Position numbers and translations under genes: made by a program
Assembly: GCA_964446575.1 (NCBI GenBank)
Contig: CAYUOX010000052.1
Location: 180-64,179 of the forward strand
Source of the DNA: an uncultured Anaerolineaceae bacterium
GTDB lineage: Bacteria > Chloroflexota > Anaerolineae > Anaerolineales > DRMV01
DNA length: 64,000 bases
Direction of reading: 5' to 3'
Part shown: one piece after another, positions 1 through 64,000 of the stretch
How positions within the stretch are numbered: the stretch's first letter is position 1
How the letters are laid out: the number at the start of each line of letters is the position of its first letter
The notes under the pieces: generated by a model
Databases searched by the model: none
What the model saw: the letters and a program-made list of their open reading frames with translations, nothing else
What the model was told of the DNA's origin: nothing

Positions 1-70
1 TGGGGGGAACGGGATTTGCGACCCGCGTACGTGCGCCATTCGTCCTGCTGTCCGTGCATGAGGCCTGTTT

Positions 71-405
71 TCACGCGTCGACCGCGGCTTGGGTGCGGTC
101 GGCCAAGAGCAACTTGTCCGGAATATGGTTTACGTGGCTGGTGACTGTGCGCTCGCCGATGTGCAAACGCCAGGCGATATGTCCTTGTTGCCCAGGCCTT
201 GGACGCTGAGGCGCGGCCCTTACCCTTCCCGCTCGGTCAGGTCCGCGAACGCGGTGGACGTTTCGGCGATATGGCGGGCACGCACGGTGTGGATTTTTTA
301 CACCAGCCGCGCGGTCACGCTGGGGTGCAGCATGACTTCGCCGCGGGTGGCGCGATGTACCGTGGTGGCCAGTTTCGCAAGGGCGCATTCGCGTTCCCGG
401 TGGAC
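71..405 (-). pseudogene. Decayed NarL/LuxR-family response-regulator remnant (linker plus C-terminal HTH only)
   Basis: Minus-strand translation gives the LuxR-type HTH 'IAWRLHIGERTVTSHVNHIPDKLLLADRTQAAVDA' (178..71) in one frame. The preceding 'VHRERECALAKLATTVHRATRGEVMLHPSVTARLV*' and 'FADLTEREG*GPRLSVQGLGNKDI' lie in another frame with in-frame TAA stops. No receiver domain is found upstream. Confidence 0.6.
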
Positions 406-550
406 TTAGCCCGCGTGGTGCGATGGGCGTTGCCCAGGCGGCGGAGGGGCTGAAAAAATTTGACTTCTCCAAGAAAATAGGTTATCTTCAAGATTGAAGA
501 ACGTATTCGGCCCGGTGGACGGGACACATTATCGCGACAAGGCCTGCCTT

Positions 551-579
551 TTGACATCGTGCCTTTCTCAAGGTATAAC
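551..579 (+). promoter_or_regulatory. Sigma70-type promoter candidate (TTGACA-17 nt-TATAAC)
   Basis: TTGACA at 551-556, an exact 17-nt spacer, and TATAAC at 574-579. It lies upstream of the 704 CDS inside the AT-rich island. Confidence 0.5.
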
Positions 580-703
580 TCCGTGCGCGGTGGCCAAACG
601 CGCTTTTTTCATCGGTATAAAAGATTCTTCTTGCCACAAGGCGTTCAAGAATTTTCGGTGTGCGAAGACCGATCTTTTTCGCCAAGTCAATAAGCGAGGT
701 TAT

Positions 704-1141
704 ATGTGTCTACGACTTTCAAGCCAAAAGATGTTACAGTACACAAAAACCGGTCGCTTAGCGGACGTTATGGCGCTTATCCAAGTGCTGGCCTTGGATG
801 ATGCCGCTCATCGAAGTGAACAAGGTCTGCAGCAGGAATTGCAAGGGATGCCCCGATCGGCTTCGTCTTGGACACAAGTGGCGAAAGAGCATCCAGAATT
901 TTTTCGAGTTGCTCCTAAAGGTTTGCACGTTATCTCGTTAATTGCGCGGCATGTTTTGCCGAAAGACGAATCTGGTCGCCGCCCTCCATTGCCCGAAGAA
1001 CTGGTAGGTCGTTTATTGCAGTCGGCTATTGAACTCTACGATCGGCAAGTTAGGCTGCGGGAGAGATGGACATATCTAATTCCAATTTGGGTTGCTTTGA
1101 TAGGTGGTATATTTGCGGTGATTACATCTCTGCTGAAATAA
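704..1141 (+). CDS. Hypothetical protein with C-terminal transmembrane anchor
   Basis: ATG at 704 is preceded by GAGG 5 nt upstream. The 145-aa product ends in the hydrophobic helix 'WTYLIPIWVALIGGIFAVITSLL'. I recognise no family. Composition is low-GC. Confidence 0.5.
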   Translation: MCLRLSSQKMLQYTKTGRLADVMALIQVLALDDAAHRSEQGLQQELQGMPRSASSWTQVAKEHPEFFRVAPKGLHVISLIARHVLPKDESGRRPPLPEELVGRLLQSAIELYDRQVRLRERWTYLIPIWVALIGGIFAVITSLLK

Positions 1142-1299
1142 AACTTGCGTGAATAATCTCTAAGACCATCTGCGTATTAAGCAATGGAGTGCGACAACTG
1201 GTAGGCAAGTCGGGCTGAGGTGCTTCGCCAGCCAATCGTGTTCGTGGACGGCCACGCCGCGGCGCAGACACCCTTGTTAGCCTACCCAGGAGAACCGCG

Positions 1300-1536
1300 G
1301 TGAAACCATTCAAAGTGCAATTGGCCATTACATTTGGAGCCCTTGTTATTGCCATGATTCTTGTCAAATGGCCATCGTTGGCAATTGATGGGATTACACT
1401 GACGCTTATCGTGATAGCCGTTGTTTTCTGGTTAGCGCCTTTTTTGTTTAAATCATCGTATTGCTTCTTTAGAATCACCGGAAGACTAACCGCACGTTCC
1501 GCGCTCACAGCCCCGCTGCGCATCAGCGGGTGCTAA
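1300..1536 (+). CDS. Small putative 2-TM membrane protein
   Basis: GTG start is preceded by AGGAGA at 1287-1292. Two hydrophobic segments are present (LAITFGALVIAMILV and ITLTLIVIAVVFWLAPFLF). I recognise no family. Confidence 0.35.
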   Translation: MKPFKVQLAITFGALVIAMILVKWPSLAIDGITLTLIVIAVVFWLAPFLFKSSYCFFRITGRLTARSALTAPLRISGC

Positions 1537-1600
1537 AGTTTAAGGCTTGGTGCCAGCGGTGCCGGGCCACGTTCGCAACGGCAATGGACCGCATGACGCC

Positions 1601-1629
1601 TTGCAAGCGTTTTTCTTGCTGCACACAAT
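1601..1629 (+). promoter_or_regulatory. Promoter candidate for ribE (TTGCAA-17 nt-CACAAT)
   Basis: TTGCAA at 1601-1606, a 17-nt spacer, and CACAAT at 1624-1629, about 30 nt before the ribE ATG. Confidence 0.35.
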
Positions 1630-1657
1630 GATGAGAACCTTACATGGAGGAAATGCA

Positions 1658-2260
1658 ATGTTTAGCGGAATCGTAGAGGAGGTCGGCCGCGTGGCTCATA
1701 TCGAGACGCGAGATGGACTTTACGTGTTCCAAATTCGCGCCGACACCGTTTTGAAAGGTACACACGTAGGTGATAGTCTTGCCGTCAATGGGGTTTGCTT
1801 GACCGTGACCTCGCTCTCCCCAACCACTTTTACGGTGGAAGTTGTTCCAGAGACCTTGCGGCGTACTAATCTGAGGTATTTGAAAGTCGGGCATTCAGTT
1901 AATTTGGAGCGTAGCCTGGCCGTAGGAGGACGTATTGGTGGCCATTTCGTCCAAGGCCATGTGGACGACGTAGGAGTCGTCCAGGCACAACATCCTGATG
2001 GTGAGTCGGTTGTGATGCGTTTTACGGCGCCGGAGCATGTAATGCGTTATGTCGTTCCCAAGGGCTTTATTGCTATTGATGGCGTGAGCTTGACCGTAGT
2101 TGAACGTGATGACGACAGTTTTACTGTGGCCTTTATTCCACATACCTTGAGTCATACTGTGGCAGGGCGCTATCAAATTGGAACCGTGGTCAATTTGGAA
2201 GCGGATATCGTGGGCAAGTACGTCGTTCATTGGCTGACTTCCCGGGGTATTCAGGCATAA
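1658..2260 (+). CDS. ribE: Riboflavin synthase (alpha chain)
   Basis: 'MFSGIVEEVGRV' N-terminus and the duplicated lumazine-binding repeat ('NGVCLTV', 'IDGVSLTV'). GGAGG RBS at 1646-1650. Product is 200 aa. Confidence 0.93.
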   Translation: MFSGIVEEVGRVAHIETRDGLYVFQIRADTVLKGTHVGDSLAVNGVCLTVTSLSPTTFTVEVVPETLRRTNLRYLKVGHSVNLERSLAVGGRIGGHFVQGHVDDVGVVQAQHPDGESVVMRFTAPEHVMRYVVPKGFIAIDGVSLTVVERDDDSFTVAFIPHTLSHTVAGRYQIGTVVNLEADIVGKYVVHWLTSRGIQA

Positions 2261-2534
2261 CAAAAGCGCCTTGTGAGTTATATCTTCGCCAGCCAGGCCA
2301 AGGCGGGTGACCGTGGGCCACGCCGCCACGGTGCGTGCGTTGGGCGCGGTGCCCTCGCCTCTCTTGTTCGGCCGCCCCCCGTCCTGCCCGCGCCGCCGCG
2401 CCCCGCCGCGCGCCGGCTTGGCCCTGCTTTCGGGGCGGTTTCGCACGCCAGGACTTACGGTTTTGGCGCGCTGTAACTTGACATGCACCGCGCGCAGGGC
2501 CATCATCAAAACAGCCCACACGAGGAGGTTTCCC

Positions 2535-3104
2535 ATGGCCATAGGGCGTTTCTGGGTGGCTTGGGCCTTGCTTTTGGCCGTGGCCGGCTGCCGTGGACCG
2601 ACTTCACCATCGCCGACGGCCACCACGCCCGACCCCCAAACCGCGGCGTGTCGTGAGGGCCTGACGCGTGCCCTGGAATTGGAGATGGCGCGCTACCAAA
2701 CTTGGCTGGCCCAGGCCAATGCCGAAGATGCCGCGCGCTATCGGGCCGCCTTGGCCTACTTGCGCGACCTTCAGCAGCACGTGCAGGCCGCAGCATCGCC
2801 GGCCGAGGCCGAAGCCCTGGCCTATCGTTACATCCCGCACATCGAGGAAGGCGCTTACGGCCGCGCGCCTCTTCCTGCCACGCGTACCTTGGTGCTCGCG
2901 CGGGCCTGGGTGGACGAGCCCCTGCCCGCGGCAGTGCACTACGCGGGCCAAACGCGTTCTGGCCCCTTCTATATCGCCACGGCCGCGACGGTGCCCTTAC
3001 GCGCACAGCAGCCCTACCGGATGACCGTGCGCTTGCTGATGCCGGGCACGTACCCCTTCCCCGAGTTCTATGTGTGCATCGTGGGGGCGGAGCCCGTGCC
3101 CTAA
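2535..3104 (+). CDS. Lipoprotein of unknown function
   Basis: GAGGAGG RBS at 2522-2528. Signal peptide with lipobox 'LLAVAGC'. Product is 189 aa. The longer ORF-track N-terminus is Arg/Pro-rich junk. Confidence 0.65.
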   Translation: MAIGRFWVAWALLLAVAGCRGPTSPSPTATTPDPQTAACREGLTRALELEMARYQTWLAQANAEDAARYRAALAYLRDLQQHVQAAASPAEAEALAYRYIPHIEEGAYGRAPLPATRTLVLARAWVDEPLPAAVHYAGQTRSGPFYIATAATVPLRAQQPYRMTVRLLMPGTYPFPEFYVCIVGAEPVP

Positions 3105-3225
3105 GGCGCGCTGTCCATCCCCAGACGACGCAAATCGAACTCGCGGACGATGCCCGCGGCCCCAACGCGCCTTATCATGTATCATGAGGACGGCAGTTCG
3201 ACGCCCCCGTCCGCCAGGAGGCAGC

Positions 3226-4389
3226 ATGACCGAAACCTCTGAATTGCAAGCGCTGGTTCAAGAATGGGAGTCCGCCTTAGGGCCCGAAGACCTGGCCAAG
3301 GCCCGCTACCAATTGCGCATGCGAGTGTGGCGGTTTGGAAGCACCCTGCTGCTGGCTGGGCTGCTCGCGCTGCTGTGGCTGCCTACGGGCTGGGCCGTTG
3401 CCCTGCGGGACGCGCTGCGGGCCAACGCCAATGGGTGGCGCACGTGGCTTTACATTCTGCTGCTGGGCGCGATGTCTTCGGCCCTATCCTTGCCTTTGGC
3501 GTGGTGGTTCGAGTTCCGGGTCGAGCAGCATTTGGGCACCTTGCGCCAATCTCTCCGCGGCTGGCTGCGTGATCACCTCAAGCAGGAGGCCCTGGCCGGG
3601 CTGGTGCAAAGCCTGCTGATGACGGGCCTTTACTTCATGTTTCGCCGCTGGCCTGAGCATTGGTTCGTGGGCATCGCCGTGGCTGTGGTGGTCTTCCTGG
3701 TGGTGTATTATCTGCTGCAGCCCGTGTTCTTGCGCTTGCAATACAAAGCCGAGCCGCTGGACGACCCCGATTTGCAGGCGCTACTAAAGGACCTCTTCGA
3801 GCGGGCCGGCGTGCCTTTTGCGGGCCTGGCGGTGCTCAGGGCCAGCGAGAAAACCGCGCGCGGCAACGCCGCGTTGGTACCCAAAGGCGCGGGCACGCAA
3901 GTGGTCGTGTTCGACACCCTGCTGCACGAGTTGAGCCCGCGCGCGTTGGCCGCGGTCGTCGCGCACGAGTTGGGGCACAAAGTGCATCGCGACATGCTGA
4001 AATTGATGCTCGTGCTGGGTGTGAGCCTGCTGGCCGCGCTAAGTCTGGGCTACGGCGTGCTGACCACCGTGGGGTATTGGGATGGCCTTCAGGGGCCCGC
4101 GGACGTGGCGACCTTACCCTTGCTTTGGTTGACTTTGGCTTGGTTGGGCGCGGGCTTGCAGATTTTGCTCAACGCGTATATGCGGCGCATCGAATTCGCC
4201 GCGGATGCGTACGCGCTGACCTTAACCCAAGACCCGGCCGCGTTGGAGGAAGCCTTTCGGGTGTTGGCCCGCCAGAACAAGGCCTTGCCCCAACCGCCCC
4301 TTTGGGTCGAGCGGCTGTTGGACAACCACCCCAGCCTGGCGCGGCGGGTATTGGCGTTGCGTCGAGCCGCGCGGCAAGCCCGCGGCTGA
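3226..4389 (+). CDS. M48-family (Ste24/HtpX-like) membrane zinc metallopeptidase
   Basis: AGGAGG RBS at 3216-3221. 'VVAHELGHKVHRD' HExxH motif, multiple N-terminal TM helices, and a C-terminal 'HPSLARR' motif typical of M48. Confidence 0.85.
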   Translation: MTETSELQALVQEWESALGPEDLAKARYQLRMRVWRFGSTLLLAGLLALLWLPTGWAVALRDALRANANGWRTWLYILLLGAMSSALSLPLAWWFEFRVEQHLGTLRQSLRGWLRDHLKQEALAGLVQSLLMTGLYFMFRRWPEHWFVGIAVAVVVFLVVYYLLQPVFLRLQYKAEPLDDPDLQALLKDLFERAGVPFAGLAVLRASEKTARGNAALVPKGAGTQVVVFDTLLHELSPRALAAVVAHELGHKVHRDMLKLMLVLGVSLLAALSLGYGVLTTVGYWDGLQGPADVATLPLLWLTLAWLGAGLQILLNAYMRRIEFAADAYALTLTQDPAALEEAFRVLARQNKALPQPPLWVERLLDNHPSLARRVLALRRAARQARG

Positions 4390-4488
4390 AGCGGTCGTCC
4401 GTGGCCGCCCTGGCCGAACCATGACGCGCGTCCCAGCCGGGTCGCAGCCGCGCCCCAGCCTGTTGCCAACCGCGGCGTCCACCCTGGA

Positions 4489-4710
4489 GGTGTTCGACAA
4501 TTTCACACGGGGGCACGGAGATCACGGAGGGAAGGAGCGCAGAAAGGGGGGAGGGTATGGAGGGCCGTTGGAAAAGCAAACCGGCGCGAATCTGCCGCGT
4601 TCTCTATTGGCGAGCGCTTCCAGGGAGCGTTTCGCTCCGCGCTGCCGATAGGCCCGGCAGGGTATGGGGCAAAACCACGGCTCACGGCGATACGTCGATT
4701 TTTCAAACCG
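4489..4710 (+). repeat. Dispersed intergenic repeat, copy A (MITE-like, with TIR-like ends)
   Basis: Aligns by eye along its length with 18899-19129 (reverse complement) and 33729-~33920. Conserved blocks are GGTGTTCRANAATTTCAC, CACGGNGANCAC, GGAGGRCCGTTGGRAAAGCAAACC and GGGGCAAAAC. The ends are GGTGTTCGACAATTT and AAATCGACG..TTTTTCAAACCG, an imperfect inverted repeat. Confidence 0.85.
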
Positions 4711-4723
4711 TCTCTGTCCACCC

Positions 4724-4752
4724 TTGACAACCTGGCAAGCCTGTCTTAACAT
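4724..4752 (+). promoter_or_regulatory. Promoter of the MarR gene (TTGACA-17 nt-TAACAT)
   Basis: TTGACA at 4724-4729, a 17-nt spacer, and TAACAT at 4747-4752, 32 nt before the ATG at 4784. Confidence 0.55.
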
Positions 4753-4783
4753 CTAAGCCATCTTAACTTTTGAGGCGGGTGGC

Positions 4784-5230
4784 ATGGCGTCTGGAGAGCC
4801 TTTGACCGAAACCCTTAGCCGGGTCTTGGGGCGAATCATGCACCTGTGGCTGCACGCGTCCCGCCGGTTCGCGCGTGAGCATGGGCTGTCGGTGGGCCAA
4901 CTCATGGTGTTGCGGCAGTTGCAATTTCGCGGGCCGTGCACCGTCTCAGACATCGCCCAACGGATGGGCGTGACCAATGCCGCGGCCAGCCAGGTCTTGG
5001 ACCGCTTGGTTGACCAAGGGTTGGTGGTGCGTCGCGAAAACCCCGCGGATCGACGCAGCAAGTCGGTGGTCTTGACCCCTTACGGCCGCCACGTGCTGGC
5101 TCAGGCCACCCAGTGGCATCAGGCCTGGTTGCGCGAGTTGCTGGGGCGCTTCTCGCCCGCAGAAGCGCAGGTCTTGCGGCAGGCGTTGGAGATTCTGGAC
5201 GCGCACTTGGCCGCGCCCAGCGACGATTGA
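4784..5230 (+). CDS. MarR-family transcriptional regulator
   Basis: Winged-helix MarR signature: 'LSVGQLMVLRQLQFRGPCTVSDIAQRMGVTNAAASQVLDRLVDQGLVVRRENPADRRSKSVVLTPYG'. Confidence 0.9.
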   Translation: MASGEPLTETLSRVLGRIMHLWLHASRRFAREHGLSVGQLMVLRQLQFRGPCTVSDIAQRMGVTNAAASQVLDRLVDQGLVVRRENPADRRSKSVVLTPYGRHVLAQATQWHQAWLRELLGRFSPAEAQVLRQALEILDAHLAAPSDD

Positions 5231-5285
5231 AGACCCGCGGAGCCCTGCCCGCGCGGAGCCCTTCCCCCTGGTTTTTGGAGGAGCC

Positions 5286-6473
5286 ATGACCCCAACTGCG
5301 GATGTGCTCATCATCGGAGCCGGCGTGCACGGCGCCAGTTTGGCTTTTCATTTGGCCCGCCGTGGCGTGCGGGTCGTGGTGTTAGAGCGGCATTTCGTCG
5401 CTGCCGGCGCGACGGGGCGTTCCAGTGGCCTGGTGCGTATGCATTACGACCTGCGTTTGGAAGCCGAATTGGTTTGGGCGTCGTACCCTTACTTTCGGCA
5501 TTGGGATGATCTCGTCGGCGCGGGCGATTGTGGCTTCGTGCGCACGGGCTTCTTGCGCCTGGTGCCGCCCGCGTACGAGGCCGCTTTGCGGGCCAACGTG
5601 CGCATGCAGCAGGAGTTGGGCATCCCAACGCTGTTGGTGCGCGCAGCCGACGTGCAGCGATTGGCGCCTTATCTGCGCACCGACGATTTCGAACTCGCGG
5701 CCTATGAACCCGAGTCGGGCTACGCGGACCCGCCGAGCACGGCCCAGGGCTTCTTGGCGGCCGCGCGGCGTTATGGGGCCGAACTGCACACCGGGGTCAC
5801 CGTGACCCAAATGCTGACCACACCCGACGGCAGCGCAATGCGCGGGGTGCGCACGGCCGACGGCCAGGTCTGGACCGCGTCCCAGGTCGTCCTCGCGGCG
5901 GGTGCATGGGCCCCGCGTTTGGCCGCAACGGTAGGCCTCGAGTTGCCCATGACCACTTGGAGCCATGATGTGATGTTTGTCCGCCGTCCGCGGGGCACCC
6001 GGTGGTCGCCGGCCGACTTGACGCTCATTGACGACATCAACGAGATGTATCTGCGTCCCGAGCGGGGCAATCTGACCTTGGTCGGCTTGGAGGTGGGCAA
6101 CCCTCTGGGCGAGGACCCCGACACCCCCACCGAGCATCCGCACCCAGGGTTTGTCGAGCGCGCCATCGCCCACGTGTTGCGCCGCGTGCCCGCGCTGGAG
6201 GCCGGTTCCCTACACAGCGCGCATCGGGGCTATGATGGCTTGTCTGACGACCAGCGCGCGATCTTGGGCCCCGCCGGCCCCGCGGGGCTGTGGCTCAATG
6301 TGGCCCACAGCGGTACGGGGTTCAAGATCGCGCCCGCGGTGGGCTTGGCCCTGAGCGAGTGGATGCTGGACGCCGCGCCGCGTACTGTGGACATTCGGCC
6401 CTTCGCCTGGACGCGCTTTGCCGAGGGGCGCCCCTTGCGCGCGGAACATCCGTACGCGGATATTTGGCGGTAA
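5286..6473 (+). CDS. FAD-dependent oxidoreductase (DAO / sarcosine-oxidase-beta-like family)
   Basis: N-terminal 'DVLIIGAGVHGASLAFHLARRGVRVVVLE' dinucleotide-binding fold. Product is 395 aa. GGAGGA RBS. Confidence 0.85.
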   Translation: MTPTADVLIIGAGVHGASLAFHLARRGVRVVVLERHFVAAGATGRSSGLVRMHYDLRLEAELVWASYPYFRHWDDLVGAGDCGFVRTGFLRLVPPAYEAALRANVRMQQELGIPTLLVRAADVQRLAPYLRTDDFELAAYEPESGYADPPSTAQGFLAAARRYGAELHTGVTVTQMLTTPDGSAMRGVRTADGQVWTASQVVLAAGAWAPRLAATVGLELPMTTWSHDVMFVRRPRGTRWSPADLTLIDDINEMYLRPERGNLTLVGLEVGNPLGEDPDTPTEHPHPGFVERAIAHVLRRVPALEAGSLHSAHRGYDGLSDDQRAILGPAGPAGLWLNVAHSGTGFKIAPAVGLALSEWMLDAAPRTVDIRPFAWTRFAEGRPLRAEHPYADIWR

Positions 6474-6565
6474 CGAACGAGGCGGTGCATCCAGGCGCTG
6501 GCCTGCGGTATAATCCCGCAAATCCCAGGGCGGGGTCTTCCCGCGCCCGTTCGGAGGGGCGCACT

Positions 6566-8197
6566 ATGCCAACGCCTGCATCCCCTTGGCCTGTGCCCGA
6601 CTTGGGCCCGTTGTCCGACGAAGAGATCCGCCGCCGTTTCAACTATCTCAAAGCCCGTCTGGTCTATCTCTACCGCGAAGAGTTGGTGCATTGGCACGCA
6701 CCGCGCACGGTGGTGGTGGTCCCCAGCCTGAGCCTGGACCAAGAAGTGCTGTCCAAGGTGACCGGGGTGCACTATTACGAAGAGCGCTTGCTTTACTATC
6801 TCATCCTGTTGCAACTGCCGCGCACCCAGGTCATCTTTGTCACCAGCCAGGCCGTGGACCCGGTCATCATCGACTATTTCATCAACCTGTTGCCTGGCGT
6901 GCCCGTGTCGCACGCGCGGGCTCGTCTGACCCTGTTGGACGCCCATGACGCGAGCCCGCGGGCCCTCACGGAGAAAATCCTCGAACGCCCTTGGTTGATT
7001 CGGCGCATTCGCGAGGCCATTCGCTACCCGCAAGCGGCCTATTTGGAGTGCTTCAATTCCACGCCGCTGGAGCGGGAACTGGCCGTGCGTTTGGGCATCC
7101 CCTTGTATGCCGTGGACCCGGATCTCATTCATCTGGGCACCAAGACGGGCAACCGCCGGGTGTTCGCGCGCGCGGGGGTGACCTATCCCCGCGGGTACGA
7201 GGACTTGCGCTCAGAGGCCGAGGTGATCGAAGCCTTGGCCGCGCTCAAGGCGCAAATTCCCGATTTGCGGCGCGCGGTGATCAAATTGAACGAGGGATTT
7301 TCGGGGGAGGGCAACGCGCTGTTTTCCTTCGAGGCCGCGCCCTCGGGGGAATCGGCCTTGCGGGCCTGGCTGCAGCGGGAGTTGCCGACACGCCTCCGCT
7401 TCGAAGCCGAGGACATGACTTACGACGAGTTCATGGCCAAATTCCAGCAAATGGGTGGCATTGTGGAAGAGTTCATCGAGGGCCAGGGCAAGCGCTCGCC
7501 CTCGGTGCAAGGGCTGATTAACCCCTTGGGCGAGGGCACCATTGTCTCGACGCACGACCAAATCTTAGGCGGCCCTACCGGACAAGTCTACTTGGGCGCG
7601 CGGTTCCCTGCCCGGCCCGAATATCGTCTGCAATTGCAAGAGATCGGCCGCCGGGTGGGCGAGGTGCTGAGCGCGGAAGGCGCGGTGGGGCGGTTCGCGG
7701 TGGACTTCGTGTCAGTGCCCCAACCCGATGGCTCATGGAAGCACTACGCGCTGGAGATCAACCTGCGCAAAGGCGGCACGACGCACCCGTTCATGACTTT
7801 GAAATTCCTGACCGATGGGCGTTTCGACCTGGAGACCGGCCTCTATTACGCGGCTGGCGGCCAGGCTTTGTATTACTACGCTTCGGACAATTTGAAGAAG
7901 GACCTTTACCGCGGCTTGACCCCCGAAGACTTGATGGACATTGTAGTGTGCGAGGGGTTGCATTACAACGCCGCGGCGCACGAGGGCGTGGTGTTCCATA
8001 TCGTGGGCGCGCTCTCTGAATACGGCAAACTGGGGGTGGTGGCCATTGCCCCGTCCTATGAGCGCTCCGAAGAACTGTATCACGAGACCGTGGCCGCGTT
8101 GGATCGGCACGCGAACGCGCCCCTCGCGTGTCGCCCGCGGCCGGGAACCGAGGAGCGCCACGCGCCGACGCATTTCCCGCCGTGGTGGCGAAGTTAA
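6566..8197 (+). CDS. ATP-grasp family ligase (PGM1-like peptide ligase / carboxylate-amine ligase related)
   Basis: ATG at 6566 with GGAGGGG RBS. The pre-ATP-grasp region 'VVVPSLSLDQEVLSKVTGVHYYEERLLYYLILLQLP' and the ATP-grasp core 'AVIKLNEGFSGEGN' resemble PGM1-related ligases. The upstream part of the track ORF overlaps the DAO gene and was rejected. Confidence 0.65.
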   Translation: MPTPASPWPVPDLGPLSDEEIRRRFNYLKARLVYLYREELVHWHAPRTVVVVPSLSLDQEVLSKVTGVHYYEERLLYYLILLQLPRTQVIFVTSQAVDPVIIDYFINLLPGVPVSHARARLTLLDAHDASPRALTEKILERPWLIRRIREAIRYPQAAYLECFNSTPLERELAVRLGIPLYAVDPDLIHLGTKTGNRRVFARAGVTYPRGYEDLRSEAEVIEALAALKAQIPDLRRAVIKLNEGFSGEGNALFSFEAAPSGESALRAWLQRELPTRLRFEAEDMTYDEFMAKFQQMGGIVEEFIEGQGKRSPSVQGLINPLGEGTIVSTHDQILGGPTGQVYLGARFPARPEYRLQLQEIGRRVGEVLSAEGAVGRFAVDFVSVPQPDGSWKHYALEINLRKGGTTHPFMTLKFLTDGRFDLETGLYYAAGGQALYYYASDNLKKDLYRGLTPEDLMDIVVCEGLHYNAAAHEGVVFHIVGALSEYGKLGVVAIAPSYERSEELYHETVAALDRHANAPLACRPRPGTEERHAPTHFPPWWRS

Positions 8198-8218
8198 CTG
8201 CTCGTCGGGAGGCCTCTC

Positions 8219-9115
8219 ATGTTCGACCCCACTGCTTTGTGGGCGCGCTCAACGCCGCCATCGTGGAAGCCCGACCTGCGCGGCCGCACGGCCGCGGTAT
8301 TGGTGCGCGGGGGTGGCGATTTGGCCAGCGGTGTGGTGTTGCGCTTGTGGCGGGCCGGCCTGCCTGTGGTGGTGACCGAGTTGCCCCAGCCCTTGGTCGT
8401 GCGGCGCAAGGTCTCGTTTGCCGAAGCGGTCTATCAAGGCCGCACGCAGGTGGACGGCGTGACCGCCGTACGGGTGCCCGCGGAACTGTCCGCAGTGCGG
8501 GCCGCGTGGCAGCGCGGCCAAGTGCCCGTGGTGGTTGATCCTCCGGCCCGGCTGCGCCTCGCCCTGGCCCCCGCGGTGCTGGTCGACGGCCGCATGACCA
8601 AACGGCCGCCCGACCTGGGCCTGGACGCGGCCGCGCTGGTGATCGGCTTGGGCCCAGGTTTCATCGCGGGCGAAAATTGCCACGCGGCCATTGAGACCAT
8701 GCGCGGCCATACCTTGGGCCGGGTCTTATGGCAAGGCGCGCCGCTGCCCGACACCGGCTTGCCCGAGGCCGTGCTCAAACATCAGGCCGACCGGGTGCTG
8801 CGCGCGCCCGCCGACGGCGTCCTCGAGACGTTGGTCGAGATCGGCCAGGTCGTCGAGGCCGGCACGCCTTTGTTGCGGGTGGCCGGCGAGGTGGTGCGCG
8901 CGCCTTTTCGGGGCGCGGTGCGCGGTTTGATGCATTCAGGCCTCCAAGTCACGCGCGGCCTCAAGGTGGGCGATTTAGACCCCCGCGCCGACCCGCGCTA
9001 CGCGTTTCTGGTGTCTGACAAGGCCTTGGCCATCGGCGGCGGTGTGCTGGAGGCTGTGCTGAGTTTTCCCGCGCTGCGGGCATGTTTCTATGCTGCCGCG
9101 TGCGCGGCTGCGTGA
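8219..9115 (+). CDS. Selenium-dependent molybdenum hydroxylase system protein, YqeB/EF2563 family
   Basis: 'VLVRGGGDLASGVVLRLWRAGLPVVVTELPQPLVVRRKVSFAEAVYQGRTQVDGVTA' matches the family's conserved N-terminus as I recall it. GGGAGG RBS. Confidence 0.7.
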   Translation: MFDPTALWARSTPPSWKPDLRGRTAAVLVRGGGDLASGVVLRLWRAGLPVVVTELPQPLVVRRKVSFAEAVYQGRTQVDGVTAVRVPAELSAVRAAWQRGQVPVVVDPPARLRLALAPAVLVDGRMTKRPPDLGLDAAALVIGLGPGFIAGENCHAAIETMRGHTLGRVLWQGAPLPDTGLPEAVLKHQADRVLRAPADGVLETLVEIGQVVEAGTPLLRVAGEVVRAPFRGAVRGLMHSGLQVTRGLKVGDLDPRADPRYAFLVSDKALAIGGGVLEAVLSFPALRACFYAAACAAA

Positions 9116-9118
9116 GCC

Positions 9119-10489
9119 ATGGTGCCTTCTTCGCCTTTGCGTTTGGCCGATGCGCTGCGCCTGCAAGGCCACGAGCACGTGGCGTTGGTCGGCGCGGGCG
9201 GCAAGACGCGCACCCTCTTCACTTTGGCCCGAGAGTTAGCACCGGCGCTGGTCGTGACCACGACCCACTTGGCGCGCGAGGAAGCCGCACAGGCCGACCT
9301 CCATTGGGTGTGGGACCCCCATCTCTCGGCCGTGGCCGCGCGCCAAGCCCTGGATCGGTGGTCCCGCCAAGGGGTGTTGCTGGTCACCGGCCCGGCTCAC
9401 GCCGCACGCTGGACCGCGACGCCCGCGCTGGCCGCAGTGCAGGCTTGGGCCCGCGCTCGCGGCCTGCCCGTGCTTATCGAGGCCGACGGGGCGGCCCGGC
9501 GTGATCTCAAAGCCCCGGCGTCGCACGAACCCGCTTGGCCGCCTTACGCCGACGGCGTGTTGGTGCTGGCCCACGCGGCCGCCGTAGGACAGCCCCTCAC
9601 GGCCGAGCGGGTGCACCGTGCCGAGCGTTTTGCCGCGTTGGCCGGGCTGCCCTTGGCCGCGCGGCTCACCGTGGACGCGATCGCGCGCGTCTTGCGGCAC
9701 CCCCAAGGGCCCACGCGCGGGGTCCCGCGCGGCGCGTGGGTGCGGGCCGTGCTGCGCGGCGAAGACGCCCTCACCCAGGCGCGAGCCGGGCGTTTGGCTC
9801 GCGCGTTGCTCGCCTCGCGAGGACCCTACACCGCCGCGGCGGTCGTGCACACCACCCCTCGCGGGCAGGTGCGGCCCGTGGCCGTGGAAGAGCCGCGCGC
9901 GGGGGCGGTCTTGGCCGCGGGGGCCGCGCGGCGCTTTGGCGGTCGCCCCAAAGTGCTGCTGCGCTGGCAGGGCGAGCCCTTGGTGCGCCGCGCGGCGCGG
10001 GTCGCGTGGGAAGCCGGCTTACGGCCGGTCGTGGTCGTCGTAGGCGCGTCCGCGGACGCCGTCACGGCTGCCGTGGCCGATTTGCCGGTGCGCGTGGTGC
10101 ACAATCCAGCCTGGCGCGCGGGCTTGTCCACCTCCGTGCGGGCCGCGCTGCAGGCCATCGTCGACGCGGCGCCCGCCACCGGGGCCGTGGTCTTCTTCCC
10201 CGCGGATCACCCCCACTTGCCGTTGCGCTTACCCCGGGCCCTGGTCGAGGCGCACGCCGCCACGCTGGCCCCGATTGTGGCACCGCTGCTCATGGGCCAA
10301 CGCCGCGGGCAGCCCGTGCTGTTCGACCAGCGCACATTCACCGACCTGGCCACGCTGCAAGGGGATGTGGGCGGACGCGCCTTGTGGCGCCGCTATCCCG
10401 CGCATGGCGTGCTCTGGCTGGATGAAGCCGTCGGCGAGGACATCGATACGCCGCAAGACTGGGTCCGCTGGCAGGAGAGGCCGCGATGA
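9119..10489 (+). CDS. Fusion protein: YqeC-family hydroxylase accessory protein + MobA/MocA-like molybdenum-cofactor nucleotidyltransferase
   Basis: N-terminal half has the YqeC-like P-loop 'HVALVGAGGKTRTLFTLARELAPALVVTTTHL'. C-terminal half is MocA/MobA-like: 'AVLAAGAARRFGGRPKVLLRWQGEPLVRR...VVFFPADHPHL...DIDTPQD'. Confidence 0.7.
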   Translation: MVPSSPLRLADALRLQGHEHVALVGAGGKTRTLFTLARELAPALVVTTTHLAREEAAQADLHWVWDPHLSAVAARQALDRWSRQGVLLVTGPAHAARWTATPALAAVQAWARARGLPVLIEADGAARRDLKAPASHEPAWPPYADGVLVLAHAAAVGQPLTAERVHRAERFAALAGLPLAARLTVDAIARVLRHPQGPTRGVPRGAWVRAVLRGEDALTQARAGRLARALLASRGPYTAAAVVHTTPRGQVRPVAVEEPRAGAVLAAGAARRFGGRPKVLLRWQGEPLVRRAARVAWEAGLRPVVVVVGASADAVTAAVADLPVRVVHNPAWRAGLSTSVRAALQAIVDAAPATGAVVFFPADHPHLPLRLPRALVEAHAATLAPIVAPLLMGQRRGQPVLFDQRTFTDLATLQGDVGGRALWRRYPAHGVLWLDEAVGEDIDTPQDWVRWQERPR

Positions 10490-11580
10490 GACGCTGGCTG
10501 GGCGTGTTGTTGCGCGTGACCGCGCGGGTGGTGGTCGGCTTCTTCCCCGCGGTCGCCCTGCTTTTCGTCATCCTCATCGAGCCGTGGGCGAACATCGCAC
10601 TGAAAGGGATGCTGATTCTGACCGCGCTGCTCTTGGCGGTCTTGTGGTGGCATTCTCGCCGAGACCCCGCGTTGCGTCAGGCTTTGTGGATCGCAGGCCT
10701 GTTCTTGGTAGTGACCATTGCCTGCGGCACCACCGCGGCCCTTTTCTTCGCGCGTCTGACTTGGCAGGATTTGTGGGCTCGGGCCGTGCACGCCACCGCG
10801 GTGCCCCCGTCGCCGCGCGCGACCGAACCGCCCTTGCCTTCCCAACAGCGGTTGTGGCACGAGGCCGCGCCCGAATGGCTGGCCCAATCGGTGTCGTGGG
10901 ATCTGCTGCCCTTGCCTGCCATGCCTTGGTGGCGCGCGGGGTTCTGGGAGGTGGCCGCGGAGCCCCAATGGCCCTACACCCGCTTCCTACCCGGCGGGGC
11001 GTATCAGGTCGTCGTGCCTCAACCCTTGCAGGCCGCGCTGCTTTTGGCCCCTTGGGGCCGCGCGCCCAGCGCGGATGTGACCATTCGGGCCCAACTCCGC
11101 TGGGAGGGGCTGTCGCGCGTGGGGGTGTGGGGGGTCGTGTGCCGCGCCCAAAACGCGACGCGTTTCTACGCCTTTACGGTGCGCGGGGATGACTGGGCCG
11201 CCATTTGGAAGCACACCCCCGACGGTGCGGTCAAATTGGCTCCTTGGACCCAGTGGCGGCTCCCCGAGCCAGAGCGGTCGCGGGGCGAGCCGCCCGTGGG
11301 CGTGGTGCCAGCGCCCACCGCGCCCGCGCCGGCTGCGGTCACGCCTACGGTGACGCCCACGCCGGGCCTGCCGCGCGTCCAAGGTCGCGCGCGGCTGACC
11401 GCGGTCTGCCGCGGTCGTACGCTGCAGTTGTATGTGGATGGCTTGCTCGCGGCCGAGGCCGAAGACCCCGATCCTTATGTCGGCGGTGCGGTGGGGTTGT
11501 GGGCCGTGGCCCCGCCGACCGGTGACTGGCAGGTGACTTGGCTGGACTTTGACGTGTATCTGGATGCACCGTCGCGATGA
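10486..11580 (+). CDS. Membrane-anchored hypothetical protein with Pro/Thr linker and beta-rich C-terminal parts
   Basis: ATGA overlap with the upstream gene. Three N-terminal TM helices. 'YAFTVRGDDWAAIWKH' and 'LQLYVDGLLAAEAEDP...GLWA' resemble a lectin/jelly-roll-like fold, which is inference. Confidence 0.55.
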   Translation: MRRWLGVLLRVTARVVVGFFPAVALLFVILIEPWANIALKGMLILTALLLAVLWWHSRRDPALRQALWIAGLFLVVTIACGTTAALFFARLTWQDLWARAVHATAVPPSPRATEPPLPSQQRLWHEAAPEWLAQSVSWDLLPLPAMPWWRAGFWEVAAEPQWPYTRFLPGGAYQVVVPQPLQAALLLAPWGRAPSADVTIRAQLRWEGLSRVGVWGVVCRAQNATRFYAFTVRGDDWAAIWKHTPDGAVKLAPWTQWRLPEPERSRGEPPVGVVPAPTAPAPAAVTPTVTPTPGLPRVQGRARLTAVCRGRTLQLYVDGLLAAEAEDPDPYVGGAVGLWAVAPPTGDWQVTWLDFDVYLDAPSR

Positions 11581-11604
11581 CTTCCCCGCGGGCCGCCGAC
11601 GCGC

Positions 11605-12771
11605 CTACCGGCCGGCGCCGAGATCCGCCGCGTGGGCCGCGACATAAGGCCGCACGCGCGGCGCGAGCCAGCCGTCGCGTTGATAGGCCGGATACACAGC
11701 CAGACGCTCGACCAACCGATACCCCGCGGCTTCGGTGACTTGACGCAACTCGTCCAGTTTGGGCCACGGCGCCTCAGGGTTGATGTGGTCGCGGGTCACG
11801 GGCGAGACACCGCCCCAATCGTTGGCCCCGGCCAACAGATACAGGCCATACGCGTCGGGCGCCAGGTTCGGGGGGGCTTGCACATTCATCTGCGGACCTA
11901 AAATCAGTCGGGCCAGCGCCAAGGTGCGGAGCATCTCCCAAACCGTGGGCTCGGGGTGCTGGGCCATGCGGGTGCCCGGTTTGGCCCGAAAGTTCTGCAC
12001 AATGACCTCTTGGATGTGCCCATAACGGCGGTGTAAATCGGCAATGGCGAACAAGGTATCGACCCGCTCCTCAGGGGTTTCGCCGATGCCGATGAGCAGC
12101 CCAGTGGTGAAGGGGATGCGCAGCCGCCCCGCGTCTTTGAGCATGCGCAGGCGCACGCGTGGGTGTTTGTCAGGGCAACCGAAGTGCGGCCCTCCGGGTT
12201 GCAGCAAGCGTTCGCTGACCGATTCCAGCATCAAGCCCATGCTGGCACTGACCTCACGCAGTTGGGCCATCTCGTCATAGTGCAGCACACCTGGGTTCAG
12301 GTGGGGCAACAAGCCGGTCTCATCCAGCACGCGTCCGGCCATGGCGTGCAGATAAGCCACTGTTGAGGGGTAACCCAAACGGGCCAGCGCCTGCCGCGCC
12401 GCGCGATGCCGGGCTTCGGGCCGGTCGCCCAGACTGAAGAGGGCTTCGCGGCAGCCGTGGGCCGCGCCCGCCCGAGCCAAGGCCAGCACCTCGTCGGGCG
12501 TCAGGTAGCGGGCCGCGGGGTCGCCAGGGTGCTTGACGAACGCGCAGTACGCGCAGCGATCGCGGCACAACGTGGTGAGGGGGATGAACACATTGCGGGA
12601 AAAGGACACCGTGCGGCCGTGGCCTTGGTGCGCCCACTCAGCCGCCAGGGCCATGAGCGCGGCCAGAACCGGGCCTTGCGCGCGGCTGAGGGCATAGGCT
12701 TCTTCGCGGGTGATGGTGCCGCGGCGGGCGACCCGGCGCACGATCGCGTCCAACGAAGAGGAGGGGCTCAT
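11605..12771 (-). CDS. cofG: FO synthase subunit 1 (7,8-didemethyl-8-hydroxy-5-deazariboflavin synthase CofG), radical SAM
   Basis: 'NVFIPLTTLCRDRCAYCAF' CofG-type CxxxCxxC motif, plus 'NDWGGVSPVTRDHINPEAPWP' at the C-terminus. Confidence 0.85.
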   Translation of the reverse strand: MSPSSSLDAIVRRVARRGTITREEAYALSRAQGPVLAALMALAAEWAHQGHGRTVSFSRNVFIPLTTLCRDRCAYCAFVKHPGDPAARYLTPDEVLALARAGAAHGCREALFSLGDRPEARHRAARQALARLGYPSTVAYLHAMAGRVLDETGLLPHLNPGVLHYDEMAQLREVSASMGLMLESVSERLLQPGGPHFGCPDKHPRVRLRMLKDAGRLRIPFTTGLLIGIGETPEERVDTLFAIADLHRRYGHIQEVIVQNFRAKPGTRMAQHPEPTVWEMLRTLALARLILGPQMNVQAPPNLAPDAYGLYLLAGANDWGGVSPVTRDHINPEAPWPKLDELRQVTEAAGYRLVERLAVYPAYQRDGWLAPRVRPYVAAHAADLGAGR

Positions 12772-14039
12772 GGCTCTGTGTTTTCACCCTGGGCAATGGC
12801 TTCGACCAACTGCGCGGCGCGCGTGAGCCCGTCGGCCGCGCGCAGGGTTTGGCCCAACGCGGCGGCTCGCGCGCGCAAATCAGCATCGTGCAGGGCCTGT
12901 TCCAGCGCGCGGGCCAGCGCCTGGGCCGTGAGCCGTCGCCGCGGGATGGGCGTAGGGCCGACGCCTAACGCAGCCACCCGTCGGCCCCAAAAGGGTTGGT
13001 CCATCAGATAGGGCACCACGACCGCGGGCACACCCGCGTGCAACCCCGCGGCCGTCGTGCCCGCGCCCCCATGGTGCACCACGGCCGCACAGCGGGGGAA
13101 CAGCCAAGTGTGGGGCACATCGTCGACCACCAAAATGTCCTCGGGCCGCGCACCCCGGCCCAAGCGGGCCCATCCCCCCAGCAGAATGCCCCGGCGGCCC
13201 ACCATGCGTAAGGCCTGGATCACCAACCGCGTCAGCCCTTCGGGGTCGGGGTCTACCATGCTTCCAAAGCCGATATAGACGGGCGGCGGACCGGCTTCGA
13301 GAAAGGCCTGCAGCGCGGGGTCGGGCTGCCAAGCCTCGTCGGGGGGCAACAGCCAATAGCCCGTGAGGTGCACCTCCGCGCCCCACTCCGGCGGTTTGGG
13401 CACCACCTGCTCGGGGAATGCGTACAGCATGGGTTTGGGGAAGGGGTCGGCCGAGGCAAAGTCGCGCCAAGGTCGTGGGGGCAAGCCCAACACTTGCGTG
13501 CGAAAGCGGTTCACGAAGGGCCGAGCCAGCCATCCCAGCACGCCGTTGACCCAGGTATAGGTGGCGCGGTTGTAGAGCCGTTGCCCCGGCCAGCCCCGCG
13601 GCCAGGCTGGGGCCAAGGGATGGGCAAACTGCGCGGTAGGCGTCAGGGGTTGCACGGCCGCGGTGATGGCCGGAATGCCCCGGTGGGCGGCAATGTCGGC
13701 AGCCACCATAGCCAAGGGCGAGAAGACCACCACATCCGCGTGACGCGCCTCGGCCTCGATGCGTCGGAAGATCGTGTCGGCCGTGCTTCGGCCGCTGCGG
13801 GCCAGTTCCAGCAATTGACGCGCGGGGTTGCGGTGCCCTACCCGCACCAACGAGGCCATATGGCGCTGCACTTTCGCGTCGAATGGTGCCGCGTGCAAAC
13901 CATAGCGTTGCACCAGCGGAACGAAGACCTGGTCGGCTACGATGGTGACCTGATGCCCGCGGCGTGCCAACGCCCAACCCAGCGCGACGAACGGTTGGAC
14001 ATCGCCCCGGCTGCCCAGGGCTGCGATGAGTACGCGCAT
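12768..14039 (-). CDS. GT1-family (MGT/UDP-glycosyltransferase-like) glycosyltransferase
   Basis: 'MRVLIAALGSRGDVQPFVALGWALARRGHQV' N-terminus and the C-terminal 'HHGGAGTTAAGLHAGVPAVVVPYLMDQPFWG' nucleotide-sugar motif. GAGGAGG RBS. ATGA overlap with cofG. Confidence 0.85.
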   Translation of the reverse strand: MRVLIAALGSRGDVQPFVALGWALARRGHQVTIVADQVFVPLVQRYGLHAAPFDAKVQRHMASLVRVGHRNPARQLLELARSGRSTADTIFRRIEAEARHADVVVFSPLAMVAADIAAHRGIPAITAAVQPLTPTAQFAHPLAPAWPRGWPGQRLYNRATYTWVNGVLGWLARPFVNRFRTQVLGLPPRPWRDFASADPFPKPMLYAFPEQVVPKPPEWGAEVHLTGYWLLPPDEAWQPDPALQAFLEAGPPPVYIGFGSMVDPDPEGLTRLVIQALRMVGRRGILLGGWARLGRGARPEDILVVDDVPHTWLFPRCAAVVHHGGAGTTAAGLHAGVPAVVVPYLMDQPFWGRRVAALGVGPTPIPRRRLTAQALARALEQALHDADLRARAAALGQTLRAADGLTRAAQLVEAIAQGENTEP

Positions 14040-14212
14040 GGACCTCCTCGGCCGCGAAAAGTGCCTCCCATGATACCACGAAACCCGTGGCTCGCGGTAC
14101 AATGCTACGCATCCCGCGACCCGGCCGGCGCGGCCGCGGGCGTCGTGACGCTCAGGCCGGGTCAGCATGGCCGCTGGCGCGCGGCGGCCCATCCGACCTG
14201 GTGCGAGGTGCT

Positions 14213-14632
14213 ATGACCACGCCATCGTCTGACTGGGAGCATCCTTGGCGTTTGCTGGCCGACGCGCTGCGCACCCTGTGGCGGCTGGGCGCGACCCCAC
14301 GGGCTGTGCGCCGCTTCGTCGTCTTGTATGTCGCCGTCGTGACCGTGTTGGTAGGCCTGGGCAGCGCGTTTTTGCTCATGTTCTTGGGCGTGCTGCGGGC
14401 CTTGTTTTTGGCCGCGCCCCTTTACCCCCGCGTTGCGGCCGGGCTGCGTTGGTTGGGCTGGGAGCCCCCCGCTCGCTTCGACGCCGCCCCCAGCCGTTGG
14501 CGCACCTTGCACACGGCCTTGTGGGTCGTGCTCAGCAGTGCCGCGGTGCTGGCGGGTGGATGGGTGCTGTGGAGCCAGGGCTTCTGCGCCCAAAACTGGC
14601 TTTGCAAACTCGGTTTGTTTTCCGGAGGCTAA
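14213..14632 (+). CDS. Small membrane protein, unknown function
   Basis: GAGGTG RBS at 14205-14210. Three hydrophobic helices. Product is 139 aa. Confidence 0.45.
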   Translation: MTTPSSDWEHPWRLLADALRTLWRLGATPRAVRRFVVLYVAVVTVLVGLGSAFLLMFLGVLRALFLAAPLYPRVAAGLRWLGWEPPARFDAAPSRWRTLHTALWVVLSSAAVLAGGWVLWSQGFCAQNWLCKLGLFSGG

Positions 14633-14693
14633 GACGGTCGCGCGCAGGTGACACGCGAGTTTTGTCGAATTTTACTCCCAGGGGGAGACCGCG

Positions 14694-17357
14694 ATGACTC
14701 TGCCGTCCAATCCCTACATCGCTGGCGAGCCGGTCGGCCGAACGTCCGCGTTCGTGGGCCGTGACGATGTGCTGCGGGAGATTTTGCACATCCTCCGCCA
14801 CCCCGCTCAGAACGCCATTACCCTGTTCGGGCAGCGCCGCATTGGCAAAACGTCCATCTTGCAATGGTTGGAGGTGCACCTGCCCACCCACGGCCCCTAT
14901 GTGCCCGTGTATTTCGACCTGATGGGTTGGGCCGGCCGACCCTTGGCCGAGATTTTGCAAGGGTTGGCCGAAGCGATTGCCCGCACGTTGGCCTTGCAGC
15001 CCCCGCGTTTGGGGGACGCGGCCGAACGGGCCTTCCGGGAAATTTGGTTGCCACATGCGCTGCAGACCCTGGCGCCTGACCAGGTGCTGGTGCTGCTCAT
15101 GGACGAGTTCGACGTTCAGGCCGACCCCGACACGGATCGCCAAATCAAGCATGACTTCTTCCGCTATATGCGCGACCTGCGCCAACTGAACCCTGCCCGG
15201 CTGCAATTCGTCTTTGTGCTGGGCCGTTCGTTAGACGACCTGGACATTGTGGCCCAAGGTCTGTTTAAGGACTTGCCGCACCGTCGGGTGTCGTTGTTGG
15301 ACCGTCACGCGACCGAGACCTTGGTGCGTTTGTCTGAGCGCGAGGGTTCGCTGACCTGGACCGACGACGCGGTGGCGCGCGTGTGGGAATGGACATCCGG
15401 CCATCCCTATTTGACCCAGGCGTTGTGCGCGGAGGTATGGGATGCTGCCTATGACGCGAGCCCTGAACCGCCGCCTGTGACGCCGGAAGCCGTGGACGAC
15501 GCGGTGCCGGGCACGCTGGAGCGTAGCGAGCACATGTTCGTCTGGCTGTGGGATGGCTTAGGTCCGGCCGAGAAGGTGGTGGCCGCCGCGCTGGCGCAAG
15601 CCGGCCCTGGGGTGGTTTCGGCCGAGCAGTTGCGTCGCATTTTGGCCGAAAGCGGGGTGCGCATTCTGTTGCGCGAACTGCAAGACGCACCGCGCATTTT
15701 GCAGTCGTGGGATATTCTGGCCCCGGCCAACGGCGGTTATCGTTTTCAGGTCGAATTGCTGCGCCGTTGGATTGCCGAGAACAAGCCCTTGGGACGCACG
15801 CAAGACGAATTGGACCGCCTCAACCCCGTGGCCGATAGCCTTTATCAGGCCGGCCGGGGACTGTATGAACAAGGCGACTGGCCCCGCGCGCGCGATTTGC
15901 TCCAGCAGGCCTTGGAATTGAACCCTTCGCATATGGGCGCGTTGGAACTGTTGGGTGAGATTTGTTTGGCCCAGGGCGAATTGGATGCTGCCCAGCATTA
16001 TTTAGAGCGTCTGGCTGACTTGGCCCCCGGCCGCGCCCGTTATCGCCTCAAGCAGATCTATCTGAAGCGCGCGGCCCAAGCCGCCACGCTCGAAGAACAA
16101 ATGACGTGGTACGACCGCATTTTGGCCTTGCTCCCCGATGACCCCGACGCGCGCGCGGCCCAAGAGGCGTTGCAACAGGCCCTCAATGAAGAGGCCGAGT
16201 TGGCCGAGCGCTTTGCCCAAGGCCGCGACGCGTTGCAACGCCGCGAGTGGCAGCAGGCCGTCGACGCGCTGCATTGGGTGGTGAGCCGCCGCCCTGATTA
16301 TCGCGAGGGCGCGGTGTGGGCCGCGGCCCTGTTAGCGCAGGCGGTTCAGCGCCAAGCGCGCCAGCCCCGCGGCCGCCGCTGGCCTTGGGCCTTGCTGGGC
16401 CTGGGCCTGGTCGCGCTGGTCTGGGGGTTGCTCTGGGCGCGGTCTGCGCCGCGCGCGGTTCGGTCGACCCCGACGACGGCATCGAGCGCGAGTCGCGATG
16501 GCCTCGCGCGGAGCCCGTCCCCCACTGCCAAGGCCGCGGCCGCACACAGCACAGCATCGCCCACCACGACCGCGACGCACACCCTGACCCCCACGGCCTC
16601 ACCAACGGCCACCCCCGTGCCAACCCCAACCCTGGGCGTGGGCAGTCGCTGGACGCGGCCCGGCGACCGCATGGTGATGGTGTACATTCCCGCGGGCTCT
16701 TTTCTCATGGGCAGCGAGTCGGGCGATGCGGACGAGCGGCCTTTGCATCAGGTGCAATTGGACGCGTTTTGGATGGATCGCCACGAAGTGACCAATGAGA
16801 TGTATCGGCTGTGCGTGAGCGCGCGGGTGTGCGAGCAGCCCGCGGTGCTCGGGGCCTTCGAGGACCCACGCTACGCGGATTACCCGGTTGCGTATGTGTC
16901 GTGGTATGACGCGCAAACGTATTGTCAGTGGATGGGTGGGCGGTTGCCCACCGAGGCCGAGTGGGAGTACGCGGCGCGCGGGGGCTTGGAGGGGATGATG
17001 TATCCGTGGGGCAATGAGGAGCCGGTGTGCACGCCGCATGCGCCCAACGGCGCGCAGTATCGGGCCTGTGGCACGGAGTTGGCGCCGGTGATGACGTATG
17101 GGCCCAACGGTTATGGCCTGTTTGACATGGCCGGCAACGTGTGGGAATGGGTGATGGACTGGTATCAGGCCGACTATTATCGGGTGTCGCCGGTGCGGCA
17201 ACCTTTGGGGCCTGAGTTTGGGGTGGCGCGGGTGCTGCGCGGGGGCAGCCGCATCAATTACGCGCTCGAACTGCGTGTAGCCAACCGCTCGTGGAACACT
17301 CCCGCGACCAAGCGGGGTTATATTGGCTTTCGTTGTGTGCGCCCGATGTGGCCATGA
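14694..17357 (+). CDS. Multidomain STAND-like ATPase: P-loop NTPase + wHTH + TPR repeats + TM helix + Ser/Thr/Pro linker + SUMF1/FGE-sulfatase-like domain
   Basis: Walker A 'GQRRIGKTS', Walker B 'VLVLLMDEFD', and 'SGHPYLTQAL'. TPR-like helices span about residues 390-560. TM segment 'WPWALLGLGLVALVWGLLWA'. C-terminus 'YIPAGSFLMGS...YVSWYDAQTYCQWMGGRLPTEAEWEYAARGG...AGNVWEWVMDWY...VLRGGS...GFRCVRP'. Confidence 0.85.
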   Translation: MTLPSNPYIAGEPVGRTSAFVGRDDVLREILHILRHPAQNAITLFGQRRIGKTSILQWLEVHLPTHGPYVPVYFDLMGWAGRPLAEILQGLAEAIARTLALQPPRLGDAAERAFREIWLPHALQTLAPDQVLVLLMDEFDVQADPDTDRQIKHDFFRYMRDLRQLNPARLQFVFVLGRSLDDLDIVAQGLFKDLPHRRVSLLDRHATETLVRLSEREGSLTWTDDAVARVWEWTSGHPYLTQALCAEVWDAAYDASPEPPPVTPEAVDDAVPGTLERSEHMFVWLWDGLGPAEKVVAAALAQAGPGVVSAEQLRRILAESGVRILLRELQDAPRILQSWDILAPANGGYRFQVELLRRWIAENKPLGRTQDELDRLNPVADSLYQAGRGLYEQGDWPRARDLLQQALELNPSHMGALELLGEICLAQGELDAAQHYLERLADLAPGRARYRLKQIYLKRAAQAATLEEQMTWYDRILALLPDDPDARAAQEALQQALNEEAELAERFAQGRDALQRREWQQAVDALHWVVSRRPDYREGAVWAAALLAQAVQRQARQPRGRRWPWALLGLGLVALVWGLLWARSAPRAVRSTPTTASSASRDGLARSPSPTAKAAAAHSTASPTTTATHTLTPTASPTATPVPTPTLGVGSRWTRPGDRMVMVYIPAGSFLMGSESGDADERPLHQVQLDAFWMDRHEVTNEMYRLCVSARVCEQPAVLGAFEDPRYADYPVAYVSWYDAQTYCQWMGGRLPTEAEWEYAARGGLEGMMYPWGNEEPVCTPHAPNGAQYRACGTELAPVMTYGPNGYGLFDMAGNVWEWVMDWYQADYYRVSPVRQPLGPEFGVARVLRGGSRINYALELRVANRSWNTPATKRGYIGFRCVRPMWP

Positions 17358-17423
17358 TTTTCTGCCACGGGCGAGGGTGAGGGGCACCTCAGGCGGCCCA
17401 GGCCGCCCAACACAGGAGGCAGC

Positions 17424-18707
17424 ATGACCAATCCGTTCATCTTTGGCGACCCGGTCCGCGCAGCCGATTTTCTGGACCGGGAGCGGGAACTGCGCCGCTT
17501 GCGCGACCGCATCTTGCGAGGCGCGTCGGCCATTGTGACCGCGGCGCCGGGCATGGGCAAGACCTCGTTGTTGTTGTATCTGGACGAAGCCCGTACGACC
17601 GTCTTTGGTCCCACGGCCCAGGGGTGGGTCTTCCACTTTTTGGATGCTTACACCATGGCCGGTTGGGACACGGCCGCGTTCTGGCGTGAGGCCTTGGAAC
17701 CGCTGGCCGCGTGTTCGCCGGCCTTGCAAGGGGCTTATCGGGCCGTGTTGGCCGCGGCCGACGATGTGTCGGCCCTGGAAGCCTTGTTCGAGCAGGCCGC
17801 AGCCGAGGGGCGGCGCCTGGTTTTGCTGCTCGACGAGTTCGAGGCCTTGTTGCACGAGCCTGGGCTGCATCGCGGACGGTTCTATGGCGTGTTGCGGTCT
17901 TTGGCGTCTCGGTTTGTGTCGTTTTCGCTGGTTTTGTCGTCGCGGCATTCGGCTGCCGAACTCAACGAGCGCACGCGCGATTTCGCCCAAGGCTCGCCTT
18001 ACTTCAACTTCGCGTCGGAGGTCACATTGCGGCCTTGGCCTATGCGAGCCGTCGACGCGCTGCTGCGCCGCGGCCAAGACCGCCTGGACGCGGCCGACCA
18101 AGCCTTTATCAAGCGCATCGCGGGGCGCCATCCGTATCTGTTGCAGGCCGCGGCCTATTATTTGTGGGACATGTATGAGGACGAAACCGGCCCCCTGGGG
18201 CGCCGCGAACGGGCTGGCCGAGAGTTTTTCGCCGAGGTCGCAGAGTCGCTGCTGCAAGACATTTGGCTCTCGTGGACGCCCTACATGCAAATGGCCTTCA
18301 CCTTGGTCGGCCTGGAGGACATGAGCGCGCATCTCCCCGACGGGCGCTCGTTCGACATTCGGGCCTTGCTGCGCGACCTGCCTCACTTGGCGCCTGAAAT
18401 GCGCAAGTTAGAGCAGCGCGGGTTTGTGCGCCCCGCACCGGACCGCGCTGTGGGCTACGCGCCCCAAGCCGAGGTCATGGTCTGGTACTTGGCTGAAACG
18501 CTAACCCGCGCGCTGCGGCCCGAAGGGGTGGATCTGGCCGCCTGGCTGGCCGCCCAAGAGTGGCAAGGCCTGCTGAAACGCGGCGAAATGCAAGCCCTGC
18601 AGCGGGCCTTGAACCGGGTCGGCGGGGTGTTGCAAGAAGGCGTGACTTTGCTCATCCGCGCCGCGGCTGAGGGCGCGGCCAACCGTTTGCGCGGGGGCGC
18701 GGCCTGA
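17424..18707 (+). CDS. STAND-like P-loop ATPase with C-terminal winged-helix region (paralog of the N-terminal module of the 14694 gene)
   Basis: 'NPFIFGDPV...FLDRERELRRL' parallels 'NPYIAGEPV...FVGRDDVLREI'. Walker A 'APGMGKTS', Walker B 'LVLLLDEFE', and 'GRHPYLLQAA'. AGGAGG RBS. Confidence 0.8.
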   Translation: MTNPFIFGDPVRAADFLDRERELRRLRDRILRGASAIVTAAPGMGKTSLLLYLDEARTTVFGPTAQGWVFHFLDAYTMAGWDTAAFWREALEPLAACSPALQGAYRAVLAAADDVSALEALFEQAAAEGRRLVLLLDEFEALLHEPGLHRGRFYGVLRSLASRFVSFSLVLSSRHSAAELNERTRDFAQGSPYFNFASEVTLRPWPMRAVDALLRRGQDRLDAADQAFIKRIAGRHPYLLQAAAYYLWDMYEDETGPLGRRERAGREFFAEVAESLLQDIWLSWTPYMQMAFTLVGLEDMSAHLPDGRSFDIRALLRDLPHLAPEMRKLEQRGFVRPAPDRAVGYAPQAEVMVWYLAETLTRALRPEGVDLAAWLAAQEWQGLLKRGEMQALQRALNRVGGVLQEGVTLLIRAAAEGAANRLRGGAA

Positions 18708-18898
18708 CCGCACGTCGCGCCTCTGGGCCGTGGCCGAATCTGCCCGGCGGCGCTTTGCCGCGCACGAGGTCCGAACCGCGGCCCTGGGGCGTGGTGGGGC
18801 CCTGCCCATCATGCCGCCGAGGCCGGGGTGGGGCCCCCATGTCCGCGCAGGGCGGCGTCTGCTCGCGCGGGCGCGCGACCATGGCGCGCTAACCGCGG

Positions 18899-19129
18899 GG
18901 CTGTTCGAAAAATCGACGAATCGCCCTGAGCCGTGGTTTTGCCCCCTGCCCTCCTGGGCCCATCCGCAGCGCTGAGCGGAATGGCCCTCCGAAATCGCGC
19001 ACACAAAAAGAAAGCGGCTGATTCACGCTGGTTTGCTTTCCCAACGGCCCTCCAGGCCCTGGAGGGCCTCCTTTCTTCTCTTCTTCACCCCGGTGCTCTC
19101 CGTGGCCCCGTGTGAAATTCTTGAACACC
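18899..19129 (-). repeat. Dispersed intergenic repeat, copy B (inverted orientation)
   Basis: Its reverse complement aligns with copy A over the whole length, including both ends (GGTGTTCAAGAATTTCAC ... TCGTCGATTTTTCGAACAGCC). It contains the extra palindrome GGCCCTCCAGGCCCTGGAGGGCC at 19046-19068. Confidence 0.85.
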
Positions 19130-19140
19130 CCCGTTAACCG

Positions 19141-19169
19141 TTGACCCGACGGGCGAACCCGCCTACAAT
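19141..19169 (+). promoter_or_regulatory. Promoter (TTGACC-17 nt-TACAAT) giving a probably leaderless mRNA
   Basis: TTGACC at 19141-19146, a 17-nt spacer, and TACAAT at 19164-19169. The ATG at 19177 lies only 7 nt after the -10 box and has no SD. Confidence 0.55.
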
Positions 19170-19176
19170 TGCTGCC

Positions 19177-21564
19177 ATGGCCGACTTTTTCGCCTGGTAT
19201 GCCCTGATCACGTTGGCCGGCTGGTTGGCGCTGCCGCTGGTGTGGCGCTTGTGGCCTGGCCTCCCTTCGCGGGGGTATCCGTACGCGCGGCCGGTGGGCT
19301 GGCTGCTGTGGGGGTTCGTCTACTGGTGGCTGGGCACCTTGGGTTTGGCGCGGCCCGGCGCAGGCGGCGCGTGGGCCGCGGGAGGACTGCTGTTGGGCTG
19401 CGCGGCCCTCGTGTTGGCACGACCGCGCGTGCGCGACCGTTTGCGCGCCTGGTTGCGGGCGCATTGGGCCTTGGTGGGAACCACCGAGGTGGTCTTCGCG
19501 GTGGCCTTCGCGGGGTGGGCCTTGGTGCGCGCGGCCGCGCCCGATATTGTGGGCACCGAAAAGCCCATGGAGTTGGCCTTCATTCAGGCCCTTTTGCGCA
19601 GCGAGGCCTTTCCGCCGCACGACCCTTGGCTTGCGGGGTACGCGATTTCTTACTATTACTTCGGCTATTTGCTCACCGCTCTGCTGGCGACGCTGGCCGG
19701 CACGCCGGGCCCGGTGGCGTTCAATTTGGCCGTGGCCCTCACCTTTGGCTTGGCCGCCAGCAGTGCCTATGGGTTGGGGTATGACCTGTTGGCTCCCCGC
19801 CTGCGTCCGCGCCCCGCGCGCGGGTGGGCCCTGCTCACGCCGCTCATGGTGCTGGTGGTGAGCAACTGGGAGGGCTTGCTCGAAGTGCTCCATCGTCGCG
19901 GCGTGTTTTGGCGCGGGACCACCTCGTCCTTTTGGGCCTGGCTGGACATTCTCAACCTGAACGAACCGCCGACCGGCACATCGTGGCCCCCACGCTTTTG
20001 GTGGTGGTGGCGGGCCAGCCGGGTGCTGCACGACACCTCCCTGAGCGGCGCGCACCAAGAAGTTATCGACGAATTCCCCTTCTTTTCGTTCCTGTTGGGC
20101 GATCTGCACCCTCATGTGTTGGCCATCCCCTTTGGGATGGTTGCGTTGGCGTTGGCGTTGCACCTCTATCGGCGGGGGACAGGCTTCGCGCGGGGCCGGC
20201 TGGGGTATCCGTGGCCTCATCTGGTGTTTTGGGCCGTGGTGTTGGGGGGGCTGTCCTTTTTGAACACATGGGACTTTCCTCTTTATGTGGCCTTGGCCGC
20301 GGCCGCGTGGGGGCTGCATGTGCGCCACCGCGGTGGTTATTGGCGCGCGGCCGCGCAGGAGGCGGCCCGTTGGGCTGTGACGGTGGGGCTGCTGGGGGTG
20401 GGGCTGTACTTGCCCTTCTACCTGGGCTTTGGCTCGCAAGCGCGCGGCTTTTTGCCCAACTTGCTCAATCCGTCTCGGGGCGCGCATTTGTGGGTGATGT
20501 TTGGCCCTTTGTGGGTGCCGCTGGCGTTGATGTTGGCCTTGGCCGCGCGGCGGGCCTCCTGGGCTGCGTTGGGGCGCGGGTTCGCCGCGGCCGCGGGTGT
20601 GACCGTGGGCCTGGCCGCGCTGGCGTGGCTCATGGCCGGCATCATGGGCCTCTTGCCCGCGGGCGACGCGTATCTCAGCCTGTACGCCGCGGCCGACATG
20701 GCCACCTTGGCCCGCGAGGCCTTGGCCCGGCAGGCGCGCGCGGTGGCCGGGCCGTTGACGTTGCTGCTGTTGGGCGGCTTGGCCGTGGGCCTGCTCCTCG
20801 CGGGTCGTGAGACGCGCGCGCAACGCGGCGGGGCCCGGCCCCAACCGGAGGGTTTCCCCCTGTTGTTGATCGCCTGGGGAGCGCTATTGGTGCAGGTCCC
20901 CAATTTCGTGTATTTGTGGGACCATTTCGGCACCCGCATGAACACGGTGTTCAAGTTTTACTACCAGGCTTGGCAGTTGTGGGCGGTGGCCGCGGCGTAT
21001 GCGTGGGTGTGGTTGGCGCGGCAGCGCTGGGCCTGGGTGCTGACCGGCTTGGCCGTGGCCGCGGGGCTGGTGTATCCGGCGTTGGCTTTGCCCGAGCGCG
21101 CGGCCCACTTTCGGCCGCCCCAGGGGTGGACGTTGGACGGGAGCGCGTGGCTGCAGCGCACCAACCCTGACGATTGGGCCGCGGCACAAGCCTTGGCTCG
21201 TGCGCCTTTGGGCACGTTGGCCGAGGCCGTAGGGGGGAGTTACTCGGAGTACGCGCGGCTGAGCACTTACAGCGGCCAGCCCGCGGTGGTGGGATGGCTG
21301 GGCCACGAGGGGCAGTGGCGGGGAGGTTACGCCGAGGTGGGCACGCGGCCGCAAGACATCGAGCGCCTTTACACCACCCGCAATTGGGAGACCGCCCGCG
21401 CCATTTTGGAGCGCTACGGCATTCGCTATGTGGCTTTGGGCGATCTGGAGCGGCGGACCTACGCGGCGCAGCCCGATTTGTGGGAGCGCCATTTGGTGGT
21501 GTGGTGGCGCCAAGGCACGACCACCATCTATTATTGGGCCCCCGAGGTTGCGCCCACGCGGTGA
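19177..21564 (+). CDS. DUF2298 'YYY' integral membrane protein (Chloroflexi/Archaea family, GT-C-like)
   Basis: 'DPWLAGYAISYYYFGYLL' YYY motif. More than 15 predicted TM helices. Product is 795 aa, with a soluble C-terminal domain. Confidence 0.85.
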   Translation: MADFFAWYALITLAGWLALPLVWRLWPGLPSRGYPYARPVGWLLWGFVYWWLGTLGLARPGAGGAWAAGGLLLGCAALVLARPRVRDRLRAWLRAHWALVGTTEVVFAVAFAGWALVRAAAPDIVGTEKPMELAFIQALLRSEAFPPHDPWLAGYAISYYYFGYLLTALLATLAGTPGPVAFNLAVALTFGLAASSAYGLGYDLLAPRLRPRPARGWALLTPLMVLVVSNWEGLLEVLHRRGVFWRGTTSSFWAWLDILNLNEPPTGTSWPPRFWWWWRASRVLHDTSLSGAHQEVIDEFPFFSFLLGDLHPHVLAIPFGMVALALALHLYRRGTGFARGRLGYPWPHLVFWAVVLGGLSFLNTWDFPLYVALAAAAWGLHVRHRGGYWRAAAQEAARWAVTVGLLGVGLYLPFYLGFGSQARGFLPNLLNPSRGAHLWVMFGPLWVPLALMLALAARRASWAALGRGFAAAAGVTVGLAALAWLMAGIMGLLPAGDAYLSLYAAADMATLAREALARQARAVAGPLTLLLLGGLAVGLLLAGRETRAQRGGARPQPEGFPLLLIAWGALLVQVPNFVYLWDHFGTRMNTVFKFYYQAWQLWAVAAAYAWVWLARQRWAWVLTGLAVAAGLVYPALALPERAAHFRPPQGWTLDGSAWLQRTNPDDWAAAQALARAPLGTLAEAVGGSYSEYARLSTYSGQPAVVGWLGHEGQWRGGYAEVGTRPQDIERLYTTRNWETARAILERYGIRYVALGDLERRTYAAQPDLWERHLVVWWRQGTTTIYYWAPEVAPTR

Positions 21565-21645
21565 GCCGCGGCAGCCGGGGAGGCCTCCCTGGGCGGGCAT
21601 GAGGCCGCGCGGCCGCACCCTTGCCTTGGGGGTACAGCCATGGCA

Positions 21646-21683
21646 GGAAAAAACCAGCGGGTCGGCTCCAGGCCGACCCGCTG
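21646..21683 (-). terminator. Rho-independent terminator of ilvE
   Basis: Perfect 12-bp stem CAGCGGGTCGGC / GCCGACCCGCTG (21655-21666 and 21672-21683). It is followed on the minus strand by GTTTTTTCC and begins 8 nt after the ilvE stop. Confidence 0.8.
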
Positions 21684-21691
21684 CGCATGGG

Positions 21692-22618
21692 CTACTTGTC
21701 GTACACCGGCACCAGCCAGTGCGCATAGCGCGGTTCTTGGCCGCGCACGACCCGGAAGAACATCTCCCGCAGGCGTGCGGTGATCGGCCCCATCTCGCCG
21801 CTGCCGATGGGTCGATGGTCCACGCGGGTGACCGCGGTGATTTGGGCCGCGGTGCCCGTGAGGAACAATTCGTCCGCGATGTACACCTCGGTGCGGTCGA
21901 TGTGGCGTTCTACCACGGGGATGCCCATGTCTTGGGCCAGTTTCATCACCGTGCGCCGGGTGATGCCTTCCAAGATGTTGTCGGTCACCGGCGGCGTGAT
22001 GAGCGTACCATCGCGCACAATGAACACGTTCTCCGCGCTGCCTTCCGCGATGTGTCCGTCTTGGGTGAGCACCAGGGCTTCGTCAAAGCCGGCCAGCGCC
22101 GCGTCGGTCTTGATAAGCGCGGTGTTCACGTAGGCCCCCGCGATCTTGCCGCGCGCAGGAATCATGTTGTCGTCGATGCGGCGCCAACCCGAGATGGTCA
22201 CATGCGCGCCGGTCTCGTTTTGGATGTAGCCGCCGAAAGGCACGCAGAACATGGTCAGGTCGGGCGTCAAGCCGTGCAGCCGCACGCCAATGATCTCATC
22301 GGACATGTACACCAACGGACGCACATAGACGTCGGTTCGATGCCCTTCCGCGGCCACCACCTGCTTGGCAATGTCGATGAGTTGCTCCACCGAGTAAGGC
22401 AATTCCATGCGCATCAAGCGCGCGGAAAGCAACAACCGGCGGAAATGGTCCGCCGGCCGAAAGAGATAAGCCTGTTCTTGCTCGTCGTTCCAATACGCGC
22501 GCAATCCGCCAAAGATGGCCGTGCCGTAATTGAGCGCGTGGGTCATCACGCCCACTTTGGCCTCGGTGTAGGGCACCATCTTGCCCCGAAAGAACGCGTA
22601 CTTTGGCAAAGTGCTCAT
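21692..22618 (-). CDS. ilvE: Branched-chain amino acid aminotransferase
   Basis: 'FFRGKMVPYTEAKVGVMTHALNYGTAIFGGLRAY' and the class IV aminotransferase core. AGGAGG lies 9 nt upstream of the ATG at 22618. Confidence 0.92.
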   Translation of the reverse strand: MSTLPKYAFFRGKMVPYTEAKVGVMTHALNYGTAIFGGLRAYWNDEQEQAYLFRPADHFRRLLLSARLMRMELPYSVEQLIDIAKQVVAAEGHRTDVYVRPLVYMSDEIIGVRLHGLTPDLTMFCVPFGGYIQNETGAHVTISGWRRIDDNMIPARGKIAGAYVNTALIKTDAALAGFDEALVLTQDGHIAEGSAENVFIVRDGTLITPPVTDNILEGITRRTVMKLAQDMGIPVVERHIDRTEVYIADELFLTGTAAQITAVTRVDHRPIGSGEMGPITARLREMFFRVVRGQEPRYAHWLVPVYDK

Positions 22619-22668
22619 GGGCGCCAACCTCCTGAGGGGATGAGAACCGTCCTGCTTGGTCCATGCTC

Positions 22669-22677
22669 ATTATACCA
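22669..22677 (-). promoter_or_regulatory. Extended -10 promoter candidate (TGgTATAAT) for ilvE
   Basis: The minus strand reads ...GGCTGGTATAATGAGC..., about 45 nt upstream of the ilvE start. Confidence 0.4.
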
Positions 22678-22693
22678 GCCCTGGGCGTTCGGC

Positions 22694-23284
22694 TTATGGT
22701 TGGGGTGTGGGGGACCCCTCCGGGGTTGGGCCGGGCGTGGGGCTGGGGGACGCAACTTCGATGACGATGAAGACGGGGTCGCCGAACAGCGTGCCTTGGG
22801 GATCGGCGGCTTGCCAAACGCTTTGATAGACGCCTGGCTCCGCGGGCGCGCGGAAGCGGACCTCGATGCGCGCCTCTTGGCCGGGCGGCGCGGGAAAGAG
22901 GGGCTGCTCGGGCTCCGCGTTCAACGGGTCGCCCGCGATGAAGCGCAAGGTGTAGCCTGGCCCCCACGGGCAGGTGCCCGCGTTGCGCACGCGCCACACC
23001 TTCAGCAGCGTGGCATGGGGCGGCACTTGGGTGCCGTCGGGGATGGTTTCGTCCGCGACGAAGCGCAGGTCGAGCCGGCAGGGGGTTGGCTGGTCCGGGG
23101 TGGCCGGGGGTGGGCTGGGGGAGGGTGCCTGAGGCCGGGCCGTGGCCGTGGGGGGCGCGGTAGGGGGCACGAAGGCCGGGGCAGAGGCTTGGGGGCTGGT
23201 GCGCAGCGGGCCTTGGCAGCCGCCCAACCCCAGGGCCACAGCGTATAGCCAAAGAAGAGCGCGGAAGCCCACGACGCGACGCAT
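22694..23284 (-). CDS. Lipoprotein with NBR1-FW / N_BRCA1_IG-like beta-sandwich domain
   Basis: Signal peptide and lipobox 'ALGLGGC', then a Pro-rich linker. 'FVADETIPDGTQVPPHATLLKVWRVRNAGTCPWGPGYTLRFIAGDPL...GVYQSVWQAADPQGTLFGDPVFIVIEV' matches the Nbr1 FW pattern. Confidence 0.75.
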   Translation of the reverse strand: MRRVVGFRALLWLYAVALGLGGCQGPLRTSPQASAPAFVPPTAPPTATARPQAPSPSPPPATPDQPTPCRLDLRFVADETIPDGTQVPPHATLLKVWRVRNAGTCPWGPGYTLRFIAGDPLNAEPEQPLFPAPPGQEARIEVRFRAPAEPGVYQSVWQAADPQGTLFGDPVFIVIEVASPSPTPGPTPEGSPTPQP

Positions 23285-23288
23285 TGGG

Positions 23289-24842
23289 TCAGCCTCCGCC
23301 CAGCAAGCGCAGCAGCACCCATTGCGCCACTCGCGGCGAGACATAGGCCTCCAAGGCCGCGGCCACGGCCAGCAGCGGCACGACCACGCCCACCATGACC
23401 CGCGTCCATTCACCCAGCGCGTGCAGCCAAAACGCGCCCAGCGTTTGCCCCCGCGCGGGGGTCGCCAACGACGCGCCCAGACGCATCACGGCCCCGCCGA
23501 AGATGAGAATGGCCGGAATTTCCACACTGCCGTGGGGCAGCACGAACCCCAGCAGATACCAGCCTGGCCCCAAGCCCAAAACCCGTTGCGCCAGAATCAG
23601 CCCGCCACCTAAGATGGCGAAGGGCACCATGAGGTACAGTAACCCCGCCACGCCGAACGAAAACAACCCCAAAAAGGCCAGCAACAACATGGCCCGTAAA
23701 TTGTGCCACCACAGCCCTAACCAACCTTCCCAACTGCCCAGGTTGGTCAACGGCCCCCAAGCGGTCATCTCGGTCGCGCCTTGCGCGCGCAGCATCTGCA
23801 CGCGCTCGGGGTCCAACTGGAATTCAGGCCAAGGGTAGCGCGCGACCCAAGCCGCGCCCAGGCCGAATGCGGCCAAGGCCAAGAGCGCGGCCAAGACGAT
23901 GGGTTTGCGCAGCGCGCGCAGGGACTCGCGCACCGGCCCGCGGTACCACTCCTTGAGGTTGGTCGCGCCGCCGGTGAACGCGTGCCAATAGGTGCGCCAC
24001 GCCCAGCGCAGATCCAGCAGGTCTAAGTCGCGGCCCAGCAGGCCCTCGCGGTTGAAGTGGGCCAGCCCCATGCGCACCAGCAGCACGCTGACCACCACCA
24101 AGCCCGCGACCACCGTCCACAGCACATCGAATTGACGCCAGAAGATGAGCACGCTTTCCCACTGCAGCAACAGGGCCACAGGGATGATGATGGCCGACGC
24201 CAGCAGGTTCGCGCCCCGCACCGAAGTGGCTTGGGTGGAAACCACCACCGCGCCGCTGACCATGACCAAGGCTTGGACGGTGCTCAAGAGCCAAACCACA
24301 AAGATCAGCAGCGGATCAGGACGCCACCCGGCCCGCCAAATCATGGTCCCTGCATAACTCAGCAAGCCTAAATAACTGCCTGCCAGGGGCAACAACAGCA
24401 CGGCCAACAGTTTGCCCACATACAACTGGGCGTCGCTCAGGGGCGCGGCCAGCAGCGGCTCGATGGTGCCGCGCTCTCGCTCACCGGCGAAACTTTCCAG
24501 CGCCACGACCAACGAGATGGAAATGGGAAAGAAGCCCACCACCAGCAGCAAGAAGGGGTACAAGCGCTCCGCGATGAGCACCGCGTCGAAGCGCTCCATG
24601 TAAGCCACCATGCGGCGGGCCGTGAAGTTGGCCAGCAAGGGAAAGAACAGGGTCAGGCCCAACAGCGGGGTGAGGATGCGCCAATCACGACGCTGGTCTT
24701 GCACTTCCCGTTGGGCAATGAGCAGAACCGGGCGCATCCAGGCACGGAACGCTTGCCAGCGCTGGCGCCAACGTGCCAACCGGGTGGCCGCGTAAGCGCG
24801 CAAGCGTTGCCCAGGCAGGGCGCGAGCCTCAAGCGTCGTCAT
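23289..24842 (-). CDS. ABC-2 type permease fused to a SpoIIM/DUF95-like membrane domain
   Basis: The N-terminal half is ABC-2 like ('ESFAGERERGTIEPLLAAPLSDAQLYVGKLLA'). The C-terminal half contains 'LPHGSVEIPAILIFGGAVMRLG', typical of the stage II sporulation protein M family. Confidence 0.7.
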   Translation of the reverse strand: MTTLEARALPGQRLRAYAATRLARWRQRWQAFRAWMRPVLLIAQREVQDQRRDWRILTPLLGLTLFFPLLANFTARRMVAYMERFDAVLIAERLYPFLLLVVGFFPISISLVVALESFAGERERGTIEPLLAAPLSDAQLYVGKLLAVLLLPLAGSYLGLLSYAGTMIWRAGWRPDPLLIFVVWLLSTVQALVMVSGAVVVSTQATSVRGANLLASAIIIPVALLLQWESVLIFWRQFDVLWTVVAGLVVVSVLLVRMGLAHFNREGLLGRDLDLLDLRWAWRTYWHAFTGGATNLKEWYRGPVRESLRALRKPIVLAALLALAAFGLGAAWVARYPWPEFQLDPERVQMLRAQGATEMTAWGPLTNLGSWEGWLGLWWHNLRAMLLLAFLGLFSFGVAGLLYLMVPFAILGGGLILAQRVLGLGPGWYLLGFVLPHGSVEIPAILIFGGAVMRLGASLATPARGQTLGAFWLHALGEWTRVMVGVVVPLLAVAAALEAYVSPRVAQWVLLRLLGGG

Positions 24843-25764
24843 GGCCTACGACCTCCAGATACACCTGCTCCAGGCTGCGGGGCACCGGGGCCAGGGTGAG
24901 CACGGGCCAGCCCTGGGCCAACAGGCCTTGGAGCAGCAACGGGTTCAGTTGGCCACTGCGCCCGCGGGTCCAACGAAAGCGAAAGCGGTCGGGCCCCACG
25001 TGGGTGACCTCGACAAAGGCCGGCAGGTCGGGCAGGGTGCCGTTCAAGGCGCGTCCGAGCACGACCTCAAATTCTGGCGGGCCCAGCCGGGCTTTGAGTT
25101 CTTCGGGGCTGCCTACGGCTGCGATGCGTCCCTGGTGCAAGATTGCGATGCGATCCGCGATTTGCTCGGCCTCGGTCAAATTGTGGGTGCACACCACGAT
25201 GGCCCGCTCGGATGAACGCAGTTCGCGAATTGCCGCCCGCACCCGATACGCGCTGGCCGGATCCATGGCCGAGGTTGGTTCGTCCAGCAGCAACACACGC
25301 GGCTCGTGCATCAGCGCGCGCGCCAGGGCCAATTTTTGGCGCATGCCTTTGGAATAGCCGCCTACCCGCCGTTGACGATGCGGCCACAGGTCAAAGAAGC
25401 GCAACCACTTTTCGACTCGCCGGCTTAGCACCGGCTCGTCCAGGCCATAGAGCCGGCCGAAAAAGTACAAATACTCTTCCGCGGTCATGCGTTTGTACAG
25501 ACCGTGCTGTTCGGTGAGCACCCCCACGGCCGCACGCACCTGCTGCGGCTGATGTCTTACGCTGTGGCCAGCCACCCACGCTCGCCCCCGGCTGGGCGTG
25601 AGCACCGCGGTCAACATGCGCAACGTGGTGGTCTTGCCCGCGCCGTTGGGGCCGAGTAAGGCCAGCACTTCGCCATAAGGGACCTGCAGATGCACGTCGC
25701 GCACAGCCCAAAAATCGTCGAACTGTTTGCCCAGGCCCTGTGCCAAAATGCCATATTCGTCCAT
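24829..25764 (-). CDS. ABC transporter ATP-binding protein
   Basis: Walker A 'GPNGAGKTT', signature 'YSKGMRQKLALA', and Walker B 'LLLDEPTSAMD'. Overlaps the permease start by 14 nt. Confidence 0.92.
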   Translation of the reverse strand: MDEYGILAQGLGKQFDDFWAVRDVHLQVPYGEVLALLGPNGAGKTTTLRMLTAVLTPSRGRAWVAGHSVRHQPQQVRAAVGVLTEQHGLYKRMTAEEYLYFFGRLYGLDEPVLSRRVEKWLRFFDLWPHRQRRVGGYSKGMRQKLALARALMHEPRVLLLDEPTSAMDPASAYRVRAAIRELRSSERAIVVCTHNLTEAEQIADRIAILHQGRIAAVGSPEELKARLGPPEFEVVLGRALNGTLPDLPAFVEVTHVGPDRFRFRWTRGRSGQLNPLLLQGLLAQGWPVLTLAPVPRSLEQVYLEVVGHDDA

Positions 25765-25802
25765 AAACGCCCCTTGCCTTGGGGGGAGATGCCACAGGCC
25801 AT

Positions 25803-25811
25803 AGTTTAGCA
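25803..25811 (-). promoter_or_regulatory. Extended -10 promoter candidate (TGcTAAACT) for the ABC operon
   Basis: The minus strand reads ...ATCATGCTAAACTATGG..., about 40 nt upstream of the ATG at 25764. Confidence 0.35.
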
Positions 25812-25983
25812 TGATTTTGGACTCCGGCGCGCGCGAGGAGGTTAAAGCCGGCTCAGAATTCTGCGGGCTTGGGCGGGACGGACCTGCCCTGGGGGCCAGC
25901 CGGGCTTGGTTTGGCGGACGGGCTTTTGCGGCCGTGGGCCTTCGCGATCCGAACGCGCGTGGGTTATACCCGCGCCGAGCGGT

Positions 25984-27678
25984 CTATGCCACGCGACCGT
26001 GCCCCAGCGCGTGGTGGGCGGCCAAATAGGCAAAGGTGAAGGCTGGCCCCAGGGTGCCACCCGCGCCAGGATACACCGGCCCCAAAGGCGCCGCGGCGGT
26101 GTTGCCGGCCGCATAAAGGCCTTGGATCACCCCGCCTTGCCGGTGACGCACTTGGCCCCACGGGGTGATCACCAGCCCGCCCTGGGTTCCCATGTCGCCC
26201 GGATACACCCGCAAGCCGTAAAAAGGGGGGCGTTCCAAGGCCGCGAGGGCCGGGTTGGGCCGGACGCGCGGGTCGGCATAATAGCGATCATACGCGCTGC
26301 GGCCTCGGCCGAAGTCAGGGTCTTGCCCCTGCTGCGCGTGGGCATTGAAGCGGGCCACGGTGCGCGCCAAGCCCTCGGCATCGATGCCCAATTGTTGGGC
26401 CAACGCGCGCACATTGGCCGCGCGTACCAGCCAGGTCTCGCGCAGCCGCGACGGAATAGCCCACCACGGCTGATAGCGCCCTGGCAGCAGCGGCCCTAAG
26501 GGATACGCGCTTCGGGCTCGGGCGTCGAGGATGAGATACGCGGGGATGCGTGGTTGCCCTTGTCGGTCAGGGGTGTACATGGCCCGCCCGACGTCCAAAT
26601 ACGGCGCGCTCTCGTTGACGAACCGCTGGCCCCACCGATCCACCAAAATCGCCCCCGGAAGCCCTTTTTCGATGACCAGCAGCCAGGCGTAGGCTGAACC
26701 TGGCACCAGCGTCACCGGGTTCCACCATAGCCGATCCAGCAGGCCTAAGGCCGCGCCAATGGCTTCTGCGGCTTGCAGTGCATCGCCCATGTCTGTGGTC
26801 GCGGCCGCGCTCCAGGCCGGGTCAGAGGGTGGGCGATGGAAGCGTTGCCGCAGGGCACGGCTGCGCGCGAACCCGCCCGCGGTGAGGATAAGCCCCCGTC
26901 GCACTCGCACCCGCAACACACCCTCGGGATGCCGCAGCACTGCACCGCGCACCTCGCGGCCACGGACGAGGATCTCTTCCAAGCGGGTCTCGAGCCAAAC
27001 AGGCGCCCCGCGAGCCTGAAGCGACGCGTACAAGCGGGCCACCAGCGCGTTGCCCAATGTCAGGCGCCCGTCGCGGCCCTGGGGGCCCTTGGGGCCGACC
27101 GTGTAGCGCACCATCTGCCGGGCCACGGTCAAGGCGCCCCGCCAGCCGCCGGCCACGGCCTGATGCGCCTCGGCCGCGGTAAGCATCACCCGGCCCAACA
27201 CCAGCGTTTGCGGATGGGGGGCGCGCAAATGACGCGCCGCGGGGCCCAGCGCGCGCCAGGGAAACGGCTCAGGCTCCAGCGTGCGACCACCCGCCATCCC
27301 GCCCGGCCGTTCTGGATAGTAGTCGGGATAGTGCGGCAGCGGCCGCGCGCGATAGTGGGTGCGACGCAGCAAATACGCTACCATACGCGGCGCGTGGGTG
27401 ACATACGCCTGGAGCATGTCCAACGGCCCGGCTTCGGGCAGGCTGCGCAGATAGGCCAACGCGCGCTCGGCATGGTCGACCACGCCGATCTGTGCCATTA
27501 GGGGGTGCTGGGGAATCCACAGCGCTCCGCCCGACATCGCGGTGGTGCCCCCCAGTACTGGCGCTTTGTCGATCAGCAGGGTTTGCGCGCCCAAATCGTG
27601 GGCCACCAGCGCGGCCACCATGCCTGCACCGCCCGCGCCAACGACCAGCACATCGACGGCCATGTCCCACGGGCTCAT
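25984..27678 (-). CDS. FAD-binding dehydrogenase, 3-ketosteroid-delta1-dehydrogenase (KstD)/fumarate-reductase-flavoprotein-like
   Basis: 'DVLVVGAGGAGMVAALVAHDLGAQTLLIDKAPVLGGTTAMSGGALWIP' N-terminus and the C-terminal 'GLYAAGNTAA...GAGGTLGPAFTFAYLAA'. ATGA overlap with the SDR gene. Confidence 0.85.
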   Translation of the reverse strand: MSPWDMAVDVLVVGAGGAGMVAALVAHDLGAQTLLIDKAPVLGGTTAMSGGALWIPQHPLMAQIGVVDHAERALAYLRSLPEAGPLDMLQAYVTHAPRMVAYLLRRTHYRARPLPHYPDYYPERPGGMAGGRTLEPEPFPWRALGPAARHLRAPHPQTLVLGRVMLTAAEAHQAVAGGWRGALTVARQMVRYTVGPKGPQGRDGRLTLGNALVARLYASLQARGAPVWLETRLEEILVRGREVRGAVLRHPEGVLRVRVRRGLILTAGGFARSRALRQRFHRPPSDPAWSAAATTDMGDALQAAEAIGAALGLLDRLWWNPVTLVPGSAYAWLLVIEKGLPGAILVDRWGQRFVNESAPYLDVGRAMYTPDRQGQPRIPAYLILDARARSAYPLGPLLPGRYQPWWAIPSRLRETWLVRAANVRALAQQLGIDAEGLARTVARFNAHAQQGQDPDFGRGRSAYDRYYADPRVRPNPALAALERPPFYGLRVYPGDMGTQGGLVITPWGQVRHRQGGVIQGLYAAGNTAAAPLGPVYPGAGGTLGPAFTFAYLAAHHALGHGRVA

Positions 27679-28673
27679 CCGACGCCTCCCCAAGCCCAGC
27701 GACGGGCCTGTCGCAGGTTCAGATAGGGCGATTGCCGCAAGAGGTAGAATCGCACCCATGGGCGCAAGGCGCGCAACCACGGGCGCCACAAACGCACCGC
27801 GCGCGCCAACTCGGCCAGATAGTCCGTGAATGTGCGCGTCTGGTAACGCAGCACGGCCTGACTTTCTGCGGTGTCCAACCAATCTGTGGGGTAGGGTATA
27901 GGCGAAAACGCGGCCGCGGGCAACATACCCAGGCCCAACGTGTCCATGATCCCTTGCACCATGTCGCGATAATACATCTGATTGGCCGGCCCGCCGCCGA
28001 TGTGCCATACTCGGCCCCACGCGGCTTCGGTTTCCAAGGCGTGGGCCACGGCCAGGGCCACATCGCGGCGATGCACGAACTCGATGCGATTGTCCAGGGG
28101 CACGTCGAACATGCCGGGGTCGAAGATCAGGCGCACGGGCAAAGCCGCGGCCAGGCGGAAGATGGCCCACGGCAGGCCAGATTGGCGCACCAACCGCTCC
28201 GCCAGCACTTTGTGCCGCGCGTAGTGCTCAACCGGCGAGGGCAGGTCGTGGACCCGGCGGGGCGGCGCGAGGTGCATGGTCCGGCCGTACACATGCAACG
28301 ACGAGGTAAACAGCAGGCGCGGGGGGCGCGGCTGAGCCTGCAGCGCGGCGATCAGTTTTTGCGTGCCGCCCAGGTTCACCGCGCGAGCCCAGACCGGCTC
28401 CTCCTCGCTGCCGCGGCCCGTGGCCGAAAGCCGCGGGATGACGAAGGCCGTGTGCACCACCGCGTCGGCGCCGGCCACGGCTGCGTGCAAGGCCGCGGGA
28501 TCGCGGATATCGCCCCACACGAACGCGACGCGCGGATAGCGCCGTCGGGCCCAGGCGCGGTTGCGGCGGGTCGGGCGCTCCAGTGCGCGCACGGTGTGCC
28601 CCCGCCGCAGCAGTTCGTCCAACACGGCTTGGCCGATGTTGCCCAGCGCGCCGGTGACCAGCACTGTGCTCAT
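27675..28673 (-). CDS. NAD(P)-dependent epimerase/dehydratase-family (extended SDR) protein
   Basis: 'MSTVLVTGALGNIGQAVLDELLRRGHTV' Rossmann motif and 'YARHK' (YxxxK). GGAGGG RBS. Confidence 0.85.
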   Translation of the reverse strand: MSTVLVTGALGNIGQAVLDELLRRGHTVRALERPTRRNRAWARRRYPRVAFVWGDIRDPAALHAAVAGADAVVHTAFVIPRLSATGRGSEEEPVWARAVNLGGTQKLIAALQAQPRPPRLLFTSSLHVYGRTMHLAPPRRVHDLPSPVEHYARHKVLAERLVRQSGLPWAIFRLAAALPVRLIFDPGMFDVPLDNRIEFVHRRDVALAVAHALETEAAWGRVWHIGGGPANQMYYRDMVQGIMDTLGLGMLPAAAFSPIPYPTDWLDTAESQAVLRYQTRTFTDYLAELARAVRLWRPWLRALRPWVRFYLLRQSPYLNLRQARRWAWGGVG

Positions 28674-29269
28674 GGGGAACCCTCCGGTGCGGCCGCGGCC
28701 GGCGCGGTGTCGGCGAGCAGCCGCTGCAGCCCTGTCTGCAGCACTGCGGTGTCGTGGGCCGCGGGGTCGTGCAGCGTAGCCCGCAGTAGCACACCCGTGG
28801 CAAAGGCCACCAACGCGCGCGCGGTTTGAGCAGGGCTTCGATGGCCGGCCCGCCGCAGATAGTCGGCCAAGATGTGCTCGAAGCCGCGAAAGGGCGCGAT
28901 GACCTGCGGCCGAATGGTGGGGTCGTGCGCGGCTTGGTGCCAGAAGGTCAGCAGCAGCGGAATGCGGCTTTGCGTATCGCGCAGGGCTTGGGCGAAAGTC
29001 TGGGCCATGGCCGCGCGCGCGGCGCGCCAATCCGCGGCGTGGGCGAGGGCGGCGCGCAAGCCGTCCTCCAAGCGCTGCACCCACGCTTCCAGCACGGCCT
29101 GAAAGATGGCCTGTTTGGATGGGAAGTGGTGGTAAAACGCGCCTTTGCTCACGCCGGCCCGGTGGCAAATTTCGGCCACGCTGACGGCATCGTATCCGCG
29201 CTGGGCAAAGGCCTCTTCGGCCGCGCGCAACAGGCGGCCTCGGGTGCGTTGGGGTTGTTTCGGGGGCAT
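28670..29269 (-). CDS. TetR/AcrR-family transcriptional regulator
   Basis: 'RLLRAAEEAFAQRGYDAVSVAEICHRAGVSKGAFYHHFPSKQAIF' TetR HTH. ATGA overlap with the SDR gene. Confidence 0.92.
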   Translation of the reverse strand: MPPKQPQRTRGRLLRAAEEAFAQRGYDAVSVAEICHRAGVSKGAFYHHFPSKQAIFQAVLEAWVQRLEDGLRAALAHAADWRAARAAMAQTFAQALRDTQSRIPLLLTFWHQAAHDPTIRPQVIAPFRGFEHILADYLRRAGHRSPAQTARALVAFATGVLLRATLHDPAAHDTAVLQTGLQRLLADTAPAAAAPEGSP

Positions 29270-29313
29270 GGTGGGGTGCTCCTGGTGAAGGCCCTCGGGC
29301 GGGCCTCTTCTTC

Positions 29314-29338
29314 ATTCCGACCGGTCGGTATGATTGTA
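29314..29338 (-). promoter_or_regulatory. TetR-operon -10 box (TACAAT) plus palindromic operator candidate
   Basis: Minus strand has TACAAT (29338..29333), immediately followed by ATACCGACCGGTCGGAAT. The core CCGACCGGTCGG (29317-29328) is a perfect 12-bp palindrome overlapping the predicted +1. Confidence 0.5.
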
Positions 29339-29440
29339 ACACGCTTAAGTCTTCTCGTCCACCGCACCAGCCGGGCCCGCGAGGCCCCGGATTTGCGGCC
29401 CCGTGTTCAAGCCAGGCCCGCGCGCAGGCTCTCGGCGAGG

Positions 29441-30310
29441 TCAATTGGGCTCCGCGGCCGGCGCTGCCTGGGCACCAGGCTCGCGGCTATGACGCGGATA
29501 AGTACCCAACACGCGCAGGAACGCCGCGATTTCAGCCAGATGATGCAGCGCGCGCTGTCCGGCCCCTTGATGGGCATGACCCAAGAAGTCCAGATAGAAG
29601 CGATATTCCCAGGGGTGGCCCGGCAGGGGCCGCGATTCGATTTTGGTCAGGTTGATGTCGCGCAGGGCGAACACGCTCAACGCTTTGAACAGCGCGCCAG
29701 GCTGATGGGGCAGCGTGAACACGATGGAGGTCTTATACCCTTGCGGGGGCTCGGGGCCTTGGTAGGGATGTCGTGCGATGACCAAGAAGCGGGTGAAGTT
29801 GGCGGGGTTGTCTTCCAGGCCGGCTTTGAGGATGGTCAGGCCATAGACTTCCGCGGCCCGACGGGAAGCGATGGCCGCCATGTCGGTGCGTCCGCTTTCG
29901 CGCAATGCCCGCGCCGCGCCCGCGGTGTCCTCCGCGGGGATGGGCTCCAAGCCCAGGGCTTGCAGGGAGTTCTCGCATTGGGCCAGTGCCTGGGGGTGCG
30001 AAGCCACATAGCGCACCTGGTCCAGTGAAACGCCTGGCAACGCGAGCAGGTAGTGCCGCACCCGGAAGGGGTATTCCCCCACAATGTGCACGGGGTAGCG
30101 CAGCAGCAGGTCGTAATTGCGATGGATGCTGCCGGCCAGCGAGTTCTCGATGGGAAGCATGCCGAAGTCGGCGCGGCCGTCGGTGACCGCTTCGAACACA
30201 TCCTCGAAGCGGCGGCAGGGCAGGGTTTGCGGCGGCTGGGGGAAGAACTCCCAAGCCGCGGCTTCGCTGTAGGCACCGGGTTCGCCTTGGAACGCGACGA
30301 TGGGGGGCAT
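29441..30310 (-). CDS. pheA: Prephenate dehydratase
   Basis: 'IVAFQGEPGAYSEAAA...LPIENSLAGSIHRNYDLL' PDT domain and the C-terminal ACT domain 'TSIVFTLPHQPGALFKALSVFALRDINLTKIESRP'. AGGAGG RBS. Confidence 0.92.
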   Translation of the reverse strand: MPPIVAFQGEPGAYSEAAAWEFFPQPPQTLPCRRFEDVFEAVTDGRADFGMLPIENSLAGSIHRNYDLLLRYPVHIVGEYPFRVRHYLLALPGVSLDQVRYVASHPQALAQCENSLQALGLEPIPAEDTAGAARALRESGRTDMAAIASRRAAEVYGLTILKAGLEDNPANFTRFLVIARHPYQGPEPPQGYKTSIVFTLPHQPGALFKALSVFALRDINLTKIESRPLPGHPWEYRFYLDFLGHAHQGAGQRALHHLAEIAAFLRVLGTYPRHSREPGAQAAPAAEPN

Positions 30311-30320
30311 GGGGCACCTC

Positions 30321-30358
30321 CTGAAAAGCAAAACGCCCGGCCGGGAGGGCCGGGCGTT
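30321..30358 (-). terminator. Rho-independent terminator after the SBP gene, abutting the pheA SD
   Basis: 11-bp stem AACGCCCGGCC / GGCCGGGCGTT (30332-30342 and 30348-30358). It is followed on the minus strand by TTTTGCTTTTC, which runs directly into the AGGAGG of pheA. Confidence 0.75.
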
Positions 30359-30377
30359 GTCGGCGGATTGCCGAGGG

Positions 30378-31565
30378 TTATTGGCCCATCTCCGGCGGGC
30401 ACACCATCTTGTATTGCTCAAACTCGTGGTTCTCGTTGATGCGCACGATGATGGCGCACTTGATGGGGTCGCCTTCTTCGTTGAAGCGCATCTTGCCCGT
30501 CACGCCGTCGAACTCGGTAATGCCGGCCAGGGCGTCGCGGATGCATTGGCGATCTTGCGCCACGTCACCCGTCAGTTGGCCGCATTGCTCGATCGCGGTC
30601 TGCAGCAGGTGCACCGAGTCCCAAGTCAGCGCGGCCACATCATCGGGCAGTTCACCATACTTGGCCTCGAACGCGTCGATGAATTCCTTGGTCTTGCCCG
30701 TGGCGCCCTTGGTGGCCCAGTGGGTGCTGAAGAAGTAGCCCACACAGTCGTCGCCGCACAGTTTCATCAGTTCCGCGGAGCCCCACGAGTCGCTGCCCAG
30801 GATGGGCTTGTCCCAGCCCAGGTCCTTGGCCTGTTTGACGATCAGCGGCACCTCGCTGTAGTACTGCGGCGTGAACAGCACATCGGCATCGGAGTTGATG
30901 ATGTTGGTCAATTGCGCGCTGAAGTCCTTGTCGCCGGTGGTGAAGGACTCAAACGCGACCACTTCCATCCCCAAGTCTTCGGCCGCGGCCTTGAAGAACT
31001 CGGCCAAGCCCTTGGGGTAGTCGCTGGCGATGTCGTAGAGCACGGCCACCTTTTGGGCGCCGAACTCGTCTTTGGCGAACTGGGCGAGCACTTGACCCTG
31101 GAAGTCATCCAAGAACGCGGCCCGGAACACGAACGGCCGACCCAGGGTCGTGCGCGGGTTGGTGGACCAGGGGCTGATCATGGGGGTCTTATGCTTGTCG
31201 GCCACTTCGCCCGTGGGCACGGCTTGCTTGGACGAATAGGGGCCGATGATGGCCAGCACCTGGTCTTCGGTGATCAACTTGGTGGCAGCGGCCACGGCCG
31301 ATTCGGCCTTGGCCTCGTTGTCTTCGTGGATCACCTCGACGGTGTACTCGACGCCGCCCACGGTGATTTTGCCGCCGATTTCTTCCAACCACATCTCAAT
31401 GGCCCGCTTGCCGTTTTCCCCCACCTTGGGGATGTCGCCGGTCATGGGCGCCACATGTCCGATCTTAATCACGCCGCCGTACGCGGCCCGGGGCGCCCGC
31501 TGACAACCACCCACCAAAGCGGCTACGGCCAGCACGACCAGTACCCAAAAGGCCCATCGTCGCAT
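30378..31565 (-). CDS. ABC transporter substrate-binding lipoprotein (LivJ/branched-chain amino acid-binding family)
   Basis: Lipobox 'ALVGGC'. 'IKIGHVAPMTGDIPKVGENGKRAIEMWLEE...IIGPYSSKQAVP' is type-I periplasmic binding fold. GAAGGAGGAG RBS. Confidence 0.88.
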   Translation of the reverse strand: MRRWAFWVLVVLAVAALVGGCQRAPRAAYGGVIKIGHVAPMTGDIPKVGENGKRAIEMWLEEIGGKITVGGVEYTVEVIHEDNEAKAESAVAAATKLITEDQVLAIIGPYSSKQAVPTGEVADKHKTPMISPWSTNPRTTLGRPFVFRAAFLDDFQGQVLAQFAKDEFGAQKVAVLYDIASDYPKGLAEFFKAAAEDLGMEVVAFESFTTGDKDFSAQLTNIINSDADVLFTPQYYSEVPLIVKQAKDLGWDKPILGSDSWGSAELMKLCGDDCVGYFFSTHWATKGATGKTKEFIDAFEAKYGELPDDVAALTWDSVHLLQTAIEQCGQLTGDVAQDRQCIRDALAGITEFDGVTGKMRFNEEGDPIKCAIIVRINENHEFEQYKMVCPPEMGQ

Positions 31566-31614
31566 CGTTCTCCTCCTTCGGGGATTTGGAGCGTGGCGGA
31601 TAAAGGCACTTTTC

Positions 31615-31643
31615 AGTTTAGAGGATGGGCGCTTTTTTGTCAA
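31615..31643 (-). promoter_or_regulatory. Promoter of the SBP gene (TTGACA-17 nt-TAAACT)
   Basis: Minus strand has TTGACA (31643..31638), a 17-nt spacer, and TAAACT (31620..31615). Confidence 0.55.
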
Positions 31644-31839
31644 GGTGACGGTCTGATTTTGATATAATGCCCTGACCGTTGAAGAATCGATGATGGATTG
31701 GGCTTTTCTGGGCCAGGGAACAGTGATTTTGGCGCGCGTGCGCCCGCGAGCGCGCGTGACCGCCGCGTGCCAGGGTCGCCACGCGCGCCGGGGCCAGGTT
31801 TCGGCCTGGCCCCGGCGACGGCTACCGCGCGTTCGGGGT

Positions 31840-33177
31840 TCAGGCGGTTTCCAGATAGCGCGCCACCTCCCAGTCGGTCACTTGCATGCGATATTCGGCC
31901 ACCTCGGCCTTCTTGGCCCGCATGAACGCGGCGTACAAACGCTCGCCCAGCGCGGCCTGAAGCACCTCGTCGCGCTCCAATTCGTCCAAGGCCTCTTCCA
32001 GCGAGCCTGGCAGGGATTGCACGCCTTTGGCCCGCCGCTCTTCTTCGCTGAGTTCATACAGGTTGATGTGGTCCATCGCGGGCGGCGGTGTCAACTTCCG
32101 ATCGATGCCGTCCAGGCCCGCAGCCAGCATGGCCGCGAAGGCCAAATACGGGTTCGCGGAGGGATCGGGGAAGCGCAGTTCCATTCGCACGGACTTGGAT
32201 TTGCCCTCTTTGGGCCGCGGAATGCGCACCAAGGCCGAGCGGTTGATTTGGGCCCAGGCGATGTACACCGGCGCTTCGTAGCCGGGCACCAGGCGCTTGT
32301 AGGAGTTCACCGTGGGCGCCACTACCGCGGTCAGCGCACGCGCGTGGGCCAATTGCCCGGCCAAGAACGCGTATGCCAAATCGGAGAGCAAATAGGGGTC
32401 GTTGGGCGCGTAGAACAGATTGTTTCCTTGCGTGTCGAACAAGGATTGGTGGCAGTGCATGCCGGAGCCGTTGATGCCATACACGGGTTTGGGCATGAAC
32501 GACGCGATCAAGCCGTGTTGATGCGCGATGGCCTTGACGGTGTATTTGAGGGTGACCACGTTGTCCGCGGCGACCAGGGCATCGGCAAAGCGAAAGTCGA
32601 TTTCGTGTTGCCCCAGCGCGACTTCGTGATGGCCCATTTCGATGTCCAGGCCCATGCTGGTGAGCGCGTCCATGAGTTGCGTGCGCACGCGCACGGCTTC
32701 GTCGTTGGCCGAAAAGTCGAAATATCCCCCCACATCATGGGGCACGGGCCGCACTGCATCGCCGTTGCGCTTGAACAAGAAAAACTCGGGTTCGGGCCCG
32801 ATGTTGTAGATCCAGCCCCGGGTTTCGCGCAGGCGGGCCAACATGCGCTTGAGATTGCCGCGCGGGTCACCGACAAAAGGTGTGCCGTCGGGCAAGTAGA
32901 CATCACAGAAAATGCGGGCCCGGCGCCGTTCTTCAGGCGTCCAAGGCAGCACCGCATAGGTGTCGATGTCGAGCACCAAACGCATGTCGCTTTCTTGAAT
33001 GCGCGCGAACCCCTCGATGGACGAGCCGTCGAACCACACGCCGTCTTCTAAGGCTTCGGGCAATTTGCTGACCGGAATGTCAACGCTTTTGACCGCGCCG
33101 GTCACATCGGTAAATTGCAGAGAGATGAAGCGAACGCGGTCTTCACGCACGCGGGTCATCAGTTCGTCGCGGGTCAT
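31840..33177 (-). CDS. glnA: Glutamine synthetase, type I
   Basis: 'VRFISLQFTDVTGAVKSVDIP', 'FDGSSIEGF' and 'GSGMHCHQSLF' motifs. GGAGGTG RBS before the ATG at 33177. The upstream 67 codons of the track ORF were rejected. Confidence 0.95.
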   Translation of the reverse strand: MTRDELMTRVREDRVRFISLQFTDVTGAVKSVDIPVSKLPEALEDGVWFDGSSIEGFARIQESDMRLVLDIDTYAVLPWTPEERRRARIFCDVYLPDGTPFVGDPRGNLKRMLARLRETRGWIYNIGPEPEFFLFKRNGDAVRPVPHDVGGYFDFSANDEAVRVRTQLMDALTSMGLDIEMGHHEVALGQHEIDFRFADALVAADNVVTLKYTVKAIAHQHGLIASFMPKPVYGINGSGMHCHQSLFDTQGNNLFYAPNDPYLLSDLAYAFLAGQLAHARALTAVVAPTVNSYKRLVPGYEAPVYIAWAQINRSALVRIPRPKEGKSKSVRMELRFPDPSANPYLAFAAMLAAGLDGIDRKLTPPPAMDHINLYELSEEERRAKGVQSLPGSLEEALDELERDEVLQAALGERLYAAFMRAKKAEVAEYRMQVTDWEVARYLETA

Positions 33178-33681
33178 AAGCACCTCCAAAAAAGGAATGA
33201 GATAGCCTCTTGTGGCCGGGCCTGGCCGGAAGACCACGGTTTCTCGAGCCCAGGGCGGGTTGGCTCGAGGCGCCTGTTTAAAGCAAACAGGCACGCCGGG
33301 CGTGCCTGCGGGTTTGCGTTCCCATTGTAAACGGCCGCCCCTTCCAAAGCGCGCGACCAGGGCCATGCCCTGGGCCACTGGGCCGGCCTTGGCCCACCCG
33401 TCGCCGGATGGTTTTCAGCACGGCCCTTTGCCGGAAGGGGAAGAGCGAGGCCCGTGGCCAGGCCTCGGAGGCATCCGCTGAACTGTCCGATTTTCCCCGG
33501 CGGTGGAGCCGGTGCCACGTCCAGGGGATACACCCTGGCCCATCGCACCGACCGCTCGGGTTAGCACTCCCCTCGCGGGGAGGAACCTCCACCTCGTAGC
33601 CTCACGGTGCTGCAAAGAGATACCCGTGAGGCCCAGCCGCTACTCTTCCTATGCGGTTGTTGTGGGCCTGGAGCCCAATTG
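33178..33681 (-). ncRNA. Long, highly structured 5' leader or independent ncRNA upstream of glnA (unclassified)
   Basis: It lies downstream of a consensus promoter. Perfect stems include 33600-33631, 33567-33582 (GNRA-type loop GCGA), 33357-33373 and 33243-33269. An intrinsic terminator lies at 33276-33308. No convincing ORF is present. Confidence 0.4.
33276..33308 (-). terminator. Intrinsic terminator inside the glnA upstream region
   Basis: The minus strand reads CAGGCACG-CCCGG-CGTGCCTG followed by TTTGCTTTAAA, about 100 nt upstream of the glnA ATG. Confidence 0.6.
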
Positions 33682-33687
33682 CAGGCC

Positions 33688-33716
33688 ATTCTACGCGCAC
33701 TTGGGCGTCCTGTCAA
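33688..33716 (-). promoter_or_regulatory. Near-consensus promoter (TTGACA-17 nt-TAGAAT) reading toward glnA
   Basis: Minus strand has TTGACA (33716..33711), a 17-nt spacer, and TAGAAT (33693..33688). Confidence 0.6.
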
Positions 33717-33728
33717 GGGCGCGAGCGG

Positions 33729-33920
33729 GGTGTTCGAAAATTTCACCCGGGGACACGGTGAGCACGGCGGGAGGGAGTACAGAAAGGGGATTTTAGGGCA
33801 TGGAGGACCGTTGGAAAAGCAAACCGGCGTGAATTTGCCCCTTTCGCGATTTGCGCGCGATTCTGGGGGCGTTCTGCTCCGCGCTGCGGATGAGCCCGGG
33901 AGGGCATGGGGCAAAACATG
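33729..33920 (+). repeat. Dispersed intergenic repeat, copy C (3'-truncated or diverged)
   Basis: Aligns with copy A from GGTGTTCGAAAATTTCAC through GGGGCAAAAC. Similarity is lost after ~33918, near the 3' end of the GT39-like gene. Confidence 0.8.
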
Positions 33921-33955
33921 GAGAGCGCGAAGGTGTCCGGCGTCCCTCGCGCCCG

Positions 33956-35398
33956 TTAGTAGTCGAAATGGGCTTCATGGCCATGTGGCCCCAGCAGCAC
34001 CCTCCAGCGGGCGCGCTGGGCCCAGAGGTCTGCCCCCCAAGCGGCCAGCAGCAGGGCTTGGGCGGCGCGTCCGGCCCAACGCCGCCATGCGCCGCCGGGC
34101 GCGGCTTCGGCCGCGCGCCATTGCTCGCGATAGGCCCAAGTCCAGGCTGCGGCCGAGGCGAGGAAAGGCACCAGGGCCAAGTGCATGCGCGGGTCGGCCA
34201 AAATGAGCGCGTGGGGCGCGGTGTAGGCGAGGGCGAAGGCCAGGGCCCAAGCCCAGCCGGGGCCACGGCGTCCGTGGGCCCAAGTGCGTATCGCCATCAT
34301 CATGAGCAGGGCGAAAGGACTCAGCCACACTACCAGGACCCCGATAAGCACCGCGCGCGGCCAGGCTCCCAGTACGCCGTTGCTGTATAAATACATGAGC
34401 ACCCGCTTTTCCAGACCATAGAACGCGGTCAGGCGATGGAGCGTTCGGCGCAGAAATTCGCCCACGCCCTCTTGGCGGATGAACGCCCACGCGCGCGCCC
34501 GCGCCACTGCGTCTCGTTCGGCATCGTCCACGATGTACAGCAACTCCTGCGCCGCGGGCGGGTAGAACGTGCCGTCGCCGTCGGGATGCGCGCCGATGTA
34601 CAGATTGTAGCCGCCCGAGGTCTCGAGCCAGACCCAGCGGCCATGCAAGCGGGCGTTGCGCACCAGCCAAGGGCCACAAAGGGCGACCAGCACGGCCAGC
34701 GCGGTGACCACGCTGCGCGCGCGGGCCCTCTTGGCCGTCCACGCGCGCGCGAGCACCAGCGGGACGAACACCGCGGCCACCGAGCGGGTCAGCATGGCCA
34801 GCCCCAACACCCCGGCCGTGGCCGCGGCCCAGCGCGGCGCGGCCGATGCCCGCGGCCCGCGAACCAACAGCACCAGCAACCCCAGGCTCAACGGCAAGAA
34901 CAAGTTCTCGGTTGCCAAGGCCAGTGGCAACAACACCAGCATAGGATACGCACTGACCGCGCCCGCGGCCATATCTGCCGCGCGCGGCCGCGCGGGCATT
35001 AGCGCGCGAGCCAATGCCCAAGTCAGCGGGGCCACCAGCGCGCCCAGCACGGCCTGTGCCAGCCGCGCCGCAAACCAGCGATGCTCCAAGCCGGCCACGC
35101 GATACCACACGGCCAAAAACGCGGGGTACAAGGGGCCGCGAAACGAGGTCGGCAGCCCGCGCGGATCATAGTCAGGATGCGTCGTCGGATCGAAATCAAT
35201 GTACCGTTGAATGAGGGCCACATCCTCCAGCGCGTACCAGCGAAAGCCTTGCCCCGCGGCCAGGCTACGGGCCAGCATGTCATATTGGAACATGTCGTCC
35301 AAACCAATGCCCAGCCCGCGGCCGGCCAGCACCGCGGCCAAGCGTAGCACCAACGCCACCGCAAACCACCACCAGGCGCGACGCGCGGCGGCCCTCAT
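33956..35398 (-). CDS. GT-C fold membrane glycosyltransferase (GT39/PMT_2, ArnT-like)
   Basis: 480 aa and polytopic. The N-terminal loop 'GIGLDDMFQYDMLARSLAAGQGF' and 'PLYPAFLA' are typical of dolichyl-/undecaprenyl-phosphate-sugar-dependent transferases. Confidence 0.7.
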   Translation of the reverse strand: MRAAARRAWWWFAVALVLRLAAVLAGRGLGIGLDDMFQYDMLARSLAAGQGFRWYALEDVALIQRYIDFDPTTHPDYDPRGLPTSFRGPLYPAFLAVWYRVAGLEHRWFAARLAQAVLGALVAPLTWALARALMPARPRAADMAAGAVSAYPMLVLLPLALATENLFLPLSLGLLVLLVRGPRASAAPRWAAATAGVLGLAMLTRSVAAVFVPLVLARAWTAKRARARSVVTALAVLVALCGPWLVRNARLHGRWVWLETSGGYNLYIGAHPDGDGTFYPPAAQELLYIVDDAERDAVARARAWAFIRQEGVGEFLRRTLHRLTAFYGLEKRVLMYLYSNGVLGAWPRAVLIGVLVVWLSPFALLMMMAIRTWAHGRRGPGWAWALAFALAYTAPHALILADPRMHLALVPFLASAAAWTWAYREQWRAAEAAPGGAWRRWAGRAAQALLLAAWGADLWAQRARWRVLLGPHGHEAHFDY

Positions 35399-35399
35399 G

Positions 35400-36209
35400 T
35401 TACGCCTCCGGTGTCAGGGTGTAACACTCTTCGCGCCGGTCATCCAGCACCGGAAACCCGGCGCGACGTTGCGCGGTTTGGCCGAAATCCAGCGTGGCGT
35501 ACACAATGCCTTCGCGCGTCCCGCCGTGCTGTTGCACGTGCCCCCACGGGTCGACCACCATTGAGCCGCCGCCGAAGGGGCCATAGCGCCCTGGCCCCAC
35601 TCGATTGACCGCGGCCACAAAGAGCACGTTTTCGACCGCGCGCGCCTGCACGAGCACATCCCAATGCGCGCGGCGAGCCATGGGCCACGCGGCCATCAGC
35701 AGCAGGCCTTGCGCGCCGGCCAACGCGTACGCTCGGGCCAACTCCGGAAACCGCACATCATAGCACACCAGCACCCCCACGCGGCCCCACGGCAGTTCCC
35801 ATAGCCGTGGCGCACAGCCTGGGCTTAGGGCTTGGTCTTCGTGCATGCCGCTAAACAGGTGAATTTTGCGGTAGGGCGGCAGCACCTGCCCCTGCGGCCC
35901 TACGGCGATGGCCGTGTTATACCGCCGACCGTCGGCGTCGCGTTCCAGCAGCGAACCCACCAGCCATAGGCCGTAAGTTTGGGCCCAGGCGCGCATTTGG
36001 CGCACCGTCTCGCCTTGGGGGATGGGCTCCGCCAGGGCCGTGGCCGCGGTGAGGTCCATGCCCGTGGTCCACAGTTCGGGCAGCATCACCAGCCGCGCGC
36101 CTCGGGACGCGGCGCGCGCCACCGCCGCGCGCGCCCGGTCGCGATTGGCCTCGACTTGGGCATCGCGCACGGCCATCTGCACCAACGCGACGGTCACCGA
36201 CGGTCCCAT
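35400..36209 (-). CDS. Carbon-nitrogen hydrolase (nitrilase superfamily)
   Basis: 'VALVQMAV...ANRDRA...GARLVMLPELWTTG' (catalytic Glu), 'YRKIHLF' (Lys) and 'GVLVCYDVRFPE' (Cys). Confidence 0.88.
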   Translation of the reverse strand: MGPSVTVALVQMAVRDAQVEANRDRARAAVARAASRGARLVMLPELWTTGMDLTAATALAEPIPQGETVRQMRAWAQTYGLWLVGSLLERDADGRRYNTAIAVGPQGQVLPPYRKIHLFSGMHEDQALSPGCAPRLWELPWGRVGVLVCYDVRFPELARAYALAGAQGLLLMAAWPMARRAHWDVLVQARAVENVLFVAAVNRVGPGRYGPFGGGSMVVDPWGHVQQHGGTREGIVYATLDFGQTAQRRAGFPVLDDRREECYTLTPEA

Positions 36210-36222
36210 ATGGCCTCCTGGT

Positions 36223-37926
36223 TTAGGGCTCGGCCCGAAAGCGTCGCAGCACAATGCCCCAGTCTTCGGTTTCGTTGTAATAGCGGGCCACGTCTTCCAA
36301 GTAGGGCGTCAAATCTTGATAAGGCGGTCGATCATACAGCGCGCGGCCCAACAAGGCATAGTCCAGCCCAATGCGGCGTAAATAGTCGACACGACGGCCT
36401 TGCTGCATGGCGTGCAAATACGCGTAACTGCTGATCAAGCCATCGAGGTTCACCACAGTGCGATCACGCACAAAATAGCCCAAACTTCCGGCTCCGGTGG
36501 CGCCGACGAGGGCGCCGGGTTCGGTATGCGCTTCGACCCAGCGCGCGTAGTCGATGTACATGTGCACACCCGGACGGTCGTGGGCATATGTGCGCACGAT
36601 GCGCCGCGTGAGCGGGACGCCGCCTACCAGCAGCAAGCCCGCGGCCAGCGCGGGCCAAGCCCAACGGGGCCAGGGCCGCGAGCGCACTTTTGCCGGCAGA
36701 TTTTCCCATATCACCTGCGCGGCCAAGGCCATGAGAATGTAGACCAGCAGGTGTTGACTCACCCAATACCAATGGCGCACGCCCATGTGCCGGGCGATGG
36801 TGTAATAGCCCGCGTGGGCGATCGCCCCTACTAACCAAGGCAGCACCCAAGCGCGTTGGACCACCGGCCACCACGCGCGGCGCGTGAACCAGAGCATGAG
36901 ACCGACGATGGTCAGCCCGACGGCCGCCAAGGGTAAACCCTCTCGCCAGGTTTGCAATTCGGGTAGGCCCCAGGCCAAAAAGGTGGCTTCGTGGCGGTGG
37001 TAGAAGTCCCACAGGGGGGTGAGCAAGGGCGACCACGGGCGACCTGGCCGCGGGTCCAAATTGGCCTTGAGCAGGGCAATGGGCCAGGGGTCGGCGCTGG
37101 GGGCGCCATAGGGTGTGCCCTGGCCAAAGGTGCCCCACCAAGCCTTGACCTGACCGCTGACGGGCACGATGCCGCCCACGTAAGCCCAACTCCACAGCAA
37201 GTAGCCGCCCACCAAAACCAGGGGCGGGCCTGCCCAGGCCAGCAGCCAACGCAGGGCCGGCTGCCAGGCGCGGGTGCGCAGCCACGGCCACCACACGCGA
37301 TGTTGTTGGACCAGCATGGCCAACACGACGGCCATGGCCACGAAGATATTGTCCAGCCGCGCCAAAAGGGCCAGGGCCAGGCTCAGGCCCCAGGCGACCC
37401 AAGCGCGGTGCTCATTGCGTGTAGCCAACAAACGAAGGCTGGCCAGCCACAGCCCGGCCAAAGTCAGGGCGTTGAGCGCGCTCTCGATGCTGCCTACCGA
37501 ATACGCGAACACCACGCGCGGGCTGAACACCCACGCCACGGCCAGGGCCCACGCCACACCGCGGGCCATCACGCGACGCGCGGCCCGGTAGAGCACAAGG
37601 CCCGTGAGGCCGTGCAGCAGGCCGGTGAGCAACACCACGCCCCGCAGCGGCAGAATGAGATCGCCGCCGCGGCTCAACAAGGCGTACACTCCCACCAGCA
37701 ACAGCATCCACAGCGGGTGGAACCCATTGGTCGGCCCAAAGCCGTCGAAGGTGACCCCGCGACCCAACACGATATTGCGGGCTACCGTGAAATAGTAAAA
37801 CGCATCGTCGATGTGGAACCAGTTGAGCAGCGAATACTCCGACGCGGTGGCCACATAGCCGTGCACAGCCACGACCCAGGCCAGCAGCGCGGCCTCTTCC
37901 CACGACAAACGCAAACGACGCAACAT
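36223..37926 (-). CDS. Large polytopic membrane protein, GT-C glycosyltransferase-like
   Basis: 567 aa with more than 12 TM helices. The first-loop motif is 'HIDDAFYYFTVARNIVLGRGVTFDG...TNGFHPLW'. Confidence 0.6.
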   Translation of the reverse strand: MLRRLRLSWEEAALLAWVVAVHGYVATASEYSLLNWFHIDDAFYYFTVARNIVLGRGVTFDGFGPTNGFHPLWMLLLVGVYALLSRGGDLILPLRGVVLLTGLLHGLTGLVLYRAARRVMARGVAWALAVAWVFSPRVVFAYSVGSIESALNALTLAGLWLASLRLLATRNEHRAWVAWGLSLALALLARLDNIFVAMAVVLAMLVQQHRVWWPWLRTRAWQPALRWLLAWAGPPLVLVGGYLLWSWAYVGGIVPVSGQVKAWWGTFGQGTPYGAPSADPWPIALLKANLDPRPGRPWSPLLTPLWDFYHRHEATFLAWGLPELQTWREGLPLAAVGLTIVGLMLWFTRRAWWPVVQRAWVLPWLVGAIAHAGYYTIARHMGVRHWYWVSQHLLVYILMALAAQVIWENLPAKVRSRPWPRWAWPALAAGLLLVGGVPLTRRIVRTYAHDRPGVHMYIDYARWVEAHTEPGALVGATGAGSLGYFVRDRTVVNLDGLISSYAYLHAMQQGRRVDYLRRIGLDYALLGRALYDRPPYQDLTPYLEDVARYYNETEDWGIVLRRFRAEP

Positions 37927-38050
37927 AGTGGCTCCTGCGGCGCGAGGATGGTTTCGATTGTACCGCGAATGCGGCTTTGACGCTGCCCTGACGGCCCGGC
38001 TTTAAGATGCGCGTGTCGGTTCTGAGGCTTCGACTCTGAGGAGGCGAATC

Positions 38051-39565
38051 ATGGGCAAAATCCGCGGATGGGTGTTGGGGCTGGGTCTCTTGGCGTTGTG
38101 GCTGGGGCTTTGGGGGACAGGCTCCGCGTGGGCCAACGCCGCGCCCCCCGAAAGCGCCAGTGGCGCCGGACCCGCACCCGACGCGTCGTCCACCCAGGTG
38201 CGCATGGTGTCCGAGCGCGTCGTGCTCACCGTCGCGGCCGATGGGCGCCGAGCCACCGTGCACGGGCAATACTGGCTGCGCAACGAGGGCGCGCAAACCG
38301 AAACCCTGGCCGTACGTTTTCCCTTGTCCTATTTGACTGACGAAGGCAGCGCGCGTGCGCCTTGCCCTGAAATTCGCGATTTGCAAATCCAGGTCGATGG
38401 CCGCGCGGTGTCGTGGTCCCGGCAGCCAGGGCCCGCCACGTCGTTTTGTCATGCTGACACCGCCCCCTGGGCCGTGTTCGAGGTCACTTTCCCGCCGGGG
38501 CAGGAGGTCGTGATCGAAGCGACCTACACCCAAGACGCGTGGGGGCATGAGCCTTATTGGGTGCTGACTTACATCGTCGAAACCGGCGCGGGGTGGTATG
38601 GCACCATTGGCCAAGGTGAAATCCAAGTGGTCATGCCTTACTCGGTCTCGCCGGCCAACATTGTGCTGGACGGTCCGTATGGCCATGGCTCCATTGGCTA
38701 CGGGCGCACGACGCCCGAGCCGCGTTTGGAAGGCCAAACCCTGACTTGGACCTTCAATGACCTGGAGCCCGATGCGCAAGACAACCTTTGGGTGTTGTAT
38801 GTAGACCCCGCGTTGTGGGCCGAGGTCGAGGCGCGCCGCGCCGACGTGCGCGCCCGGCCCCAAGATGGCGATGCCTGGGGCTTCTTGGGGTTGGCCTTGA
38901 AGCGGGTGTTGGCCGTGCCGATAGGGTGGGACATGGCGCGAGGGCTGCGCACCGATCCGGGCGCGCAGGCGTTGCTGCGCGAAGCGTTGGACGCCTACGC
39001 GCAGGCGGTGGCCTTGCGGCCCAACGACCCTGATTGGCACTTTGGCTATGGGGAACTCCTGACCGCGGCCGCGCAAACGTTGCTCGACACGGGGGGCGAC
39101 CCGGCCCAGGCCCACGCCTACCGGGCCGAGGCCGCGCGCGAATTGGCGCAAGCCTTGGCGTTGGATCCGCAGCACGCGAAGACGCGCGCGTTTTTGCAGA
39201 ACTACGGCCGCCTGCTGGAGGGCTGGGTCACAGTGCAAGGCGATGTGGTGACTTTCGTAGGGTTGACGGCCACCCCGCCCGCGCCCACACCGCGGCCTGG
39301 CGCGGCCACACCCACGCCGAACGCGGGGCAAGCCCTGCCCCCAGGGGAGCCTGAGGCCACGCCCACGGCGGCCGAACCATTTGTGCCTGCGCCAGTTGGG
39401 CCTTCGGTAGGCACCGCGGCCGACGAGCCGGTTGCCAGCAGCAACGGTTGGCTGTGGTGGCTGTTGGCCTTAGGGCTGTGCGGTGGGGTGTTCGCGGTAG
39501 GGGTGGGCCTGCTGTGGCTTTTGGGGCGCTCCCGTCGCGAGCAGCCTCCTCGGGAGGGGCGCTAA
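38051..39565 (+). CDS. Secreted, C-terminally membrane-anchored protein of unknown function
   Basis: GAGGAGG RBS. Signal peptide 'LLALWLGLWGTGSAWA', then a beta-rich domain, a helical TPR-like region, a Pro/Thr linker and the terminal TM 'WLWWLLALGLCGGVFAVGVGLLWLL'. Confidence 0.65.
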   Translation: MGKIRGWVLGLGLLALWLGLWGTGSAWANAAPPESASGAGPAPDASSTQVRMVSERVVLTVAADGRRATVHGQYWLRNEGAQTETLAVRFPLSYLTDEGSARAPCPEIRDLQIQVDGRAVSWSRQPGPATSFCHADTAPWAVFEVTFPPGQEVVIEATYTQDAWGHEPYWVLTYIVETGAGWYGTIGQGEIQVVMPYSVSPANIVLDGPYGHGSIGYGRTTPEPRLEGQTLTWTFNDLEPDAQDNLWVLYVDPALWAEVEARRADVRARPQDGDAWGFLGLALKRVLAVPIGWDMARGLRTDPGAQALLREALDAYAQAVALRPNDPDWHFGYGELLTAAAQTLLDTGGDPAQAHAYRAEAARELAQALALDPQHAKTRAFLQNYGRLLEGWVTVQGDVVTFVGLTATPPAPTPRPGAATPTPNAGQALPPGEPEATPTAAEPFVPAPVGPSVGTAADEPVASSNGWLWWLLALGLCGGVFAVGVGLLWLLGRSRREQPPREGR

Positions 39566-39695
39566 GGCTGTGTCGAGCGCGCGGCATAGGCGGGGCGCGG
39601 CGCGCGGCCGCGTGCTGGGCGGGTGTGCGAGCCGACGCCCCGCGCCGTGCGCGGAGCCGTTCCCCCACTCATGTGGCCGCGTGCCCCGGCAAGGG

Positions 39696-41630
39696 CTATG
39701 AGGAGTCCGGGTCTTGGGCTTGCCGCCGGGCCTCTTGTTCCATGTCCACCAGCACGCGCACCAGTTCTTCCAGAGCGACTTTTTGCTTGCGATACAGTTC
39801 GGCTTCTGAGAGGGCCAGCCGGCGGGCCACTTCGCGGCCTTTTTGGCCTTTGAGGAACTTCAGATCCAAAATGTTATAGAGCAGCCACTCGGCGGTGAAG
39901 CGGCGTTCGCCCGCGGGGCGCAGGCGTTCGACCGCGTCGCGCAATACGTCGCGCAGCGCGTGCATGGGATGGTCGTAGCCGGCTTGTTCCCGCACTTGCT
40001 GCACGATGCGCCATTGCAACAGCGGGCTGGCGCTCAGTTTGGGGCCGCCCCAGTAGTGCCGCAATGCGTCGCGCACCCATTGGGCCAACTCAGGCTCGGG
40101 GGGAAGGTCGTCCAAGGGGGCCAGCACGCGGGCGCGGTCATAGCGCGCGGCGGCCCGCAGCCGCGGCAGGGCTGTGGAGGGGGGAGGGCCGGCTTCCAGG
40201 GCGTGGAGCAAGCGTTGCCCACGCTGCCATTCGGCCAAGGCCCAAGTCATGCGCTCCAGCAGGGGGCGCAGCGCGCGCCACGCGTCCGTGTCGTCGGCGG
40301 GATGCGCGGGGGCTTGGTCTGGGCGGCGCACGCCCACCACGCCCCACAGGCGGGCCTCGGGTTCGGGCCCGCGCAAGGGGAACACCCACCAGCCATCCCA
40401 CGTGAAACCGCGGGCGGGCGGCGTGGCCGTGTGGGCTTGGGCCTCGCGTTCTGCCCAGGCCGTGAGCGCGGCCGCGGGGGGCAGTGGGCCGGCCTCGCCG
40501 CTCACGATCCACTGTTGCACTTGGCCGTCTTCTACCAGCGCAACCCACGCAGCCGGCACTTGCAGCCGATCGCACGCCGCGGCCAAAAGCGCTTCCAGCA
40601 GTTGGCGCACGTCGTGGTCGGTGAAGAGGTTTTGCTGCAGCCGCCACAGCGCGAGCCAGCGCGGGCCCTCTTTCCAGCCCAGCACCCATGCCTCCCACCA
40701 CGGGATGAAAACATCCCACAGGTGTTGGATCAACAGCAAGGCCAGCAGCATGCTCAGCGGCACCAGCCAGGTGTAGGCCGTGCCCCAACGGGCTTCGCTG
40801 ACGCGACGCACCGCGGTGGTGAGCCCCAGGACGGCGATCGCGGTCACAGGGCCCCGGGCCAACCAACGCATCAGGCGCATTTGGACCCACCGGTCGGGCA
40901 GGGGGGCGTTGAAAAAGGCCACCGCGTAGGCCATGATGACCAAGAGCAGCATCACAGCCACGTGGTCCAGCAAGGCCAGCAGCCAGAACGCGGCTTCCCA
41001 GCGCCCGCCGGTGGGAAAGCCCAAGGTGAGGTAGGGGAAGGAGCCGATGCCCACGACCCCGGCGCCGGCCAGCAAGTAGGTCATCCGCCGGCGTGAGACA
41101 GGGCTAAACGTGCGTTGGCGGGCCCGCCAAAGGTTGATCCACGCCCAGAGCATGATGCTGCTGTAATAAAGGGCGAAGGGCACTACGCCCCACGCGGGGC
41201 GAAAGTGGGGCGCGGGTTCGGGGTGCACGCCCTGCCATAGCCATTGGGGGCGCAGCAGCATCACCGCGGTGCCCAGCCCCGCGAGGCCATACACCAGCCG
41301 CACTGCAAAACGACGGCGGCCGCGCGAAGGGCGGCCCGTGGTGGCCAGCACCGCGTCGGAAAAGTGGAGATAGGCCGCGGGCAGCCACAGCGCGCCCAGC
41401 CACAACACCGTGAGCCACAAACGCTGCCCTTCTGGATCAGGGGTTGCGCTGCTGAGGGCTTTGCCGCCATATAAGGCCCCCAGCGCGGCCAACAGCACGA
41501 CATAGGCCGCGGTGATGCGCTGGCGCAGGTTGTAGGTCAAGGCATAGAGCAGCAGGCCCAGGGCGATGATGCCCACGCCCGCGGCCAGGGTTTGGTCCAG
41601 GGTTTGCAGCAGTTGGAGCGCTACGCTCAT
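39696..41630 (-). CDS. Polytopic membrane-bound transcriptional regulator (7TM-type sensor-like N-terminus, central GAF-like region, C-terminal sigma70-region4/LuxR-like HTH)
   Basis: About 9 TM helices in the first 340 aa. The C-terminus 'KGQKGREVARRLALSEAELYRKQKVALEELVRVL' is HTH-like. Confidence 0.6.
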   Translation of the reverse strand: MSVALQLLQTLDQTLAAGVGIIALGLLLYALTYNLRQRITAAYVVLLAALGALYGGKALSSATPDPEGQRLWLTVLWLGALWLPAAYLHFSDAVLATTGRPSRGRRRFAVRLVYGLAGLGTAVMLLRPQWLWQGVHPEPAPHFRPAWGVVPFALYYSSIMLWAWINLWRARQRTFSPVSRRRMTYLLAGAGVVGIGSFPYLTLGFPTGGRWEAAFWLLALLDHVAVMLLLVIMAYAVAFFNAPLPDRWVQMRLMRWLARGPVTAIAVLGLTTAVRRVSEARWGTAYTWLVPLSMLLALLLIQHLWDVFIPWWEAWVLGWKEGPRWLALWRLQQNLFTDHDVRQLLEALLAAACDRLQVPAAWVALVEDGQVQQWIVSGEAGPLPPAAALTAWAEREAQAHTATPPARGFTWDGWWVFPLRGPEPEARLWGVVGVRRPDQAPAHPADDTDAWRALRPLLERMTWALAEWQRGQRLLHALEAGPPPSTALPRLRAAARYDRARVLAPLDDLPPEPELAQWVRDALRHYWGGPKLSASPLLQWRIVQQVREQAGYDHPMHALRDVLRDAVERLRPAGERRFTAEWLLYNILDLKFLKGQKGREVARRLALSEAELYRKQKVALEELVRVLVDMEQEARRQAQDPDSS

Positions 41631-41649
41631 GGCAGGGTCTCGCGCGCGT

Positions 41650-42309
41650 TCAGCCGCCCACCTGGAAGCGCACCCGGCAAGGGGGCCATGGGTTGCCCGC
41701 GTTGTCGATGACCACCAGTTGCAGCACGTATTCGCCGGGGGGCAGCAGGTCGGTGTCCCAGCCCGCGACCAAGACGGCGTCGGTTTTGGGCGTTCGGCCG
41801 ACCTCGATGGTGAGGAAGAGGGGCTGATCCGCGGGCGCGAATTCGACTTTGTAGAAGCCAAAGTTTTCGATCGCGGCCGTGCCTCGGATGTCGATCTCGC
41901 CGCGGACTTGGGCGCCGTCTTGGGGGTAGGCGATGAACACGTGTTGTGGGTCGCATTGGCTTTCCATTTCTTCCAGCGCGGGCAGGGCCGGGGTCGGCGT
42001 GGCTTCAGGGGCGGCTGGGGTGCCCGTGCCCAGGGGCAAGGGCGTCAAATCAGAGGCCAAGGATGTCGGCGCGGTGGGCGGGCTTAAACTCAAAGCCGAG
42101 ACCATAAACACGAACAGCATCAGGCTGGCACTGAGCAACATGCCCATTACGCTTTGTTGTAACCGCTGACGCGCGTGTTCCTCTTCCAACCGAAACGTGG
42201 CGCTGCGCAGGTCGTTCCAAGCCAGCCAAGCCCGGCGCATGAACAAAAGCAGCCCGACCAACAGCAGCAAATAGAGAAAGCGGTCGTAACGCACAAGCAA
42301 GGACAGCAT
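41650..42309 (-). CDS. Membrane protein with extracytoplasmic Ig-like/beta-sandwich domain
   Basis: Two TM helices and a Pro/Thr linker, then 'VRGEIDIRGTAAIENFGFYKVEFAP...PPGEYVLQLVVIDNAGN'. It lies 19 nt upstream of the regulator gene. Confidence 0.55.
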   Translation of the reverse strand: MLSLLVRYDRFLYLLLLVGLLLFMRRAWLAWNDLRSATFRLEEEHARQRLQQSVMGMLLSASLMLFVFMVSALSLSPPTAPTSLASDLTPLPLGTGTPAAPEATPTPALPALEEMESQCDPQHVFIAYPQDGAQVRGEIDIRGTAAIENFGFYKVEFAPADQPLFLTIEVGRTPKTDAVLVAGWDTDLLPPGEYVLQLVVIDNAGNPWPPCRVRFQVGG

Positions 42310-42355
42310 GGTCGTGCCCCAGGAGGGGAAAAAGGTTCTCGCGAGGTGGTATGGT

Positions 42356-42394
42356 AACACAAAGCGAAGCGGGGGCCAAATCCTCGGCCCCCGC
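42356..42394 (-). terminator. Rho-independent terminator after the PNP gene
   Basis: Stem GCGGGGGCC / GGCCCCCGC (42369-42377 and 42386-42394), followed on the minus strand by TTCGCTTTGTGTT. Confidence 0.7.
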
Positions 42395-42409
42395 CTCCAT
42401 GCATGTGCG

Positions 42410-43276
42410 TCACAAGCGGGCCAATATACCCTCCAAGAGCGCGGCCAGTCGGGGTGTCATCACCCGGCCGGCTTCCAAGACTTCCTCGTGGGTGGTGGTG
42501 GTTTCTCCGTCCAAGTTGGCGCGGTTGCTGATGCCCGAAACGCCCAGCACCCGCATGCCGCTGTGCACCGCGGTGACGACCTCGGGCACGGTGGACATGC
42601 CCACCGCATCCACGCCGATGCTGCGCAAGAAGCGCAGGTCCGCGGGGGTTTCGAACTGCGGCCCCGCGATGCCAATGTACACACCTTCGCGCAGCACAAT
42701 TCCCTTTTCCGCGGCCACGGCGCGGGCCAAGTCCATGAGTTCACGGTCGTAGGCCCGTCCCATGTCTGGGAAACGGGGCCCGAACGCATCCAAGTTGGGG
42801 CCGCGCAGGGGCGAAAGCCCAGCCATGCCCATGAGGTTGATGTGATCACGAATGAGCATCAGGTCGCCGGGCTCGAATTCGGGGTTGACGCCACCGGCCG
42901 CGTTCGTGACAAAGAAGAACTCCGCGCCCAGACGACGCATGACCCGTACCGGGAGCCCGATTTGGGCCATGGTATAGCCCTCGTAGTAGTGGGCCCGGCC
43001 TTGCATAATCATCACGGCTTGACCTGACCAATAGCCCAAGATGAGTTTGCCCGCGTGCCCCCAAACGGTGGACTCGGGCCAATCGGGAATGTCCTCGTAG
43101 GGGATGGTCGCCACGACTTCGGCGGCGGACTCGGCCACCGCGCCCAGCCCCGAGCCCAAAATCAACCCTACCCGGGGGGTGAATTCCGGCGCGCGCTCGC
43201 GGATGGCCTGGGCCACCGCGTCGATGTCCTCAACGGTGAAAAAGTGGGGTTTTTGCAATTGCGGACGAACGCCCAT
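42410..43276 (-). CDS. Purine nucleoside phosphorylase (PNP/MTAP trimeric family)
   Basis: 'LILGSGLG', 'GHAGKLILG', 'MQGRAHYYEG', 'VTNAAGG' and 'VGMSTVPEV' motifs. Confidence 0.9.
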   Translation of the reverse strand: MGVRPQLQKPHFFTVEDIDAVAQAIRERAPEFTPRVGLILGSGLGAVAESAAEVVATIPYEDIPDWPESTVWGHAGKLILGYWSGQAVMIMQGRAHYYEGYTMAQIGLPVRVMRRLGAEFFFVTNAAGGVNPEFEPGDLMLIRDHINLMGMAGLSPLRGPNLDAFGPRFPDMGRAYDRELMDLARAVAAEKGIVLREGVYIGIAGPQFETPADLRFLRSIGVDAVGMSTVPEVVTAVHSGMRVLGVSGISNRANLDGETTTTHEEVLEAGRVMTPRLAALLEGILARL

Positions 43277-43277
43277 G

Positions 43278-44294
43278 TCAACCTTCCTTGGCGTCCTCTC
43301 CCCGTCCCCCCGGGGTGCGCAGTTCGGTCAAATCTTGTGGCAGCCACTCTTCGGCCCCCGCCCCCATGCGGATCTCACCGGTGGGCTGCAGAATGGGCAA
43401 AGTGTCCACCTGAACGTCTTGGCAAGCCCGGCTCAGACGGCGCAGCAAGAAGCGGGTGGACAAGGGGTTGGTGTGGCCAAACACGATTTGCAGCGTGTCG
43501 GCCGGAATGCCTTTGCGGGCCAACCGATAGGCGGCCGTGTTGCGCAACGCTTGCGGCGTGAGAGATTTGCGCAGGCGCAAAATTTCGCCCCACGAGCGCA
43601 GCGATTGCCACAGGCTCTGGCGGCTGATGGGGCGCCCCAATTGGCTGAGGAACAGGCCGCGCTCGCCCCCTGTCGGATTGAACCGCTCGCGCAAGATCAA
43701 ATAGCGGCGCAGCGGCTCGCGCGCCGCCCGCACCGGGATCCACATCGACTTTTCGACCAGGTCAGGAATGCGTACCCGGCTGTGCTCCAGATTCACATCG
43801 TCCACTTGAAAGCGAATGAGCCATTCGCTGGGAAAGCCCCATTCCACGAACAGCGCGATGATGGCCAGGTCGCGAATGGCGCGCGGGGTGTTGACCTGCA
43901 CCAGGCTCTCCCAGATTTGGCGCAGTTCATCGCTGCTGAGGCACAAGATGTCTTGCGACTGGTGGGCCTTTTCTAAATATTCGGTCAGTTCGACGGTGCG
44001 CGGCACGAAGCCCTCGGTCATGTGCCCCGCGGACTGCAGATAACGCTGGAAACTGCGCAACGACGCCAAGCGGCGCATCAGGGTGCTGCGGCGATAACGT
44101 TGGGCCTGATCGGCCAAGTAGGCTTTGCATCGCTCAGGGGTCAAATCCGCGACCTCGGGTTCGCGCCCCAACTCGGCCTTGAGGAAGTCATAAAATTGCT
44201 GGATGTCTTCCAGATAACCGACCAGCGTCATCTGCCGGTATCCTTGGCGCTCTAAAAATGCCCGGAACTCGTCGATCAAACCTCGCAGTTGCAT
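43278..44294 (-). CDS. Tyrosine-recombinase (XerC/XerD)-like protein, apparently with degenerate active site
   Basis: The SAM-like N-domain 'LIDEFRAFLERQGYRQMTLVGYLEDIQQF' and the core fold are recognisable. Box II reads 'LTPQALRNTAAYRL...FGHTNPLSTRFLLRRL' in place of the usual HxLRH...GH...Y. Confidence 0.7.
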   Translation of the reverse strand: MQLRGLIDEFRAFLERQGYRQMTLVGYLEDIQQFYDFLKAELGREPEVADLTPERCKAYLADQAQRYRRSTLMRRLASLRSFQRYLQSAGHMTEGFVPRTVELTEYLEKAHQSQDILCLSSDELRQIWESLVQVNTPRAIRDLAIIALFVEWGFPSEWLIRFQVDDVNLEHSRVRIPDLVEKSMWIPVRAAREPLRRYLILRERFNPTGGERGLFLSQLGRPISRQSLWQSLRSWGEILRLRKSLTPQALRNTAAYRLARKGIPADTLQIVFGHTNPLSTRFLLRRLSRACQDVQVDTLPILQPTGEIRMGAGAEEWLPQDLTELRTPGGRGEDAKEG

Positions 44295-44393
44295 GGGAGT
44301 CCTCCATTGAAGGCCAACGGCCTTGAAATCCGTTCGCCTTGCCGTTGGGGAAGGCGAATTTTAAGGCAAAACAATAGGTTGGCGTGCATGTTT

Positions 44394-44422
44394 ATCATAC
44401 CAGCAAAGCCGAATGTTGTCAA
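44394..44422 (-). promoter_or_regulatory. Near-consensus promoter (TTGACA-17 nt-TATGAT) for the xer-like/PNP operon
   Basis: Minus strand has TTGACA (44422..44417), a 17-nt spacer, and TATGAT (44399..44394), in an AT-rich intergenic segment. Confidence 0.6.
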
Positions 44423-44457
44423 TAAATATACAACCCAATGCTTGTGTGTAAGGTGTG

Positions 44458-45411
44458 CTACGAGGCCGACCGACTTCGGCGCAGGTGCTCCAAAACGGCT
44501 TGCAGTTCGGGCGGAAGGGGGGCCTCGAATGTGCGCGGCGTGGGTTCGCCGGGCAGGCGTAGGGTCAAGCGATGCGCGTGCAAAAAATGGCGTTCCAGGG
44601 GCAGGCGGCCTTTGTGGCGCGGGGCATAAAGGGCATCGCCCGCGATGGGCGTGCCTAAGAACGCCGCGTGCACCCGAATTTGATGCGTGCGCCCCGTAAT
44701 CGGCCGAAAGCGCACCAGCGCGTAGCCCGGAAACCGCTCCAGCACTTCAAATTCGGTGTAGGCCTCGCGGCCTCGACCTGGGGTGGTCACGCGCATGCGC
44801 TGACGATGCGCGGGGTCGCGTTCGATGGGCGCTTCGATGCGCCCGCGCCCGGCCGGCGGATGTCCGATGACCAGTCCTATGTACTCCTTGCGCACTTGGC
44901 GCGCCCGAAATTGGTCTTGCAAGAATTGGTGCGCGGCGTCGTTCTTGGCTAAAATCAGCACGCCCGAGGTATCCTTGTCCAGCCGATGGACCAAGCCAGG
45001 GCGCAACACGCCGCCGACTCCGGCCATGTCGGGCGCGTGAGCCAATGCCGCGTGCACCAGCGTGCCGCGGTCGTGGCCCGGCGAGGGGTGCACGACCATG
45101 CCTGCGGGCTTGTCCACCACCAGCACATCTTCGTTTTCGAACAGCACCCGCAGCGGGATGGGTTCGGGCTCAATGGTGGCCGGTTGCGGGGGCGGCACGC
45201 GCACCACGACCGTTGCCGCGCGATCCAGCCAGTAGCCGGGTTTGGTGATCACACGGCCGTCCACCGTCACCCGCCCTTCGCGAATCCAGTTCTGAACACG
45301 GGCGCGTGAATATGTGCCCTGGAGGGCTTGGACGAGGAAGCGATCCAGCCGTTGGCGTGGCTGTTGGGCCGTTGGTCGAAACGCGAAGGCGCGCGTCTGC
45401 GATTCGTTCAT
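44458..45411 (-). CDS. rluD: RluA-family 23S rRNA pseudouridine synthase (RluD-like)
   Basis: S4 domain 'RLDRFLVQAL...RVQNWIREGRVTVDG' and catalytic motif 'HRLDKDTSGVLILAKN'. Confidence 0.9.
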   Translation of the reverse strand: MNESQTRAFAFRPTAQQPRQRLDRFLVQALQGTYSRARVQNWIREGRVTVDGRVITKPGYWLDRAATVVVRVPPPQPATIEPEPIPLRVLFENEDVLVVDKPAGMVVHPSPGHDRGTLVHAALAHAPDMAGVGGVLRPGLVHRLDKDTSGVLILAKNDAAHQFLQDQFRARQVRKEYIGLVIGHPPAGRGRIEAPIERDPAHRQRMRVTTPGRGREAYTEFEVLERFPGYALVRFRPITGRTHQIRVHAAFLGTPIAGDALYAPRHKGRLPLERHFLHAHRLTLRLPGEPTPRTFEAPLPPELQAVLEHLRRSRSAS

Positions 45412-46046
45412 GGCCGCTCACCCGCAGGGGGCCGGGGTGGTTGGGCATCGGCCTCGGACCCCGCGGCCGGCGCCGCGGATTGGGACGCGGCTACGGTCGT
45501 GGAGTCTTCGGGCGTTTCGTCGAGCAGGGTGCTCCACAGCAGGCAGACGACGCCCAAGGTGATGGCGACATCGGCCAAGTTGAACACCGGGAAGCGTGCC
45601 ACCGCGATGAAATCGGTGACCGAGCCATGCATGACTCGATCCCACAGGTTGCCCAGCGCGCCGCCGACTTGCAAGGCCAAGCCCCAGCGCAGGCAGCGCG
45701 CTTCCAGGGCCGCGTGGCGAAAGTGCCACACCACGAACGCGATGACGAACACCGCCACCCATAGCAGCATGTCGTTGGCGCCTTGGTAGAGGCCAAAGGC
45801 CGCACCGGTGTTGCGCCAGTGGACGATGCGAATCCATTGCCGCCACGGCGCGGGCCAAGGAGCCCAAATCTGTGCGAAGGGCAAGTACGCGCGCACCAGG
45901 GCTTTGGTCCACTGATCCAGCAGCGCGACGGCCAGGCCAACGCTGATGAGCAGGCGGTAGCGAACCCACAGGCTGGGCCGCGCCGCGGTTGCGGTTGAGG
46001 ATTTGTCCTCTGGGGCAGGGGCGGAGTTCGCGGACGATAGGCTCAT
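45408..46046 (-). CDS. lspA: Lipoprotein signal peptidase (signal peptidase II)
   Basis: 'LLDQWTKALV', 'WRNTGAAFG' and 'VTDFIAV...FPVFNLADVAITLG' motifs. AGGAGG lies 8 nt upstream of the ATG at 46046. ATGA overlap with rluD. Confidence 0.88.
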   Translation of the reverse strand: MSLSSANSAPAPEDKSSTATAARPSLWVRYRLLISVGLAVALLDQWTKALVRAYLPFAQIWAPWPAPWRQWIRIVHWRNTGAAFGLYQGANDMLLWVAVFVIAFVVWHFRHAALEARCLRWGLALQVGGALGNLWDRVMHGSVTDFIAVARFPVFNLADVAITLGVVCLLWSTLLDETPEDSTTVAASQSAAPAAGSEADAQPPRPPAGERP

Positions 46047-46090
46047 GTGCATCGCCTCCTGGCTCGTGGGATTGGGGCGTACCGGCGCGT

Positions 46091-46558
46091 TCACCCACGC
46101 CAAAGCGCCGCCGGGGGCGGACACGGCCCGAGGAGGCCCACGCCGTGGGTAGGGCAACCGTGGCGGCAGTCGCTGGCCCCGAAGCCAGGCTGGGGCACAA
46201 AGGCGCCCGGAAGGGCAAGCCAGGCTTGGGCCCACTGGCACTCCCACGGCCGTGGGGTGGGTGAGGGCGCGAGGGTCCAGCCCCAAGCCACGGGATGGGC
46301 CAGGGCCCGCAGCGCGTCGATGTGCCATGGCCCCTGGCCATGGCCGCGCAGATGACGCCCCAACCGGGCTCGAATGCCGCCAGGCCCCCGGGCTTGGCCC
46401 GCGTAGACGTACAGCCCCGCGGGCCAGATTCGATGAGGCCCTGGCCCTGCGCGCACCCGAGCGGGTTGTGTCAGGCACAGGGCCAACCAGTACGCGCCCG
46501 GCCGGGCCGGTAGGCCTTCCACCCAAAACTCGGCGTGCGCCTGAGGGCCCAAGTTCAT
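46091..46558 (-). CDS. DUF123 (GIY-YIG-like) domain protein
   Basis: 'GAYWLAL...PAGLYVYAGQARGPGGIRARLGRHLR....PWHIDAL' matches the DUF123 pattern (YxYVGSA...RxxRH...HWHIDYL). ATGA overlap with the permease stop. Confidence 0.65.
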   Translation of the reverse strand: MNLGPQAHAEFWVEGLPARPGAYWLALCLTQPARVRAGPGPHRIWPAGLYVYAGQARGPGGIRARLGRHLRGHGQGPWHIDALRALAHPVAWGWTLAPSPTPRPWECQWAQAWLALPGAFVPQPGFGASDCRHGCPTHGVGLLGPCPPPAALWRG

Positions 46559-47988
46559 GTTTGAGGCGCGTCCTGGCGACTGCGAATGTAGCCGTAATAC
46601 AGCACCACCCCGAACAGGGTCCAAAGGATGGTCGCGTACCACGCCAAGGGGCTGGCCTCGAACAGGTGTCCGGCCAAGAAGCCCTGAATGACGACGGTGG
46701 CGATGGGCAGATAGGGCACCAGCGGGACGCGGAACGCGCGCGGCAAGTCGGGGTGGGTCTTGCGCAGTCGGATGAGGGTGATGTTGGTGAGCAAGAAGAG
46801 CACTAAGAAGGTCAACGACGCGCCGCCCGCGACATCAGCCACCGGCAGGGCCACGCCCATGAAGGCAATGAGCAGGCCGCTCATCAAGATGGCCCAGTGC
46901 GGGGTGCGGGTGCGCGGGTGTACTTCGCCGAAAAAGGCCGGCAGATCACGGCCGCGGCCCATGGCGAACGACACGCGCGAACTGGAGTACACCGTCGCGT
47001 TGAGCGCAGAAGTGGTCGACGCCAGGCCACCGATGAGCATGAGTACCCGACCGTAGGGCATGATGAATTCCGCGATGCGCACCATGCCGCGCTCGCCGTG
47101 CTCGGCCAGGTATTGCCACGGCTGCATGCCCAAAATCTCTTGCACCGGCACGCCCACGGCCACGAAGGCCACAATGAGATAGATGGCCACCACAATGCCA
47201 ATGGACAAGAAGATGGCGCGTGGCAGGTTGCGCTCGGGCTCATAAAGTTCTTCGCCCGTCTGCGCGATGATTTCATAGCCTTCGAAGGCCACGAAGGTCA
47301 ACCCCATGGCCGCAAACACACCGGCCCATCCGTTTGGCAAGGCCGGCCGAAAGTTTTCCCAGACCAGCGCAGCGTCGGGCGCGTTGAGCATGGCTTTGAT
47401 GCCAAAACCCGAGATGGTCAGCAACACCGCGACTTTAGTAATGGTCACAATGTTGCCCACCAGGCCCGTTTCCGACGCGCCGCGGTAGTTGATGAACAAG
47501 AACAACGCCACAACCAAGACCACCAAGCCTTTGATGAGCCATTGCTCGACACTCAACCCCAGCCAGGCTGGTTCGCGGCTGATGTGCACGCCCGCGAGTT
47601 CCATCAACTCCACGAAGAAAGTGGCAAACAGGACCGCGTACAGACTGCACGCCACCGAATGGCTGAACCACGAAATCCAGCCCGAGAAGAAGCCCCAAAA
47701 GCGCGACAGACCTTCGCGCACCCAGAGGTAGCCACCGCCGGCTTCGGGCATCGCCGCGCCCAGTTCGGCATAGGTGAGCCCGGTCAGGCTGGTGACAATG
47801 CCGTTGAGCAGAAAGGCCAACAGCAACCCCACTGGGCCCGCTTTGCCGGCCGCGATGCCGGTCAGACCGAAGATGCCCGCGCCGATCATGGCGCCCACGC
47901 CGATCATGGTGGCCTCCAGCAGGCCCAGACTGCGCTTGAGGCTGTGCGCCTCGTCATAGTGGTGTCGCAAATCGGTTGAAGCGCTCAT
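46555..47988 (-). CDS. APC-superfamily amino acid permease
   Basis: 'LKRSLGLLEATMIGVGAMIGAGIFGLTG' N-terminal signature, 12 TM helices, 477 aa. Confidence 0.88.
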   Translation of the reverse strand: MSASTDLRHHYDEAHSLKRSLGLLEATMIGVGAMIGAGIFGLTGIAAGKAGPVGLLLAFLLNGIVTSLTGLTYAELGAAMPEAGGGYLWVREGLSRFWGFFSGWISWFSHSVACSLYAVLFATFFVELMELAGVHISREPAWLGLSVEQWLIKGLVVLVVALFLFINYRGASETGLVGNIVTITKVAVLLTISGFGIKAMLNAPDAALVWENFRPALPNGWAGVFAAMGLTFVAFEGYEIIAQTGEELYEPERNLPRAIFLSIGIVVAIYLIVAFVAVGVPVQEILGMQPWQYLAEHGERGMVRIAEFIMPYGRVLMLIGGLASTTSALNATVYSSSRVSFAMGRGRDLPAFFGEVHPRTRTPHWAILMSGLLIAFMGVALPVADVAGGASLTFLVLFLLTNITLIRLRKTHPDLPRAFRVPLVPYLPIATVVIQGFLAGHLFEASPLAWYATILWTLFGVVLYYGYIRSRQDAPQT

Positions 47989-48019
47989 CGTCCTTGACTC
48001 CGTGGGAGAAGCGACACGG

Positions 48020-48058
48020 CCAAAAAGAACCGGTTCCACCCGGAACCGGCCTTTTGGT
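48020..48058 (-). terminator. Intrinsic terminator/attenuator hairpin in the permease 5' leader
   Basis: The minus strand reads CCAAAAGG-CCGGTTCC-GGGT-GGAACCGG-TTCTTTTTGG. It lies between the predicted promoter (48109-48137) and the ATG (47988). Confidence 0.6.
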
Positions 48059-48108
48059 CGACCACGATGCCGTTCGGCCCCTGGGAGCGGGGCACGCCAC
48101 GCGGCGCC

Positions 48109-48137
48109 AGTATAGCACAAACCCGCGGCGTTGTGAA
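48109..48137 (-). promoter_or_regulatory. Promoter (TTCACA-17 nt-TGcTATACT) for the permease operon
   Basis: Minus strand has TTCACA (48137..48132), a 17-nt spacer ending in TGC, and TATACT (48114..48109). Confidence 0.55.
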
Positions 48138-48362
48138 GATATATCGCGCGCGGGCCGCCGACTGGGTTCGGAGCCGCGCGCGACCGCCCACGGAGGCCGA
48201 GGCCGTGGGCCCGCGGGCGCCAACGCGCGGGCTGGCGTATTGCCATTGCCAGCGCACGCGCGCCTGTTGGCCTTGAACGGGTAGGGCCAATGTCGCTTGA
48301 CCACGGCCTTGGTCCGGACAAGCCACTTGGCCCGACTTGACGCGTCCGGTGGCCCCCCTACA

Positions 48363-48830
48363 TTACTTGAAATGCACCTCGAACACGCATTCCTCCGCGC
48401 CGGTGGCCGCGCACGTCACCTCGCGCACTTCGACCTCACGGCCCAAAGCGACGTGCAAAAATCCGGCCCAATAACCTGCGATAGGGTGGCAGACAGGCTT
48501 CTTGCTGCGGATGTTCGTCGCCAGTACCGACTCCCGCACATACAGGGTCCAAGGTCCATCCCCTCGCACCAGCCGCGCTTGCCCCCAGCGCGAGAGGTTA
48601 AACGCCAGCACCAGGGCCTCGAGCAGTTGCTCGCCCTCCAAATGCAGGCGCTGGGCCAAGAGCCGCGCGCCTTGTTGCCCGCCCGTCTTGCCCGCGCGGT
48701 ACAACAACGCGCCCAGCCCAAACCCCATCATTTTGCGCACCGACTCGTACAGGGCCACAATCCCTTGCTTATCGATTAAAACCGACTCAGCCAGTACGGC
48801 CTCGGTCACGCGTTGGGGATCAATACTCAT
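48363..48830 (-). CDS. V4R (4-vinyl reductase) domain protein
   Basis: The C-terminal 'CHPIAGYWAGFL...EVREVTCAATGAEECVFEV' Cys pattern is typical of V4R. AGGAGG lies 6 nt upstream of the ATG at 48830. Confidence 0.7.
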   Translation of the reverse strand: MSIDPQRVTEAVLAESVLIDKQGIVALYESVRKMMGFGLGALLYRAGKTGGQQGARLLAQRLHLEGEQLLEALVLAFNLSRWGQARLVRGDGPWTLYVRESVLATNIRSKKPVCHPIAGYWAGFLHVALGREVEVREVTCAATGAEECVFEVHFK

Positions 48831-48948
48831 GGGCAACCTCCTATGCGCATTGGCGCGTTTTTAGCATAGCAAATTTTTCTTCACTTGAGAAGAGGACGGG
48901 CTCCGGGCGTGCTATACTGCCTTTCATCACCCAGGGCAGGAGGTGGCC

Positions 48949-49821
48949 ATGTTTCCTCATTGGCGGCCGGTCTGGCTGGTGGTGCTGTGGGGGGTGGGGT
49001 GGTTGGGGGGATGCGCTCCGCTTGGGCCCGCGCGCGCCGCGACCAGGACGGCGGCTCCCCCACCGCAGCCGACGCGCACGGCCCCGGCCATGGCGTCATC
49101 GCCCGCGTCGTGGTGGCGTCCCGCGCCGGGCTTGCGTTGGCAATGGCAACTCACCGGCCCCATCGACCTGGACGTGCCCGTCGAGGTCATGGACATCGAC
49201 CTGGATGTGCCCGCGACCGTGGTGGATGCGCTTCATCGCCGCGGGGTGCGGGTGATCTGCTACATTAGCGTGGGCTCATACGAAGATTGGCGCGCGGACG
49301 CGGCGCGCTTTCCGGCGGAGGTGCTGGGCAACGCGTATGAGGGGTGGCCGGGCGAGCGTTGGCTGGACATCCGTCGGTTGGATGTGCTGGCCCCCATCCT
49401 GCGCGCGCGCCTGGACCGCTGTGCGGCCAAGGGCTTTGATGGGGTGGAGCCTGACAACCTCATGGTGTATCCCGAGGACACGGGCTTTGCCATTACCTAT
49501 GCTGACAACATCGCGTACGCACGTTGGCTGGCCGCCGAGGCCCACGCGCGGGGTTTGGCCATTGGCCTGAAGAACGGGCCCGACATGGTCACGGACCTGG
49601 TGGAGGAATATGACTTTGCCATAGTCGAAGAGGCCTTTGACCAGGGCTTTGCCGAGGCGTTCGTGCCCTTTGTCGCGCGCGGCAAAGCCGTCTTCGCGGC
49701 GGAATACACCGACACCGCGGTCGACTGGCCGCGTGCGTGTGCGCGAGCGCGGCAATTGGGCTTCAGCCTCATCCTCAAACACCGTGACCTGGACGCTTGG
49801 GTGCGGTTTTGTGGGGAGTAG
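48949..49821 (+). CDS. GH114-family endo-alpha-1,4-polygalactosaminidase-like lipoprotein
   Basis: Lipobox 'WLGGC'. 'WQWQLTGPID...DIDLD...GVRVICYISVGSYEDWRAD...GFDGVEPDN' motifs. AGGAGG RBS. Confidence 0.8.
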   Translation: MFPHWRPVWLVVLWGVGWLGGCAPLGPARAATRTAAPPPQPTRTAPAMASSPASWWRPAPGLRWQWQLTGPIDLDVPVEVMDIDLDVPATVVDALHRRGVRVICYISVGSYEDWRADAARFPAEVLGNAYEGWPGERWLDIRRLDVLAPILRARLDRCAAKGFDGVEPDNLMVYPEDTGFAITYADNIAYARWLAAEAHARGLAIGLKNGPDMVTDLVEEYDFAIVEEAFDQGFAEAFVPFVARGKAVFAAEYTDTAVDWPRACARARQLGFSLILKHRDLDAWVRFCGE

Positions 49822-49942
49822 GGGCGTATAGCCATTTGGAGCCTTAAAGTCCAAAACAAGGCATCGCCGTATGGGCGCGTTTTTCCGCTTTCGTTGCCCT
49901 GCACCGCGCCTCGGCTGGGTTTGACACGCCCTTGGCTACGCA

Positions 49943-52321
49943 TCAAAGGATCCACCCCGCGACGATGGGGTGTTTCCCCTCGGCCACGGGCGCGCCTCGC
50001 CCGCGGCGGCTTTGCCAGGGGGCTTCGTCCGCGCGGATGCGTTTGGCCGCGCCGCGGGCAAAGTACAGGGTTACCCGGGTGGCATCGCGCGGGCTGCGCT
50101 TCACCCGCAGCCCCGCGACCAACTGCGCGCCCTTGGGCAGTGGCCAGGCCACCACCCCCGCGCCGTGCCGCCGCTGCTTGGGAAAGTCTTCCCACGCGAC
50201 CCGCTTGGCCCGACCCGCGGATGAGAGGAGCAGCAGCCCGTGTTTCGCGACTGTGTCGGTCGCCGCGGCCGCGACCACTTGGTCCCCTGCCGCAATCTTG
50301 ATGCCCCGCACGCCGCCAGCGCCCAGCCCTTGGGCCCGAACTTCGGCCAAGTCGAAGCGAATGCCCATGCCCCCGCGGGAGAGGAGCAGCACTTCGCCCG
50401 CGGGCGGCACGGCCAAGGCCGCCACCAGACGGTCGCGCGCCGGCACCCGGGCCAGCAAAAAGGGCTCACCGCCCGGGCCGGGGAGGGCATCCCAGGTGGT
50501 CTTCTTGACCTGCCCACCGGCGCTTACGGTGAGCACCCCTGCCTTGTCGTCGGCTTGGCTTGGGATGGCGAGCAAGCCAACCAGAGGCCGGGCTTGTCCT
50601 CGGTGCCAGCCTACCCCCTGGGCTGGGTCTTCGACTTCCGGCAGGCTACCCACTGCCAGCACGGCCGCAGACCCATCTTCCCCCACCGCCAACAGCGCGC
50701 CGCCCCGGGGCACCTGCACGGCCCAGCGCACGGCCCCTCGGCCCCAGGTCTTGGGTTTGACCCCGGCGGGCAGACGCGCCAGCCGGCCCGCGGCGTCGGC
50801 CACCACCCAAACCGGGCCGGTGGCTTGGGCTTGGCTCCCCAGGCGCGTGCGCCGTGGATCGCCGTAGCGGGCTTTGAGTTCGCGCAGTTCCGCGGCTACG
50901 GCTTGGCGCAGGGCCGCGGGTGAGGCCAGCAATTTTTCCAATTCGCGAATGCGCTTCTTGACGGTCCGGTGCTCGTCTTCCAACTTTTTGCGCTCTAACG
51001 CGGCTAAGCGCCGGAGCGGCATGTCCAGAATGGCCTGCGCTTGGGCTTCGCTGAACTTGAAACGCTTGCGCAGGTTGGCGCGCGCGGTGTCGACGCGGCG
51101 TGAGCGGCGAATGATGGCGATGACCTCGTCCAGGTGCTGCAAGGCCCGCAGCAACCCTTCGAGGATGTGCTGGCGTTGCCGAAGTTGGGCAAGTTCGTGC
51201 TCGCTGCGCCGGCGGACGACCTCCAGCCGGTGCTCCAAATAGACCCGCAGCAGTTGCTTGAGCGACAACACCCGGGGCGTGGCGTCCACCAGGGCCAGCA
51301 GGATGATGCTGTAGGTGATTTCCAGCGCGGTGTGCCGAAAGACCTCGTCCAATACGGCTTGGGGATCCGCGCCTTTGGCCAGCACCAGCACGACCCGCAT
51401 CCCGCGGCGGTCTGACTCGTCGCGCAGGTCGGCCAGGCCGTGCAGTTTGCCGTTGCGCACCAAAGCGGCCACTTGTTCGATCCAACGGGCTTTGTTGACG
51501 GTGTAAGGCAGTTCGGTGACCACCCACTGTTGGCGGCCACGGCCGGGGGTCTCCAAATGCACACGTCCGCGCACCCGAATGCGGCCCCGGCCGGTGCTGT
51601 AGGCGGCTCGCAAGCCATCGTCGCCTTGCGAATCCGCGACGATTTCGCCGCCGGTGGGAAAATCGGGTCCTGGAATGAAGCGCATCAGGTCGGCCAGCCC
51701 GACCTCGTCCAGCCGCTGCCAGTGCTCCAACATGTAGACCAGCGCGTCCACCACCTCGCCCAAGTTGTGCGGCGGGATGTTGGTGGCCATGCCTACCGCG
51801 ATGCCCGTTGAGCCGTTGACCAGCAAATTGGGCAGCGCGGCTGGCAGCACGGTGGGCTCGTCCAGGCTGCCATCGAAGTTGGGGGCCCATTCGACAGTGG
51901 CTTTGCCCAGATCGCGCAGCAGTTCCAACGCAATAGGTGCGAGCCGTGCCTCGGTATAACGCATGGCCGCGGGCGGGTCCCCGTCCACCGAGCCGAAGTT
52001 GCCTTGCCCATCGACCAAGGGGTAACGCATGGAGAACGGCTGCGCCATGCGGGCCAGGGCCTCATACACGGCTTGGTCGCCGTGAGGATGATATTTGCCC
52101 AGTACCTCGCCCACGATGCGCGCGCTCTTGCGATGAGGCTTGTCAGGCGTCAGGCCCATTTGTTGCATGGCATACAGCAGCCGGCGTTGCACCGGCTTGA
52201 GGCCATCCCGGGCGTCGGGCAGGGCCCGGGCCACGATGACGCTCATGGCGTAATCCAAATAGGCCTGCTGCATTTCTTGAACGATGTCGATGGGGACCAC
52301 GCGGGAAGTGGTTGGGGGCAT
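49943..52321 (-). CDS. gyrA: DNA gyrase/topoisomerase IV subunit A (GyrA-like) with divergent C-terminal domain
   Basis: '[32 protein letters not shown]', '[18 protein letters not shown]' and '[10 protein letters not shown]' (catalytic Tyr). Product is 792 aa. Confidence 0.85.
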
Positions 52322-52344
52322 GGGGTTCCCTCACGCAAAGGGTA

Positions 52345-53337
52345 TCAGGCGGCCCACACGGCTTGATAGGCGGCGGCGAACAGGGCGGGCGTGCCGCCGG
52401 TGTGCCAAAACAGCACCCGGGTGTTTGGGGGAAAGGCATCCGCTCGGGCCAGGCCCAGCAGCCCGGCCAGGCCGCGGCCCGTGTAGACGGGGTCGACCAG
52501 CAAGCCCTCGCGGCGCGCGGCCAGGCGAATGGCCTCGGCCTCGGCCGCGGTGAACACCGCGTAGCCGGGCTCGGCCCAACGGTCGTAGACTTCGATGTCG
52601 GCCGCGCGCACGGTCGCGGGCAACCCCCACAAGGCCAACGCTTGGTTGGCCAGGTCAGCCACCCGCGCCGCCAGCACCGCGCGGGGTTCGTCCACGCTGA
52701 TGCCGATGATGCGGCCCGTGAAGCCCAGGGCCCGCGCGCCGGCCACCAGCCCGGCTTGGGTACCGCCCGACGATGAGGCCAGCACGATGACCTCGGGCGG
52801 CGGGTGCATTTGGGCCAACAGTTCGGCCAGCGCGTCCGCGTACGCGGTCGCGCCCAATGCGTTGGAGCCGCCGTAAGGAATCAGGTACGGCCGACGACCT
52901 TGGTCGCGCAATTGGGCTACCGTGGCGTGCAACGCCTGATCGCGGTGCGCGCGGTCGGTCCACACCAAGCGCGCGCCAAAGAGCGCGTCCAGGGCCAGGT
53001 TGCCCCCGGCCTGGGCCGGTGTTTGGGGTTCGCCGGCCAACACCAACACCGCCTCCAGCCCCAATCGGGCCGCCGCGGCCGCGGTTTGTCGGCAGTGGTT
53101 CGATTGGGTCGCGCCCGCGGTCACCAGCACATCCGCGGCTTGGGCTTGCGCGTCGGCCAGCAGATATTCCAACTTGCGGGTCTTGTTGCCGCCGAAAGCC
53201 AAGCCGGTCAAGTCGTCGCGCTTGACCCACAAATCGAGCCTGGTGGGCAACGCCGCGGCCAGCCGAGGCAGTGGTTGCACCGGCGTAGGCCGAACGGCCA
53301 GGTTCAGGCGGGGCAATGCGTGCCAAGGGAGGGTCAT
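52345..53337 (-). CDS. PLP-dependent D-cysteine desulfhydrase / ACC deaminase family protein
   Basis: 'LWVKRDDLTGLAFGGNKTRKLEYLLADA...VTAGATQSNHCRQTAAAAARLGL'. Confidence 0.88.
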   Translation of the reverse strand: MTLPWHALPRLNLAVRPTPVQPLPRLAAALPTRLDLWVKRDDLTGLAFGGNKTRKLEYLLADAQAQAADVLVTAGATQSNHCRQTAAAAARLGLEAVLVLAGEPQTPAQAGGNLALDALFGARLVWTDRAHRDQALHATVAQLRDQGRRPYLIPYGGSNALGATAYADALAELLAQMHPPPEVIVLASSSGGTQAGLVAGARALGFTGRIIGISVDEPRAVLAARVADLANQALALWGLPATVRAADIEVYDRWAEPGYAVFTAAEAEAIRLAARREGLLVDPVYTGRGLAGLLGLARADAFPPNTRVLFWHTGGTPALFAAAYQAVWAA

Positions 53338-53353
53338 GGCATTTCTCTCCGAC

Positions 53354-54442
53354 TCAGGGCCACCACATGTACAGCAACGTCGGCGCCGGCCCCAGGGATT
53401 CGGGCCACTTCATGGCCGTGCTCAGCGAGATTCCCCCACCTGACCACACCCCGTTCAGCAGCGCGGCCAAGGGCGAGTAACCCGGGTAGTAGCGCACCAC
53501 ACGCGGCGGGCCTTCGATGTGCCCCATCTTCGCGGCTTTGGCGATGGCGTCGTCCTCATAGCCCAGCGCGTCGATGAGCCCCAGTTCGACCGCGTCCTCG
53601 GCCAGATAAACACGACCGTCGGCCAGTTCGCGCACCTTGTTCACTTCCATGTCTCGGCCTTTGGCCACCACTTGGATGAAATTGTCGTGAACTTCTTGCA
53701 GCATGTCCTCAAAATACGCGCGTTCTTCAGGCGTCATGGCGCGATACACGCTGCCCATGTCCTTGGCCTCGCCCGCGGTAATCACCTCGGCCTCCAAGCC
53801 GATCTTTTCCATGAGCCCTTGCGCGTTGAGAAAGACCGCGATCACGCCGATGGAGCCGGTCATGGTGTTGGGATTGGCGATGATGTAGTCTGCGGCCATG
53901 CTGATGTAATAACCACCCGAAGCCGCGACTTCGTCCATGTACACGATGAGGGGCTTGTCGACCTGGTTCAGCGCGTGATAGAGCCGATCGCTGGCCACCA
54001 CGCTACCGCCGGGGGTGTTCACATGCAACACGATGGCCCGCACGTCGGGGTCATCTTCCAGTTGGCGCACCAGGGGGATGATGTCTGCGGCCGCGGCTTG
54101 GGTGTTCGCGGCCCAGGGCGAAGTTTGCCCTTCGCTCACAATAGGGCCGACCACCTGCACAATGGCCACCGTGGGCCCGCTGAAGGGGCCTGAGACATGT
54201 TCGCTGTACACCGAACTGGCCACGGGCGCGCCGGCCGAAGCGCTCATGCCGGCCAGCGCGCTCCCAGCGAAGCACGAAAACATCAGGATGCTCAGGCCGC
54301 ATGCGGGCAGCAAAAAGCCTAAGGCCACGCCGATGAGGCTCCAGCGGGCCAAGCGGGCCGCGCCCCCGTCGGTGGACGGCGCGCGCGGCGGGGTCCGACG
54401 CGAGGATGTCGCCGGCTGCGGGGGCAGCGCGGAGTGAGTCAT
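53354..54442 (-). CDS. sppA: Signal peptide peptidase SppA (36K type)
   Basis: N-terminal TM, 'NTPGGSVVASD', 'MDEVAASGGYYISMAAD' and 'TGSIGV' (S49 family). Confidence 0.88.
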   Translation of the reverse strand: MTHSALPPQPATSSRRTPPRAPSTDGGAARLARWSLIGVALGFLLPACGLSILMFSCFAGSALAGMSASAGAPVASSVYSEHVSGPFSGPTVAIVQVVGPIVSEGQTSPWAANTQAAAADIIPLVRQLEDDPDVRAIVLHVNTPGGSVVASDRLYHALNQVDKPLIVYMDEVAASGGYYISMAADYIIANPNTMTGSIGVIAVFLNAQGLMEKIGLEAEVITAGEAKDMGSVYRAMTPEERAYFEDMLQEVHDNFIQVVAKGRDMEVNKVRELADGRVYLAEDAVELGLIDALGYEDDAIAKAAKMGHIEGPPRVVRYYPGYSPLAALLNGVWSGGGISLSTAMKWPESLGPAPTLLYMWWP

Positions 54443-54490
54443 GCTCTTCCTCCCAGGCGAGGGGATAGGCGGCCGTGCGGGCCCGCGTTC

Positions 54491-54499
54491 ATCTTATCA
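54491..54499 (-). promoter_or_regulatory. Extended -10 promoter candidate (TGaTAAGAT) for sppA-dcyD-gyrA
   Basis: The minus strand reads ...AAATGTGATAAGATGAAC..., about 50 nt upstream of the sppA ATG. Confidence 0.35.
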
Positions 54500-54854
54500 C
54501 ATTTCGCGGCTTTCGCCGATGGTGGCCGGTGATGGCGCGCGCAGCGCGTTTTTGGCTTCACCCAGCCCCATGCCGCGCCCCGAACCTGGACGGCTCGCGT
54601 GGGTGCGCCGCGGGGGCCGCGCCTGGCGCGGCCTTCGCATTGCCGCGCGCCGAGGCGATGCGAGTTTTGGTGAAGGGGGGCTTGGGCAGCCCTGCCCCAG
54701 TTAGGGGCGCTGTGACCCGCGCGGCAGGGCCGGAGCCCAGCCCCGCGAAGGCCGCGAATTCGCGAGGCCGCATCGCTCCGGCCCTGGGTCCTGGTATCCG
54801 AGACGCGCCACAACGGCCCGCCCGCGCGTCCAGTAGGGGTGCCTTGGCCGCGGC

Positions 54855-56642
54855 TCATTCCTCCAACAAGGGGATGATTTGGAAGCGCTCCACATCCACC
54901 AGCCCTTTGTCGGAGATGCGCAGTTCAGGAATGACCACCAGCGCCAGCAGACTGAGTTGCATGTTCGCGTCTTCCATGTCGCAGCCGCAGGCCCGAAAGC
55001 CTTCCAGCACACGGCGGGCTTTATCCGCGACCACTTCGGCCCGTTCCGTCGACATAAGGCCGGCGATGGGCAGTTCCACCAACCCGATGACCTGACCGTC
55101 TTTGACCACGACCTGACCGCCGCCGACTTCGGCCAATTTGTTCGCGGCCACGGCCATGCTTTCTTCGTCCGTGCCCACCACCAGCATGTGATGGCTGTCG
55201 TGGGCCACGGTTGAGGCTACCGCGCAGGGCTCGCGGAAGCCAAAGCCGTGCACCAACCCCATCTGCACTTGGCCCGTGCCCCGGTGGCGTTCCACCAGTG
55301 CAACCTTGGCGACATCGTAATCATAATTGGCCCGAACCTCGCCGGCCTCGATGGGCAGTTCCATGACCAAGTGCTTCGTGGGCGCTTGCCCCTCGACCAC
55401 GCCGATGACATGGGCGCGCACCCGCCCCATGTACGCGGCCGTGGGGATGCGAAAATCGTCCGCGGTGAGCGGGCGGGCCAAGTGGACCGATTGCCGGGCC
55501 CAGTCGGGGTAGGTATAGGGCGGCAACTCCGCGACCCAGCGCCCGTTTTCGGCCAGCCAGCGTCCTTTGGCCATGACCCGCACCGCGCGGAAGGCCTTCA
55601 GGTCAGGCACCAGCAGAATGTCCGCGTAGCGGCCTGGCGCGATCAACCCCACATCCCGGCTCACGCCAAAGTGCTCAGCCGTGTTCAGCGTGGCCATTTG
55701 GATTGCGGTGATGGGCGGTACGCCATGGCGGATGGCTTCCCGCACGACCCGATCCATGTGGCCCTCGTGCACCAACGTGCCCGCGTGACAGTCATCGGTG
55801 CACAGCAAGAAGTGCCGCGGATCCAGCCCGTGCTCGGTGATGGCAGGCACTTGGGCGGCCACATCGCGCCAGCCCGAGCCCAAGCGCAGCATGGCCTTCA
55901 TGCCTTGGCGCACGCGCGCGATCGCGTCTTCCGCGCGCGTGCCTTCGTGATCGTCCTCGGGCCCGCCGGCCACATAGCCGTGGAAGGGCAAGCCCAAGTC
56001 GAGACTGGCGTAGTGCCCGCCAATGACCTTGCCTGCGGCCGCGGTCGCGGCCATTTCGTCCAACATCTTGCTGTCGCCGTTGAACACGCCCGGAAAGTTC
56101 ATCATCTCGCCCAGGCCAATGATGCCTTCCCACTGCATGGCCTCGGCCACGTCGTCGGGCGTGATGGTCGCGCCCGCGGTCTCCAGCCCCGGCGCGGAGG
56201 GGACGCACGAAGGTACCTGCACCCACACATGGATGGGTTGCACTTGGGCCTCGTCCACCATCAGCCGCACGCCCTTGAGACCGAACACATTGGCGATCTC
56301 ATGGGGATCCACGAACATGCCCGTGGTACCCCAAGGCACCACGGCCCGCACGAATTCGGTGACCGTGACCATGCCCGATTCGATGTGCATGTGGGCATCC
56401 AACAAGCCGGGCACCAAATACATGCCTTGGGCGTCGACGACCTGGGTGTGCTCGCCGATGGTGTGCGACGCGTCGGGCCCGACGAACGCGATGCGTTCGC
56501 CTTTGATGGCGATATCGGTGCCGGGCAAAATCTCGCCCGACTGCACGCTCACCCAGCGCCCGTTGCGGATGACGATGTCCGCGGGTGCACGGCCCATGGC
56601 TACGTCCACTAAGGCTTTACGCCACGCGCTCCAGGGGTGCAT
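54855..56642 (-). CDS. ade: Adenine deaminase
   Basis: 'GLLDAHMHIESGMVT', 'VDPHEIANV' and an amidohydrolase fold plus the C-terminal Adenine_deam_C-like region. AAGGAGGAAG RBS before the ATG at 56642. Confidence 0.88.
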   Translation of the reverse strand: MHPWSAWRKALVDVAMGRAPADIVIRNGRWVSVQSGEILPGTDIAIKGERIAFVGPDASHTIGEHTQVVDAQGMYLVPGLLDAHMHIESGMVTVTEFVRAVVPWGTTGMFVDPHEIANVFGLKGVRLMVDEAQVQPIHVWVQVPSCVPSAPGLETAGATITPDDVAEAMQWEGIIGLGEMMNFPGVFNGDSKMLDEMAATAAAGKVIGGHYASLDLGLPFHGYVAGGPEDDHEGTRAEDAIARVRQGMKAMLRLGSGWRDVAAQVPAITEHGLDPRHFLLCTDDCHAGTLVHEGHMDRVVREAIRHGVPPITAIQMATLNTAEHFGVSRDVGLIAPGRYADILLVPDLKAFRAVRVMAKGRWLAENGRWVAELPPYTYPDWARQSVHLARPLTADDFRIPTAAYMGRVRAHVIGVVEGQAPTKHLVMELPIEAGEVRANYDYDVAKVALVERHRGTGQVQMGLVHGFGFREPCAVASTVAHDSHHMLVVGTDEESMAVAANKLAEVGGGQVVVKDGQVIGLVELPIAGLMSTERAEVVADKARRVLEGFRACGCDMEDANMQLSLLALVVIPELRISDKGLVDVERFQIIPLLEE

Positions 56643-56712
56643 TGGTTCTTCCTCCTTGGGGGATGGGCTCCGCGCGGGCCAGGGCCCGCCGCGGGCGGGT
56701 GATGTTGTTTCT

Positions 56713-56741
56713 ACTTTAGAGCCGCGCGACCCCGTTGTCAA
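56713..56741 (-). promoter_or_regulatory. Near-consensus promoter (TTGACA-17 nt-TAAAGT) for ade
   Basis: Minus strand has TTGACA (56741..56736), a 17-nt spacer, and TAAAGT (56718..56713). Confidence 0.55.
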
Positions 56742-56789
56742 GGGGCCAGGGCGCGAACTCCCAAGGGCGGAATGCGGCCATGCCCGCGC

Positions 56790-58241
56790 TCACCGTGGCC
56801 GCTGATGCGCGCGCCATCCGCCTGCCAATGCTGCCAGCGCTGCTCCGCGTTGGTCGGGGTAGACGAACGCGTCCCATTGGTCGCGCGCGGCCCGTTGCGC
56901 GTCCTCGGGCGCGACCATGGCCCAGCCTTGGAGCGCCGCGACCGCGGCCTCTTGCCGTGGCCCGACCGCGGGCACCGCGTGCGCGGCTTGCCACAACGCA
57001 GCCCATGGCGCGCGGTCCGGGTATGCCTCCCGCCAGAGCCGTGCGATTTCAGCCAACGCTTGGCCCCGATAGCGCGGCTCGGGGATGGCGCGGGCTTGTT
57101 CCAAGCCCTGGTGCAGTGTTTCAGGCTCGGGCCACGCGCGCAGCAAATGCTGCAGCAACACGACCTGCTGCCATGGTGCAGGCTCGCGCGCGGCCCAGTC
57201 CATGCCGTAGAGCCAACCTTGGGCCGCGTCGTGCGTCGCGCCCAAACACCGTAGCGCGCGCACCCACATGGCCGCCAAGGGCGCGAAGAAGCGGGGGTAA
57301 CCGATCTCCGCGATGAGGGGCCACAAGGCCACCAAAGCCGCGATCGCGCCTAAGGCTTCATACGCGGGAAGGGCCGCGCGTAGCACTCGGGCTCGGTCGT
57401 CCATATAACCTAACCGCTCGGCTTCGGCCACGGCCTGCTCCAGCAGCGGGGTGGCGTGGTCGCGCGCGGCAACTGCAATCCACGCGCGCGCGGCCCAGGC
57501 CAAGGCCTCGCCACGATAAGGCCCAACCGGCACTTCTTGCGCGGCGCGCGCGGCCTCGGCCGCGGCCTCGTGATTCGCGGTCAGCCGGGCCAAGATCGCC
57601 CAGGCTTGCGCTCGGCTATAGGCGTCGGTCATGCGGCGCGCGCGGGCCCAAAGGTCTTCCACCAGCGGCCGCGCGCGCGTGTCGTGCAATGTGGCTGCGG
57701 CTTCGCGCAGGGCCAGGGCCACAAAGGGGTCGTCCCATTGGAGCAGCGCGCCGCGCAAGGCCGTGAACGGCGCGGGCGCGTTAGGCCAGCGTTGTGCGGC
57801 CACCAGCCAGGCCAGCCAGAGGCGCACCTGGGCCCAAGGGTCGTCCTCCGCGGCGGGGCGCGGGGCGTGGCGGAGCATGTCGGGCTGGTCGACCGAAGCC
57901 GCCGCGCGCAGCAGCGTGGCCCACGCGTCAGGGCCGGCCGTGGGGTCGGTGATGGTCTGGGCCGCGCGTTGGCCGAGCGCCAACCACGCGCGCGCCAACC
58001 CTGGCGTGGGGCTCAATTCCGCCCCGCGCGCGGCCAGGGGCACGATTTGGCCCGCGGGGAGCCCTTGGTCCAGCCGTTGTCGCGCGGCGTGAAGTGCGCG
58101 CGTGACCCCAGGCGCGCCTTCGAGGGCCCACGCGGCCTCCGCGGCGTGCAGCAGGCCCGCGACCTGGCGAGGCGTGGGGCCCAGGGGTGGTTCCGTGATG
58201 AAGGCATCCAGCGCGTGCAGCAGCCAAGACAGGGTTGTCAT
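56790..58241 (-). CDS. Ala/Trp-rich all-alpha repeat protein, unknown function
   Basis: 483-aa ORF with helical-repeat-like periodicity (recurrent 'AxAWAxLA' or 'RAQAWAILARL' type segments). The opposing-strand ORFs are Arg/Gly junk. AGGAG lies 7 nt before the ATG at 58241. Confidence 0.5.
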   Translation of the reverse strand: MTTLSWLLHALDAFITEPPLGPTPRQVAGLLHAAEAAWALEGAPGVTRALHAARQRLDQGLPAGQIVPLAARGAELSPTPGLARAWLALGQRAAQTITDPTAGPDAWATLLRAAASVDQPDMLRHAPRPAAEDDPWAQVRLWLAWLVAAQRWPNAPAPFTALRGALLQWDDPFVALALREAAATLHDTRARPLVEDLWARARRMTDAYSRAQAWAILARLTANHEAAAEAARAAQEVPVGPYRGEALAWAARAWIAVAARDHATPLLEQAVAEAERLGYMDDRARVLRAALPAYEALGAIAALVALWPLIAEIGYPRFFAPLAAMWVRALRCLGATHDAAQGWLYGMDWAAREPAPWQQVVLLQHLLRAWPEPETLHQGLEQARAIPEPRYRGQALAEIARLWREAYPDRAPWAALWQAAHAVPAVGPRQEAAVAALQGWAMVAPEDAQRAARDQWDAFVYPDQRGAALAALAGGWRAHQRPR

Positions 58242-58461
58242 GCGCATACTCCTATGGGCAGGGCCTTCAGCATAGCAGATGGCCGGGGGGTTGTCAAACC
58301 AGGCCGCGCAACGGGCGTGGTGGCCGGCGCGGGGGCAAAGCGCCCGCGCTTTAACAAAAGACTGATATTTTGTTTACGCGTCTCTTACAGCCAAAGCCTA
58401 CTTTATCAAGTGAAGCCACGGGGCAAAATCTGGTACCAACCTGAAACCAAAGGAGGCAAAG

Positions 58462-58902
58462 ATGAGCCTGATGTATTACGATCCCTTCCGCCGGATGCAG
58501 CGGCTGATGAATTTGCTGAGCGGGCTGGTGCCCGAGGAGGTGGGCGTGACCGACGCGCGGCAGACCGCGGCGCTGAGCGTGCCCATGAATGTGATCGCGG
58601 AAGAGGACGCGTTCGTCATCACCGCTTGGGTGCCGGGGTTGGATGTGGACGATTTGCGCATTGAGGTGGTGGACGATACGGTTACCATCGAGGGCGAGTT
58701 CCCGGCTTTGGAAGAGGACGAGAACCGGCAGATCCTGTTGCAGGAGATCCCCTTTGGGCGCTTCAAGCGGGTGATCACGCTGCCCACCACGTTGGAGGCT
58801 GGCGAGGCTGAGGCCGAATTGCGCAATGGCGTGTTGACCCTGCGCATTCCCAAGGCCGAGGCGTTGCGGCCCAAGACCATCAAGATCAAGGCCGCCAAAT
58901 AA
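58462..58902 (+). CDS. Hsp20/alpha-crystallin small heat-shock protein
   Basis: AAGGAGG RBS. 'PMNVIAEEDAFVITAWVPGLDVDDLRIEVVDDTVTIEGE...FGRFKRVITLPTTLEAGEAEAELRNGVLTLRIPK'. Confidence 0.92.
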   Translation: MSLMYYDPFRRMQRLMNLLSGLVPEEVGVTDARQTAALSVPMNVIAEEDAFVITAWVPGLDVDDLRIEVVDDTVTIEGEFPALEEDENRQILLQEIPFGRFKRVITLPTTLEAGEAEAELRNGVLTLRIPKAEALRPKTIKIKAAK

Positions 58903-58935
58903 GCATCAGCACGCGGCTCACCTCATGAGCATCCA

Positions 58936-58971
58936 GGACCGCGTCCGTGGGGGCGCGGTCCGTTTCTTTTT
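58936..58971 (+). terminator. Rho-independent terminator of hsp20
   Basis: Stem GGACCGCG / CGCGGTCC (58936-58943 and 58954-58961), followed by GTTTCTTTTT. Confidence 0.75.
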
Positions 58972-59053
58972 GGTGCGGAACGCGCGAGCGCGCGGCCCCG
59001 GCCGTCCGCGGAGCCGTCCCGCGGTACAATTCCGACGCGGAGGTGGATCTTCG

Positions 59054-59773
59054 ATGGCTGCCTTAACTCCTGAACAGCGCCGAGCCCTATTGGCTTATTT
59101 GGGCCAATTCGTGACCGAGCACAAGAAGCGCCGCATGCGCGCGGTATTGCCCTGGCGCACCCGGCACGTGGCTTTGGTGTTGGAGGACATCTATCAGCCT
59201 CAGAACGCCAGTGCCACGCTGCGCACCGCGGAGATCTTGGGCGTGCTCGACATCTACATCGTTGAGAACCGCAACTCGTATCGCCTCAACCCCGACGTCA
59301 CCTTGGGGGCCAACAAGTGGGTCAATTTGCACCGCTTTCGGCAGCGAGACGAGGACAACACGGCCCGCGCGTTGGCCGAACTGCGACGGCGAGGCTACAC
59401 CCTGGTGGCCACATCGCCCCATCGCGAGGGGTATACGCCCGAAGATATCCCGTTGGAACAGCCGTTGGCCTTTTGGTTCGGCAATGAGTTGGAGGGGCTC
59501 AGCCAGCAGGCCTTGGACGCGGCTGACCTGTATGTGCGCTTGCCCATGTTCGGCTTCACCGAGAGTTACAACATCTCGGTCAGCGTGGCCATTACGTTGT
59601 ACACGGTGATACGCCGCTTGCATCAGGCAGACCACATCCCTTGGCGGCTGAGCCCCGAAGAGCAAGAAGAAGTGCTGCTCACCTGGTACCGGCGGGTCAT
59701 CGGCTCCAAGGTGCAGCACATTGAGAAGGACTTTTGGCGCCGTCAGGCTCGCGGGCGCGCCGCGAGCCCATAG
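59054..59773 (+). CDS. trmH: SpoU/TrmH-family tRNA (guanosine-2'-O)-methyltransferase
   Basis: 'VALVLEDIYQPQNASATLRTAEILGV', 'FGNELEGLS' and 'IPMFGFTESYNISVSVAITLY' SPOUT motifs. Confidence 0.85.
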   Translation: MAALTPEQRRALLAYLGQFVTEHKKRRMRAVLPWRTRHVALVLEDIYQPQNASATLRTAEILGVLDIYIVENRNSYRLNPDVTLGANKWVNLHRFRQRDEDNTARALAELRRRGYTLVATSPHREGYTPEDIPLEQPLAFWFGNELEGLSQQALDAADLYVRLPMFGFTESYNISVSVAITLYTVIRRLHQADHIPWRLSPEEQEEVLLTWYRRVIGSKVQHIEKDFWRRQARGRAASP

Positions 59774-59790
59774 TCAGGACTCGCGGCGCG

Positions 59791-61083
59791 CTATTTGCGC
59801 GTCAGCCGATAGATCACCCCCGCGCCATAATCGGCCAAATAGATCTCGCCTTGCTCATCCAGGCCGAAGGTCGAGATGTGGAAGGGCGTTTCCCACAGCA
59901 AGCGGCTTTCCCAGCCTTGGTCCGTGGCCCGCAGGCCCCAGATCCGGCCAGTGCAAAAGTCCCCATACAAGTAGATGCCGTCCAATTCAGGAAGTTCACG
60001 GCCGCGATACACCTCGCCGCCGGTGATCGAGCAGCCCAGGTCGTGGCCATATTCCGCCACCGGAAAGATCAGCGTCACGCCGGGGGGTGGCGTGTCCTCA
60101 TAGGGGTGCGAACCTTCGTAATAGTCCCAGCCAAAGTTGGCGCCACCGCCTGCGCCCGCGGGCCAGAAGTTCACCTCTTCCCACAGATTCTGCCCCACAT
60201 CGGCGATGTAGAGGTCGCCAGTCTCGCGGTCGAACGCATAACGCCAAGGGTTGCGCAGGCCCCAGGCCCAAATTTCCGCGCGTCCGCCCTGGCCATCGGC
60301 AAAGGGGTTGTCGGGGGGAATGCCATACCGCGGGCCTGCGTCCACATCCAGGCGCAGCATTTTGCCCAACAAGGTGTTCAAGTTCTGGGCCCGGTCTTCG
60401 GGGTCGCCTGCCGCGCCGCCGTCGCCCAGGCCGATGTAGAGATAACCATCAGGCCCGAAGGCCAAGTGGCCGCCGTTGTGGTTGCCATAGGGTTGTTCCA
60501 CACGCAGCAGGATCTCCTCGGTGGTTGGGTCGCCGTGGTTGCTGGTGGGCGGGTCAACGCGATAGCGGGCAACCACCGTGTCGCCGTTGTGATCCGTGTA
60601 GTTGAGGAAGAACACCCCATTTTGGGCAAACTGCGGGTGAAAGGCCAGGCCCAACAGCCCTTGTTCAGATTCGCGGTTGCCCACGCGGTCGCGCAGATCC
60701 AAAAACGGCTCGGGCAGGCGCTGGCCGTTTTGCACAATCCATATCACGCCGGGTTGTTCGAGCACGAACACCCGTTGGGTCCCGTCCATGGGCGCGACGA
60801 TGGATGTGGGCTGGCGAAAGCCCTCGGCAAAGGGCTGCCATACCAGCGCGTCTGGGTCGGGCCAGGCGGGCGCCTGCGTGGGCTGGGCGGCTGGAGTGGC
60901 GGAGGGCGTGATCGCCGTCGCCGCGGCGGGGGCTGTGGGGGCCTCGGGCGTGGGTTGGGCGGTGTGGGTCACAGAGGGCAGGGTGGGCGTTGGCGCAAGG
61001 GAGGCCTGTCCCCCGCAAGCGGCCAAAGCCCAGCCGAACAGCACCCAGACCCCAAGCAGGGGGCGAAGACGAAGGCGCGTCAT
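59791..61083 (-). CDS. PQQ-dependent sugar (glucose/sorbosone) dehydrogenase-family lipoprotein
   Basis: Lipobox 'ALAAC' and a Pro/Thr linker. 'EQGLLGLAFHP', 'HNGGHLAFGPDGYLYIGLGDGG' and 'LGKMLRLDV' beta-propeller motifs. Confidence 0.88.
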   Translation of the reverse strand: MTRLRLRPLLGVWVLFGWALAACGGQASLAPTPTLPSVTHTAQPTPEAPTAPAAATAITPSATPAAQPTQAPAWPDPDALVWQPFAEGFRQPTSIVAPMDGTQRVFVLEQPGVIWIVQNGQRLPEPFLDLRDRVGNRESEQGLLGLAFHPQFAQNGVFFLNYTDHNGDTVVARYRVDPPTSNHGDPTTEEILLRVEQPYGNHNGGHLAFGPDGYLYIGLGDGGAAGDPEDRAQNLNTLLGKMLRLDVDAGPRYGIPPDNPFADGQGGRAEIWAWGLRNPWRYAFDRETGDLYIADVGQNLWEEVNFWPAGAGGGANFGWDYYEGSHPYEDTPPPGVTLIFPVAEYGHDLGCSITGGEVYRGRELPELDGIYLYGDFCTGRIWGLRATDQGWESRLLWETPFHISTFGLDEQGEIYLADYGAGVIYRLTRK

Positions 61084-61086
61084 GCG

Positions 61087-61404
61087 TCACTCCTGCGAGG
61101 ACGAGGATGGCTTCACGCGTCCCGTCACCGTAGACCGTGCCTGCAAGGCTTGCCGATACTCTTCGACCACGTCTTTGGGGGCCAATTCTAAAAAGAGGCC
61201 CACGCCGATCATGAGCACTACCGCGTCGTCCAACGGCGTAGGGATGAGGTCGGGCACGATGAAGTAGATCAGCGCGGCGATGGGCAAGATCTTGAGGTAC
61301 CACGGCACGCGCGAATCGGCCAGCAGGCGCAGGGTCAGGCGGATGTGATCTAAGCCTGGCCGAAACTTGCGCCGGTCGGAACTGCGTTTGGGCAACAGGT
61401 TCAT
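61087..61404 (-). CDS. DUF1232 (YkvA-like) membrane protein
   Basis: 'YLKILPIAALIYFIVPDLIPTPLDDAVVLMIGVGLF'. ATGA overlap with the pgk stop. Confidence 0.7.
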   Translation of the reverse strand: MNLLPKRSSDRRKFRPGLDHIRLTLRLLADSRVPWYLKILPIAALIYFIVPDLIPTPLDDAVVLMIGVGLFLELAPKDVVEEYRQALQARSTVTGRVKPSSSSQE

Positions 61405-62582
61405 GCTCGGTCCTCCAACACTTCCACCGCGGGCAGGGGCTCGCCGGCCAGCAACTTGAGCGTAGCCCCGCCGCCGGTGGAGATGTGGTCGATGCGGTCG
61501 GCCAGGCCGGACTGGTGCAGCGCGGCCACGGAATCACCGCCGCCGACCAGGGAGAAGCCGGGGCTTTCGGCCACCAAGCGGGCCACCGCGAAGGTGCCCT
61601 GGGCAAAGGGCGGCAATTCGAACACGCCCATGGGGCCGTTCCAGATGATGGACCCCGCGGTGCGAAGGTGCGGCGCGAAGCGTTCCACGGTCGCGGGGCC
61701 GATGTCCAGGGCCATCCAACCGTCGGGCACGCCCTCGGCCACGGTAACCCGCTGCGTGCGCGCGTCCGCGGCCAAGCGGTCCGCGACGATGAGATCCTCA
61801 GGCAGCACAATCTTGTCGCCGTAGGTCTCCAGCAGCGCGATGGCTGTCTCGCGCGCCTGAACTTCGACCAGGCTTTTCGCCATGCGGTAGCCTTGGGCGG
61901 CCAAGAAGGTGTTGGCCATGCCGCCGCCGATGAGCAGCCGGTCCGCCCGTGGCAGCAAGTTGTGCAGCACTTTGATCTTGTCGCTGATCTTCGCGCCGCC
62001 CAAGAGGGTGACCAACGGCCGGGCTGGGGCTTCTAAAAGGCGGGTGATGGTGTCTACCTCTTTGGCCAGGAGGAACCCGGCCACCGCGGGCAGGTAGCGC
62101 GCCACACCAACGGTGGACGCGTGCATCCGGTGGGCTGTGCCAAACGCGTCGTTGACGAAGATGTGGGCCAAGCCGGCCAAGCGCTGGGCAAAGTCGGGGT
62201 CATTGCGGGTTTCGCCAGGATCGAAGCGGGTGTTCTCGAGCAGCAGCACTTGGCCAGGACGCAGCGCGGCGGCCTTGGCTTGGGCGTCGGGCCCCGCGGG
62301 GTCGGTCGCGAACGCTACCTCGCGGCCCAGGAGCGCGGTCAACGGCTCTACGACTGGGCGCAGCGAAAACGCGGGGTCGGGTCGCCCCTTAGGCCGTCCC
62401 AAGTGGGAGGCCAACACCAAAGCCGCGCCGTGTTCCAGCAGGTAGTTCAGTGTCGGCAGGGTGGCGCGGATGCGCGTGTCGTCGGTCACATGGCCGTCTT
62501 GGATGGGCACGTTGAAGTCCACGCGCACCAGAACGGTGCGGCCGGCAACCGAAATGTCACGAACGGTTTTCTTGCGAAACAT
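61401..62582 (-). CDS. pgk: Phosphoglycerate kinase
   Basis: 'RVDFNVPIQDGHVTDDTRIRATLPTLNYLL', 'ASHLGRPKG' and 'STGGGA'. The start at 62582 gives 393 aa. Confidence 0.95.
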   Translation of the reverse strand: MFRKKTVRDISVAGRTVLVRVDFNVPIQDGHVTDDTRIRATLPTLNYLLEHGAALVLASHLGRPKGRPDPAFSLRPVVEPLTALLGREVAFATDPAGPDAQAKAAALRPGQVLLLENTRFDPGETRNDPDFAQRLAGLAHIFVNDAFGTAHRMHASTVGVARYLPAVAGFLLAKEVDTITRLLEAPARPLVTLLGGAKISDKIKVLHNLLPRADRLLIGGGMANTFLAAQGYRMAKSLVEVQARETAIALLETYGDKIVLPEDLIVADRLAADARTQRVTVAEGVPDGWMALDIGPATVERFAPHLRTAGSIIWNGPMGVFELPPFAQGTFAVARLVAESPGFSLVGGGDSVAALHQSGLADRIDHISTGGGATLKLLAGEPLPAVEVLEDRA

Positions 62583-62698
62583 GGCGCACTCTCCGGTGGG
62601 TGTCGAACCAGGCTCGGGCGGGTGTGGATGGAAATAGTATACCAGCCGCGCGTCCGCGCGCCGCGTGGGGTGGGGTGTGTGGTTCGCGCGGCCGTGCT

Positions 62699-63727
62699 TC
62701 ATGCCCGCAGCACGGCCGCGAACGCGTCGATGGCGGCCGCGATGTGTTCATCCTCGATGCCGTAGTGGGTGACCAAACGCAACCGCCGCGGTCCAACCGG
62801 GTGCACGCGCACGCCCTGGTGGGCCAACGCGCGAGCCAGTTGCGCCGCGGTGCGGGGTGGCTCCAGATCCACATACACCATATTGGTGTGCACGCGCGCC
62901 AGGTCCACGCGCAGGCCGGGCATGGTGGCCAAGGCCTCGGCCAAGCGTCGAGCGCGGGCGTGGTCATCGGCCAAGCGGTCGACCATTTGCGTCAGCGCGA
63001 CAATGCCCGCGGCCGCGATGATGCCGGCTTGGCGCATACCGCCGCCCAACACCTTACGCGCGCGCCGCGCTTCGGCGATGAAATCCGCGGGGCCCAGCAG
63101 CAGCGAGCCGATGGGCGCGCTGAGGCCTTTGCTCAGGCACACCATGACCGTGTCGGCCGTAGCGGCGATCTCGCGCGCGGGCACCCCCAGCGCGACCGCG
63201 GCGTTGAACAGCCGCGCGCCGTCCATGTGCACGCGCAAACCGTGGCGGTCGGCCCGTTCCCGCAGTGCGCGCAGGTAGGGCAAGCCCAGCGCGGCGCCAT
63301 AACGGCGGTTGTGGGTGTTTTCGATGGCAATTAAGCGGGTGCGGGGGAAGTGGATGTTCTCAGGGCGAATCGCGGCCTCAACCTCGTCCAAATCCAACGT
63401 GCCGTCGTCTTGATTGGTCACCACGCGCGGTTGCACGCCGGCCAGGGCGGCCATGCCGCCTTGCTCGTACAGGTACATATGGGCCAAATGTCCGACGATG
63501 ACCTCGTCGCCTCGGCCGCAGTGGGCCAGCACCGCGGCCAGATTCCCCTGGGTGCCCGAAGTCACCAACAGCGCGGCTTCCTTGCCCAGCATGGCCGCCG
63601 CCAGCGCTTCCAGACGGTTGACGGTGGGATCTTCGCCATAAACATCGTCGCCCACTTCGGCCTCATACATGGCGCGACGCATGGCGGGCGTTGGTTGCGT
63701 GACCGTATCACTGCGTAAATCGATCAT
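62699..63727 (-). CDS. ltaE: Low-specificity L-threonine aldolase
   Basis: '[19 protein letters not shown]...[15 protein letters not shown]' and '[10 protein letters not shown]' (PLP lysine). Confidence 0.9.
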
Positions 63728-64000
63728 CCTTCACCTCGATGATGGGGAAAGGCTGGGCGGGCGGCGGAGCGCAAGGCCGGATGTTGCATCAGCCACCGGA
63801 TGACCTGCCAAGTGCCCTCGCCGTAGCCGCTGCGTTGGGCCGCGGCCCGCATCGCGGCCAATGTGGGGTCGTGGGGCTGCGTCCAGCGGGCCACCAAACG
63901 CGCGGCACGCTCAGGATGGGGCTCGTAGACCCCCGCGCCCAACTGGGTCACAAACGCGGGATTGCGCGCCTCTTGGCCGGGCAAGTGGCCGGTGAGAATC
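63724..64000 (-). CDS. 3' end of an unidentified CDS continuing beyond the window
   Basis: The open frame runs off the right edge ('[36 protein letters not shown]...'). ATGA overlap with the ltaE start. Confidence 0.4.

Follow-up and report, generated by a model that had tools for sequence, protein, structure and literature searches.

A new MITE family from an uncultured Anaerolineaceae bacterium, three copies of which are inserted next to the -35 box of promoter-like sites

Several bacterial insertion sequences are directed to defined non-coding sites: IS1397, ISKpn1 and IS621 insert into REP palindromes, IS1 and IS5 upstream of bgl, flhDC and glpFK at destabilised DNA, and IS186 in the lon promoter. 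In eukaryotes, Ty3 is targeted to Pol III start sites, Tf1 to Pol II promoters and the rice element mPing to DNA upstream of genes. We know of no site-directed insertion sequence that puts its target-site duplication flush with the -35 box of unrelated promoters, and our literature search turned up no mobile element with a duplication flush against -35 boxes.

Bacterial MITEs that affect transcription (e.g. Correia/CREE in Neisseria, ERIC, RUP, MITEAba12 and Chunjie) are small, non-coding and multi-copy, carry terminal inverted repeats (TIRs) and duplications, and are mostly intergenic, often near genes (PMC10969869). Correia elements contain sigma-70-like promoter parts of their own and target TA (PMC10969869). 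The target preferences compiled in a 2024 review of MITEs in prokaryotes are intergenic, AT-rich and clustered, and none involves a duplication that abuts a -35 box (PMC10969869). For the IS6/IS26 family the TIR consensus is GGTTCTGTTGCAAA, in which G1, G2, G7 (and G10) are conserved, and the duplications are 8 bp long (PMC6807381; PMC7986276). This family is known for altering the expression of adjacent genes, and no promoter-edge target preference is described for it in PMC7986276 or PMC6807381.

Here we describe a repeat of about 230 bp that is found in three copies (A, B and C) in the window, i.e. the whole stretch of 64,000 nucleotides analysed here, and in a fourth copy (D) elsewhere in the same metagenome/organism. 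The repeat is a non-autonomous, MITE-like DNA transposon and represents a new MITE family; its short length, its TIRs, its 8-9-bp duplications and its absence of coding capacity together define a MITE. The copies and their flanking duplications are as follows (positions are those of the window, except for copy D).

4477 to 4485: left duplication of copy A, GTCCACCCT
4486 to 4715, plus strand: copy A of the MITE, complete at 230 bp; left terminus GGAGGTGTTCGACAATTT, right terminus ...GATTTTTCAAACCGTCTCT, degenerate
4716 to 4724: right duplication of copy A, GTCCACCCT; the final T doubles as the first base of the -35 box TTGACA
18888 to 18895: distal duplication of copy B, GCTAACCG
18896 to 19132, minus strand: copy B of the MITE, complete at 237 bp and oriented opposite to A and C; termini CGGGGCTGTTCGAAAAATC (from 18896) and GGGGGTGTTCAAGAATTT (from 19132 downwards)
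19133 to 19140: promoter-side duplication of copy B, GTTAACCG; directly abuts TTGACC
33717 to 33725: presumed duplication of copy C, GGGCGCGAG (minus strand: CTCGCGCCC); abuts the -35 box (TGTCAA, 33711-33716)
33726 to 33920, plus strand: copy C of the MITE, 195 bp, with left terminus CGGGGTGTTCGAAAATTT and lacking about 40 nt at the right
33946 to 33954: CTCGCGCCC, found nowhere else in the window; the reverse complement of the 9-mer beside the left end of copy C
L007, 562 to 730: copy D; left end deleted, right end intact

The four copies span 172-237 bp, share 76-83% pairwise identity and are 61% GC overall, in a window whose G+C content is 62-72% over most of its length. The repeat thus falls within the size class of MITEs (<500 bp, multi-copy, dispersed). 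Its TIRs are imperfect, with the pattern GGGGnTGTTCGAAAAWT; this pattern is present at all four recognisable ends (GGAGGTGTTCGACAATTT at the left end of A, GGGGGTGTTCAAGAATTT and GGGGCTGTTCGAAAAATC at the two ends of B, and CGGGGTGTTCGAAAATTT in C) and nowhere else in the 64 kb, where 0.26 occurrences are expected by chance. The suspected truncation of copy C is confirmed, with similarity stopping after GGGGCAAAAC (33917). The element shares its size class, TIRs, duplications and intergenic location with the bacterial MITEs mentioned above; unlike those, it is not AT-rich and forms no long hairpin, and unlike Correia elements it contains no promoter parts of its own.

We found no consistent open reading frame with a start codon in the element, and a query of concatenated six-frame peptides against 5.8 billion proteins revealed neither a coding signal nor extra copies hidden in mis-called ORFs. 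The element was also considered as a structured RNA gene or hairpin and rejected as such: covariation analysis of either strand gave 0-1 covarying pairs and a positive covariation term, folding was no more stable than that of shuffled sequence (z = 0.48), and there was no match to any Rfam family.

Neither an HMM built from the copies nor a search for solo termini found anything further within the window, and 9.7 kb past the window end on a longer contig contained no copy. DNA-pattern scans gave two matches among genome contigs, both attributed to chance by nhmmer, and two chance matches only among viral contigs; among metagenome contigs they led back to the same JGI metagenome alone and added a single new, truncated copy, D. 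No transposase or autonomous partner was found among the flanking genes and the ORFs that were scanned against Pfam (about 77 kb of the organism was reached). The element ends are most like those of the IS6/IS26 type, but since no transposase partner was found, this family assignment is only a lead. The ends GGGGCTGTTCGAAA, GGGGGTGTTCAAGA and GGAGGTGTTCGACA agree with the IS6/IS26 consensus at 8-10 of 14 positions, with a GG start, G at position 7 and TGTT at positions 6-9, and without G10; Harmer and Hall pointed out that the GG...G7 arrangement is found in other IS families too (PMC6807381). The IS6-type MITEs listed in ISfinder (MITEBth2 and MITEHarch3, 227 and 336 bp) are of similar size (PMC7986276, PMC6807381).

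The duplications were scored on copies A and B, C and D each being truncated at one end. The flanking direct repeats match at nine of nine positions in A (or 8 bp with a chance extra base) and at seven of eight in B (GYTAACCG), as compared with 8 bp in the IS6 family. Among 200,000 random pseudo-insertions given the same ±2-nt slack, an exact 9-mer in register as in A was obtained with P = 2.4e-4, and a match of at least 7/8 as in B with P = 9e-3. The pre-insertion sequences predicted from the duplications are ...CGCGGCGTCCACCCTTGACAACC... and ...GGCGCGYTAACCGTTGACCCG.... For copy C, the 9-mer at 33717-33725 is presumed to be the duplication seen from one side, its partner having been lost together with the right end.

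Each of the three copies in the window adjoins a promoter-like site. These sites and the genes that they precede are as follows.

4724 to 4752, plus strand: MarR promoter, TTGACA-17-TAACAT (-10 box at 4747-4752), 10/12 consensus positions
4784 to 5230: MarR gene, ATG at 4784
19141 to 19169, plus strand: promoter of the DUF2298 gene, TTGACC-17-TACAAT (-10 box at 19164-19169), 10/12
33177 to 31840: glnA, ATG at 33177
33280 to 33681, minus strand: structured glnA leader RNA, with a terminator-like hairpin (33309-33287) at its end
33688 to 33716, minus strand: promoter of the glnA leader RNA, TTGACA (33716..33711)-17-TAGAAT (33693..33688), 11/12

The earlier note on this DNA had reported that all three copies end 11-13 nt from a near-consensus -35 box, and every coordinate and distance checks out: in A, ...TTTTTCAAACC ends at 4710, 13 nt before TTGACA at 4724-4729; in B, ...GAACACC ends at 19129, 11 nt before TTGACC at 19141-19146; in C, GGTGTTC starts at 33729, 12 nt from the minus-strand TTGACA. 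The RNA upstream of glnA that the same note proposed is real and conserved, but it is not the glnA/glutamine riboswitch of Rfam. The DUF2298 product is a membrane protein, and its transcript would be leaderless, as the ATG (19177) lies 7 nt past the -10 box. The GT39-like neighbour of copy C, on the other hand, was misplaced: the adjacent gene (33956..35398, minus strand) has no significant Pfam match, and the PMT_2 (GT39-like) match belongs to 36223..37926.

Sites of this quality are rare in the window. A scan of both strands for TTGACA-16..18-TATAAT with a threshold of 10/12 found nine promoter-like sites (as compared with about one in dinucleotide-shuffled sequences), and three of the nine adjoin the three copies; TTGAC itself occurs 87 times in the window.

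The 11-13-nt gap turns out to consist of the last 5-7 nt of the element and the 8-9-bp duplication. The duplication ends at the -35 box itself, with its promoter-side limit at 4724 in A (where it includes the first T of TTGACA), 19140 in B and 33717 in C, i.e. within ±1 nt of the first T of TTGAC in all three copies. As the -35 and -10 boxes lie beyond the duplication, both belong to the target DNA and not to the element. The end of the element that faces the promoter is the right one in A and the left one in B and C, and the stretch of 8-13 nt that separates the terminal repeat from the -35 box is unrelated among the copies. TTGAC is absent from the non-promoter flanks of A, B and D, and there is no promoter near the intact right end of D.

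In related genomes the same promoters, or equivalent ones, occur without the element, indicating that the element is a later arrival in this lineage. Two relatives (L021 and L010, with GlnA 89% and 84% identical, respectively) have the same leader RNA and, at the aligned position, TTGACA-17-TAGAAT and TTGACA-17-TATAAT, but no element; their upstream DNA at that position is unrelated. Likewise, the MarR promoter in L016/L018 (where the neighbouring oxidoreductase is 83% identical) reads TTGACA-17-TACCAT and has no element beside it. An nhmmer search over the relatives' loci found the element in none of them. An exact empty site was not found among these relatives; L010, L021 and L016/L018 show the promoter without the element only. 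Four others were uninformative, two having glnA without the leader (L009 and L020), one being cut inside MarR (L015) and one having a different synteny (L019).

The earlier note had offered three ideas for this geometry: outward-facing promoters carried by the element, an A/T-rich TIR acting as an UP element or regulator site, and targeting of promoter-proximal DNA. Targeting is the best supported of the three, with the duplication within ±1 nt of the -35 box in three out of three insertions and with either element end facing the promoter. We prefer to explain the insertions by target-site selection for the upstream edge of the -35 box, a reading that, with three informative insertions, we regard as evenly poised between right and wrong. 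The non-autonomous element would presumably be moved by a DDE transposase encoded elsewhere in the genome, and would insert, in either orientation, into the 8-9 bp directly upstream of the -35 box of pre-existing strong sigma-70-type promoters. The machinery might read a CC(C/G)TTGAC-like sequence, or DNA at the promoter's upstream edge that is bent or bound by sigma/RNA polymerase; the pattern could then be sharpened as insertions into genes are lost. After insertion, the element terminus would replace the native DNA upstream of about -37, placing the T/A-rich (A)TTTTTCGAAC at about -53 to -63.

Recognition of a one-sided motif without a fixed orientation of the element counts against targeting; such recognition is unusual for simple DDE transposases. 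Two specific forms of target recognition were tried and dropped. A palindromic target, GTYMA-N3-TTGAC, agrees with A and B only, leaving C out, and its centre does not coincide with that of the duplication, and mimicry of the TIR by the flank of the -35 box amounts to matches at 5-6 of 10-15 positions.

Active targeting has to be weighed first against selection after the event. The copies may have inserted nearly at random between genes, and those at promoter edges may have been retained, either because no other spot spares both the downstream promoter and the upstream gene's 3' end or terminator, or under positive selection; in the latter case the terminus could contribute, at about -57, either an A/T tract of UP type or a site where a protein binds, or the element could insulate the promoter from read-through. 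We consider retention the main rival reading, and somewhat unlikely. Each of the three copies does have the 3' end of a co-directional upstream gene on one side and the next promoter on the other, and at 76-83% identity the copies are old, so that selection has had time to filter them. For copy C, the ancestral spacer seems to have consisted of a stop codon, a 9-bp hairpin and then the -35 box, perhaps about 28 nt in all; being mostly hairpin, it offered almost nowhere else harmless to land. The T/A tract, whose position at about -53 to -63 does not vary among the three copies, would suit retention, as would a strong 10-bp hairpin with a T-rich tract in copy B (19046-19078), which is oriented as the upstream gene; this hairpin, however, is absent from A and C, and the T/A tract is displaced upstream by 6-9 nt relative to the canonical UP element. 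The spacers of A and B speak against retention. Upstream of the insertion they have about 88 and 180 nt of free spacer, respectively (the stop codons are at 4389 and 18707), and uniform insertion would place both copies within ±1 nt of the promoter edge with a probability of only about 6e-4 (3/88 × 3/180), so that purifying selection alone does not explain A and B; it predicts spread distances rather than single-nucleotide precision.

The A/T tract bears on the UP-element idea in its own right. A classical UP element is an A/T tract at -40 to -60 that is bound by the alpha-CTD. The three promoters next to the copies are similar to such promoters in having an A/T-rich run at a fixed distance upstream of the -35 box, but the run is at about -53 to -63 and overlaps the classical zone only partly, at the distal subsite, while -37 to -52 is occupied by the GC-rich duplication and the CCCC terminus. 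An UP-like role, and with it an effect on transcription, is therefore possible but unsupported.

Another explanation is that the element targets GC-rich hairpins (terminators or REP-like palindromes), as do some IS elements and group IIC introns, and that adjacency to the -35 box is a by-product of compact spacers of the stop-hairpin-promoter type. In copy C, the 9-mer beside the left end has its only reverse complement in the window at 33946-33954, right after the upstream stop codon (33956-33958), and this is probably the other arm of the ancestral hairpin, so that without the element a perfect 9-bp hairpin flush with the -35 box is predicted. In addition, the duplication of copy B contains the end of a 6-bp GCGCGC hairpin (about 18870-18888), and the element-free relative L021 has a 12-nt inverted repeat that ends 4 nt before its -35 box. 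But the hairpin of copy B is weak and has no T-tract, for copy A there is no convincing one in or around the duplication, and no sequence is common to the three hairpins. Hairpins thus fit two of the three copies, whereas the -35 edge fits all three, and we consider hairpin targeting quite unlikely.

The idea that the element carries outward-facing promoters did not hold up, and an imported promoter or -35 box is very improbable. IS6-family TIRs do hold a bidirectional -35-like sequence, TTGCAA, and often form hybrid promoters with a resident -10 box (PMC7986276, PMC6807381). In our copies both hexamers lie outside the duplication and hence outside the element, so the mechanism of IS6-style hybrid promoters does not apply; the TIR motif TTCGAA matches TTGACA at only three of six positions and has no -10 box at 16-18 nt. 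The sequence from the terminus to the -35 box differs between copies, the other flanks of A, B and D have no TTGAC, and relatives carry the same promoters without the element. The earlier note had seen the promoters of B and C as similar at about two-thirds of their positions; the figure is correct (19 of 29), but the matches are mostly those of the consensus hexamers (9 of 17 in the spacer and about 4 of 11 in the gap), so the two promoters are not convincingly homologous, and we rejected them as homologous parts of the repeat. Coincidence is the least probable explanation of all: the sample is small and the intergenic regions of a compact genome always contain promoters, but three of the nine strong promoter-like sites are occupied, each at ±1 nt, and by our estimate a random intergenic insertion would find about 27 such positions (±1 nt at each of nine sites) among some 6.5 kb of non-coding sequence, which gives about 0.4% for a single insertion and about 7e-8 for all three.

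Target-site selection at the -35 edge would be, possibly, a new target preference, proposed here from three insertions. Like the site-directed insertion sequences, the element would prefer a recurrent non-coding feature, which for some of those is also upstream of a promoter; unlike the element, they recognise specific palindromes, single loci or broad zones. Like Ty3, Tf1 and mPing, it would settle directly in front of transcription units, leave coding sequences intact and possibly rewire regulation; unlike here, those elements use other enzymes and tethering factors, and no evolutionary relationship exists. More broadly, the copies may belong to a DDE-type transposon family that selects the upstream edge of sigma-70 -35 hexamers, a prokaryotic counterpart of Ty3/Tf1/mPing that would replace the upstream DNA of strong promoters, where UP elements and activators act, with its A/T-tract terminus and so rewire many promoters together; we put this wider claim forward tentatively.

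If the geometry holds genome-wide, the element would be the first known to us among bacterial mobile elements to sit flush with -35 boxes. It would then be a natural system in which to study promoter sensing by a transposase, and would offer a mechanism by which the upstream promoter regions of many genes change in concert, possibly a tool for promoter-proximal insertion, and a practical means of marking active promoters in uncultured Chloroflexota. Should the geometry fail, the copies would represent a new, ordinary MITE family in an Anaerolineae MAG that came to lie in promoter-containing spacers by chance.

As for the host, the best GlnA homologues that carry names belong to Anaerolineae or Anaerolineales MAGs. 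The DNA of the window is also present at 99.8% identity in ENA ERZ27262694 (contig k141_88058, 82.7 kb), JGI 3300028908 and Logan SRR8542060. Assemblies of the latter two break inside the copies (B is cut at the end of L006 and A at the start of L003), as is expected of a multi-copy repeat.

Upstream of glnA lies a large structured leader RNA, which is kept in three Anaerolineae contigs (the window and two relatives' contigs, L021 and L010), with 16 of 116 predicted pairs covarying.
33280-33681, minus strand: structured leader RNA upstream of glnA (equivalents L021:262-672 and L010:575-985)

The 3' end of this leader is a hairpin of almost perfect conservation followed by a U-rich tract (33309-33287). 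In two other relatives' contigs (L009 and L020) glnA is 90-91% identical, yet the leader RNA is absent. The leader is not the known glutamine (glnA) riboswitch. Its only Rfam signal is a sub-threshold match to the glmS ribozyme (22.4 bits, where the gathering score is 37; E = 0.0045 with 701 nt searched). RNAalifold independently predicts P1, P2 (GGAGGU:GCCUCC) and the 3' domain, as in glmS, and also a long-range closing helix that glmS lacks. When the relatives' leaders are compared with glmS, the P4-like hairpin alone scores (13.6-14.8 bits).

About 25-30 nt upstream of the -35 box of the glnA-leader promoter in L010 there is a ~112-nt unit (L010:368-479) with inverted ends of 15 nt (TCAAAAGCGGGTGGG and CCCACCATCTTTTGA). 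It is unrelated to the MITE-like repeat (copies A, B and C in the window; copy D, left-truncated, in contig L007) and may be another small mobile repeat close to this promoter.

Three further features concern the MITE-like repeat:
33704-33725 and 33939-33954: flanking regions of copy C, with GGCGTCC common to both in direct orientation
33790-33817, minus strand, in copy C, and ~565-592 of L007 in copy D: internal promoter-like site
19046-19078: terminator-like site in copy B, a 10-bp GC hairpin GGCCCTCCAGGCCCTGGAGGGCC followed by TCCTTTCTTC

The two flanks of copy C also share an inverted 9-mer (GGGCGCGAG and CTCGCGCCC; the window has CTCGCGCCC only once). Together with the direct GGCGTCC, this shared 9-mer suggests that the ancestral spacer had the order stop-hairpin-promoter, and that a later deletion of ~50 nt took away the right end of copy C and one copy of the duplication. 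The gene next to copy C (33956-35398), described as GT39-like in the earlier note, matches no Pfam family significantly; it is another gene, at 36223-37926, that gives the PMT_2 (GT39-type) match.

The internal promoter-like site reads TTTCCA-16-TAAAAT in copy C (9/12) and has TAACAT as its -10 in copy D, and this -10 is missing from copies A and B. The site points to the left end of the element, which in copy C means towards the glnA-leader promoter. The hairpin of copy B arises from a small internal duplication specific to that copy (A, C and D lack it); it has the same direction as the upstream STAND-NTPase gene and is the highest-ranked terminator-like match in the first 20 kb of the window. 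The DUF2298 gene start (19164-19179) consists of TACAAT, 7 nt and ATG, with no Shine-Dalgarno sequence, and the gene appears to be leaderless.

The first 2000 nt of the window have a G+C content of only 53%, compared with 62-72% elsewhere. An ORF in this stretch (494-1141; GC3 0.46) has no Pfam match. Near 1369-1408, an indel of ~38 bp distinguishes the window from a JGI contig (L008).
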